In this document: positions 1 to 45,266 of the stretch, one piece after another
How the letters are laid out: each line of letters opens with the position of its first letter
Numbering within the stretch: the stretch's first letter is position 1
Virus record (IMG/VR): IMGVR_UViG_2531839130_000013
Source: a virus
Taxonomy: Duplodnaviria > Heunggongvirae > Uroviricota > Caudoviricetes
DNA: 45,266 bases
Direction: 5' to 3' (one strand)
Notes under the pieces: model-generated
The model's input: the letters and a program-made list of their open reading frames with translations, nothing else
What the model was told of the DNA's origin: nothing
The model's database searches: none
Translations under genes and position numbers: made by a program

Positions 1-1119
1 TCAAATAACCAACTTAACCCATTCCTGACCTCGAGTATCGTTATAGCGATCGGTGGTTGCCTGGACTTTATGCCCTAGTAATGTTTTTGTATCGATACCC
101 TGTGCACGGTACAGCCGTTCTGATAGAGAGCGTTGTTCATGAAATGTTGGCGGAGTTTTTCCTGCTGGTGGAATTATCCCAGCCAGATCCCGTGCTTTGG
201 CAAAGTAGTCGCTCAGGTTGTCTTTACTCATCGGCTTCGGTTGTTTCTGGTGCCGACTATGGATTAGATATGGACTTAATATTCTGTCTCGGCACCCATC
301 AATAACTTCTTTTAACGTTATCCCAATGGCATCACAGCGTAGTGTAAGCGGTAACGCCAGACGCATTCCGGTTTTTCCCTGGGTGATATGCAAGTGTTCG
401 TTCCACACATCTGAAAAACGCATGTGGCAAATGTCATCACGGCGCTGACCAGTAACAATCGCAAGAAGCATTGCGTTACGGATAAAGTGTTTTTCAGGCG
501 TTGCATTGTAAATTTTTTGCCAGTCTTCCATGGTGAGCCTGGCTCTGGTTACTTTAGGGATCGGTTTACGGGTAGCCTCCGGAGGATTCCATCCAGGAGG
601 AACTTCCCCTGCATGCTGTGCTTCTTTATAAATATCAACCCATAATCCACGATTTACTCTCGCTGTGCTGACCATGTCTTTATCCAGCCACTCATCCAGT
701 ATTAATGCAAAGTCTCTTACTTCCAGTTCTTTCAATGGGTGGTTTCCCAGACGGGAAACCAGGTATGCAGCCATTCGAGTTTTTTCTTTGTGAGTTGTAG
801 CTGCAATATCTCCATTTTTCAGTCGCGCGTCCTGTATTTTCAGATATCGATCAACCCATGCCTTTAATCTGATGCCCCGACGTTTTGTTGCTGACGGACT
901 TTCATCAATTTTGCGCATGAAATATTCAGCTTCTGCTGCAGCTATTCGCTGATTGGCTGTGGAAGCGATTTTTTCTGCTTTGCCTTTGTCTGTTCCGAGA
1001 CCGTGAAATTTTCCAGTCACAGGGTTTTTATACTGGTAGTAAACCCTGCCAGTTCTGCGATCAAACTTTTCGTAAAGACCGGTTACGTCAGTGCTGTTTT
1101 TTCGTGGCCTCGGTGACAT
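1..1119 (-). CDS. int: Tyrosine-type site-specific integrase (lambda Int family)
   Basis: 372-aa ORF; the stop codon is the first three bases of the window (tca on +). C-terminal catalytic region with HxxR-type motif and C-terminal Tyr (TDRYNDTRG); 5' end overlaps the upstream xis-like ORF as in lambda. Confidence 0.9.
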   Translation of the reverse strand: MSPRPRKNSTDVTGLYEKFDRRTGRVYYQYKNPVTGKFHGLGTDKGKAEKIASTANQRIAAAEAEYFMRKIDESPSATKRRGIRLKAWVDRYLKIQDARLKNGDIAATTHKEKTRMAAYLVSRLGNHPLKELEVRDFALILDEWLDKDMVSTARVNRGLWVDIYKEAQHAGEVPPGWNPPEATRKPIPKVTRARLTMEDWQKIYNATPEKHFIRNAMLLAIVTGQRRDDICHMRFSDVWNEHLHITQGKTGMRLALPLTLRCDAIGITLKEVIDGCRDRILSPYLIHSRHQKQPKPMSKDNLSDYFAKARDLAGIIPPAGKTPPTFHEQRSLSERLYRAQGIDTKTLLGHKVQATTDRYNDTRGQEWVKLVI

Positions 1120-1366
1120 GAGTTAAAATCTCCTTCAGTGCATCATCATCGCCAGTATGAATTTCCGGCGCAATTCCCGTTTCACCAGGTCCAACAAATA
1201 CTGCCCGGCGATCTATCAGCCAACGCCCACGAATTTTTTGTGGTCTTGGAACGATGTATCCTAGTTTTCCGTATTTCACCAGGGTAGTGTTTGTTATTGG
1301 GAGACTGAACCGTTTTGGTTTCCACTCGTCGAGCGTTATCAGGTACTGTTCGCTCATGGCTATCAC
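1088..1366 (-). CDS. xis: Excisionase (Xis-like)
   Basis: Small basic ORF immediately upstream of int and overlapping its start; size and position fit an excisionase. Start codon uncertain (alternative Met at about 1357). Confidence 0.65.
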   Translation of the reverse strand: MIAMSEQYLITLDEWKPKRFSLPITNTTLVKYGKLGYIVPRPQKIRGRWLIDRRAVFVGPGETGIAPEIHTGDDDALKEILTHVTEATKKQH

Positions 1367-1418
1367 TCCGGAACGCGCCAGTTGCAGAATACCAACGACA
1401 ACTGGCGACGGTTGAACA

Positions 1419-3890
1419 TTAAAAATCAGCCTGACTCGGGATCAGTTTTTGCCAGATAGCTGAAACGTATTTTGCCTGGTAACGAGCGTCATCAAGTGCA
1501 TTATGGCGCTCACCTTCGAATGGGATAGCAGTTCTGGCATCGAAGTCTATGGCTTTCCCCAGCTCAACGATTGTGCGTACATCGCGATCGTTGTAGTAAC
1601 GCCACGGGCAGGGGATCCCCTGCCGCTCGTATGAACGGCGCAAAATAGTGTTGTCGAAGTTGGCTCCATTTCCCCAGACCTGAACAAAAAATTCACCGGA
1701 GTTTTCGTCGATAAATTCCCGCAATTGTAACAGTGCATCATCTAACGGGATTTCATCGGTCATAATGGCAGATTGCGCTTCGCGTGATTGTTTAAGCCAC
1801 CATTTAATGGTGTCCCGATCAATGACTCCGCCAGCAGTTTCCAGATCGATAGTCTTACTAAATTCCGGTCCCATATCTCCGGTTTGCGGATCGAAAAATA
1901 TTGCACCTATTGAGATAATCGGGGCATCGGGATTTTTTCCCATGGTTTCAAGGTCGATCATCAGATGAATCCCCGCTCTGCTGGTGGATGTGAGATTATG
2001 ATGACCGTTCGCCTTAATTAAGGGATCTGACGCCTCGCCAGTTTCACTATCGCTGGCATGATGCTGATTGCCGCCAGTGTTCTCCTTGTGCTGATGCGCA
2101 GTGCCTTCCATTTCCTCCGGATCATTTTCCTGAACTTCAGGCTGATTCTCTCCATCGAATATTTCCTGGTATGTTGCGTCACCCATCACCGCACCACAAT
2201 CAGGGCAGTTGCCGCCACCGCTCTGACCGCAGGCGGTGCAGATCTTTTCCGGTTCCTGTTGCACTACTGGTTCAGGTTGTTTCGTTTCTGGCTCGTTTTG
2301 TTGCGTATTTTGGCTGTTTTGTTCCGCTTTCTGGTCGTTCTGTTCCGTTTCTTGCTGGTTCTGGTTCGCAGAATCGCGGGTCTGGATCCCCTTAACCCAT
2401 TTCGGATCATTCGGGTCGCTAATCCCTTCAACAAATTCACCACGTGATACTGCAAGCAGTTCATCGGCGTCAGGCTGGCTGATATTGGCTGCCTGCATAA
2501 TTTTGTTTACTTCGTCAGCGGTAACTTTTACCGGTTCTGGCTGTGCGGTCGTGTCAGATGCACCAGTATTTTGTTGTGAACCTGAGTATGTACTGTTTTT
2601 GCGGGCGAAATATTCTTCTTTCGTGATTTCAGTAGCCCCGGCAGCCAGCGCCTTATCCAGACCAGAAAGTTTGTTTGCGCGACCGTATTTTTCGCCATCC
2701 TTGTCGGTGAAGAGGAAGTAGAACGGCCCCTCACGCTCTACAGATGGTTCGACTTCCACTTTGCATTCGGTTTTTTCGTTGTCCGGAATTGCCGTTTCCA
2801 CTGCATCAGTTTCTGGTACTGGCGACGAGAGAGTATCAGTTGCGCTCTGATTTGTTCCTTCATCTTCAAACACGCCCTTTGTAGTCAGGTATTCAGTAAT
2901 GTATTTGTTCAGTGCCACAGGATCTTTGTGAATGTCGATCGGACGTCCACGGACAAGGCCAAAAATAGTCTGGCGGTCGTAGCGAAGGGCATCAGGCTGT
3001 TTGCGCATCGATGCCGAGATACGCTTCCAGTCTTCGCGGTCGTTGTCGATAACTTCATTTTTTGCCCAGCGATGGATGCTGCCGTCAATGTTTCCGGCAT
3101 CCACATCACCAGGCCAGAGAGCGTAGGCCAGTTCGTCATCCAGTGTTTTCCATGTCTGCTTGTATTCGCGATGAATGACTGCAGTGACAGGGGAGATATT
3201 TTCTGCTGAGTTTTCAGTGTGCTGTCGGTTGACTCTGGCGCGGGCGAGATCAACAGCAGACGTGTATTTTCCGGTTTCCTTGCGTTCACCTTCGCGACGT
3301 TTTTTCCAGATGCGCATCTCTGCCTGAATTTCGGGCCATTTAGCTCCAGGCTTACATTTATGCTTAACCCACCCGATGGCATGCAACTTAAGTTCTGGAT
3401 ACATGGCGTTAACTTCTGGCATTTTCATCAACGCTTCAACGATATGTCCGTCGAATGTTGCCATGTCTTCCTGCAACAATTCCTGCGCGCTAATCACCAT
3501 ATCAACGGTGATGTTTTCACATGTGTCGAACTTAACCATGACAGCGTTCTGTACTTCAGGGGCCAGCTTGTCAAAAGTGACGTTCATCGGATCTGATTCA
3601 GTCTCAACCGGGACAAAGGAAGCAGACTCCTCATCCCAGCGGTTTTCCTGCATATATTCAGCATCCCAGGAATCGAGGGCAGGGCGGGGTATACCGGGTT
3701 TATCCTCGCAAACAAGAAATTTATAAGCGCAGTCCTGAGCAGCCGGATAATGCTCCAGGAATTGCCAGTGAAATTTTGCGCGGGCGCGACGTTCATCACC
3801 GGCTTCAATGGCAGTGGCTACAGCGACTGCACCTTCTTCCTTTATTGCCTGTTCGTCCGGAATGGCGGCGCAAATAAAGACTTTACTCAT
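1419..3890 (-). CDS. Large exonuclease-like protein with C-terminal DnaQ-like (DEDDh) 3'-5' exonuclease domain
   Basis: 823-aa ORF. C-terminal third has exonuclease motifs (IDLET..., HNALDDARY); central part is acidic and Q/N/E-rich with a Cys4 cluster (CTACGQSGGGNCPDCG). Sits where lambdoid recombination genes lie. Confidence 0.6.
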   Translation of the reverse strand: MSKVFICAAIPDEQAIKEEGAVAVATAIEAGDERRARAKFHWQFLEHYPAAQDCAYKFLVCEDKPGIPRPALDSWDAEYMQENRWDEESASFVPVETESDPMNVTFDKLAPEVQNAVMVKFDTCENITVDMVISAQELLQEDMATFDGHIVEALMKMPEVNAMYPELKLHAIGWVKHKCKPGAKWPEIQAEMRIWKKRREGERKETGKYTSAVDLARARVNRQHTENSAENISPVTAVIHREYKQTWKTLDDELAYALWPGDVDAGNIDGSIHRWAKNEVIDNDREDWKRISASMRKQPDALRYDRQTIFGLVRGRPIDIHKDPVALNKYITEYLTTKGVFEDEGTNQSATDTLSSPVPETDAVETAIPDNEKTECKVEVEPSVEREGPFYFLFTDKDGEKYGRANKLSGLDKALAAGATEITKEEYFARKNSTYSGSQQNTGASDTTAQPEPVKVTADEVNKIMQAANISQPDADELLAVSRGEFVEGISDPNDPKWVKGIQTRDSANQNQQETEQNDQKAEQNSQNTQQNEPETKQPEPVVQQEPEKICTACGQSGGGNCPDCGAVMGDATYQEIFDGENQPEVQENDPEEMEGTAHQHKENTGGNQHHASDSETGEASDPLIKANGHHNLTSTSRAGIHLMIDLETMGKNPDAPIISIGAIFFDPQTGDMGPEFSKTIDLETAGGVIDRDTIKWWLKQSREAQSAIMTDEIPLDDALLQLREFIDENSGEFFVQVWGNGANFDNTILRRSYERQGIPCPWRYYNDRDVRTIVELGKAIDFDARTAIPFEGERHNALDDARYQAKYVSAIWQKLIPSQADF

Positions 3891-3982
3891 TTTGTTTTAC
3901 CTCATTACAGATTTAAGGGTGAACAAATCCCTGCCATTGCTGGCATATAAGAATGAAAGCGGATGTTTATTACGGAACTGTT

Positions 3983-4174
3983 TTAAAGACCTGCCGGGAT
4001 TTCGTTATTATCCTGGTGAATAACTTTATCGACCGGGTAACAGTTACCGGGAATTTTCTGTTCGGTTGCTGCAGTCATACATTCCTGCATTGTCCTGTGA
4101 ACACTGACTGCAATATCAACTGGCTCTCCGGAAACAAGATAAACTGTCAGAACAAGCGCAAATGCTGAATTCAT
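3983..4174 (-). CDS. ydfD: Small membrane protein, YdfD-like (Qin prophage lysis protein family)
   Basis: 63-aa product MNSAFALVLTVYLVSGEPVD... with N-terminal hydrophobic segment; its ATG overlaps the dicB stop (ATGA). Start chosen at the internal Met of the 81-aa track ORF. Assignment from memory of Qin prophage synteny. Confidence 0.45.
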   Translation of the reverse strand: MNSAFALVLTVYLVSGEPVDIAVSVHRTMQECMTAATEQKIPGNCYPVDKVIHQDNNEIPAGL

Positions 4175-4359
4175 TGTGCACATCCTTTTGGCATCAGACG
4201 TAAACGAGCCAGCATTGAAACAATGCATATTTTATTTAATAGCTCCCCTTCTTGTTTTCTCTTGTTAATGGCATCTTCAGTAAATACTGAGTTACTGATA
4301 GTGACACCAATTTCAAAACAACCTTCAGACGTATTAACGTTTGGTAATAACGTTTCCAT
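4171..4359 (-). CDS. dicB: Cell-division inhibitor DicB-like protein (62 aa)
   Basis: Internal Met of the 97-aa track ORF gives METLLPNVNTSEGCFEIGVTISN...LMPKGCAQ, 62 aa, matching my recollection of DicB almost residue for residue; GAGGA Shine-Dalgarno about 9 nt upstream; directly downstream of the DicF sRNA as in Qin. Confidence 0.6.
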   Translation of the reverse strand: METLLPNVNTSEGCFEIGVTISNSVFTEDAINKRKQEGELLNKICIVSMLARLRLMPKGCAQ

Positions 4360-4528
4360 TATCGCGTCCTCAACAATGAATTTTGTGATGCGGTGCCTGG
4401 TGCCTCCAGGTGACGTTAACCAGTTAACAATTAACGCCGGATACAGAGAACCCACCCATAACACTGTTTTTGGTTTTAACTGTTCCGCGTGCGCTTAGCC
4501 GCATTCACCGCATCACAAAATTCACTTT

Positions 4529-4586
4529 AAAAAGGGCGGCAGAGCAGTCACGGAGTAAAACTGATACCGCTAAACGCCACCAGAAA
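4529..4586 (-). ncRNA. dicF: DicF small RNA (ftsZ-targeting sRNA of Qin-type prophages)
   Basis: Reverse complement of 4534-4586 reads tttctggtggcgtttagcggtatcagttttactccgtgactgctctgccgccc, near-identical to the 53-nt DicF sequence as I recall it, followed by a U-tract on the minus strand. A perfect 9-bp stem (4612-4620 / 4640-4648) lies just upstream in transcript order. Confidence 0.7.
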
Positions 4587-4920
4587 ATTGATAACAGAGG
4601 GCGTTGCAGCGGGGTTGTCACTTAAGCGTATGGTCAACCTGACAACCCGGTGTCCTCAACGGGGAAGGAATAACCCCGCCATACTTACCGCCGCGCCATT
4701 TCGCGGATTGCCACAACCGGAAGCGCACGGTCGACGAAAATTTAACGACAGGCTATCTATGAACCAGCAACCTCGCCGTGCGCTTTCGCGTTATGCTCTG
4801 ACTTTTCAGAGAAATATCCTTTCAGTAAACTGTCAGTACCGGATGCTCACCCGTGTCCGGCGCACGCACTCCACCTCACCCGTGGAGAACTCCTTAAGTA
4901 CCAACCCTCAGGATGGTGAA

Positions 4921-5142
4921 ATGACTAGTAAAAATGTAAATATCCAGTTTAACCACGATGTTTCTCCTGCCGGACTTGCGGATGAACTCACTGCTATAAA
5001 AACAGCAATTATGCTACTTGTTGCTAAGTTGCCAGCAGCATCACAACCATCAGATATTTGTGACTCATTACGTAAGATGAATTCAACAAAATGCAACGAG
5101 ATGGCATCACTTATTGAAATAGCTATTGATTTTAATGATTAA
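4921..5142 (+). CDS. Hypothetical small protein (74 aa), opposite in orientation to the left operon
   Basis: ATG at 4921 inside a longer track ORF, weak SD (GGATGG); protein-like composition; 3' end overlaps the convergent minus-strand gene by 11 nt. Could be a shadow ORF. Confidence 0.25.
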   Translation: MTSKNVNIQFNHDVSPAGLADELTAIKTAIMLLVAKLPAASQPSDICDSLRKMNSTKCNEMASLIEIAIDFND

Positions 5143-5506
5143 TCGAAATCTCATGGCTAACTGTAACACTCCCGTCTGTGGCGGGATGCTTTAAATCACA
5201 GGAGTTAACGCTTTTTGTTGCAAAGTAATTTTCAAGGGGGTCTATTCGAATCCCTTTCTTTTTCATTAACAAGCCAAACCCCTTATCAATGATGTCCATT
5301 AGATCCAGGAAGTATTTTTTATGTAAATCCTGGTTATCAGAGAGCTGCTTCTCTTCGTACAGACCGATAAAGGCACGACGCACGTTACCGGATATAGTAT
5401 AGATGGTTTCTTTTTCTACGGTACTCAGGTCAAGAGTCGCCAGTTGGGAACGAACTATATTCGCTGCCATTTCCTGGAATTGCATTGGTAAATCTTTAAA
5501 TTCCAT
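5132..5506 (-). CDS. Hypothetical protein (124 aa)
   Basis: Clean ORF tightly packed in the leftward early operon; no recognisable motif. Confidence 0.5.
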   Translation of the reverse strand: MEFKDLPMQFQEMAANIVRSQLATLDLSTVEKETIYTISGNVRRAFIGLYEEKQLSDNQDLHKKYFLDLMDIIDKGFGLLMKKKGIRIDPLENYFATKSVNSCDLKHPATDGSVTVSHEISINH

Positions 5507-5528
5507 TATTAGCCTCGTTGGTTAGCTA

Positions 5529-5747
5529 TTAACGTGGGTATGTAATCATTCTGGCAATGCTTAATGCCGCTGCTTTTTCCAGCCTGGTGATATCCTGCTC
5601 CAGAGCGGACAGATTTTCAGCCTGCTTAGCCCTGGCTTCATTGGCCCATTTCAGATCCTGCGCTGCATTAATTTTCTGGCGCATCCACTCATAAAGTTCA
5701 TCATCGGTATAGTCTTGTGCGATGATGACGGGTTCTCGTTTCTGCAT
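5529..5747 (-). CDS. Hypothetical protein (72 aa)
   Basis: ORF in the leftward operon, predicted coiled-coil-like composition. Confidence 0.45.
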   Translation of the reverse strand: MQKREPVIIAQDYTDDELYEWMRQKINAAQDLKWANEARAKQAENLSALEQDITRLEKAAALSIARMITYPR

Positions 5748-5775
5748 ACTGATTCCTCGCGGTGCTGTTTCGCTT

Positions 5776-5904
5776 ATCAGCCGTTAGATTTTGCGGAACT
5801 GGAAAGCGCCTGTTTAAATTCGTTGAAGCTGAGAGCTTCTTCGCCTTCGGCAAGACCTTCGAAGTATTCTTCGTAAGCCTTTTCCATGATTGTGTCGAAA
5901 TCCA
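5776..5904 (-). CDS. Hypothetical small acidic protein (42 aa)
   Basis: Hand-translated minus-strand ORF MDFDTIMEKAYEEYFEGLAEGEEALSFNEFKQALSSSAKSNG with SD-like GGTGAGTG upstream; fits the gap between neighbours. Below the size cut-off of the ORF track. Confidence 0.35.
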
Positions 5905-5906
5905 TA

Positions 5907-6143
5907 TCACTCACCTGAGTTTCTTTCCAGCCAGCGACGGGCACCATTTTCGGTTTTAAACGTTTTGCTTTTGGTATACGTCATCGCGGTGAACGTACCG
6001 TCCTGGTTGGGGAACACGCCACATACCAGAGATTCGCTGTTGCCAAGATCGATAGTATCCATGCTGACCTCATTTCCCCTTAACGCCGGGGTAGCGGAAC
6101 AAAAACCTGCTGCATAGTTATTAAAGTTGAACCCTGCCGTCAT
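5907..6143 (-). CDS. Hypothetical protein (78 aa), first gene of the leftward early operon
   Basis: ORF directly downstream of the candidate pL-type promoter; start may be at an internal Met. Confidence 0.45.
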   Translation of the reverse strand: MTAGFNFNNYAAGFCSATPALRGNEVSMDTIDLGNSESLVCGVFPNQDGTFTAMTYTKSKTFKTENGARRWLERNSGE

Positions 6144-6241
6144 GTTCTTACGCCTCGGGCTGGCTACTTAACCCCTGACCACTGCCTGGTAACTCGAAGT
6201 ATTGCCCTGCATTATGTGGGGCGGGGTGGGTTGATATTTTT

Positions 6242-6269
6242 AGTTTAATAAACATTAAACTTAAGTCAA
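6242..6269 (-). promoter_or_regulatory. Candidate leftward early promoter (pL-like): -35 TTGACT, 16-bp spacer, -10 TAAACT on the minus strand
   Basis: Minus-strand hexamers are identical to those of the candidate rightward promoter at 7257-7286; ACTAAAC-like operator motifs nearby (6254-6260, 6276-6282). Confidence 0.4.
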
Positions 6270-6353
6270 GTAAAAACTAAACCGCAGGGCGTAACAAACA
6301 CAACGCTTTTGATAAAGTCGTTGCGGTTGTTATGTTTCTATTGGTAGTGAAAG

Positions 6354-6632
6354 TTAGGGAAACTGGCGTCTTGCGTGGATCACGTTTACTACTTCAACGC
6401 TTGATGTTGTTACGCGGTATAGAATTATATAGTTAGGGTGGGCTACAATCTCACGCAAGCCAGGTACTCTGTCGCTTGGTGGGTATAAATACGGATGTTC
6501 GGATAACGGCAGCACACAACCCCTTAATCGCTGCCATAAGCGTTCAGCCGCATCTATGTCGAAACGAGCAATATAACTAGTTATATCATCTAGGTCGGTA
6601 TCTGCGCTTTCAAGCCATAACACGGGTAACAT
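6354..6632 (-). CDS. parE: ParE/RelE-family type II toxin (about 92 aa)
   Basis: C-terminal region REIVAHPNYIILYRV...VEVVNVIHARRQFP is typical of the ParE/RelE fold; start placed at internal Met (MLPVLWLE...) abutting the antitoxin stop. Sizes (92 aa toxin, 63 aa antitoxin, upstream repressor) match the three-component PaaR-PaaA-ParE prophage modules of E. coli O157 as I recall them. Confidence 0.75.
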   Translation of the reverse strand: MLPVLWLESADTDLDDITSYIARFDIDAAERLWQRLRGCVLPLSEHPYLYPPSDRVPGLREIVAHPNYIILYRVTTSSVEVVNVIHARRQFP

Positions 6633-6633
6633 T

Positions 6634-6825
6634 TTACTGCTTGCTCCGTTCCTTGCGCATTTTAGCAAAGCGTTCTGCCATTCTGCGCTCAACTTCGTCA
6701 TGGGGAATTGCTGGGCGTGGATCTGCAAGGCTCGTTGCTACTTTTGCACGCAGCCATTCGTTGTAACTGTTTTCTTGTTCAATGGTTTCAAATTCAGAAA
6801 CCATTGGTGAAAGGGCTCTATTCAT
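6634..6825 (-). CDS. Antitoxin partner of the ParE-like toxin (63 aa, PaaA-like)
   Basis: Start MNRALSPMVSEF... preceded by GGAGGA SD; small acidic/basic protein immediately upstream of the toxin with near-adjacent stop/start. Confidence 0.6.
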   Translation of the reverse strand: MNRALSPMVSEFETIEQENSYNEWLRAKVATSLADPRPAIPHDEVERRMAERFAKMRKERSKQ

Positions 6826-6845
6826 GTTTCCTCCGGTTTTATAAC

Positions 6846-7217
6846 TCAGGCGCGGCGGCATTTTTGCGCCGCAATCCATCTCGCTATGAGATCTTCCATT
6901 GATTCTTTTTTCTGCTTTAACTCGCTGATTATCTGGCGTTGCTCATCCTCAGGGAAGGCTGAAAAAATCTGCAATAATTCCAGTTGATTAGACGTTAACC
7001 CTGCATGTGGTGGAGAAACCTCCGGTTGTTCTGCGTATTCCGCATCCAGATACCCTTCCGGCATCCCGTATGTTTGCTCTATTCTTCTGGCAGCCTTTTC
7101 TCCAAACGAGGCTCTCCCACTCATTAGTTGAGATAGGTAGCTCTTCTCTTTGGGTGGCAGAGTTTTATCTTTAAACCACTCCTTGAGACGTAAACGGCGA
7201 ATTTCTTTTTTTTGCAT
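6846..7217 (-). CDS. Phage repressor-like HTH regulator (cI/DicA/PaaR-like), probably leaderless
   Basis: HTH-like segment KSYLSQLMSGRASFGEKAARRIEQTYGMPEGYLD; C-terminal LELLQIFSAFPEDEQ resembles the DicA C-terminus. Start set at MQKK (7217) because the longer 158-aa reading runs through the divergent promoter and the cro-like start; a GATAAT -10 sits 6 nt upstream of this ATG. Confidence 0.7.
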   Translation of the reverse strand: MQKKEIRRLRLKEWFKDKTLPPKEKSYLSQLMSGRASFGEKAARRIEQTYGMPEGYLDAEYAEQPEVSPPHAGLTSNQLELLQIFSAFPEDEQRQIISELKQKKESMEDLIARWIAAQKCRRA

Positions 7218-7223
7218 GTGGTA

Positions 7224-7305
7224 ATTATCTTTAGTAATCACTAAACAAGCAAATACTTGACTTAATGGTTTATTAAACACTAAACTCTCAAAAAAAACAC
7301 TAAAC
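7224..7305. promoter_or_regulatory. Divergent promoter/operator region: leftward pRM-like promoter, rightward pR-like promoter, three CACTAAAC repeats
   Basis: Leftward -10 GATAAT (7224-7229 on +) and -35 TTGCTT (7247-7252) with 17-bp spacer; rightward -35 TTGACT 7257-7262, 18-bp spacer, -10 TAAACT 7281-7286; direct repeats CACTAAAC at 7239-7246, 7278-7285, 7298-7305. Confidence 0.45.
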
Positions 7306-7315
7306 CGAGGAAGGT

Positions 7316-7618
7316 ATGACATTAAAAGAGTTTATTAAATCATTGAGGGTTGGTGATGCTAAGAAATTCGCAGCCAGACTTGGTGTATCGCCATCTTACT
7401 TATCGCAAATGGCGTCTGGACGAGCAGCTATATCTCCAACACGCGCCCTTATGATCGAATCTGCGACGGAAGGCCAAGTAAGTAGGGCGGAGCTACGACC
7501 CCATGATTGGGAGCTTATTTGGCCTGAGTATGCGAGCGGCATTCGTTTGGGGCAAACACATGTAGTTCATGCTGAAGGTGATTGTAGTGCATGCTTATCT
7601 GATGGAGTTGATTCATGA
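7316..7618 (+). CDS. Cro-like HTH protein (YdaS-like)
   Basis: 100-aa ORF divergent from the repressor, GAGGAAGG SD; HTH-like FAARLGVSPSYLSQMASGRAAISPTRAL; position equivalent to cro. Confidence 0.65.
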   Translation: MTLKEFIKSLRVGDAKKFAARLGVSPSYLSQMASGRAAISPTRALMIESATEGQVSRAELRPHDWELIWPEYASGIRLGQTHVVHAEGDCSACLSDGVDS

Positions 7619-8040
7619 AAATCAAGCATGAACACATCCGCATGGCGATGAATGCCTGGGCGCATCCGGACGGTGAAAAAGTTCCGGCTGCGAAAATTAC
7701 CAAAGCGTATTTCGAGCTGGGAATGACGTTCCCGGAACTGTATAACGACAGCCATCCGGAAGCCCTGGCTCGCAATACTCAGAAAATTTTCCGCTGGGTG
7801 GAGAAAGACACCCCTGATGCGGTTAAAAAAATTCAGGCGTTGTTACCAGCTATCGAAAAAGCAATGCCGCCTCTGCTGGTGGCCCGAATGCGCAGCCACA
7901 GTTCAGCCTGGTTTCGGGAGCTGGTGGAGACGCGGGAACGGCTGGTGAGAGACGCTGATGATTTTGTCGCAGTGGCGATCGCTGGTTTCAACCAGATGAA
8001 TCGTGGTGGCCCTGCAGGAAATATTGTGGCTGTGCATTGA
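7615..8040 (+). CDS. YdaT-like protein (cII-position regulator / putative toxin family)
   Basis: 141-aa ORF starting MKIKHEHI..., overlapping the stop of the Cro-like gene; synteny and N-terminus resemble Rac prophage YdaT as I recall it. Confidence 0.5.
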   Translation: MKIKHEHIRMAMNAWAHPDGEKVPAAKITKAYFELGMTFPELYNDSHPEALARNTQKIFRWVEKDTPDAVKKIQALLPAIEKAMPPLLVARMRSHSSAWFRELVETRERLVRDADDFVAVAIAGFNQMNRGGPAGNIVAVH

Positions 8041-8105
8041 CTCGCAATATTCATACCGGATCACTTCCGGCAATTTGTGAGTAAAAAGATTCGGTATCAA
8101 AAGAG

Positions 8106-9152
8106 GTGAGTATGGCTAACGCCTGGCTCAGATTATGGCATGACATGCCAAACGATCCTAAGTGGCGAACAATTTCCAGGTTGTCAGGACAGCCAATCGC
8201 AACAGTGATGGCTGTGTATATCCACCTTCTGGTGAGTGCGTCACGAAATGTCACGACATGTCACGGTGTGTCACTACGTGGTCACATTGATGTCACGGCG
8301 GAAGATTTAGCAAGTGCGCTTGATGTGACGGAAGAAGTAATTGATTCAATTTTACAGGCAATGCAGGGGCGGGTACTTGATGGAGATTTGATCAGTGGAT
8401 GGGAAAAACGCCAGGTACTGAAAGAGGACAATGGCAACGTTTCACAAACCGCGAAATCCCCGGCAGAGCGCAAGAGAGCGCAGCGCGAGAGGGAAAAATT
8501 ACGAAAACAGAATGAGGGGGCGCGCGACGAGTCACGCATCTGTCACGACATGTCACGACGAGTCACGACAGATAAAGATACAGATAAAGAATTAAACCCC
8601 ACACATAACGCGCGCGTGCGAGAGAGTGCTCCTGCCAGTGAGGCAAATGGCGTGCCGTTGCAAACAGCGGAACCTGATTACCTGGAAGGCCTGAGCGAAC
8701 CCATCGGGAAATTTCCGATGACCGATGGCTGGCATCCGTCGCCGGATTTTCGACGACGGGCTGCGCTGTGGGGCGTGGCTCTTCCTGAGCCGGAATTTAC
8801 ACCAGCTGAACTTTCCGCCTTCCGGGACTACTGGGCAGCGGAGGGCAAAGTGTTCACGCAGGTTCAGTGGGAGCAGAAATTCGCCCGTCACGTAAATCAC
8901 GTCAGGGCGCAGGCTAAACCAGTCAGCAAGGGGGTAAACCATGCAGCAGCACCAGGTGGCACCGCATCACGGGCAGTTCAGGAAATTCGGGCAGCACGTG
9001 AGCAGTGGGAACGTGAAAACGGATTTATCAGCGACGGAAACGGCCTGGAAGCTGTGGGAACTCATGGGGGAGGTTTATTCGAACCGCTGGACCCAGAAGA
9101 ACGGGGCCGCACCTTCGAAGCTCTGGATTGCACAGATTGGCGCGATGACTGA
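8106..9152 (+). CDS. Replication initiation protein (O-like; YdaU/DUF1376-type N-terminus)
   Basis: 348-aa ORF with N-terminal WLRLWHDMPNDPKWRTI motif; two clusters of TGTCACG iterons lie inside the coding sequence, as the lambda ori lies inside O; immediately followed by a P-like gene. Confidence 0.65.
   Translation: MSMANAWLRLWHDMPNDPKWRTISRLSGQPIATVMAVYIHLLVSASRNVTTCHGVSLRGHIDVTAEDLASALDVTEEVIDSILQAMQGRVLDGDLISGWEKRQVLKEDNGNVSQTAKSPAERKRAQREREKLRKQNEGARDESRICHDMSRRVTTDKDTDKELNPTHNARVRESAPASEANGVPLQTAEPDYLEGLSEPIGKFPMTDGWHPSPDFRRRAALWGVALPEPEFTPAELSAFRDYWAAEGKVFTQVQWEQKFARHVNHVRAQAKPVSKGVNHAAAPGGTASRAVQEIRAAREQWERENGFISDGNGLEAVGTHGGGLFEPLDPEERGRTFEALDCTDWRDD
8239..8298. repeat. Iteron cluster 1: about six copies of (T)GTCACG at roughly 10-bp spacing
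   Basis: gcgTCACGaaaTGTCACGacaTGTCACGgtgTGTCACtacgtgGTCACattgaTGTCACG read directly from the sequence. Confidence 0.6.
8527..8564. repeat. Iteron cluster 2: four copies of GTCACG(A) followed by an A/T-rich tract (8565-8595)
   Basis: GAGTCACGcatcTGTCACGacaTGTCACGacgaGTCACGacag then gataaagatacagataaagaattaaa; iterons plus AT-rich region are ori-like. Confidence 0.55.
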
Positions 9153-9606
9153 GCAGCAAATCCGACAGGTCTGCCGCCAGTGCATGGACCGCTGCCGGGC
9201 GGGTGAAACATGGCCTCCGGACCTGGCTGAGTTTGTGGCACTGATTTCGGAGAGTGGGGCAAATCCATTTGGTCTGACGGTGGATGCTGTGATGGAGGAG
9301 TACCGTCGCTGGCGCAATGAGTCCTGGCGATACGACGGAAGCGATAAATACCCATGGACTCAGCCTGTGCTGTATCACATTTGCCTCGAGATGCGTTCAA
9401 AGGGGATTGAGCGCCAGATGACCGAAGGGGAATTAAAACGGCTTGCAGAACGGCAGCTGACGAAATGGGCAAAGCATGTTAGTAACGGCCTGAGCGTTCC
9501 GCCAGTCCGGCGACAACTGGCGGCACCCAAACGCCCGTCGGGACCAACGCCAATTGAGTTACTGAAACAGGAATATGAACGCCGGAAAGCGGCTGGGTTT
9601 GTTTGA
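8941..9606 (+). CDS. Replication protein P-like helicase loader
   Basis: C-terminal two-thirds align by eye with lambda P ([14 protein letters not shown] / [27 protein letters not shown]...[11 protein letters not shown] / YPWKSNAHYWLVTNLY...AELRRKAADEL). 5' end overlaps the initiator gene; true start may be the Met at 9064. Confidence 0.6.
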
Positions 9607-9640
9607 GTTGAGAAGTAATTTTTACCGGGAGGAAATTTTA

Positions 9641-10402
9641 ATGGAGACCGTTTTTGACGCACTGAAAGCGATGGGAAAAGCTACGTCGGTAGAACTGGCT
9701 GAGCGACTTGATATCAGTCGTGAAGAAGTGCTGAACGAACTATGGGAACTGAAAAAGGCTGGTTTCGTTGATAAAAGCGCGTACACCTGGCGTGTGGCTG
9801 ATAACAACGTTCAGCAGGAACAGCCAGCGCCAGAAGAACAGCCGGAAGAAACCTCCACGGCGACAGTAGCGAAAATCTCAGAGTGCGATTTAACCGCGAC
9901 GATTGAACAACGCGGACCACAAACGGCTGATGAGCTGGCTACATTGTTTGGTACCACATCACGCAAAGTGGCTTCAACGCTGGCAATGGCAATCAGCAAA
10001 GGCCGTCTGATTCGTGCTAATCAGGACGGTAAATTTCGTTACTGTATGCCGGGCGATAATTTACCAGCAGAGCCGAAAGCAGCATCGGTAGCGGAAACTG
10101 ATGGTAAAGCCTTTCCTCAGCCTGCATGCGTTGCGTTACCAGTACAGGAAGCTGCAACACAGGAAGATATTAAAACAGAGACTGTGGCGGACATTGTGCA
10201 GTCGCTGCCATCGTTTACTGAAACGCGAGCGGATGACCTGGTTTTACCATCGCTGCATATGGCAAACCGCGAACTGCGTCGGGCGAAAAATCATGTCCAG
10301 AAGTGGGAGCGAGTCTGCGCCGCGCTGCGGGAGCTGAACAAGCACCGGGATATTGTACGACAGATTACTGATTCTTCCCGCCATGTTGCATCGGAAAAGT
10401 GA
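9641..10402 (+). CDS. Hypothetical protein with N-terminal winged-helix-like segment (253 aa)
   Basis: Start [12 protein letters not shown]... with GGGAGG SD; N-terminal [28 protein letters not shown] looks like a wHTH; acidic/Q-rich linker. Confidence 0.5.
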
Positions 10403-10834
10403 TTGCCGGAGGCACCTGTGGCAAAAGTATTTACACCAGAAGAGCGGGAAAAAATTAAAGGGCAGGTTATTGAACTCGTGCGCCAGAGTGGGCGCGAGAC
10501 GTTACGGCAACTGGAAGCTAAAACAGGGGCGACAAGATACCTGATGAGCGTTCTCGCCAGAGAGCTGGTTGCCAGTGGTGATGTATACAACTCTGGCTAC
10601 GGGTTATTCCCGTCTGAACAGGCTCGTAAGGACTGGATAAAGGCCCGCAAAAAGATGTCGAAAGCAGCAGTGAAAAAAAAGAGCGACCCGGACTTGGTTT
10701 ATTCATTACCAGACGGAGAAATACGTCGTTACAACAGACGACAGAACATAATCTGTCGCGAGTGCCGGAAGAGTGAGGTTATGCAGCGAGTGCTGGCGTT
10801 TTATCAGGGGAATTTTGAGGAGGAGGTACTGTGA
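10403..10834 (+). CDS. Hypothetical protein (143 aa)
   Basis: ORF abutting the previous stop; contains a CxxC pair near the C-terminus (CRECRKSE); no family recognised. Confidence 0.4.
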   Translation: MPEAPVAKVFTPEEREKIKGQVIELVRQSGRETLRQLEAKTGATRYLMSVLARELVASGDVYNSGYGLFPSEQARKDWIKARKKMSKAAVKKKSDPDLVYSLPDGEIRRYNRRQNIICRECRKSEVMQRVLAFYQGNFEEEVL

Positions 10835-10891
10835 GTGAAATTAGCTATCAGTCTTCAATTACCGCTGGCATTCGCATCAAAGGAGAGGAGC

Positions 10892-11251
10892 ATGGAAATA
10901 AAACCAGAAGATGAGTTAAGTAATATTGTTTTATTTCCGGTAAAAGAGGATGACCCACGTAATCAGGTTAATTTTCTTTATGAGCCATCGGAAAGACCAT
11001 GCTGCCATCACGCTTCTGTCCGGGTTGACGAAAAAGAGCGTCAGGTCCGCTGTAAAATCTGCGGTGCAGTTGTGGAGCCATTTGACTGGATGCTCTCTGT
11101 GGCGAAAAGAGAAACCAGACTGGCAGATGGTGTAAAACAATTGCGTCAGGAGGAACGGGAAAGACGGAAAAATATAGAAAAGTTAATTCAGATTGAGCGT
11201 AACGCGAAAGCGCGGATACGCAGGGCGAAAAAAACAGAACTGAATAATTAA
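10892..11251 (+). CDS. Hypothetical zinc-ribbon protein (119 aa)
   Basis: Start MEIKPEDE with strong AAAGGAGAGGAG SD; Cys/His cluster CCHH...C.IC suggests a zinc ribbon; basic C-terminal tail. Confidence 0.5.
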   Translation: MEIKPEDELSNIVLFPVKEDDPRNQVNFLYEPSERPCCHHASVRVDEKERQVRCKICGAVVEPFDWMLSVAKRETRLADGVKQLRQEERERRKNIEKLIQIERNAKARIRRAKKTELNN

Positions 11252-11395
11252 ATTTAGCACTGTAAATAATTTTAATCCTTAACCTGAGGGATTTCTGCAC
11301 CCTCAGAACATCAGTAGGCCGCCCGAAAGGGCGGGAAGCAGTCACACATTTGTTTCCGATAGTCCCGTTCTAATGCTAGACTATTTGATATTTTC

Positions 11396-12082
11396 ATGAC
11401 CACAATAAATACGTTTATGACAGTTGCTGATTTCAAACGGCCTAAATTGGAGCTCCCAAACGGGGCAAACAAACTACTACTGCACTCTTGCTGTGCTCCA
11501 TGTTCCGGTGAAGTGATGGAGGCGCTTCAGGCCTCGGGAATCGACTACACCATCTTTTTCTACAACCCGAACATTCATCCTCAGAAAGAGTATTTAATTC
11601 GTAAGGATGAGAATATTCGCTTTGCTGAACAACACGGCGTGCAGTTTATCGATGCTGATTACGACACAGACAACTGGTTTGAACGTGCCAAAGGAATGGA
11701 ATGGGAGCCCGAGAGGGGGATCCGTTGTACCATGTGTTTTGACATGCGTTTTGAGCGGACAGCGTTGTACGCTGCTGAAAATGGTTTCAGTGTGATCAGC
11801 AGTTCGCTGGGCATTTCACGCTGGAAAAATATGCAGCAGGTTAACGACTGTGGGCGGCGAGCCGTCGCGCATTATCCGGGAATGGTGTACTGGGATTATA
11901 ACTGGCGCAAGCAGGGCGGCTCGTCCCGTATGATTGAAATCAGCAAGCGCGAAAAATTCTATCAGCAGGAATATTGTGGCTGTGTGTATTCTCTGCGCGA
12001 TACCAATCTACACCGCAAATCTCAGGGACGCCCTCTTATCAAAATTGGTCAACTCCACTACGGTAAAGAAGAGAAGGAGTGA
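11396..12082 (+). CDS. queH: QueH-like protein (DUF208, epoxyqueuosine reductase family)
   Basis: N-terminal [11 protein letters not shown] motif plus downstream conserved Cys (CTMCFD, YCGCV) match the signature of QueH/DUF208 as I recall it; stand-alone gene between replication genes and the hok locus. Confidence 0.6.
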
Positions 12083-12262
12083 TTTTATGGATCACCTTTC
12101 TGATTGATTTCATATTGGCGAGGTAGCAGGAGTTAAGTAGAATTGCTGCGGGTGCTTGAGGCTATCTGTCTCAGGCATGAACACCAAAAGGCAGATAGAG
12201 AAAAGCCCCAGTTAACATTACGCGTCCTGCAAGACGCTTAACATTAATCTGAGGCCATATCT

Positions 12263-12322
12263 ATGCGACACATAGAGATTAGCCTCTTACGGACCGAAAG
12301 GTCAAGGAGAAGCGGGCTATGA
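12263..12322 (+). CDS. Short leader ORF (19 codons) whose stop overlaps the hok ATG (mok-like coupling ORF)
   Basis: atgcgacacatagag... ends in TGA overlapping the hok ATG (cTATGAag); the leader region is rich in inverted repeats typical of hok mRNAs. Confidence 0.3.
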   Translation: MRHIEISLLRTERSRRSGL

Positions 12323-12474
12323 AGCAGCGAAAGGCGATGTTAATCGCCCTGATCGTCATCTGTTTAACCGTCATAGTGACGGCACTGGTAACGAGGAAAG
12401 ACCTCTGCGAGGTACGAATCCGAACCGGCCAGACGGAGGTCGCTGTCTTCACAGCTTACGAACCTGAGGAGTAA
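12319..12474 (+). CDS. hok: Hok/Gef-family type I toxin (51 aa), HokD/RelF-like
   Basis: Hand-translated: MKQRKAMLIALIVICLTVIVTALVTRKDLCEVRIRTGQTEVAVFTAYEPEE, essentially the Hok/RelF sequence; AAGGAGAAG SD upstream; below the size threshold of the ORF track. Confidence 0.85.
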   Translation: MKQRKAMLIALIVICLTVIVTALVTRKDLCEVRIRTGQTEVAVFTAYEPEE

Positions 12475-12544
12475 GAGACCTGGCGGGGGAGAAATCCCTC
12501 GCCACCTCTGATGTGTCAGGCATCCTCAATGCACCCGCACTTAA

Positions 12545-12569
12545 CCCGCTTCGGCGGGTTTTGTTTTTT
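12545..12569 (+). terminator. Intrinsic terminator downstream of hok
   Basis: cccgc-ttcg-gcggg stem-loop followed by an 11-nt T-rich run. Confidence 0.6.
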
Positions 12570-12641
12570 CTGAGCATCCTGGTTTACAATCCACATGCCA
12601 GCCTGAACAACTGGCACCTGCTGCGCCAGCAGAGAAAACAG

Positions 12642-12914
12642 ATGGCGCACAAGACCAAATTACACAATTCTGATACCGTTCGTGCCAGCAGGCACGGGCG
12701 GTGTTCGCACGCATTCAAATATGACTGGTATCAGCACGACCCCTGCACTGAAGAACAGGCCGAATGGCTGATTCATAACTACCGCAGACGTGGGTATGAG
12801 TTTAGGAAAGCCCTCAGCCTCGATTATCGTCACTGGATAATCTACGTCAGACTCCCTTATTCCGAACGCCCACCGCGTCCGTCCCGCACATTCCAGCAAC
12901 GCATCTGGAGGTAA
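12642..12914 (+). CDS. Hypothetical protein (90 aa), in the position of Qin rem
   Basis: Start set at MAHKTKLHN because the longer reading runs through the hok terminator; Cys/His-containing small protein; named by synteny only. Confidence 0.4.
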   Translation: MAHKTKLHNSDTVRASRHGRCSHAFKYDWYQHDPCTEEQAEWLIHNYRRRGYEFRKALSLDYRHWIIYVRLPYSERPPRPSRTFQQRIWR

Positions 12915-12915
12915 C

Positions 12916-13965
12916 GTGCGGGTATTACTTCGACCTGTTCTGGTGCCGGAACTTGGGGTGGTTATCGTTAAGCCAGGTCGTGAATCCATGCAGGTATTCC
13001 ATAACGGCAGAGTGCTGGTTGAACCGGAGCCAAAAAGCATGCGCGGTCTGCCGTCCGGGGTCGTTCCTGCCGTTCGCCAGCCGCTGGCGGAAGACAAATC
13101 TCTGCTGCCATTTTTCAGCGATGAGCGGGTGATTCGTGCTGCCGGCGGCGCTGGTGCACTGTCTGACTGGCTCCTGCGTCATGTTAAATCCTGCCAGTGG
13201 CCTCATGGTGACTACCATCACAGTGAAACCGTCATACATCGTTACGGTACCGGCGCGATGGTGCTGTGCTGGCACTGCGACAACCAGCTGCGTGACCAGA
13301 CATCCGAATCACTCGGGCAACTTGCTCATCAAAACCTGTCAGCATGGATGATTGACGTCATACGCCATGCAGTGAATGGCACGCAGGAGCGGGAATTATC
13401 GCTGGCTGAATTATCCTGGTGGGCGGTCCGCAATCAGGTGGCGGACGCGCTTCCGGAGGCAGTATTACGTCGTTCTCTGGGGTTACGTGCGGAAAAAATC
13501 CGCTCTGTGTACCGTGAAAGCGACATCATACCGGGAGAGCAGACAGCCACCAGCATACTGAAGCAGCGCACAAAAAATATTGTGCTACCGCCTCACGCCC
13601 ACCAGCAACAGAACCCACCACAGGAAAAGACGGTGGTCAGCATTGCCGTTGATCCGGAGTCTCCTGAATCTTTCATGAAGCGACCTAAACGTCGCCGCTG
13701 GGTTAACGAAAAGTACACGCGCTGGGTTAAGACACAGCCGTGTGCATGTTGTGGTAAGCCAGCCGACGATCCCCATCACCTGATTGGTCACGGTCAGGGA
13801 GGGATGGGGACAAAAGCCCACGATATTTTCACGCTACCGCTGTGCCGGGAGCATCACAATGAACTTCATGCTGATCCGCTGGCATTTGAAGAAAAGCATG
13901 GTTCCCAGATTGATTTAATTTTTCGTTTTCTTGATCACGCCTTTGCAACCGGCGTGCTCGGGTAA
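12916..13965 (+). CDS. DUF968-family protein with C-terminal HNH-like Cys/His motif (YdfU-like)
   Basis: GTG start with GGAGG SD; C-terminus CACCGKPADDPHHLIGHGQGGMGTKAHDIFTLPLCREHHNELH is HNH-like; 349 aa like Qin YdfU. Confidence 0.55.
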   Translation: MRVLLRPVLVPELGVVIVKPGRESMQVFHNGRVLVEPEPKSMRGLPSGVVPAVRQPLAEDKSLLPFFSDERVIRAAGGAGALSDWLLRHVKSCQWPHGDYHHSETVIHRYGTGAMVLCWHCDNQLRDQTSESLGQLAHQNLSAWMIDVIRHAVNGTQERELSLAELSWWAVRNQVADALPEAVLRRSLGLRAEKIRSVYRESDIIPGEQTATSILKQRTKNIVLPPHAHQQQNPPQEKTVVSIAVDPESPESFMKRPKRRRWVNEKYTRWVKTQPCACCGKPADDPHHLIGHGQGGMGTKAHDIFTLPLCREHHNELHADPLAFEEKHGSQIDLIFRFLDHAFATGVLG

Positions 13966-13977
13966 AAGAGGTTACTG

Positions 13978-14349
13978 ATGCGTATAGAGTTTGTTTTGCC
14001 TTACCCGCCAACGGTGAACACCTACTGGCGACGTCGTGGCAGTACATATTTTGTATCAAAAGCCGGTGAGCGTTATCGCCGTGATGTGGCGCTCATTGTT
14101 CGCCAGCAGCGACTGAAATTAAATCTGTCCGGAAGGCTGGCGATCAGGATTATTGTGGAGCCACCGGATAAGCGCCGTCGTGACCTGGACAATATCCTGA
14201 AAGCGCCACTGGATGCACTGACACATGCGGGACTGCTTATCGACGACGAGCAGTTTGATGAAATTAATATTGTGCGCAGTCAGCTTGTACCTGGTGGTCG
14301 GCTGGGCGTGAAGATTTACGAAATTACAGGTGGTAACGATGGCACGTGA
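13978..14349 (+). CDS. rusA: Holliday junction resolvase RusA
   Basis: Translation aligns with E. coli RusA including DRRRRDLDN...DALT catalytic region; typical nin-region position upstream of Q. Confidence 0.8.
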
Positions 14350-14704
14350 TATTCAGATGGTTCTTGAGCGTTGGGGAGCGTGGGTGGCAAATAATCATGA
14401 GGATGTCACATGGCCATCGATTGCTGCTGGCTTTAAAGGATTAATACCGTCGAAAGTTAAATCGCGTCCGCAATGTTCCGACGATGACGCAATGATCATT
14501 TGTGGCTGTATGGCCCGGTTGAATAAGAACAACAAAGAATTACACGATTTGCTGGTAGATTATTACGTGGCGGGCATGACGTTTATGGCGCTAGCACGAA
14601 AGCATGGTCGTTCGGATTGCTGGGTTGGCCGTTTGTTGCAAAAGGCTGAAGGGATAGTTGACGGCATGTTGATGATGCTTGATATCAAGCTGGACATGGA
14701 CTGA
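14330..14704 (+). CDS. Late-gene antiterminator Q-like protein (about 120 aa, QuuD-type)
   Basis: Position immediately after rusA and before the lysis-side cargo; size matches short Q-family antiterminators; Cys-containing IICGCMARL segment. Start probably MARDIQ at 14339. Confidence 0.5.
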
Positions 14705-14720
14705 TAAAACTTAACTCACA

Positions 14721-14744
14721 TACCCTCTCCATGCGGAGAGGGTA
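14721..14744. terminator. Bidirectional hairpin between Q and the convergent lipoprotein gene
   Basis: Perfect 10-bp inverted repeat taccctctcc-atgc-ggagagggta between two convergent stop codons. Confidence 0.5.
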
Positions 14745-14748
14745 TGAA

Positions 14749-15228
14749 TTAAATGTTTTTATAATAACTCGCTTTTTCGTTAAAATTATTTTTGTTTTCT
14801 CTGGATGGAGAACTTACGTAGTTTTCCCATGCGCTATACGTTTTGATTAATGCTTCTCGCTCTGTAGGTGATTTTGTGTTTGCCTTGAGTTTTTCAAATG
14901 GTTCTTTTGCTGCATTTAAAACGATCATCATTTGCTCGATGTCGCAGTCAGCGATTGCTTTTGATATATCGGGATCCCAGCCAACTCTCACTAACATATC
15001 TTGCTTGCTGGAAGTAATAAATTGTGTAGTGTTGATTATCATTTCTCCCTTATATAGAAGCTTTAAAAAATTATTTTTGTTAACTTGCTGGGGCGTGTTG
15101 TCCAAGGTGATATTTTCGCATTTCTTTAAATACGCATAATGATCACTATTTCTGTTTTCTGCGGAAGATTGAGCCGTACACCCTGTAATGATCAATGTAC
15201 TTAATAATGTCAATGCTATTTTTTTCAT
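14749..15228 (-). CDS. Lipoprotein of unknown function (159 aa), AT-rich accessory gene
   Basis: N-terminal signal peptide with lipobox LIITGC; markedly lower GC than flanking phage genes; opposite strand to the late operon. Confidence 0.6.
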   Translation of the reverse strand: MKKIALTLLSTLIITGCTAQSSAENRNSDHYAYLKKCENITLDNTPQQVNKNNFLKLLYKGEMIINTTQFITSSKQDMLVRVGWDPDISKAIADCDIEQMMIVLNAAKEPFEKLKANTKSPTEREALIKTYSAWENYVSSPSRENKNNFNEKASYYKNI

Positions 15229-15304
15229 ATGGGCCTGCTTGTGAATTATCGTACAAGAAAAGTTCGACTAAATTTTATCGTAAAAAGACATCGCCGAACA
15301 GATG

Positions 15305-15332
15305 TTTACAATCGTAAAAAATCAAATATGCT
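15305..15332 (+). promoter_or_regulatory. Candidate sigma-70 promoter (TTTACA, 16-bp spacer, TATGCT), possible late pR'-type promoter
   Basis: Hexamers read from sequence, positioned about 35 nt upstream of an intrinsic terminator and upstream of the plus-strand cargo and lysis genes. Confidence 0.3.
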
Positions 15333-15366
15333 GTTAAGAGTGGTTACTTCGCCACACAGCTTAAAC

Positions 15367-15386
15367 CCGCCGCCAGGCGGTTTTTT
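15367..15386 (+). terminator. Intrinsic terminator (candidate tR'-like)
   Basis: ccgcc-gcca-ggcgg hairpin followed by TTTTTT. Confidence 0.45.
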
Positions 15387-15509
15387 GTGTCCGAAAAACG
15401 GCGCAGTACGTTAAACGTGCTGGTGGTTGCGAATACCGGTCTTTCAGCTTGCTGGCTTTTTCGACAAGAGTTATTGGTATGTCACGTTAACCAGAAAAGG
15501 GAAAAAGAC

Positions 15510-15707
15510 ATGCTAAAACAGCAGGATATGACCGAAACTGCCAGAGTGGTGTTTAATGAATTAAGCGTCACCGAACCGGCGACCGTCGGGGAGATTGCGC
15601 AGAATACTTACCTTTCACGCGAACGCTGCCAGTTAATACTGACCCAGCTTGTTATGGCGGGTCTGGCAGATTATCAGTTCGGTTGTTACAGACGCCTTCC
15701 GCGGTGA
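15510..15707 (+). CDS. Small hypothetical protein (65 aa), possible winged-helix regulator
   Basis: Start MLKQQDMTETAR with SD upstream; located just upstream of the methyltransferase gene. Confidence 0.4.
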   Translation: MLKQQDMTETARVVFNELSVTEPATVGEIAQNTYLSRERCQLILTQLVMAGLADYQFGCYRRLPR

Positions 15708-15857
15708 AGGTTTTTTAATTTGTGGTAATGGGCGGCTGGTGGGTGTTAGCGGCACCTGCCAGCCATCTGCTCATGCGTTGTGGTCACAAGCAAACCTCAG
15801 GCCCATCTGCTTTGCGCAAAAGCGGTATGAGCCTATCAGAGAAGTGCTTATTGATCT

Positions 15858-23739: not shown

Positions 23740-25307
23740 ACGGGGAACTGGTGGATATTCATGGGCAGCCTTTACGGCAAAGCATGGGATATTCTGGTGG
23801 TGGTTCCGGGTTCGGTGGGCAAATGGCAGAATGGCTGCCTGCACCGGAAAGTGCCGACGTGGCGCTCTTACCTTCCATTCATCTGGGTAACGCCCGCGCG
23901 GATGATCTGGTCCGTAACAACGGTATTGCATCGAATGCAGTGGAAATTCATAAGGATCATATTGTCGGGCACATGTTTCGTCTGAGTTACCGTCCCAACT
24001 GGCGCTGGCTGGGGATGTCGGAAGCAGATTCACATGCTTTTATTGAAGATGTTGAGGCGGCGTGGATGGAATACTGCGATCCGGTGTTTGGTATGATGGA
24101 TGTGGAAGGGCGTCGTTCGTTTACCGAATTCATTCGTGAAGGGGTGGGGGTCCATACGTTTAACGGTGAAATTTTTGTCCAGCCCGTATGGGATGCGGAA
24201 TCCACGTCATTATTCCGGACGAAATTCAAAACCATCAGCCCGAAGCGTGTCAGTACACCCGGTTATGGTACCAGCGATCGTTTTATGCGTGCCGGGGTGG
24301 AAATAAACCGACACGGAAAAGCGCTGGCCTACCATGTTCAGGATGATGACTGGCCCGGCTACGGTGTCAGTAAATGGACACGAATTACGGCAACACTGCC
24401 TTCCGGACGACCGGGAATGATCCATGTGTTTCAGCCACAGGAAGACGGGCAGACCCGCGGGGCCAACCAGTTTTATTCTGTAATGGAGCGTCTCAAGATG
24501 CTCGACACACTGCAGGCCACGCAACTGCAGTCGGCGGTGGTTCGCGCCATGTATGCCGCCACGATTGAATCCACACTGGATTCGGAAAAAGCGTTTGAAT
24601 ATATCGCCGGGGTGGGAGATGGAGGTAAAAATCCCCTGAACACCATCATGAAAGGCTACGCGCGTTATTACGCCACCAATACGGTAAAACTGGGCGGGGT
24701 CCGTATTCCGCATCTTTACCCGGGAGATTCACTGAATCTGCAGACAGCCCAGAATGCGGATAATGGTTTTTCTGAACTGGAAAAGGCGCTGTTACGTTAC
24801 ATTGCTGCCGGACTGGGTGTGTCGTATGAGCAGCTTTCCCGTGATTATTCACAGGTCAGTTATTCCAGTGCCAGGGCATCCGCCAATGAGTCGTGGCGGT
24901 ATTTTATGGGAAAACGAAAATTTGTGGCCAGTCGCCTGGCGTCACAGATGTTTGCCTGCTGGATGGAGGAAGCCCTTATTCGTGGTGTGATCCGTCCGCC
25001 GAAATCCCGTTTCTCATTCTGGGAGGCCCGTTCCGGGTGGTGCCGTGCCGAGTGGATTGGTGCCGGTCGTATGGCGATTGATGGCCTTAAGGAAGTGCAG
25101 GAAGCGGTGATGCGCATTGAAGGCGGCCTGAGTACATACGAGAAAGAGCTGGCCCTGATGGGGGATGACTATCAGGAGATTTTCCGCCAGCAGCTACGGG
25201 AAACTCAGGAGCGACAGGCTGCCGGTCTTCCGCGTCCGGTCTGGATAAAGGACGCGTTTCAACAGCAGATCCGACAGACAACGGGAGAAAAAGGCGATGC
25301 GCTGTAA
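23736..25307 (+). CDS. B: Portal protein (lambda B-like)
   Basis: 523 aa; position and size as lambda gpB. Confidence 0.85.
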   Translation: MNGELVDIHGQPLRQSMGYSGGGSGFGGQMAEWLPAPESADVALLPSIHLGNARADDLVRNNGIASNAVEIHKDHIVGHMFRLSYRPNWRWLGMSEADSHAFIEDVEAAWMEYCDPVFGMMDVEGRRSFTEFIREGVGVHTFNGEIFVQPVWDAESTSLFRTKFKTISPKRVSTPGYGTSDRFMRAGVEINRHGKALAYHVQDDDWPGYGVSKWTRITATLPSGRPGMIHVFQPQEDGQTRGANQFYSVMERLKMLDTLQATQLQSAVVRAMYAATIESTLDSEKAFEYIAGVGDGGKNPLNTIMKGYARYYATNTVKLGGVRIPHLYPGDSLNLQTAQNADNGFSELEKALLRYIAAGLGVSYEQLSRDYSQVSYSSARASANESWRYFMGKRKFVASRLASQMFACWMEEALIRGVIRPPKSRFSFWEARSGWCRAEWIGAGRMAIDGLKEVQEAVMRIEGGLSTYEKELALMGDDYQEIFRQQLRETQERQAAGLPRPVWIKDAFQQQIRQTTGEKGDAL

Positions 25308-26913
25308 TTTATCACATATTGCCGCGATGGCATTTAATGAGCCGCTTTTACTGGAACCCGCCTATGCGCGGGTTTTCTTTTGCGCACTGGGTAAGGAGAT
25401 GGGGGCGGGCAGCCTTGCCGTTCCGCAGCAGGCCGTTCAGCTTGATGCCGATGGTATGCAGCTGGAGGTTACCGATTATATGACTGGTGGTCCGCGTCCG
25501 GTAAAGAGTTACCAGGTGAAAAATGGTATTGCCATTCTGCCGGTGAGCGGCACGCTGGTACATAAAATGGGTACCCTGCAGCCATATTCCGGTATGACCA
25601 GTTATGACGGTCTGACTGCCCGTCTTAAGTCAGCGGTGAACGACCCGGATGTACGCGGCATTTTACTGGATATCGACAGTCCGGGCGGTCAGGCTGCCGG
25701 GGCGTTTGACTGTGCTGACATGATTTACCGTCTGCGGGAACAGAAGCCCGTGTGGGCGCTGTGTAATGACATGGCCTGTTCAGCCGCCATGTTGCTGGCG
25801 GCGGCCTGTACGCGTCGGCTGGTCACGCAGACGGCAAAAATTGGTTCGATTGGTGTGATGATGGCGCACACCAGTTACGAGAAACAACTGGCACAGGAAG
25901 GCGTGGATATCACGCTGATTTACTCCGGGCAGCACAAGGTTGACGGCAACAGTATTCAGGCGTTGCCGACAGGTGTGCGTGCGGATTTTCAGCGCCGTAT
26001 TGATGATGCCCGCCGGATGTTTGTCGACAAGGTGGCACTTTATACGGGGCTGAGTTCAGAGGTGGTGATGAATACCGAGGCTGCCGTTTATGACGGTCAG
26101 GCAGGCATTGATACAGGCCTGGCTGATCAACTGATTAATGCTGCAGATGCCGTTGATGTAATGGTTTCTGCTCTGAACGACTCTGTTACACAGGAGAATA
26201 CGATGACACCAAAAAATCTCACCGTTGCTGAAGCGGTGTCCCAGGAAAATCAGCGCGTGATGGGGATCCTGAATTGTCAGGAGGCGAAAGGACGCGAAAA
26301 ACTGGCGCAGATGCTGGCAGGTCAGCAGGGAATGTCAGTTGAGCAGGCAAAAACATTACTGGCAGCGGCACCGGCAACCGGCACGGCAAGTTCCGGCGAT
26401 CAAATTATTGCGTTGCCGGAAGCAAAAGGACGTGAACAACTGGCACGGACGCTGGCTGAACAGCCGGGAATGACGGTGGAGCAGGCGAAAACGTTACTGG
26501 CAGCGGCACCGGCAACCGGCACGGCAAGTTCCGGCGATCAAATTATTGCGTTGCCGGAAGCAAAAGGACGTGAACAACTGGCACGGACGCTGGCTGAACA
26601 GCCGGGAATGACGGTGGAGCAGGCGAAAACGTTACTGGCAGCGGCACCGGCAACCGGCACGGCAAGTTCCGGCGATCAAATTATTGCGTTGCCGGAAGCA
26701 AAAGGACGCGAAAAACTGGCACAGGCGCTGGCTGAACAACCGGGAATGACAGTGGAGCAGGCGAAAACGCTGCTGGCAGCTGCGCCATCAGTATCGCAAC
26801 CGTCACAGGTAACACTTTTTGAGCGCTTCATGGCACAGCATGCCGCCAGTGCCGTTTCCGGTGGCGGAACTGCCGGGAACGGGGAAAAAGAACTGCTGAT
26901 GAGTATGCCGTAA
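25297..26913 (+). CDS. C: Head maturation protease / scaffold (lambda C/Nu3-like, S49 ClpP-type) with an internal tandem-repeat linker
   Basis: N-terminal S49-type protease region (ILPVSGTLVHK..., DSPGG); C-terminal part carries four in-frame 46-aa repeats. Confidence 0.8.
   Translation: MRCNLSHIAAMAFNEPLLLEPAYARVFFCALGKEMGAGSLAVPQQAVQLDADGMQLEVTDYMTGGPRPVKSYQVKNGIAILPVSGTLVHKMGTLQPYSGMTSYDGLTARLKSAVNDPDVRGILLDIDSPGGQAAGAFDCADMIYRLREQKPVWALCNDMACSAAMLLAAACTRRLVTQTAKIGSIGVMMAHTSYEKQLAQEGVDITLIYSGQHKVDGNSIQALPTGVRADFQRRIDDARRMFVDKVALYTGLSSEVVMNTEAAVYDGQAGIDTGLADQLINAADAVDVMVSALNDSVTQENTMTPKNLTVAEAVSQENQRVMGILNCQEAKGREKLAQMLAGQQGMSVEQAKTLLAAAPATGTASSGDQIIALPEAKGREQLARTLAEQPGMTVEQAKTLLAAAPATGTASSGDQIIALPEAKGREQLARTLAEQPGMTVEQAKTLLAAAPATGTASSGDQIIALPEAKGREKLAQALAEQPGMTVEQAKTLLAAAPSVSQPSQVTLFERFMAQHAASAVSGGGTAGNGEKELLMSMP
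26281..26788 (+). repeat. In-frame tandem repeat, about 3.7 copies of a 138-bp unit, inside the C/Nu3-like gene
   Basis: Units start at 26281, 26419, 26557, 26695; copies 2 and 3 are identical, copies 1 and 4 diverge; encode EAKGRE(Q/K)LA..LAEQPGMTVEQAKTLLAAAPATGTASSGDQIIALP. Confidence 0.85.
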
Positions 26914-26953
26914 GCGTGGATCCGTGATTCAGATAAATCAGGAGACTGAGAAA

Positions 26954-27289
26954 ATGATTAAAACCACCACAGAAAAGCGCGCGGACGGGCGCATTTTTGC
27001 CGGAAGCGATCCGGTATATACCGCAACAGGTACCAGTGGTATCAGTGTTGCCACGCCTTCACTGACGCCACTGATGCTGGATGACGCCAGCGGAAAACTG
27101 GTGGCATGGGATGGTCAGAAAGCCGGAACGGCTGTGGGGGTGCTGGTACTGGCGCTGGCCGGGACCGAGCCCACACTGACGTACTACAAAAGTGGTACGT
27201 TTGCCACCGAATCGCTGGTCTGGCCGGATTCGGTGGATGCGGTGAAAAAAGCCAACGCGTTTGTGGGAAGTGCCATCAGCCACGCCTGA
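26954..27289 (+). CDS. D: Head decoration protein (lambda D-like)
   Basis: PLMLDDASGKLVAWDG...YYKSGTF aligns with lambda gpD; SD CAGGAG upstream. Confidence 0.85.
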   Translation: MIKTTTEKRADGRIFAGSDPVYTATGTSGISVATPSLTPLMLDDASGKLVAWDGQKAGTAVGVLVLALAGTEPTLTYYKSGTFATESLVWPDSVDAVKKANAFVGSAISHA

Positions 27290-27358
27290 TGGTGAAATGA
27301 TTAACTGAAAAAACGGGTCGTGATGCGGCCCGTTTGTGTTTTTAAAGGAAAGTCAATT

Positions 27359-28387
27359 ATGGGGTTATTTACCACGCGTCAGTTGCTCGGCTACACCGAG
27401 CAGAAAGTGAAATTCCGTGCGCTGTTTCTGGAGCTGTTTTTTCGTCGTACGGTCACTTTCCATACTCAGGAAGTGATGCTGGATAAAATCACTGGAAAAA
27501 CACCGGTTGCGGCATATGTGTCTCCGGTTGTGTCAGGTAAGGTACTGCGCAGTCGTGGTGGTGAAACCCGCGTGTTACGCCCCGGCTATGTTAAACCAAA
27601 ACACCGGCTGGATTATCAGCAGGCGGTGGAGCGTCTTCCGGGGGAAGATCCGGCCCGTCTTAATGACCCGGCCTACCGTCGCCTGCGTATTCTGACTGAC
27701 AACCTGAAACAGGAAGAGCAGGCGATTGTGCAGGTGGAAGAAATGCAGGCGGTCAGCGCTGTTCTGCAGGGTAAGTACACCATGAGCGGTGAACAGTTTG
27801 AGACGGTGGAAGTGGATTTTGGACGTTCTGCCGCCAATAACATAACGCAGGCAGATGGACGCGAATGGTCAAAACAGAATGTTGACACCTTTGATCCGAC
27901 GCATGATCTGGATGCGTACTGCGATTTTGCTTCCGGTACCATCAATATTGCGATTATGGACGGTACTGTCTGGCGTATGCTGAACGGTTTTAAGCTGTTT
28001 CGTGAAAAACTGGATACCCGCCGTGGCTCAAAATCTGAACTGGAAACCGCGCTGAAAGATCTGGGTTCCGTGGTTTCTTTTAAAGGTTATTACGGTGATC
28101 TGGCCATCATGGTGGCGAAAACAACGTATGTTGATGAAAGCGGGGATGAGCAGCGCTATCTGCCGGAAGGCACACTGATTCTTGGAAACACTCAGGTGGA
28201 TGGTGTCCGTTGTTATGGCGCAATCCAGGATAACCAGGCGTTGAGTGAAGGGATCACCTCTGCAATTCGTTATCCGAAACACTGGTTAGAGGTGGGGGAC
28301 CCGGGGTGCGAATATACCATGACGCAATCTGCGCCGTTGATGGTGTTGCCGGATCCGGACGCGTTTGTGGTAGTTAAGGTGAAATAA
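27359..28387 (+). CDS. E: Major capsid protein (lambda E-like)
   Basis: Strong match to lambda gpE along its length (SPVVSGKVLRSRGG, AQVEEMQAVSAVL.GKYTM, KLDTRRGS.SELETA.KDLG, SAPLM.L.DPD). Confidence 0.9.
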   Translation: MGLFTTRQLLGYTEQKVKFRALFLELFFRRTVTFHTQEVMLDKITGKTPVAAYVSPVVSGKVLRSRGGETRVLRPGYVKPKHRLDYQQAVERLPGEDPARLNDPAYRRLRILTDNLKQEEQAIVQVEEMQAVSAVLQGKYTMSGEQFETVEVDFGRSAANNITQADGREWSKQNVDTFDPTHDLDAYCDFASGTINIAIMDGTVWRMLNGFKLFREKLDTRRGSKSELETALKDLGSVVSFKGYYGDLAIMVAKTTYVDESGDEQRYLPEGTLILGNTQVDGVRCYGAIQDNQALSEGITSAIRYPKHWLEVGDPGCEYTMTQSAPLMVLPDPDAFVVVKVK

Positions 28388-28434
28388 GGTCAGGTGGGAT
28401 ATTCCCGCCTTTTTCTTTATCGCACAGGAGAGAT

Positions 28435-28818
28435 GTGATGACAAAAGAAGAAATAACAGCGCGTCTTCAGGAGCTGGCGGTAGCACTCGGGCGCGATGCC
28501 GATATTTCAGGCTCTAAAGCTGATCTTGAACAACGTCTGGCGGAGTGGGAAGAAGAATTAAGTGATGGTTCAGACGGCCTGTATAAGGATGATGAAGAAC
28601 CACAACAAAAAAACGAAACACGATCCGAACGTGGGGAGAGTGAGAACCGAAATTCTGTGGATATGGTCATGGTCAAAGCTGTGGTGATGTTACATGTCAA
28701 TGCACTCCACGGCACACGGGATAACCCCGTGGAATTTGTACGTCCGGGAGAAGTGTTTCGTGTATCTGCTGTGGTGGCAGCCAGCATGGCAGAAAGTGGC
28801 CTCGTGAAAATGTGTTGA
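28435..28818 (+). CDS. FI: DNA packaging protein FI-like
   Basis: N-terminal TKEE(I/L)ARL... and C-terminal LHATRD.PV.FV.PG..FRVSA.VAA.M.E.GL resemble lambda FI. Confidence 0.8.
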   Translation: MMTKEEITARLQELAVALGRDADISGSKADLEQRLAEWEEELSDGSDGLYKDDEEPQQKNETRSERGESENRNSVDMVMVKAVVMLHVNALHGTRDNPVEFVRPGEVFRVSAVVAASMAESGLVKMC

Positions 28819-28831
28819 ATGTGGGGGAAAG

Positions 28832-29206
28832 GTGGCAGATTTCGATAATCCGTTTGATGCCGCCGTCGCCATGGCTGACGAGGTCATTCTTTGTCATATG
28901 GGGATTACGGCGGTAATTACGTCCGGTCAGCTTGAAGGAAAAACACTCAGGGGTGTTTTTGATGATCCTGAAAAAATTTCTTTCGTTGCCGGAGGAGTAC
29001 GGTTTGAAGATTCTTCACCGTCTTTGTTTGTGAAAACAGCAGATATTACGGGACTGCGCCGTCTGGATACGCTGGAGGTTGGTGGGGATCTTTTTCGGGT
29101 GGATCGCATTACTCCGGACGACGGGGGATGCTGTTATATCCGCCTGCAACGGTGTGACACTTCCCGGGGTGATATCAGTACTGGGCGATATTATGAAAGG
29201 TCTTGA
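28832..29206 (+). CDS. FII: Head-tail joining protein FII-like
   Basis: MADFDNPFDAA...RGVFDDPE..S..G.GVR.E.SSPSLFV.T closely matches lambda FII; C-terminal end differs and overlaps the Z start. Confidence 0.8.
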   Translation: MADFDNPFDAAVAMADEVILCHMGITAVITSGQLEGKTLRGVFDDPEKISFVAGGVRFEDSSPSLFVKTADITGLRRLDTLEVGGDLFRVDRITPDDGGCCYIRLQRCDTSRGDISTGRYYERS

Positions 29207-29771
29207 AAACGCCATCCGTAATCTGAACAGCCTTGATACCCGTATGGTGCCACAGGCCAGCGCATGGGCGATAAACCGTGTAGCGCAGAAAGCGGTCTCG
29301 GTAGCTACCCGGCAGGTTGCGCAGAATACCGTTGCGGGTGACAACCACGTCAAAGGGATCCCCCTGAAAACGGTGCGTCAGCGCGTCCGGGTATTGAAGG
29401 CCAGCCCGTCAGGAAAAATGTATGCCCGTATCCGGATTAACCGGGGCAACCTGCCAGCCATTAAGCTGGGGGCGGCTCAGGTCAGGCTGGCGCGGCGTGG
29501 CGGAAAGCTACGGTACCGGGGAAGTGTGCTGAAGGTGGGCAAATATCTTTTCCGGGATGCGTTTATTCAGCAACTGGCGAACGGTCGCTGGCATGTGATG
29601 CGGCGTATTGACGGCAAAAATCGTTACCCCATTGATGTGGTGAAAATCCCGTTGTCCGGACCGCTGACGCAGGCATTTACGGAAGCCAGTCGGCATATTG
29701 CTGAAACGGAGATGCCGAAACAACTGGGTTATGCACTGAAGCAGCAACTGAGGTTATTTCTGACACGATGA
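29190..29771 (+). CDS. Z: Tail completion protein Z-like
   Basis: Start MKGLENAIRNL; AFIQQL.NGRWHVM.R..GKNRYPIDVVKIP matches lambda gpZ. Confidence 0.8.
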   Translation: MMKGLENAIRNLNSLDTRMVPQASAWAINRVAQKAVSVATRQVAQNTVAGDNHVKGIPLKTVRQRVRVLKASPSGKMYARIRINRGNLPAIKLGAAQVRLARRGGKLRYRGSVLKVGKYLFRDAFIQQLANGRWHVMRRIDGKNRYPIDVVKIPLSGPLTQAFTEASRHIAETEMPKQLGYALKQQLRLFLTR

Positions 29772-30169
29772 ACAGACATACAAAAATCCGTCAGGCGGTA
29801 CTGGCACGTCTGTGTGAGGAGTGTGGCGAGTGCGCCACATTTTTTGACGGGCTTCCGGCCTTTATTGATGCACAGGAGTTGCCCGCTGTGGCGGTCTGGC
29901 TGAGCGATGCCCGGTATACCGGAAAAATGACAGATGAGGACGACTGGCAGGCCGTTCTGCATATCGCTGTGTTTATCCGTGCGCAGGCACCGGATTCAGA
30001 GCTGGATGAGTGGATGGAAAATAGCATTTATCCGGCGCTGAGGCATATACCGGCGCTTTCCGGGCTGATCGACACCATGACACCGCAGGGGTTTAACTAC
30101 CAGCGCGATGATGAGATGGCGACGTGGGCGATGGCGGAAATCACGTATCAGATCGCCTACACGAACTGA
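29768..30169 (+). CDS. U: Tail terminator protein U-like
   Basis: ATFFDG.PA..D....PAVAV.L....YTG matches lambda gpU. Confidence 0.85.
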   Translation: MNRHTKIRQAVLARLCEECGECATFFDGLPAFIDAQELPAVAVWLSDARYTGKMTDEDDWQAVLHIAVFIRAQAPDSELDEWMENSIYPALRHIPALSGLIDTMTPQGFNYQRDDEMATWAMAEITYQIAYTN

Positions 30170-30188
30170 ATAAATAATGTAAGGAGGA

Positions 30189-30962
30189 GTGATGTCCACA
30201 CCGAATCCACTGGAGAAAACGAAAGGCGCAGGGACAACATTCTGGATGTATACCGGGATGGGAGATCCGTTTGCGTCTGCATTGTCAGACACGGACTGGC
30301 TGCGACTGGCAATGGTGAAGGATTTGCAGCCGGGCGAAATGACGGCTGATGCGGAAGACGACACGTATCTTGATGATGAGAATGCGGACTGGAAGAGCAC
30401 ATCTCAGGGCCAGAAAACCGCTGGCGATACGTCTGCCACACTGGCATGGCGTCCGGGCGACAGCGGACAGAAAAAACTGGTTGAGTTGTTTTATTCCGGC
30501 GAGGTTTGTGCGTTTCGCATTCTGTACCCCAACGGCACAGTTGATGTTTTTCGTGGCTGGTTGAGTTCGCTGGGCAAAGCGGTGACGTCAACGGAAGTGA
30601 TGACCCGGACCATCAAAATCACCGGGATTGGGCGTCCGTACCTGGCGGAAGAGTGTCAGGAGGTGGTCAGCGTCACCGGTGTGACGGTGACACCGATGGC
30701 GGTGACACTGCATCCTGGTGAAACGTCCAAACTGACGTTTGTGCTTGTACCGGAAAACGCCTCGGATAAAACGCTCACGGTGTTTTCCACGGATCCGCAG
30801 ACAGCAACGGTAAGCCTGAGCGGCCTTGTGGCTACGGTATCTGCCCGCCAGGAAGGGACGGTCAGTATTGTGGGTATGAGCGGTGATGGCCGTACGGGGC
30901 AGGTGGTCAAGGTGACCGTGGCCCCTGCTGAGGAGAAGAGTACCGGACGTACCCGGGGATAA
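30189..30962 (+). CDS. V: Major tail protein V-like with C-terminal Ig-like domain
   Basis: KGAGTT.W.Y.G.GDP...LSD.DW.RLA.VKDL.PGE.TA...DD.YLDDE.ADW matches lambda gpV. Confidence 0.9.
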   Translation: MMSTPNPLEKTKGAGTTFWMYTGMGDPFASALSDTDWLRLAMVKDLQPGEMTADAEDDTYLDDENADWKSTSQGQKTAGDTSATLAWRPGDSGQKKLVELFYSGEVCAFRILYPNGTVDVFRGWLSSLGKAVTSTEVMTRTIKITGIGRPYLAEECQEVVSVTGVTVTPMAVTLHPGETSKLTFVLVPENASDKTLTVFSTDPQTATVSLSGLVATVSARQEGTVSIVGMSGDGRTGQVVKVTVAPAEEKSTGRTRG

Positions 30963-30983
30963 CAGGGCCATGTTTATCATCAG

Positions 30984-31005
30984 CCCCGGTTCGCCGGGGT
31001 TTTTT
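30984..31005 (+). terminator. Intrinsic terminator-like hairpin after V
   Basis: ccccgg-ttcg-ccgggg followed by TTTTTT. Confidence 0.5.
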
Positions 31006-31022
31006 ATTCGGGGAGAAGAGAA

Positions 31023-31412
31023 ATGTTTCTGAAACAGGATACGTTTAATTACGGCAATCAGTCGGTGGTACTGAATGAACTGTCTGGTCTGCAGCGTGTG
31101 GAATACCTGGCTTATGCCCGTGAACGCGCGGCGCAGTTTGATGAGGCTTCTGCAGGAATGGAAGAAGGGGCCCGCCAGATTGCTTTTATGGAAATGGGGA
31201 TGGACATCAACGCCTGGCTGGTTTCCCGTTCGCTGTGGAATGCCGACCAGTCTCAGAATGTGGCGGCGCTTTTTTCCTCCGTGCGCGTGACATGGTCCTG
31301 GGATGCGCTGGGGATGGCGGCGGAAAGCATTCTGGCGCTGAGCGGTATGGCACTGACAGTGGCGACAGAGGGGGATGACGTGAAGGAGGTGCTGACGCCG
31401 GAAAAGTCCTGA
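31023..31412 (+). CDS. G: Tail assembly chaperone G-like
   Basis: MFLKQDTFNYG....V.L.ELS.LQR.E.LA matches the lambda gpG N-terminus; followed by a -1 frame ORF (T). Confidence 0.8.
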   Translation: MFLKQDTFNYGNQSVVLNELSGLQRVEYLAYARERAAQFDEASAGMEEGARQIAFMEMGMDINAWLVSRSLWNADQSQNVAALFSSVRVTWSWDALGMAAESILALSGMALTVATEGDDVKEVLTPEKS

Positions 31413-31735
31413 CGCAGGAAATGCAGTTTGTCATGCGGCTGGCCCGGGAGTTCCGGCGGGGCGACTGGCGGCGAATGCTGTCAGAAATGTCAGCCACAGA
31501 ACTGGGAGAGTGGGGGGATTATTTCCGGCGGCAGAGTTTCAGTGATGTGTGGCTGGATGCGCAATTTGCCACACTGAAAACGCTGATTGTGCAGATGGTT
31601 TCCGGAAAAACCGTGGCGGCGGATATGTTCAGCCTGTTGCCTTCAGAGACAGAAGCGCCCGTCCGGACAGATGAAGAGCTGATGTTTCTGGGGGAAGGTA
31701 TCGCGGGAGGAATAAGAATTGAGCCAGATAGCTGA
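31379..31735 (+). CDS. T: T-like segment of the G-T tail assembly chaperone, reached by -1 frameshift from G
   Basis: Open -1 frame from 31379 overlapping the last 11 codons of G; product ...EFRRGDWRRMLSEMSATE... resembles lambda gpT; A-rich slippery-like GGAAAAG at 31400-31406. Confidence 0.65.
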   Translation, partial: REGGADAGKVLTQEMQFVMRLAREFRRGDWRRMLSEMSATELGEWGDYFRRQSFSDVWLDAQFATLKTLIVQMVSGKTVAADMFSLLPSETEAPVRTDEELMFLGEGIAGGIRIEPDS

Positions 31736-34700
31736 CCTTGTTATTGATTTAAGTGTTGATACGGCTGATTTTAAGGAACAGCTTCCGCGTATTAAAGCGC
31801 AACTCAATGGTACCGCCAGCGAAGCGGCGCGCGCAGAAGCGCGGGTCAGACAGTTTGAAGCGAGTCAGAAGCAGGCGGCGACTACCGCGGTGAAACAGAC
31901 TCAGGCACTGGCGGGGAATGCGCAGGCGCATGTTTCGTTGTCAGAGGATGTGGAACAGACCCGTCAGCGACTTGATGCCCTGAACCGGAAAATGCGTGAG
32001 GAGCAGGCGCAGGCGGCGGCACTGGCTGCTGCTCAGGATAAAGCCGCTGCTGCATTTTATCGTCAGATTGACAGTGTGAAACAGGCGGGGGCCGGACTGC
32101 AGGAGCTGCAGCGTATTCAGCAGCAGGTCCGTCAGGCCAGAAACAATGGTGGCATCGCGCAGCAGGATTATCTGGCGTTAATCTCCGAAGTGACGGCAAA
32201 AACCCGCGTGCTGGCTCAGGCTGAAGAATCCGCCACCCGCCAGAAGACGGCCTTTATCCGGCGGCTGAAGGAGCAGGTATCCGCTCAAAATCTTTCATCC
32301 ACGGAGCTGCTCAGGGCAAAAGCCGCGCAGCTGGGTGTCAGTAGTGCGGCTGAGGTGTATATCAGCAAAATGGAAAAAGCCGGGAAGGTCACGCATTCGC
32401 TGGGGCTGAAAAGTGCGGCGGCCCGCCAGGAGATAGGTGTTCTGATAGGTGAAATTGCCCGGGGTAATTTCGGTGCGCTTCGTGGCTCCGGGATCACCCT
32501 GGCTAACCGTGCCGGATGGATTGACGCGCTGATGTCCCCGAAAGGCATGGCTGTCGGCGGGGTTATCGGTGGACTCACTGCTGCTGTTGTCGGGCTGGGA
32601 AAGGCCTGGTATGACGGTCAGAAGGAGGGGGAGGTGTTTAATCGTCAGCTGGCGTTGACAGGGCATTATGCGGGCATCACTACCGGACAGCTGTGGACTC
32701 TCAGTCGCGCCATTTCCGGGAATGGTATCACGCAACATGCTGCAGCCAGTGCGCTGGCTCAGGCGGTTGGCAGCGGTGCATTTCGTGGAGGTGATATCGC
32801 CATGGTGGCGAAAGCTGCCGCGCAAATGGAAAGTTCAGTGGGGCAGTCTGTCAGCGACACCATCAGTCAGTTTAAGCGACTGAAGGATGACCCGGTAAAT
32901 GCAGCCAGGACGCTGGATAATGAACTGCATTTCCTGACTGCCACCCAGCTTGAACAAATCCGTGTTCTCGGGGAACAGGGGCGTGCCAGTGATGCTGCCC
33001 GGATCGCCATGTCAGCGCTGGCAGAGGAAACCGGTAAACGCACATCTGATATTGATAATAATCTCAATGCGCTGGGCAGTACGCTGCAAACCTTATCTGA
33101 CTGGTGGAAGCAGTTCTGGGATGCCGCCATGAATATCGGGCGTAATGATTCCCTTGATGCGCAGATTGCGGCGCTGCAGGAAAAAATTCAGCGTGCGAAA
33201 AAATCGCCCTGGACAAATGCATCCACCACAGTGGAATACGACCAGCAGCGCCTTGATGAACTTCAGGAGAAAAAGCGCCAGAAAGATTTACAGGATGCAA
33301 AAGAGCAGGCAGAGCGGAATTATCAGGAGCAACAGAAACGCCGGAATGCTGAAAATGCCGCGCTGAACCGGATGAACGAAACGGAAGCGGCACGACATCA
33401 GCGTGAAATTGCGCGTATTAATGCCATGCAGTACGCAGATCAGTCGGTCAGGGACGCAGCGATACAGCGTGAAAATAAACGTCACAAAAAAGCCATTAAG
33501 AAAGAAACGCCTGCCACCCGTAATGATGAGGCCACCCGGTTATTACTGCAGTACAGCCAGCAACAGGCGCAGGTGGAGGGGCAGATCGCCGCCGCCAGAC
33601 AGTCCGCGGGACTGACCACGAAAAAAATGACGGAAGCGCATAAGCAGCTTCTGGCCCTGCAGCAGCGTATCAGTGATTTAGCCGGTAAAAAGCTGACGGC
33701 AGATGAAAAAAGCGTGCTGGCGCATAAGGATGAACTGATTCAGGCGCTGACGCTGCTGGATGCAAAACAGCAGGAGCTGCAGAAGCAGACGGCGCTGAAT
33801 GACCTTAAGAAAAAATCCATTCAGCTTGCCAGCCAGCTGGCGGAAGAGGAGCGGGTTCTGCGTCAGCAACATGACCTGGATATCGCCACGACAGGGATGG
33901 GGGATAAACAGCGTCAGCGATACCAGGCACAGTTCAGTCTGCAACAAAAATATCAGCAGCAGCGGGAACAGTTGGAGCGTGACAGTAAGCGGAAAGGAAC
34001 ATATGGCACAGATGAATACCGGAATGCTGAGCAGACGCTGACAGACAGTCTTAACCGGCAACTGAACGAAAACAGACGCTACTGGCAGGAGCAGGAACTG
34101 ATGCAGGCAGACTGGAAAAACGGTGCCATGCGGGCGTTTCAGAATTTTACGGCAGATGCGGATAATGCGGCAGGAACTGCTGAGCAGATGTTTACAGCGG
34201 CATTTAACAGTGCAGGTAATGCACTGGCGACGTTCTGCACGACAGGTAAACTGAATTTCAAATCCTTTACCGCCTCGCTTCTTTCCGACCTGGCAAAAAT
34301 CATGGCGCAGATGGCCATTATGCAGGCGGTGAAGGGGATTGGTTCGGCGTTTGGCTGGGGGAGCGCATCCGCTGCCAGTGTGACGCCCAATGCGGATGGC
34401 GGTGTTTATCAGTCTGCGGATTTGAGCCGTTACAGTGGCTCAGTGGTTAACCGCCCGACGTTTTTTGCCTTTGCAAAAGGCGCGGGGGTGATGGGAGAAG
34501 CGGGGCCTGAAGCCATTCTGCCACTGCGTCGTGGTGCCGACGGTAAGCTGGGTGTTGTGGCGGATATTGGTGGTTCAGGCATGGTGATGTTTGCCCCGCA
34601 GTACAACATCGCGATCAATAACGACGGTACGAACGGGCAGATAGGTCCGGCTGCCCTGAAGGTGGTTTATGACCTCGGGAAAAAAGCTGCAGCGGACTTT

Positions 34701-34751
34701 ATGCAACAGCAGTCCCGTGATGGCGGTCAGTTAAGCGGAGTGTATCGGTAA
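31719..34751 (+). CDS. H: Tail tape measure protein (lambda H-like)
   Basis: 1010 aa, coiled-coil-rich, position between G/T and M. Confidence 0.9.
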   Translation: MSQIADLVIDLSVDTADFKEQLPRIKAQLNGTASEAARAEARVRQFEASQKQAATTAVKQTQALAGNAQAHVSLSEDVEQTRQRLDALNRKMREEQAQAAALAAAQDKAAAAFYRQIDSVKQAGAGLQELQRIQQQVRQARNNGGIAQQDYLALISEVTAKTRVLAQAEESATRQKTAFIRRLKEQVSAQNLSSTELLRAKAAQLGVSSAAEVYISKMEKAGKVTHSLGLKSAAARQEIGVLIGEIARGNFGALRGSGITLANRAGWIDALMSPKGMAVGGVIGGLTAAVVGLGKAWYDGQKEGEVFNRQLALTGHYAGITTGQLWTLSRAISGNGITQHAAASALAQAVGSGAFRGGDIAMVAKAAAQMESSVGQSVSDTISQFKRLKDDPVNAARTLDNELHFLTATQLEQIRVLGEQGRASDAARIAMSALAEETGKRTSDIDNNLNALGSTLQTLSDWWKQFWDAAMNIGRNDSLDAQIAALQEKIQRAKKSPWTNASTTVEYDQQRLDELQEKKRQKDLQDAKEQAERNYQEQQKRRNAENAALNRMNETEAARHQREIARINAMQYADQSVRDAAIQRENKRHKKAIKKETPATRNDEATRLLLQYSQQQAQVEGQIAAARQSAGLTTKKMTEAHKQLLALQQRISDLAGKKLTADEKSVLAHKDELIQALTLLDAKQQELQKQTALNDLKKKSIQLASQLAEEERVLRQQHDLDIATTGMGDKQRQRYQAQFSLQQKYQQQREQLERDSKRKGTYGTDEYRNAEQTLTDSLNRQLNENRRYWQEQELMQADWKNGAMRAFQNFTADADNAAGTAEQMFTAAFNSAGNALATFCTTGKLNFKSFTASLLSDLAKIMAQMAIMQAVKGIGSAFGWGSASAASVTPNADGGVYQSADLSRYSGSVVNRPTFFAFAKGAGVMGEAGPEAILPLRRGADGKLGVVADIGGSGMVMFAPQYNIAINNDGTNGQIGPAALKVVYDLGKKAAADFMQQQSRDGGQLSGVYR

Positions 34752-35080
34752 TGGAGACGTTTCACTGGAAAATTCGTCCTGATATGACAGTTGCATCGGA
34801 ACCGAAGGTGTTGACGGTAAAGCTGGGGGATGGCTATGAACAGCGGCGACCGGCAGGACTGAATAATTTATTGTCTGTTTACAGTGTGACTATCCGGATA
34901 CGTAAAGGAGAACATCAGTCACTGGAGGATTTTCTGGCGCGGCATGGCGGTGTCAGGGCGTTTCAGTGGGTGCCGCCTTATGGCTGGAAACCAGTCATGG
35001 TGGTTTGTCGTAAATGGTCGACACGCGTTGGGGCGTTATGGGTGACTGTAACGGCAGATTTTGAGCAGGTGGTGAACTGA
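34751..35080 (+). CDS. M: Minor tail protein M-like
   Basis: 109 aa; position and size as lambda gpM. Confidence 0.85.
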   Translation: METFHWKIRPDMTVASEPKVLTVKLGDGYEQRRPAGLNNLLSVYSVTIRIRKGEHQSLEDFLARHGGVRAFQWVPPYGWKPVMVVCRKWSTRVGALWVTVTADFEQVVN

Positions 35081-35778
35081 TGCAGGATATACAGCAGGAA
35101 ACACTGAATGAATGCACCCGTGCGGAGCAGTCGGCCAGCGTGGTGCTCTGGGAAATCGATCTGACAGAGGTCGGTGGAGAACGTTATTTTTTCTGTAATG
35201 AGCAGAACGAAAAAGGTGAGCCGGTCACCTGGCAGGGGCGACAGTATCAGGCGTATCCCATTCAGGGGAGTGGTTTTGAACTGAATGGCAAGGGCAGTGC
35301 TGCCCGTCCGACACTGACGGTTTCTAACCTGCACGGCATGGTCACCGGGATGGCGGAAGACCTGCAGAGTCTGGTCGGCGGAACGGTGGTCAGGCGTAAG
35401 GTTTACGCCCGTTTTCTGGATGCGGTGAACTTCGTCAACGGAAACAGTGACGCCGATCCGGAGCAGGAGGTGATCAGCCGCTGGCGCATTGAGCAGTGCA
35501 GCGAACTGAGCGCGGTGAGTGCCTCTTTTGTACTGTCCACGCCGACGGAAACGGACGGCGCTGTTTTTCCGGGACGTATCATGCTGGCCAACACCTGCAC
35601 CTGGACCTATCGCGGTGATGAGTGCGGTTATCACGGTCCGGCTGTCGCGGATGAATATGACCAGCCGACGTCCGATATCACGAAGGATAAATGCAGCAAA
35701 TGCCTGAGTGGCTGTAAGTTTCGCAATAACGTCTGCAACTTTGGCGGCTTCCTTTCCATTAACAAACTTTCGCAGTAA
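35080..35778 (+). CDS. L: Minor tail protein L-like
   Basis: Near-identical to lambda gpL as recalled (MQDIQQETLNECTRAEQSASVVLWEIDLTEVGGERYFFCNEQNEKGEPVTWQGRQYQ...). Confidence 0.9.
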   Translation: MQDIQQETLNECTRAEQSASVVLWEIDLTEVGGERYFFCNEQNEKGEPVTWQGRQYQAYPIQGSGFELNGKGSAARPTLTVSNLHGMVTGMAEDLQSLVGGTVVRRKVYARFLDAVNFVNGNSDADPEQEVISRWRIEQCSELSAVSASFVLSTPTETDGAVFPGRIMLANTCTWTYRGDECGYHGPAVADEYDQPTSDITKDKCSKCLSGCKFRNNVCNFGGFLSINKLSQ

Positions 35779-35782
35779 TCCC

Positions 35783-36526
35783 ATGACAGAGACAGAATCA
35801 GCGATTCTGGCGCACGCCCGGCGATGTGCGCCAGCGGAGTCGTGCGGCTTCGTGGTGAGAACGCCGGAGGGGGAAAGATATTTTCCCTGCGTGAATATCT
35901 CCGGTGAGCCGGAGGATTATTTCCGGATGGCTCCGGAGGACTGGCTGCAGGCAGAAATGCAGGGTGAGATTGTGGCGCTGGTCCACAGTCATCCCGGTGG
36001 TCTGCCCTGGCTGAGTGATGCTGATCGGCGGCTGCAGGTGCAGAGTGATTTGCCGTGGTGGCTGGTCTGCCGGGGGGCGATTCATAAGTTCCGCTGTGTG
36101 CCGCATCTCACCGGGCGGCGCTTTGAGCACGGGTCGACGGACTGTTACACGCTGTTCCGGGATGCTTATCATCTGGCGGGGATTGAGATGCCGGATTTTC
36201 ATCGCGGGTATGACTGGTGGCGTAACGGTCAGAATCTCTATCTTGACAATATGGAGGCAACGGGTTTTTACCGTGTCGCACTGACAGAGGCGCAGCCGGG
36301 CGATGTGCTGCTGTGCTGTTTTGGTTCATCGGTGCCGAATCATGCCGCCATTTACTGTGGTGATGGCGAGCTGCTGCACCATATTCCTGAACAACTGAGC
36401 AAACGAGAGAGGTATACCGACAAATGGCAGCGACGCACACACTCCCTCTGGCGTCACCGGGCATGGCGCGCATCTGCCTTTACGGGGATTTGCAACGATT
36501 TGGCCGCCGCATCGACCTTCGTGTGA
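35783..36526 (+). CDS. K: Tail assembly protein K-like (JAMM/MPN plus NlpC/P60-like domains)
   Basis: HSHP JAMM motif and downstream Cys/His peptidase-like motifs; start set at MTETESAIL after the L stop. Confidence 0.85.
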   Translation: MTETESAILAHARRCAPAESCGFVVRTPEGERYFPCVNISGEPEDYFRMAPEDWLQAEMQGEIVALVHSHPGGLPWLSDADRRLQVQSDLPWWLVCRGAIHKFRCVPHLTGRRFEHGSTDCYTLFRDAYHLAGIEMPDFHRGYDWWRNGQNLYLDNMEATGFYRVALTEAQPGDVLLCCFGSSVPNHAAIYCGDGELLHHIPEQLSKRERYTDKWQRRTHSLWRHRAWRASAFTGICNDLAAASTFV

Positions 36527-37095
36527 AAACGGGGGCTGAAGCCATCCGCGCACTGGCCACACAGCTCCCGGTGTTTCGTCAGAAACTGAGCGACGGCTGG
36601 TATCAGGTACGGATTGCCGGGCGGGACGTCAGCACGTCCGGGTTAACGGCGCAGTTACATGAGACTCTGCCTGATGGCGCTGTGATTCATATTGTTCCCA
36701 GAGTCGCCGGGGCCAAGTCAGGTGGCGTATTCCAGATTGTTCTGGGGGCTGCCGCCATTGCCGGATCATTCTTTACCGCCGGGGCCACCCTTGCAGCATG
36801 GGGGGCAGCCATTGGGGCCGGTGGTATGACCGGCATCCTGTTTTCTCTCGGTGCCAGTATGGTGCTCGGTGGTGTGGCGCAGATGCTGGCACCGAAAGCC
36901 AGAACTCCCCGTACACAGACAACGGATAACGGCAAACAGAACACCTATTTCTCCTCACTGGATAACATGGTTGCCCAGGGCAATGTTCTGCCGGTTCTGT
37001 ACGGTGAAATGCGCGTGGGGTCGCGGGTGGTCTCTCAGGAGATCAGCACGGCAGACGAAGGGGATGGTGGTCAGGTTGTGGTGATTGGTCGCTGA
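36424..37095 (+). CDS. I: Tail assembly protein I-like
   Basis: 223 aa with glycine/alanine-rich hydrophobic central region as in lambda gpI; 5' overlap with K suggests the real start may be the Met at 36463. Confidence 0.75.
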   Translation: MAATHTLPLASPGMARICLYGDLQRFGRRIDLRVKTGAEAIRALATQLPVFRQKLSDGWYQVRIAGRDVSTSGLTAQLHETLPDGAVIHIVPRVAGAKSGGVFQIVLGAAAIAGSFFTAGATLAAWGAAIGAGGMTGILFSLGASMVLGGVAQMLAPKARTPRTQTTDNGKQNTYFSSLDNMVAQGNVLPVLYGEMRVGSRVVSQEISTADEGDGGQVVVIGR

Positions 37096-37155
37096 TGCAA
37101 AATGTTTTATGTGAAACCGCCTCCGGGCGGTTTTGTCGTTTATGGAGCGTGAGGA

Positions 37156-40100
37156 ATGGGTAAAAGCAGCAGTAAGGGGCACACTCCGCGCGAAGCGAAG
37201 GACAACCTGAAGTCCACGCAGTTGCTGAGTGTGATCGATGCCATCAGCGAAGGGCCGGTTGAAGGTCCGGTGGATGGATTAAAAAGCGTGCTGCTGAACA
37301 GTACGCCAGTGCTGGACAGTGAGGGGAATACCAATATCTCCGGCGTCACGGTGGTGTTCCGGGCCGGTGAGCAGGAGCAGACACCGCCGGAGGGATTTGA
37401 ATCCTCCGGCTCCGAGACGGTGCTGGGTACGGAAGTGAAATACGACACGCCGATCACCCGGACCATCACGTCGGCAAACATTGACCGACTGCGTTTTACC
37501 TTCGGTGTGCAGGCACTGGTGGAAACCACCTCAAAGGGAGACCGGAATCCGTCGGAAGTCCGCCTGCTGGTTCAGATACAACGTAACGGTAGCTGGGTGA
37601 CGGAAAAAGACATCACCATTAAGGGCAAAACCACCTCGCAGTATCTGGCCTCGGTGGTGGTGGATAACCTGCCGCCGCGCCCGTTTAATATCCGGATGCG
37701 CAGGACGACGCCGGACAGCACCACAGACCAGCTGCAGAACAAAACGCTCTGGTCGTCATACACCGAAATCATCGATGTGAAACAGTGCTACCCGAACACG
37801 GCACTGGTCGGCGTGCAGGTGGACTCGGAGCAGTTCGGCAGCCAGCAGGTGAGCCGTAATTATCATCTTCGCGGGCGTATTCTGCAGGTGCCGTCGAACT
37901 ATAACCCGCAGACGCGGCAATACAGCGGTATCTGGGACGGAACGTTTAAGCCAGCATACAGCAATAACATGGCCTGGTGTCTGTGGGATATGCTGACCCA
38001 TCCACGCTACGGCATGGGGAAACGTCTTGGTGCGGCGGATGTGGACAAATGGGCGCTGTATGTCATCGGCCAGTACTGCGACCAGTCAGTGCCGGACGGC
38101 TTTGGCGGCACGGAGCCGCGCATCACCTGTAATGCGTACCTGACCACACAGCGCAAGGCGTGGGATGTGCTCAGTGATTTCTGCTCGGCGATGCGCTGTA
38201 TGCCGGTATGGAACGGGCAGACGCTGACGTTCGTGCAGGACCGACCATCAGATAAGGTGTGGACCTATAACCGCAGTAATGTGGTGATGCCGGATGATGG
38301 CGCGCCGTTCCGCTACAGCTTCAGCGCCCTCAAGGACCGCCATAATGCCGTTGAGGTGAACTGGATTGACCCGGATAACGGCTGGGAGACGGCGACAGAG
38401 CTTGTGGAGGACACGCAGGCCATTCTCCGTTACGGTCGTAACGTCACGAAGATGGATGCTTTTGGCTGTACCAGCCGGGGGCAGGCACACCGCGCCGGGC
38501 TGTGGCTGATTAAAACAGAACTGCTGGAAACGCAGACCGTGGATTTCAGCGTCGGCGCAGAAGGGCTTCGCCATGTACCGGGCGATGTCATTGAAATCTG
38601 CGATGATGACTATGCCGGTATCCGCACCGGCGGGCGCGTGCTGGCGGTAAACAGCCAGACCCAGACGCTGACGCTCGACCGTGAAATCACGCTGCCATCC
38701 TCCGGTACCACGCTGATAAGCCTGGTTGACGGAAGTGGCAATCCGGTCAGCGTGGAGGTTCAGTCCGTCACCGACGGCGTGAAGGTAAAAGTGAGCCGTG
38801 TTCCTGACGGTGTTGCTGAATACAGCGTATGGGGGCTGAAGCTGCCGACGTTGCGCCAGCGCCTGTTCCGCTGTGTGAGTATTCGTGAGAACGATGACGG
38901 CACGCATGCCATCACTGCCGTGCAGCATGTACCGGAAAAAGAAGCCATCGTGGATAACGGGGCGCACTTTGACGGCGACCAGAGCGGCACGGTGAATGGT
39001 GTCACGCCGCCAGCGGTGCAGCACCTGACTGCCGAAGTCACTGCAGACAGCGGGGAGTATCAGGTACTGGCCCGCTGGGACACGCCGAAGGTGGTGAAGG
39101 GCGTGAGCTTCCTGCTTCGCCTGACTGTAACAGCGGATGACGGCAGTGAGCGGCTGGTCAGCACGGCCCGGACGACGGAAACCACTTACCGCTTCACACA
39201 ACTGGCGCTGGGGAACTACAGGCTGACAGTCCGGGCGGTAAATGCGTGGGGACAGCAGGGCGATCCTGCCACCACCACCTTCCGGATTAACGCACCTGCA
39301 AAACCCGCCACCATTGAGCTGACGCCGGGGTATTTTCAGATAACGGCGGTCCCGCGTCTTGCGGTGTATGACCCGACGGTACAGTTTGAATTCTGGTTCT
39401 CAGAAAAACGCATCACGAACACAGCACAGGTGGAAAAATCTGCCCGTTATCTGGGGGCCGGCAGTCAGTGGACTGTCCAGGGGAGCCGGATTAAGCCGGG
39501 GACGGATTTCTGGTTTTACGTGCGAAGCGTCAACCTGGTGGGAAAATCTGCTTTTGTGGAAGCCAGCGGGCAGCCCAGCAATGATGGTGAAGGGTATCTG
39601 GAAATTTTCCGGGGGCTGATAGATGAGACGCTTCTTGGTCAGGCACTGAAAGAGCGCATTGATGCTTCAGCGCTGCGTACGGAGGTCACGCAACTGGAAG
39701 AAGACATCCGTCAGCGGATGGACACGGATATCGCAGAAGTGACCCGGAAAATCGGGAAGGCGGAAAACACTCTCACGCAGCTGGTTGCGAAAAAGAATGA
39801 GGACCAGGCACTGGCCATCGCGCAGGTGAACCAGAAAGTGGACCGGGTGAGCAGTGAAATCTCACAGACTGTCAGCCAGGGGCAGTCAGAAAACGCCCGA
39901 CAGATAGCACAGGTCCGCCAGTACGTGGATAAAAAAGGGAGTGAAATTACCTCGACCACGGATAAAAAGCTGGGTGACCAGGCCGTGACCATACAGCAAA
40001 TCCAGCGGGTTCAGTCAGACACGCGCAATGAGCTGAATGCCATGTATATGCTGAAGGTGCAGAAAACAAAAAACGGTATTCCCTATGTGGCCGGTATTGG

Positions 40101-40857
40101 TGCAGGGATTGAGGATGTTGATGGTCAGACCCTGAGTAACATTCTGCTGCAGGCCGATCGCATTGCGATGATTACCCCGGAGAACGGTAACACCACGCCG
40201 CTGTTTGTGGCGCAGGGGAATCAGCTGTTCATGAACGACGTGTTCCTGAAGCGACTATTTGCGGTGAGCATCACGTCATCCGGTAATCCTCCGGCATTCT
40301 CCATGACACCGGACGGGCGGCTGACGGCGAGAAATGCTGATATCAGCGGTAACGTGAATGCGAATTCCGGGACGCTCAACAACGTCACGATTAATCAGAA
40401 CTGCCGGATCCTTGGAAAACTGTCAGCCAGCCAGATTGAAGGCGATATTGTCAAAACGGTGGGTAAGGCTTTCCCGCGAAATGGAAGTTATGCCAGTGGC
40501 ACTATAACCGTCACGGTTTATGATGATCAGGGATTCGACCGGCAGATTATCATTCCGCCGGTATTATTTCGTGGTACGAAACACCAGAATTTCAACAGTC
40601 ATAACCAACAGTCATACTGGTATTCCACCTGCAAGCTGCAGGTGTTTAAAAACGGGGCTGAGATTTTCCATGAACCGGCAACGGATGTCAGCCGGGTGTT
40701 CTCATCGGTGATAGATATGCCGGCAGGACGGGGTCATGTCACCCTGACGTTTAATGTGTCGTCGACCGGCGCGAACAAATGGACGCCGACAACGTACATC
40801 AGCGATTTACTGGTGGTGGTCATGAAAAAATCCACGGCAGGAATCAGTATCAGCTGA
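37156..40857 (+). CDS. J: Host specificity protein J (central tail fibre)
   Basis: 1233 aa; N-terminus [45 protein letters not shown] typical of lambda gpJ; C-terminal part longer than in lambda. Confidence 0.9.
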
Positions 40858-40876
40858 CGATTTATTAACCCGGAGG

Positions 40877-40900
40877 GGCACCCGAAGCGGTGCCTTTTTT
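40877..40900 (+). terminator. Intrinsic terminator after J
   Basis: ggcacc-cgaagc-ggtgcc followed by TTTTTT. Confidence 0.55.
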
Positions 40901-40924
40901 ATTGACTGAAAACGAGAGGTAATC

Positions 40925-41536
40925 ATGCGCCATATTTTATTTTTTGTCGCTTTTCTGGCAGGAATGGCCCTTCCTGCGCAGGCTGAAGTCGGACACGGTG
41001 CGTTTTCCGTGGGATATGCTCAGGTTCACCCGGGCGGCGTGCCGGCATTGTCCGGTACCGGTGCCCGTACAGGTGATTTAAAAGGGATTAACGTGAAATA
41101 CCGTTATGAATTCACGGACCATGCGGGTGGTATTGTTTCGCTGAGTTATGCGTCGGCGAAAAAAAGCGACACGATGAAGACGGGTGAAAATACGCTCCAT
41201 TATGAAAGCCTGCGCGGTCGTTATGTGAGTCTGATGGCCGGCCCTGTCTGGCAGGTCAGTGAGCAGGTCAGTCTCTATGGCACGGCTGGGATGGCTTACA
41301 CCCGCTGGTCTGACAGTGTTCAGGATTACCGACGTGATGAATTGAAACCGGGGTATGTGAAGGAGACGACCACCGCCAGTGATGGCTATACCGCACGACA
41401 CCTGTCGCTGGCATGGGGTGCGGGTCTTCAGTTCAGCCCGGCAGAAACGGTGACTATTGACCTTGCTTATGAAGGCTCCGGCAGTGGTGACTGGCGCACT
41501 GACGGTTTCATCGTGGGTGTCGGTTATAAGTTCTGA
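40925..41536 (+). CDS. lom: Lom-like outer membrane protein (Ail/Lom/OmpX family)
   Basis: Signal peptide (FLAGMALPAQA) and beta-barrel ending in aromatic residue (GVGYKF); position between J and stf as in lambda; flanked by terminators. Confidence 0.85.
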   Translation: MRHILFFVAFLAGMALPAQAEVGHGAFSVGYAQVHPGGVPALSGTGARTGDLKGINVKYRYEFTDHAGGIVSLSYASAKKSDTMKTGENTLHYESLRGRYVSLMAGPVWQVSEQVSLYGTAGMAYTRWSDSVQDYRRDELKPGYVKETTTASDGYTARHLSLAWGAGLQFSPAETVTIDLAYEGSGSGDWRTDGFIVGVGYKF

Positions 41537-41562
41537 TTAGCCAGGTAACACAGTGTTATGAC

Positions 41563-41590
41563 AGCCCGCCGGTTCAGGCGGGCTTTTTTG
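41563..41590 (+). terminator. Intrinsic terminator after lom
   Basis: agcccgcc-ggttca-ggcgggct followed by TTTTTT. Confidence 0.6.
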
Positions 41591-41600
41591 TGGGGTGAAT

Positions 41601-43724
41601 ATGGCAGTAAAGATTTCAGGTGTGCTGAAAGACGGGGCGGGTAAGCCTGTCGTAAATTGTGCGATTGAACTGCGGGCCAGAAGAACCAGTCCGACCGTTG
41701 TGGCACACGTTGTCGCCACTTGTGTGACGGACAATAACGGTGCTTATGTGATTGAGGCTGAGCCGGGGTATTACGAGGTTGCGCTTAACCGTAACGGCTG
41801 GCAGCCAACCCGTGTCGGGGATATTTATGTGGCACCGACTGACACACCTGGGACACTGAACGCGTTTCTGGATGCACCAAAGGATGGTGATTTACGTCCG
41901 GAGGTGATGAAGCGTTTTGAGGAAATGGTGGATGCAGTTACCCGGCAGTCAGAGCAGGTCACTGATGACCGTAAAAGAGCAGAGTCGGCAGCGGATACAG
42001 CAACAAACGCAGCGACCTCTGCTCTTGACAGTAAAAATAAGGCAGAAGAGCTGAAAAATCAGGCACAGCAGAGCGCCGAAGCGGCTGCAAAAAGCGAGCA
42101 GAACGCAAAAAGTCACGCTGATAATGCAGCCGGAAGCGCACAACAGACTGCACAGGATGTGACAGCAACCGAAACGGCCCGTGATGACGCAGAGCGTTTT
42201 GCGAATGAGGCAGAAAACAGTGCTCAGGCATCAGGGGCAGCGCGGAATGAATCGGTTGATGCAGCCGGACGCGCCAGTCAGTATAAGGAAGCAGCATCTT
42301 TGGCTGCGACCAGTGCAGAAAATGCGGCAAATGTTGCGCTGGGCCATGAAAATAACGCTGCCGAATACGCCCGGCAGGCGAAGGCCAGCCAGGATGCGAG
42401 CGCAGGCAATGCGCAGGAAGCGAAACAGCAGAGGGACGAGGCGCAACGGATTGTTGATGACCTGAAGGGAAGCAATGCTTCCACAACAGAAAAAGGCCTG
42501 GTGCAACTCTGTAGTGATACAGACAACGACAGCGAGGAACTGGCAGCCACACCAAAAGCCGTCAAAACCGTCATGGACGAGACGAAAACAAAAGCGCCGC
42601 TGGACAGCCCGGCATTCACCGGCACACCCACCACACCAACCCCACCGGACGATGCTGCCGGTCTGGAAACAGCGAACGCGGCATTTGTTCGCAAACTGCT
42701 TGCTGCGCTGGTTGACTCGTCACCGGAAGCCCTGGACACGCTGAACGAGCTGGCAGCAGCGCTGGGCAATGACCCGAACTTTGCGACAACGGTTACTAAA
42801 GCACTGGCAGGTAAACAGCCGCTTAACAATACGTTAACCAATATCAGCAAGGTAGGGGTGGGACAAAACTCTCTCCTTTATTTTGGTGATAACTTTGAGG
42901 CAAAAGCAATTCCATGCAGCAACAAGGCTCGCTTATTACTGTCACGAAACACGCCTGGAGACATGCGCACGGAGCTTGGACTGAAAGCTGCTGCTACGAT
43001 GGAACCCCAGAGCTATATCCGCGACCGCGCACCGGGCAGGCTGGCACTGTCCGGTATGCATGGGTTCGGTCAGGCATTTGCCAGCACCGAAGCCCTGACA
43101 TTTAACGGGCAGGCCGATTTTGTTGAATGGCTGAAAGTGGCCACGCCGGGGCGTTATGCGGTCAGTCTTGCGGATTCTTCCATGCTGCTGGTAGGCACCA
43201 AGAAATTTAACGGCATCATTGATGTGATGTGGTCGCCCTTTGATAACGATGAGTCGGACACAATACGCAAATTCAAAACACTGCTGTGTTTTAACCAGTA
43301 TTACGAAGGTGAGCATAGTATTCATTTCCTGACTTACCGCTTTAGTGGAAACAACTGGAATGCAACAGTAAGCCCCATTATTTACGACGGCGATTCGCTG
43401 GCCTTCCTGCTGTCCAGGACGGCGGGCTCAGGCTCATATTTCAAATACCCGGCAGTGGGTGTTCCAGTGCTGGCTGTTTATCGCGGAACAACTTTCGGGG
43501 ATAAAGAAATCAATATTGGCCTGGGTGATGTGGTGCAGGGGTCACAACTGGGCGGAGTTAATCTTTCGTGCTTAATATCTTCTCCTGGGGTTGGCTCCTA
43601 CAATTCCGCACCGAGTGCAGGAGCTACAGGGTACACTTTCCCGGGGCGTTATATGGCGCTATCCGGGGTCAGGGACTCTAAAGGAATAACCGGTCGTATC
43701 TGCCTGTTTGTGCGCATCGAGTAA
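41601..43724 (+). CDS. stf: Side tail fibre protein (Stf-like) with divergent C-terminal domain
   Basis: N-terminus MAVKISGVLKDGAGKPVVNCAIEL... matches lambda Stf; alanine-rich coiled-coil middle; C-terminal 300 aa unlike lambda. Confidence 0.8.
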   Translation: MAVKISGVLKDGAGKPVVNCAIELRARRTSPTVVAHVVATCVTDNNGAYVIEAEPGYYEVALNRNGWQPTRVGDIYVAPTDTPGTLNAFLDAPKDGDLRPEVMKRFEEMVDAVTRQSEQVTDDRKRAESAADTATNAATSALDSKNKAEELKNQAQQSAEAAAKSEQNAKSHADNAAGSAQQTAQDVTATETARDDAERFANEAENSAQASGAARNESVDAAGRASQYKEAASLAATSAENAANVALGHENNAAEYARQAKASQDASAGNAQEAKQQRDEAQRIVDDLKGSNASTTEKGLVQLCSDTDNDSEELAATPKAVKTVMDETKTKAPLDSPAFTGTPTTPTPPDDAAGLETANAAFVRKLLAALVDSSPEALDTLNELAAALGNDPNFATTVTKALAGKQPLNNTLTNISKVGVGQNSLLYFGDNFEAKAIPCSNKARLLLSRNTPGDMRTELGLKAAATMEPQSYIRDRAPGRLALSGMHGFGQAFASTEALTFNGQADFVEWLKVATPGRYAVSLADSSMLLVGTKKFNGIIDVMWSPFDNDESDTIRKFKTLLCFNQYYEGEHSIHFLTYRFSGNNWNATVSPIIYDGDSLAFLLSRTAGSGSYFKYPAVGVPVLAVYRGTTFGDKEINIGLGDVVQGSQLGGVNLSCLISSPGVGSYNSAPSAGATGYTFPGRYMALSGVRDSKGITGRICLFVRIE

Positions 43725-43737
43725 CGGGGAATAAAAC

Positions 43738-44313
43738 ATGAAAATCAGAGCGGTAAAGGGCATCAGAAACGCCCATTATCTTGAAAATGGTGCGGTTGAC
43801 TGCGAGGTGTTATTTGAAGGTGAAACGGAATTCGTCCCGTATACCGCCATGCAGGATGATACCGCACCGACAGGCCAGCGCATCTGGGAAGAGTTGCAGA
43901 ACGGCAAATGGGGCGAAATCGCCCCTTTCACTGTCACGCCGGAACTTATCGCCGCGGCGAAGGATGCCAAAAAGCAGGAAATCGAGGCATGGCGCACAGA
44001 ACAGGAAGCACTGCCGTTCACCTTTGAATGGAACGGTCGCACCTGGAACGCTGGCCCCGACTCAATGGCCCGTCTTTATCCGGTAGTAATGGCGGCGAAA
44101 TCTGATACGGCACTAACCGCCCTTGCATGGGGTGATGCCGATAATCAACAGGTGAAACTGTCAATGCCGGAACTGGAAGAACTGGCGACAGCAATGGCGC
44201 AGGCACAGGTCGATCGCAATAACGAGATTTATCAGCGTCAGCGGGAGATGAAGGAAGAACTGAATAATCTTGATGATTTACGCTCAATCCGAGCGTTTGA
44301 CGTTACGCAATAA
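43738..44313 (+). CDS. Hypothetical protein downstream of stf (possible tail-fibre accessory protein)
   Basis: 191-aa ORF in the position where lambda has tfa, but the sequence does not resemble Tfa. Confidence 0.45.
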   Translation: MKIRAVKGIRNAHYLENGAVDCEVLFEGETEFVPYTAMQDDTAPTGQRIWEELQNGKWGEIAPFTVTPELIAAAKDAKKQEIEAWRTEQEALPFTFEWNGRTWNAGPDSMARLYPVVMAAKSDTALTALAWGDADNQQVKLSMPELEELATAMAQAQVDRNNEIYQRQREMKEELNNLDDLRSIRAFDVTQ

Positions 44314-44675
44314 AAAAACATTGATATGCCAGCCCCTTGTAAAAATATTGAACATGGACGCTTTGAGTTGAATTGGATTTACATGGGGCACCTTGGGGCA
44401 TATATGGGACATAAAAAGGCCTCAGACAAACAGCAAAATCGAGTTCAGGAGTTTTTAGAAAAAATACAACCATCTTAAAAAAACTTAGAAAACGCCCAGA
44501 AATCCACAGGATGGTAAAAAATATCTATGAATCATGGGTTTCCAGTTATATTCGCTCGGCGCAGCGTTAGTGTTTCATGAAATATTTTTTCCTGAATCAT
44601 CAACGGCAATGGCGTTAATTCTGGCAATGGGAACCTACGGTGCAGGTTATGTGGCACGTATTGTCGGAGCATTTA

Positions 44676-45068
44676 TTTTCGGAAAAATGGGCGACAGACG
44701 CCGCAGGACGTACTCGGAGTAGTAACGCGTATGGTCATTGCGCCGCGAGTGCCAATAACTTCCACCACAGCACCTGCAAGACAAATATTTCCGCAACCTG
44801 TATCTGTAATAACCTTATTATTTGCATAAGCCCATGAGCCTTTGCACATCCAGTAAGGATGGTTAAATGCCCCCTGACTCTCCAGCCACGAAATAAATTG
44901 CGCGGTTGTCCAGATCTGACTATCGCCACCAATATTCAGCCATGCTCTATATGCGCGGCAGGCACCAATATTTTTGGTGAAGGTATCTTTTACCGGAATA
45001 TCTGCACCGTTCTGGTTTTTCTGTAATGCGCCAGAAGCCTGATTTACCGTTTCCTGTAAACCGAGGTT
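44676..45068 (-). pseudogene. Start-less tail-fibre C-terminal coding segment on the minus strand (alternative fibre tip of an invertible segment)
   Basis: Open minus-strand frame with no start codon: ...NGADIPVKDTFTKNIGACRAYRAWLNIGGDSQIWTTAQFISWLESQGAFNHPYWMCKGSWAYANNKVITDTGCGNICLAGAVVEVIGTRGAMTIRVTTPSTS...; its 5' end abuts a gix/pix-like crossover sequence and the adjacent invertase gene. Tail-fibre assignment is by context and composition. Confidence 0.4.
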
Positions 45069-45076
45069 TTAGATAA
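45051..45076. promoter_or_regulatory. Candidate Pin/Gin-type recombination crossover site (pix/gix-like)
   Basis: ttcctgtaaaccgaggttttagataa resembles the gix consensus as I recall it (TTCCTGTAAACCGAGGTTTTGGATAA); about 55 bp upstream of the invertase start. Confidence 0.4.
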
Positions 45077-45130
45077 TGGCCGTATCCGGCCTGCATGGCA
45101 TGATTTGCGCTTTTGGACGGGAGATTCAGT

Positions 45131-45235
45131 GTGCTGATTGGTTATGTAAGGGTATCAACAAATGACCAGAATACAGACCTGCAACGAAACGCTCTTGTTT
45201 GTGCAGGATGTGAACAAATATTTGAAGATAAATAA
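45131..45235 (+). pseudogene. pin: Pin/Gin/Hin-family serine DNA invertase, N-terminal 34 codons ending in a premature TAA
   Basis: GTG start; VLIGYVRVSTNDQNTDLQRNALVCAGCEQIFEDK then TAA where invertases continue LSGTRTDRPGL; the following codons still encode SGTRTGRPGL in frame, indicating a point-mutational stop. Confidence 0.6.
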
Positions 45236-45266
45236 AGCGGAACAAGGACAGGCCGACCTGGATTAA

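Follow-up and report, generated by a model that had tools for sequence, protein, structure and literature searches.

A probable lambda-type −1 frameshift at G_GAA_AAG joins tail genes G and T of an Escherichia coli prophage

The −1 frameshift between tail genes G and T of phage lambda was reportedly described by Levin, Hendrix and Casjens in 1993 and by Xu, Hendrix and Duda in 2004, 2013 and 2014. PMC5009743 treats it as experimentally established by Levin et al. (1993). In lambda, T functions as the C-terminal portion of a gpGT fusion, at a ratio of about 1 GT per 30 G (PMC5009743), and this G:GT ratio is tuned by s2U34 on tRNA-Lys, a modification whose TUS pathway also thiolates tRNA-Glu and tRNA-Gln (PMC3296357). 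Among tetramers, A_AAG is by far the most shift-prone in E. coli, reaching 5.6% with a strong pseudoknot, and tetramer motifs without a stimulator barely exceed background (PMC4066793). Sites of the NNA_AAG class are in natural use in Bacillus subtilis cdd and in IS1222 (PMC5009743). In a reconstituted E. coli system, the heptamer G GAA AAG served as the 'unfavourable, less slippery' partner of G GGA AAG and, unlike the latter, yielded mainly the zero-frame product (PMC6924986); among the matches listed in a full-text search of the frameshifting literature for G GAA AAG or GGAAAAG, this was the only relevant paper.

Here we analysed a 45,266-nucleotide stretch of viral DNA (IMG/VR record IMGVR_UViG_2531839130_000013), referred to throughout as the window. 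This E. coli lambdoid prophage shares about 87% identity with mEp460-type phages in its tail module, and its G–T region is present at 98.8% identity in two complete E. coli genomes, where RefSeq names the copy of G 'phage tail assembly chaperone G'. The upstream tail tube gene V defines the synteny: two open reading frames, G and the T frame, lie between the major tail protein and tape measure genes in the lambda-type arrangement, an M homologue follows the tape measure gene, and both G and T are homologous to their lambda counterparts (Table 1). A terminator-like hairpin separates V from G, and the same feature is annotated at the equivalent position in mEp460 and N15; presumably, G-T-H is transcribed less than V. 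Further downstream, a 268-amino-acid open reading frame on the minus strand (34978-35784) runs antisense to the L gene (35080..35778) and is probably a spurious shadow of this GC-rich gene.

Table 1. Positions of the tail-gene and frameshift-site features in the window.
Feature	Position	Strand	Remarks
Major tail tube protein of the lambda gpV type, carrying a C-terminal Ig-like domain	30189..30962	+	Pfam Phage_TTP_12 1e-63, Big_2 7.6e-11
Intrinsic-terminator-like hairpin and T run between V and G	30982..31009	+	8-bp stem with 6 GC pairs, then TTTTATT
Gene G, tail assembly chaperone, zero-frame product of 129 aa	31023..31412	+	Pfam PF06894 Phage_TAC_2 4.9e-35
SD-like AAGGAGGT inside G, candidate upstream stimulator	31383..31390	+	Ends 9-10 nt before the heptamer
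Slippery heptamer G_GAA_AAG	31400..31406	+	Sole Z_ZZN motif in the overlap; tRNA-Glu in the P site, tRNA-Lys in the A site
T segment, −1 frame after the predicted slip, 109 codons plus stop	31406..31735	+	Pfam PF06223 Phage_tail_T 4.3e-12
G stop codon TGA, one codon past the heptamer	31410..31412	+	
ATG in the T frame, RefSeq-style T start	31421..31423	+	9 nt past the G stop
Tape measure protein, lambda gpH type, overlapping the T end	31719..34751	+	Pfam TMP_2 3.9e-46, Tape_meas_lam_C 2.1e-24

The second reading frame lies in the −1 frame and overlaps the end of G. After a TGA at 31376-31378 it stays open from 31379 until its stop at 31733-31735, giving a G/T overlap of 34 nt that covers the last 11 codons of G including its stop. 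A sequence-only reading of this DNA had placed the opening of the −1 frame at 31379, over those 11 codons up to the stop at 31410-31412, and all of these coordinates hold. We enumerated every zero-frame codon of the overlap (GAC GTG AAG GAG GTG CTG ACG CCG GAA AAG TCC TGA) to see where the tRNA in the A site might re-pair one base back. The only Z_ZZN-type motif was the A_AAG within GGAAAAG, the heptamer that had also been singled out earlier as the sole A-rich slippery candidate. The heptamer is not rare in itself, with 12 copies observed in the window against 7.4 expected and hence no enrichment, so whatever significance it has must derive from the frame in which it is read, where it lies and how well relatives conserve it.

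The heptamer had further been called non-canonical. This is correct in that its first three bases are G, G and A, which breaks the X_XXY_YYZ rule. It does contain A_AAG in the NNA_AAG configuration, with a zero-frame AAG after an A (GAA AAG at 31401-31406). All NNA_AAG hexamers were reportedly tested by Licznar et al. in 2003 (EMBO J). The label fails if it is taken to mean unusual, as GGAAAAG proved to be the majority form among related loci (28 of 37, below) and is already annotated in N15, phi80 and LLS. We describe G_GAA_AAG as near-canonical rather than as a canonical member of the class: with a P-site tRNA that can re-pair and a conserved first base, it would behave as a heptamer containing a single G.U pair.

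To place the site in its family, we gathered 170 loci with a gene for a lambda-type T, drawing on GenBank phages, on IMG/VR and on a single genome for each GTDB species, and anchored them on the last Z_ZZN motif within the G/T overlap. These reduced to 78 distinct contexts and then to 37 representatives with <85% identity, drawn from Enterobacterales including Escherichia, Salmonella, Citrobacter, Enterobacter, Klebsiella, Kluyvera, Kosakonia and Phytobacter, as well as Providencia, Proteus, Morganella, Sodalis, Pantoea, Edwardsiella and others. A shift motif was present within the overlap in all related loci examined. In every usable locus a G_GNA_AAR heptamer sat at a fixed distance from a conserved ..F-x-x-x-LAREF.. 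motif, even where the overlap was only 16 nt. GGAAAAG accounted for 28 of the 37 representatives, followed by GGGAAAG (3) and GGCAAAA (2), with AGAAAAG, GGTAAAG, GGGAAAA and AAAAAAC found once each. In this comparison, GGAAAAG is the family norm, and the textbook GGGAAAG of lambda a minority form.

Conservation across the heptamer columns was G35, G36, A30, A37, A37, A37 and G33 out of 37, leaving three As invariant in every lineage. The first base is a third codon position in G. It is nevertheless G in 35 of 37 lineages (1.7 bits), after codons for Pro, Ala, Leu, Val, Thr, Met and Lys that all end in G, whereas third positions upstream of the heptamer carry about 0 bits. Such conservation at a synonymous site reflects selection acting on the nucleotides of the slip site themselves. 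Columns of little information coincide with G-frame third positions upstream and with −1-frame third positions from the heptamer onwards, with a single exception to the latter pattern (column 14, 1.16 bits). As these wobble columns show, protein-level selection switches frame at the heptamer.

Two observations from the census concern subsets of loci. In nine of them (L107, L109, L113-L115, L122, L096, L097 and L124, from Providencia, Proteus, Ewingella and Kluyvera), the G stop TAG follows the heptamer directly, as GGAAAAG TAG, GGCAAAA TAG or GGGAAAA TAG, which leaves the A-site Lys codon as G's final sense codon. A second set (L144-L150 and L152-L156) consists of short contigs, several of low coverage, whose 118-nt heptamer context is identical to that of lambda and whose T protein matches the query at 38%, the same as lambda. 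Their assemblies are labelled Neobacillus, Oceanobacillus, Pseudomonas, Kitasatospora, Chromatium, Shewanella, Leeuwenhoekiella, Paenibacillus, Enterococcus, Tardiphaga and others, and they are most likely lambda DNA contamination.

The window very probably makes a G–T fusion by the usual lambda-type programmed −1 frameshift at G_GAA_AAG. The earlier suggestion that the frameshift still operates here gains strong support from the comparative data. According to the mechanism that we propose, a small fraction of the ribosomes translating G would slip back by 1 nt on the heptamer. Peptidyl-tRNA-Glu would move from GAA to GGA, pairing as G:C, G.U and A:U, while tRNA-Lys would move from AAG to its cognate AAA. 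Translation would then resume with GTC at 31406 in the −1 frame, pass the G stop and end at 31733-31735, producing a 237-amino-acid G–T fusion (...LTPEK/VLTQEMQFVMRLAREF...) beside abundant G. Joining 31023..31406 to 31406..31735 predicts exactly this length, with the junction ...LTPEK/VLTQEMQF..., and the predicted protein aligned as a single HSP across the junction with phi80 gpG-T (36%, 2e-41), with LLS and with lambda GT (1e-35), the last of which we built by joining at the annotated lambda heptamer. Homology with the lambda proteins suggests that G, together with the G portion of GT, coats the tape measure protein and that the T part recruits the tail tube protein. A frameshift rate of a few percent is expected, and even a weak site would suffice because lambda needs only about 1 GT per 30 G. 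The poor slipping of G GAA AAG in vitro, by contrast, counts against a frameshift at this site, as do the near-background rates of tetramers that lack a stimulator (PMC4066793) and the failure of our searches (below) to reveal a significant or conserved structure downstream.

How the ribosome would slip is a separate matter. The sequence-only reading had held that GGAAAAG would require a one-tRNA slip or a different mechanism. The pure form of the former is that only tRNA-Lys re-pairs (AAG to AAA), as in the NNA_AAG hexamer mechanism, with the P-site tRNA-Glu merely releasing the third-position A; the protein product would be unchanged. This class of slip is documented (PMC5009743), and some lineages carry GGTAAAG or GGCAAAA, in which P-site re-pairing would be poorer still. 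Yet there is no such requirement, as tRNA-Glu can re-pair with GGA, and the first heptamer base, synonymous and following seven different amino acids, is conserved while nearby third positions are free to vary. This conservation is expected only if pairing of the anticodon base C36 with that G matters, which suggests that P-site re-pairing contributes. On the strength of this pattern we favour a tandem slip with one wobble pair, yielding the same protein, and regard a slip of tRNA-Lys alone as an unlikely alternative.

Another possibility is that T is made by its own initiation, or by termination and reinitiation, at the ATG at 31421, so that no fusion is required. That ATG is in frame and close to the G stop, and in both the 98.8%-identical prophage and mEp460-type prophages PGAP gives 'tail assembly protein T' a CDS of its own. 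However, an ATG occurs at the equivalent codon in 3 of the 37 lineages, where CTG or CGN is usual, and 14 of the 37 have no ATG, GTG or TTG within the first 14 T-frame codons; independent initiation was therefore rejected as a general mechanism. The T-frame residues before the ATG (V/A-L-x-x-E) are also conserved, although the Glu is invariant only in an alignment of six T sequences (window, mEp460, Fels-1, Gifsy-1, Gifsy-2 and lambda) and is shared by most, not all, of the 37 representatives. The only SD-like bases ahead of this ATG are AGGA, 1 nt away, and lambda T functions as the C-terminal segment of gpGT (PMC5009743). Use of a start codon proper to T had been named beforehand as one finding that would refute a frameshift; with the ATG present in so few lineages, it is probably not the functional route to T, and we consider this explanation very improbable, although some reinitiation after the G stop may take place in the window lineage.

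The frameshift reading also has to be set against an explanation at the level of transcription, in which an extra base is added by slippage on the A run. To our knowledge, a run of four As is far shorter than known transcriptional slippage sites, and we rejected this candidate on that ground. That the overlap is a relic, with T unexpressed and no frameshift, or with the extra base arising from such slippage, is scarcely credible: the heptamer does break the X_XXY_YYZ rule and is poorly slippery in vitro (PMC6924986), but T remains intact, and in dozens of genera its −1 frame is kept by purifying selection.

Returning to a programmed frameshift at G_GAA_AAG, we looked for elements that might stimulate it. 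Downstream of the heptamer, the single-sequence fold of 31400-31490 was no better than that of shuffled sequences (z = −0.38). RNAalifold on 23 diverse relatives gave −1.46 kcal/mol with only a 4-bp helix and neither covariation nor compensatory pairs. A search for Rfam frameshift elements returned none, the sole match being a sub-threshold hit of the V–G terminator hairpin to RsmY. A downstream stimulatory structure was thus rejected on the z-score and the lack of covariation in the 23 relatives, and the region shows no stem-loop or pseudoknot of the dnaX type.

Upstream, the window carries AAGGAGGT, a perfect 8-mer that is the only copy on either strand of the 45-kb sequence. Its predicted duplex with the anti-SD (−13.0 kcal/mol) falls in the top 0.2% of the G open reading frame background. 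On the plus strand of the window, six sites in all reach −12 kcal/mol or lower; of the five besides AAGGAGGT, at least two sit just upstream of a start codon, and no start codon was found at ribosome-binding-site spacing after AAGGAGGT. Another of the six, GAGGGGGAGGTG (32625-32636, −12.6 kcal/mol), lies within the tape measure gene and is not followed at such spacing by any obvious start codon. The GGAGG of AAGGAGGT stops 10 nt short of the heptamer, a distance that falls inside the range of 6-17 nt used for SD stimulators of the dnaX type and matches the spacing of the dnaX construct AGGGAG-10 nt-A_AAA_AAG (PMC6924986). AAGGAGGT is accordingly a plausible lineage-specific candidate enhancer of a weak heptamer; by analogy with the equivalent element in dnaX, the chances that it raises the slip rate in the window lineage seem to us even at best. 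It could also be a by-product of the codons AAG GAG GTG (Lys-Glu-Val), with a probability of about 0.07-0.15 that codon choice for these residues yields AAGGAGGT by chance (AAG and GAG frequencies from PMC3296357).

An SD-like element 6-17 nt upstream was absent in most lineages, N15, phi80 and lambda among them. We rejected a family-wide SD stimulator, as strong SD-like sequences are confined to the lineage of the window, to a Pantoea-type clade with GGTAAAG and to a small number of others. A Mann–Whitney comparison of SD strength gave p = 2e-6, a value inflated by relatedness to which we gave no weight. The four Pantoea-type loci (L116, L117, L120 and L126) have the least re-pairable heptamer, with Val GTA in the P site, and all four keep GGGGAGGA or AGGGAGGA ending 9-10 nt upstream, with the rare codons GGG and GAG; in this clade the element may act as a compensating SD stimulator.

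The G–T frameshift site of the window is real, is not unusual and represents an already-known feature that refines a well-understood system. Its practical value is mostly one of annotation. RefSeq/PGAP and several GenBank phage records show T free-standing from a non-conserved ATG and omit the G–T fusion. Such free-standing T records were found in L001 (1922-2236), L007 (896-1225), L002 (896-1225) and L167 (696-1025), corresponding to window 31421-31735. About 1,295 of 5,426 complete E. coli genomes contain a relative of the G–T region at 60-80% identity, so the annotation gap is widespread, and where T is annotated alone GT will be missing from many proteomes. It is a mild curiosity that a naturally prevalent heptamer is the one that biochemists used as a poorly slipping control (PMC6924986). 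Both tRNAs that would slip here, tRNA-Glu and tRNA-Lys, carry s2U34. Tentatively, and with considerable doubt, we suggest that this control heptamer is the preferred G–T site of enterobacterial lambdoid phages, read by two s2U34 tRNAs, with a dnaX-like SD exactly 10 nt upstream that may tune the low basal rate in some lineages, that of the window included. In that case, anti-SD pairing and host tRNA thiolation would weigh more heavily on the G:GT ratio, and through it on tail assembly, than they do in lambda. This raises the question of the in vivo level of shifting at G_GAA_AAG and of whether G:GT is set by SD-like sequences or by tRNA thiolation.

Compared with known systems, the window shares with E. 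coli dnaX a slip on Lys AAG and an internal SD-like sequence about 10 nt upstream. Unlike the window, in which no downstream structure was found, dnaX combines A_AAA_AAG with an essential downstream stem-loop and shifts at about 50%. The tRNA-Lys slip from AAG to AAA after NNA is also the one used at B. subtilis cdd (A_CGA_AAG) and IS1222 (G_CGA_AAG), where efficiency depends on stimulators (PMC5009743, PMC4066793); unlike at these sites, the P-site tRNA in the window can re-pair (G:C, G.U, A:U) and the first base is conserved.

Closer relatives are the G–T regions of Gifsy-1, Gifsy-2, Fels-1, mEp460 and the cdtI prophage, with DNA 67-75% identical and T-frame protein 54-81% identical to those of the window. 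The 3′ end of G is the same or nearly so in this group (ACG CCG GAA AAG TCC TGA), and Gifsy-1 and Gifsy-2, which share the identical ACGCCGGAAAAGTCCTGA, are annotated as G+T frameshift hybrids. Their upstream SD-like sequences are weaker than that of the window (GAGG or AGGA only), and Fels-1, Gifsy-1 and Gifsy-2, unlike the window, have no ATG after the G stop. N15 genes 14/15 (NC_001901), phi80 gpG-T (FN582354) and LLS genes 11/12 (PQ299149) use the same GGAAAAG in the same frame and position. In the N15 record, the misc_feature at 10027..10033, 'slippery sequence for -1 translational frameshift', reads GGAAAAG; the phi80 record has a joined gpG-T CDS and a slippery-sequence feature with the same letters; and LLS is annotated with a 'minus-one programmed translational frameshift site GGAAAAG'. 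Compared with the window, these three phages have G and T proteins of only about 35% identity, their G stop lies 15 nt further downstream and, unlike the window, they have no SD-like element 6-17 nt upstream.

Lambda itself differs from the window in several respects. The heptamers differ by one base (G_GAA_AAG versus G_GGA_AAG), so that the P-site codon is Glu rather than Gly and re-pairing in the window includes a central G.U; the G stop follows the heptamer after 3 nt rather than 18 nt; the window T has no counterpart of the C-terminal duplication of lambda T (118 versus 159 codons); and the strong upstream SD-like element is found in the window lineage and not in lambda. Neither phage has a conserved downstream structure. 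Gene order V-G-T-H and the Pfam families are nonetheless the same in both. As the sequence-only reading had proposed for GGGAAAG, the shift site of lambda falls on the codon that is homologous by position; the two share the junction ..K/V.., the distance to LAREF/LAREM and identical K-V-x-x-x-E-L-x-F spacing.

Follow-up and report, generated by a model that had tools for sequence, protein, structure and literature searches.

A probable remnant of a Mu-type invertible fibre module in the right arm of a lambdoid prophage

The right end of the prophage

The window (the whole stretch of DNA analysed here, 45,266 nucleotides) is a lambdoid prophage that opens with an integrase gene on the minus strand (1-1119), position 1 being the end with the stop codon. 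The genes for early functions, lysis, head and tail come next, and after them J (37156-40857), lom (40925-41536), stf and a DUF4376 gene. Beyond these lie the end of a different prophage, a piece of the host gene ydfJ, a tail-fibre fragment on the minus strand, a crossover site and the 5' end of a DNA invertase gene. The ends of the window are ends of gene calls, and one IMG/VR provirus cut stops at the identical base. This suggests that the window is a provirus prediction, with its right border drawn within a switch remnant.

The fibre module that is encoded now consists of two genes. The first, stf (41595-43724, plus strand), encodes a side tail fibre of 709 amino acids of the non-invertible type, with matches to the Pfam families phage_tail_N and Phage_fiber_2. 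Its partner is a tail-fibre-assembly-like gene of 191 amino acids (43738-44313, plus strand; PF14301, E=2e-17). The chaperone of Stf hence belongs to the DUF4376 family and not to the Caudo_TAP (U/U') type. Stf has only a generic fibre-repeat motif in common with Mu S. The LGLQETV motif that gixL encodes is absent from Stf, and stf contains no gix-like site.

Downstream of the DUF4376 gene, positions 44314-44533 are the right end of a ydfJ-site lambdoid prophage, as indicated by the PGAP annotation of the corresponding region of E. coli E423. The attR core would lie within this interval. The interval also contains a DinI-like pseudogene scrap (about 44383-44469, minus strand), which is described here purely by homology to E423 because its frame is not open in the window.

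Next comes a fragment of the host MFS transporter gene ydfJ (44534-44698, plus strand; 55 codons, 165 bp), 96-97% identical to E. coli ydfJ. Its frame equals residues 1-55 of E423 YdfJ except for one substitution (D2G). In E423 the same ydfJ sequence runs on for 428 codons and is followed by ydfI, ydfZ and rspR. The fragment begins at the truncation point that ydfJ-integrating prophages use, so that identity to this MHS-family MFS transporter gene and the matching 5' truncation point are found together beside a prophage end. The stretch 44300-44698 as a whole matches 32 genomes at 96-97%, where it is annotated as DUF4376, DinI-like pseudogene and ydfJ (missing N-terminus).

The ydfJ fragment ends at a flush, illegitimate joint (44698-44699) that connects codon 55 of the truncated gene to the middle of a Mu-like S' tail-fibre gene. 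In a three-way alignment, identity to ydfJ extends up to 44698 and identity to S' starts at 44699, with no microhomology to speak of. Base for base, the same joint is present in 8 NCBI assemblies, on contigs that measure 200-667 kb, and in 2 IMG/VR contigs, and these sequences differ by independent SNPs close to it. A megablast search returned the region 44250-45266 in one piece from 0 of 5,426 complete E. coli genomes; all matches to the right piece start at about 44699. The joint was also not found as an exact 39-mer in the GTDB species representatives.

The chromosomal position of the prophage can be read from its relatives. In 6/6 places examined, the exact integrase protein of the window adjoins potC-potD. 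On the right, sequences identical to the window continue into potB-potA-pepT-roxA-phoQP, and the host flank is 98.5% identical to that of E. coli H10407, which places the source in E. coli in the broad sense. With potC-potD next to the integrase protein and potB on the right, both prophage flanks appear canonical, each end having been seen on a locus of its own. We infer that the prophage of the window occupies the canonical potC/potB site. A chromosome-scale inversion that, in its present state, ends between 44698 and 44699 was considered as well; the integrase end at potC-potD and the right flank at potB speak against it.

Fragments of a Mu-type switch beyond the joint

In the systems of Mu, e14 and Hin, invertase dimers bound to two inverted 26-bp sites synapse on a Fis-bound enhancer in the 5' part of the invertase gene. 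Strand exchange at the central dinucleotide swaps which variable fibre part, with its chaperone, is joined to the constant part. When the switch is intact, S' obtains its N-terminus from the constant part after inversion. The Hin invertasome is treated in PMC3798978.

Positions 44699-45266 are 94.5% identical to Mu DNA over 568 bp, corresponding to the C-terminal part of S' in G(-) phage, the boundary of the G segment and Gin. The same stretch matches D108 at 95.8%, phages P88 and PhiR68_1 at about 96% and many E. coli prophages at 96-97%. The window shares with Mu the order of a start-less S' on the minus strand, gixR and gin with a GTG start. In contrast to Mu, it keeps only the right-hand 0.57 kb of a module of about 3 kb and lacks gixL, the variable part of S, U, U' and the distal part of S'. 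The invertase gene is nonsense-mutated, and truncated in identical relatives, and the element that carries it is a lambdoid prophage and not Mu.

The S'-type remnant occupies 44699-45068 on the minus strand. The initial annotation had noted a minus-strand frame without a start (44676-45068), directly after the crossover site, and had taken it for an alternative fibre C-terminus. The frame is indeed open for 131 codons, from 45068 to 44676, with no start codon near its 5' end. It begins inside the crossover site with NLGLQETVN, in the same register as Mu S', and over its first 123 codons 118/123 amino acids are identical to the variable part of Mu S'. The frame is therefore fibre-like, but it amounts to the proximal third of a fibre end only, the chaperone is missing and the last 8 codons are antisense ydfJ and not fibre. 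Since the variable part of Mu S' has 320 codons, the window keeps the proximal 38% and lacks 197 codons. Absent from the window are the distal, receptor-binding portion of S' and the U' chaperone gene; between 44314 and 45050 there is no gene for a Caudo_TAP-type chaperone. Instead of a segment with two alternative fibre ends, each with a chaperone gene, 123/320 codons of one end are left. Pfam assigned no family to the S' fragment or to the ydfJ fragment, and both were hence identified through their identity, in DNA and protein, with Mu and E. coli ydfJ.

The crossover site is of the gixR type and 26 bp long (45051-45076, plus strand; TTCCTGTAAACC-GA-GGTTTTAGATAA), with the crossover dinucleotide at 45063-45064. 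The full site, TTCCTGTAAACCGAGGTTTTAGATAA, lies 55 bp upstream of the GTG start of the invertase gene and differs from the Mu gix sites by one base of 26, which bears out its initial description as gix/pix-like. Its central GA coincides with the annotated G-segment boundary of Mu, which maps to 45064. At up to 3 mismatches the site is the single copy in the window (0 expected, 100 shuffles).

A second, inverted site had been sought at first and not found, and a search of the whole window for another 26-bp copy gave none either. With three known site variants and up to 9/26 mismatches allowed, the sole other match in the window lies at 549, inside int; shuffled sequences give 1-7 such matches. 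The palindromic core AAACCNNGGTTT occurs once in the 45-kb window, and an inverted-repeat search around the region returned pairs at chance level only. The window thus has one crossover site, whereas its relatives have two that are inverted and bound a segment. The same site sequence adjoins the invertase gene in one relative with an intact gene (L001) and in three with a stub (L011, L014, L015), and all four have a second inverted site.

At the right edge lies the 5' stub of a gin/pin-type serine DNA invertase gene (45131-45266, plus strand), of which codons 1-45 are inside the window. Read from the GTG at 45131, the frame encodes VLIGYVRVSTNDQNTDLQRNALVCAGCEQIFEDK, a stop and then SGTRTGRPGL, so that invertase sequence resumes past the stop. 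The assignment to the Pin/Gin/Hin type, made from the sequence at the outset, holds: Mu gin has the same GTG start, and the stub matches Pfam Resolvase (E=1.4e-10) when the stop is read as Leu. The catalytic-serine motif YVRVSTNDQ is kept at codons 5-13, and this fragment is the only one with the N-terminal feature of serine recombinases. With the continuation taken from relatives identical to the window, an alignment of the stub to Mu Gin residues 1-64 gives three changes only: Leu35 to stop, D41G and T57A. The first approximately 192 bp are about 97% identical to Mu gin. From codon 65 onward the stub (MRHLVVLV) is presumably closer to Pin of e14 than to Gin.

The stop at codon 35 is a TAA (45233-45235), and homology to Gin resumes behind it, as was seen initially. 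Its ancestral state is TTA (Leu35), and the mutation is specific to the lineage. Among the ten independent sequences that carry the joint, 8/10 have TAA (L003, L005-L009, L016, L017) and two have the sense codon TTA (L004, L010), so that a check of this codon returns both states. All intact and all stub relatives encode Leu at codon 35. TAA35 is a genuine mutation.

The remainder of the gene was read not from the window but from L003 and L016, which are 100% identical to it over its last 1.5 kb. Five sequences (L003, L005, L007, L009, L016) are 100% identical to the window at 43738-45266; for L016 the base-by-base comparison with the window stopped at 45266, and L003 served as the reference for its tail. 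Past 45266 these relatives have a TGA at codon 65 and then, after about codon 78, a fusion to a tfa 3' scrap. Farther 3', L003 and L016 have a class I SAM methyltransferase gene on the minus strand, another tfa 3' scrap and, after it, potB, potA, pepT, roxA, phoQ and phoP. The genome from which the window was cut probably continues past 45266 as its identical relatives do.

A complete invertase gene of about 190 amino acids, with helix E and a C-terminal helix-turn-helix, is thus replaced by a fragment with TAA35, TGA65 and foreign sequence after about codon 78; the loss amounts to about 115 residues and takes in helix E and the C-terminal DNA-binding domain. The initial annotation had treated the TAA as the lesion that inactivated the invertase. 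However, the sister sequences with TTA at codon 35 still carry TGA65 and the fusion after about codon 78. Because these two lesions are present in all ten carriers of the joint, the TAA is the third and latest lesion, and it struck a gene that was already dead.

The Fis sites of Mu lie within the coding sequence of gin, about 550 bp ahead of the start of mom (PMC3378877). This zone maps to about 45230-45260, in the retained part of the stub, and the TAA falls within the enhancer predicted there.

Related prophages at the potC/potB site

The potC/potB prophages of E. coli 503025, H10407 and 504838 have the order int...J-lom-stf-tfa-tfa'-stf'-64-aa recombinase-tfa scrap-methyltransferase-tfa scrap-potB, in which tfa'-stf' lies on the minus strand. 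These prophages have two inverted crossover sites, one (TTCCTGTAAACCGAGGTATTCGATAA) inside stf and the other beside the stub and identical to that of the window. Collinearity between the window and the 503025 prophage extends from int to about 39600 (in J); from there until 44699 the two diverge.

Together with the prophages of E54 and E8, those of H10407, 503025 and 504838 share with the window the integration site, the integrase family, the dead 64-aa stub, gixR and the downstream scraps. They differ in that they keep both crossover sites and the full 3.16-kb segment, which is seen in both orientations, whereas the segment of the window is cut at 44699, has a ydfJ-locus block in its place and is followed by a stub with TAA35 in addition. 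The fibre module of the potC/potB prophages is the direct ancestor type of the remnant.

The dead stub is common. The stretch from the stub to potB is covered to at least 80% in 1,194 complete E. coli genomes, where the stub is annotated as a 'recombinase family protein' of about 64 amino acids. TGA65 and the tfa fusion are present in all potB-site loci, whereas the joint is confined to the lineage of the window. Among complete genomes with the dead stub, 130 have the Mu-S'-like end beside it and 160 have the other fibre end there.

Two human isolates from Bangladesh from the same deposit series, E54 and E8, allow a direct comparison of orientations. Around the segment their prophages are 100% identical, for 5.9 kb on its right side and for 405 bp on its left, and their stub proteins are identical (WP_001421134.1). 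The 3,157-bp segment between these flanks is inverted in one relative to the other at 99.87% identity, and the two tfa proteins have swapped positions. The 4 mismatches equal the number expected from the differences between the two sites themselves. Hence the segment with both its sites flipped recently in E54/E8 despite a dead local invertase. By analogy, the flip was likely caused by another invertase of the Gin/Pin family that acted in trans. Inversion of the e14 segment by PinQ in trans has been demonstrated experimentally, and Gin/Pin-family invertases of e14, Qin and Rac act in trans between prophages (PMC12529663).

The e14 P segment with pin, and pinQ (Qin) and pinR (Rac), in K-12 are similar in kind: they also place a Gin/Pin-family invertase beside a tail-fibre and a tfa gene in a defective lambdoid prophage. 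In contrast to the window with its stub and one site, their invertases are intact and e14 has two sites. The other foreign piece in the window has a counterpart too. A piece of a phage-integration locus (in our case ydfJ with the adjoining prophage end) embedded in another prophage is the situation described as attB in prophage (PMC8112680).

A proposed history of decay and its alternatives

We are highly confident that 44699-45266 is an orphan, non-functional remnant of a Mu-type G-segment switch (S'-gixR-gin) that was once the right arm of a potC/potB lambdoid prophage and that decayed along the following lines. The relative order of the events is read from the carriers and their relatives; the patch-replacement mechanism is a proposal. 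The broken invertase, the lone site and the start-less fibre frame, which had suggested a decayed Gin/Pin-type invertible fibre module from the beginning, are all confirmed.

The intact arm would have been stf-tfa-(tfa'-stf')-invertase, with two inverted 26-bp sites bounding the segment and inversion swapping the fibre end and the chaperone. Long ago, fusion to a tfa 3' scrap would have deprived the invertase gene of all sequence beyond about codon 78, and the gene would have gained TGA65. Later, in the lineage of the window, a block from a ydfJ-resident prophage would have supplanted the original fibre end, tfa, tfa' and the distal 62% of stf', and would thereby have removed the second crossover site. 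The most recent event would be the change of Leu35 to TAA.

The proposed block consists of stf (709 aa), the DUF4376 chaperone gene, the DinI scrap, the prophage end and 165 bp of ydfJ. Its left boundary would lie somewhere between about 39600 (in J) and 43924, where similarity to E423 begins. The left exchange was presumably homologous, in or near J/lom, and the right exchange, between 44698 and 44699, would have been illegitimate. The replacement could have come about by a double exchange, by two inversions in succession or by recombination with a phage that entered after aberrant excision. A simple aberrant (lambda-bio-like) excision of a ydfJ-site phage was considered and is insufficient. 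It would join ydfJ to the phage's own left arm and not to the stf' of another prophage, and therefore at least one further exchange is needed.

At a coverage of at least 80%, no complete E. coli genome contains the whole lom-stf-tfa-ydfJ' block, so no donor was found; prophages of the E423 ydfJ type share only 43924-44698 with the window. Such an exchange is unremarkable, since recombination of ydfJ-site prophages with other prophages and fragments of the host attB locus inside prophages have been documented (PMC8112680).

The initial annotation had read the locus differently, as a host-range switch of the Pin type that is frozen in a single orientation, so that the end of stf is the locked-on tip and the minus-strand frame its silent alternative. 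The order of stf-tfa, start-less minus frame, site and invertase does superficially mimic Mu and e14. Yet a prophage end and 165 bp of ydfJ separate tfa from the remnant, behind the flush illegitimate joint; stf has neither a gix site nor the LGLQETV motif that such a site encodes, and its chaperone is of the DUF4376 family and not U/U'. For these reasons stf-tfa was never part of the switch, and the end of Stf is not one of its alternative tips. In addition, the remnant lacks 197/320 S' codons and U', and intact relatives display the complete segment from which it came. We therefore regard a frozen switch as highly improbable; the switch has been dismantled instead.

A still smaller probability, close to negligible, goes to an assembly artefact, in which the joint would be a chimeric connection of ydfJ and potB loci and the TAA a sequencing error. 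The absence of the joint from complete RefSeq E. coli genomes and GTDB representatives would fit an artefact, as would the fact that all carriers seen are draft assemblies or provirus cuts. However, the 8 NCBI assemblies come from different projects, and they and the 2 IMG/VR contigs share the joint while differing by independent SNPs. The flush joint contains no repeat that could mislead an assembler, and TAA and TTA segregate among the carriers. It is also very unlikely, if slightly less so than a frozen switch, that the orphan gixR and the Fis-enhancer region are a live substrate for an intact Gin/Pin invertase elsewhere, which would produce large inversions or deletions and no local flip. 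This reading draws on the identity of the site to the invertase-adjacent sites of two-site relatives, on the precise and recent flip in dead-stub relatives with two sites (E54 versus E8), on the flipping of the e14 segment by PinQ in trans (PMC12529663) and on the position of the Mu Fis sites within gin, which map to the retained part of the stub (PMC3378877). Against it, none of the 10 carriers has a rearrangement that ends at 45063/64. Moreover, Fis-dependent invertases require that their sites be inverted and lie in one supercoiled domain, and they have a strong preference for a spacing on the kilobase scale.

The orphan remnant thus remains our preferred reading. With one site, no local invertase and a truncated, silent frame, there can be no local inversion and no fusion of the S' remnant to a fibre N-terminus. 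There is a slim chance that the orphan site, together with the predicted enhancer in the stub, may drive large inversions through gix sites of other prophages, and that the stub may persist as a cis enhancer for flipping in trans. The stub as a cis enhancer would be consistent with the precise inversion in E54/E8. One may speculate that the stub persists because its first approximately 192 bp hold the expected enhancer.

The kind of object is already known: a remnant of a Gin/Pin fibre module in a defective prophage, which has undergone ordinary decay. Many RefSeq genomes already list its parts, under the names 'recombinase family protein' (64 aa) and incomplete tail fibre protein. What the window adds is a clean, datable case of modular exchange between ydfJ and potC/potB prophages, in which a piece of a host gene was carried along. 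For annotation, this means that the host range should be read from stf (709 aa) and the DUF4376 chaperone gene alone, and that the remnant should be treated as pseudogenes and not as a switch. The relatives show that a broken local invertase alone does not make a frozen switch, which bears on how phase-variable states are inferred from the integrity of genes.

Inversion of the fibre segment beside a dead invertase

Among relatives that share the dead 64-aa invertase stub, the 3.16-kb fibre segment is complete and occurs in both orientations. Two pairs of related loci carry it in opposite directions: L018 2671-5827 (E. coli E54) versus L019 2646-5802 (E. coli E8), and L015 3721-6876 versus L014 44607-47763. 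Between E54 and E8 the inversion is precise, with flanks that are 100% identical and 4 mismatches over the segment. Across complete genomes, 130 have one orientation and 160 the other. The opposite orientations and the precise E54/E8 inversion, both beside a dead local invertase gene, imply that another invertase flips the segment in trans.

Variation in the tail region and its cargo

The side tail fibre itself varies in close relatives, where Stf is 662, 707 or 709 aa long. About 120 bp at window 42139-42259, in the alanine-rich repeat region of stf, are missing from the 662-aa versions. In these versions, identity of the 3' part of stf to the window is only about 96.8%, whereas the remaining tail region reaches up to about 99%. 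Such a pattern suggests further mosaicism inside stf.

Just past the window's right edge, L003 (identical to the window over its last 1.5 kb) encodes a class I SAM-dependent methyltransferase on the minus strand (L003 11601-12770). The gene is bordered by two directly repeated copies of a tfa 3' end, which share a stretch of 23 residues, and the invertase stub is fused to the first of these two scraps. The methyltransferase gene has the look of a cargo cassette that entered through recombination at the conserved tfa terminus.

In two older draft assemblies (L007 3162-7255 and L008 2799-7120), frameshifts divide the tail genes I and J among several ORFs; J is intact in the other relatives (1233 aa). 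The frameshifts are probably artefacts of sequencing quality and not decay.

Far from the fibre genes, the window carries tRNA-Met(CAT) (16957-17032) and tRNA-Arg(TCT) (17130-17206) downstream of a 349-aa ORF (15858-16907). This ORF aligns with a stretch of the related potC|potB-site prophage of E. coli 503025 that contains a DNA methyltransferase gene. At the corresponding place, however, the 503025 prophage has tRNA-Ile, tRNA-Thr and tRNA-Gly.

Prophage borders and an embedded piece of ydfJ

Both window ends are ends of gene calls. The stop-codon end of int lies at position 1, and at 45266 a spurious, out-of-frame 34-aa ORF (45162-45266) within the invertase stub reaches its stop. Since the IMG/VR provirus L017 terminates at the identical base, 45266, the window probably represents a predicted provirus. 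The real prophage, or its scar, reaches about 1.7 kb beyond the window, up to potB.

Inside this potC|potB-site prophage, window 44500-44698 holds a ydfJ-type prophage end together with 165 bp of ydfJ. The arrangement resembles published attB-in-prophage sequences. Phages that integrate at ydfJ might use this stretch as a secondary target.
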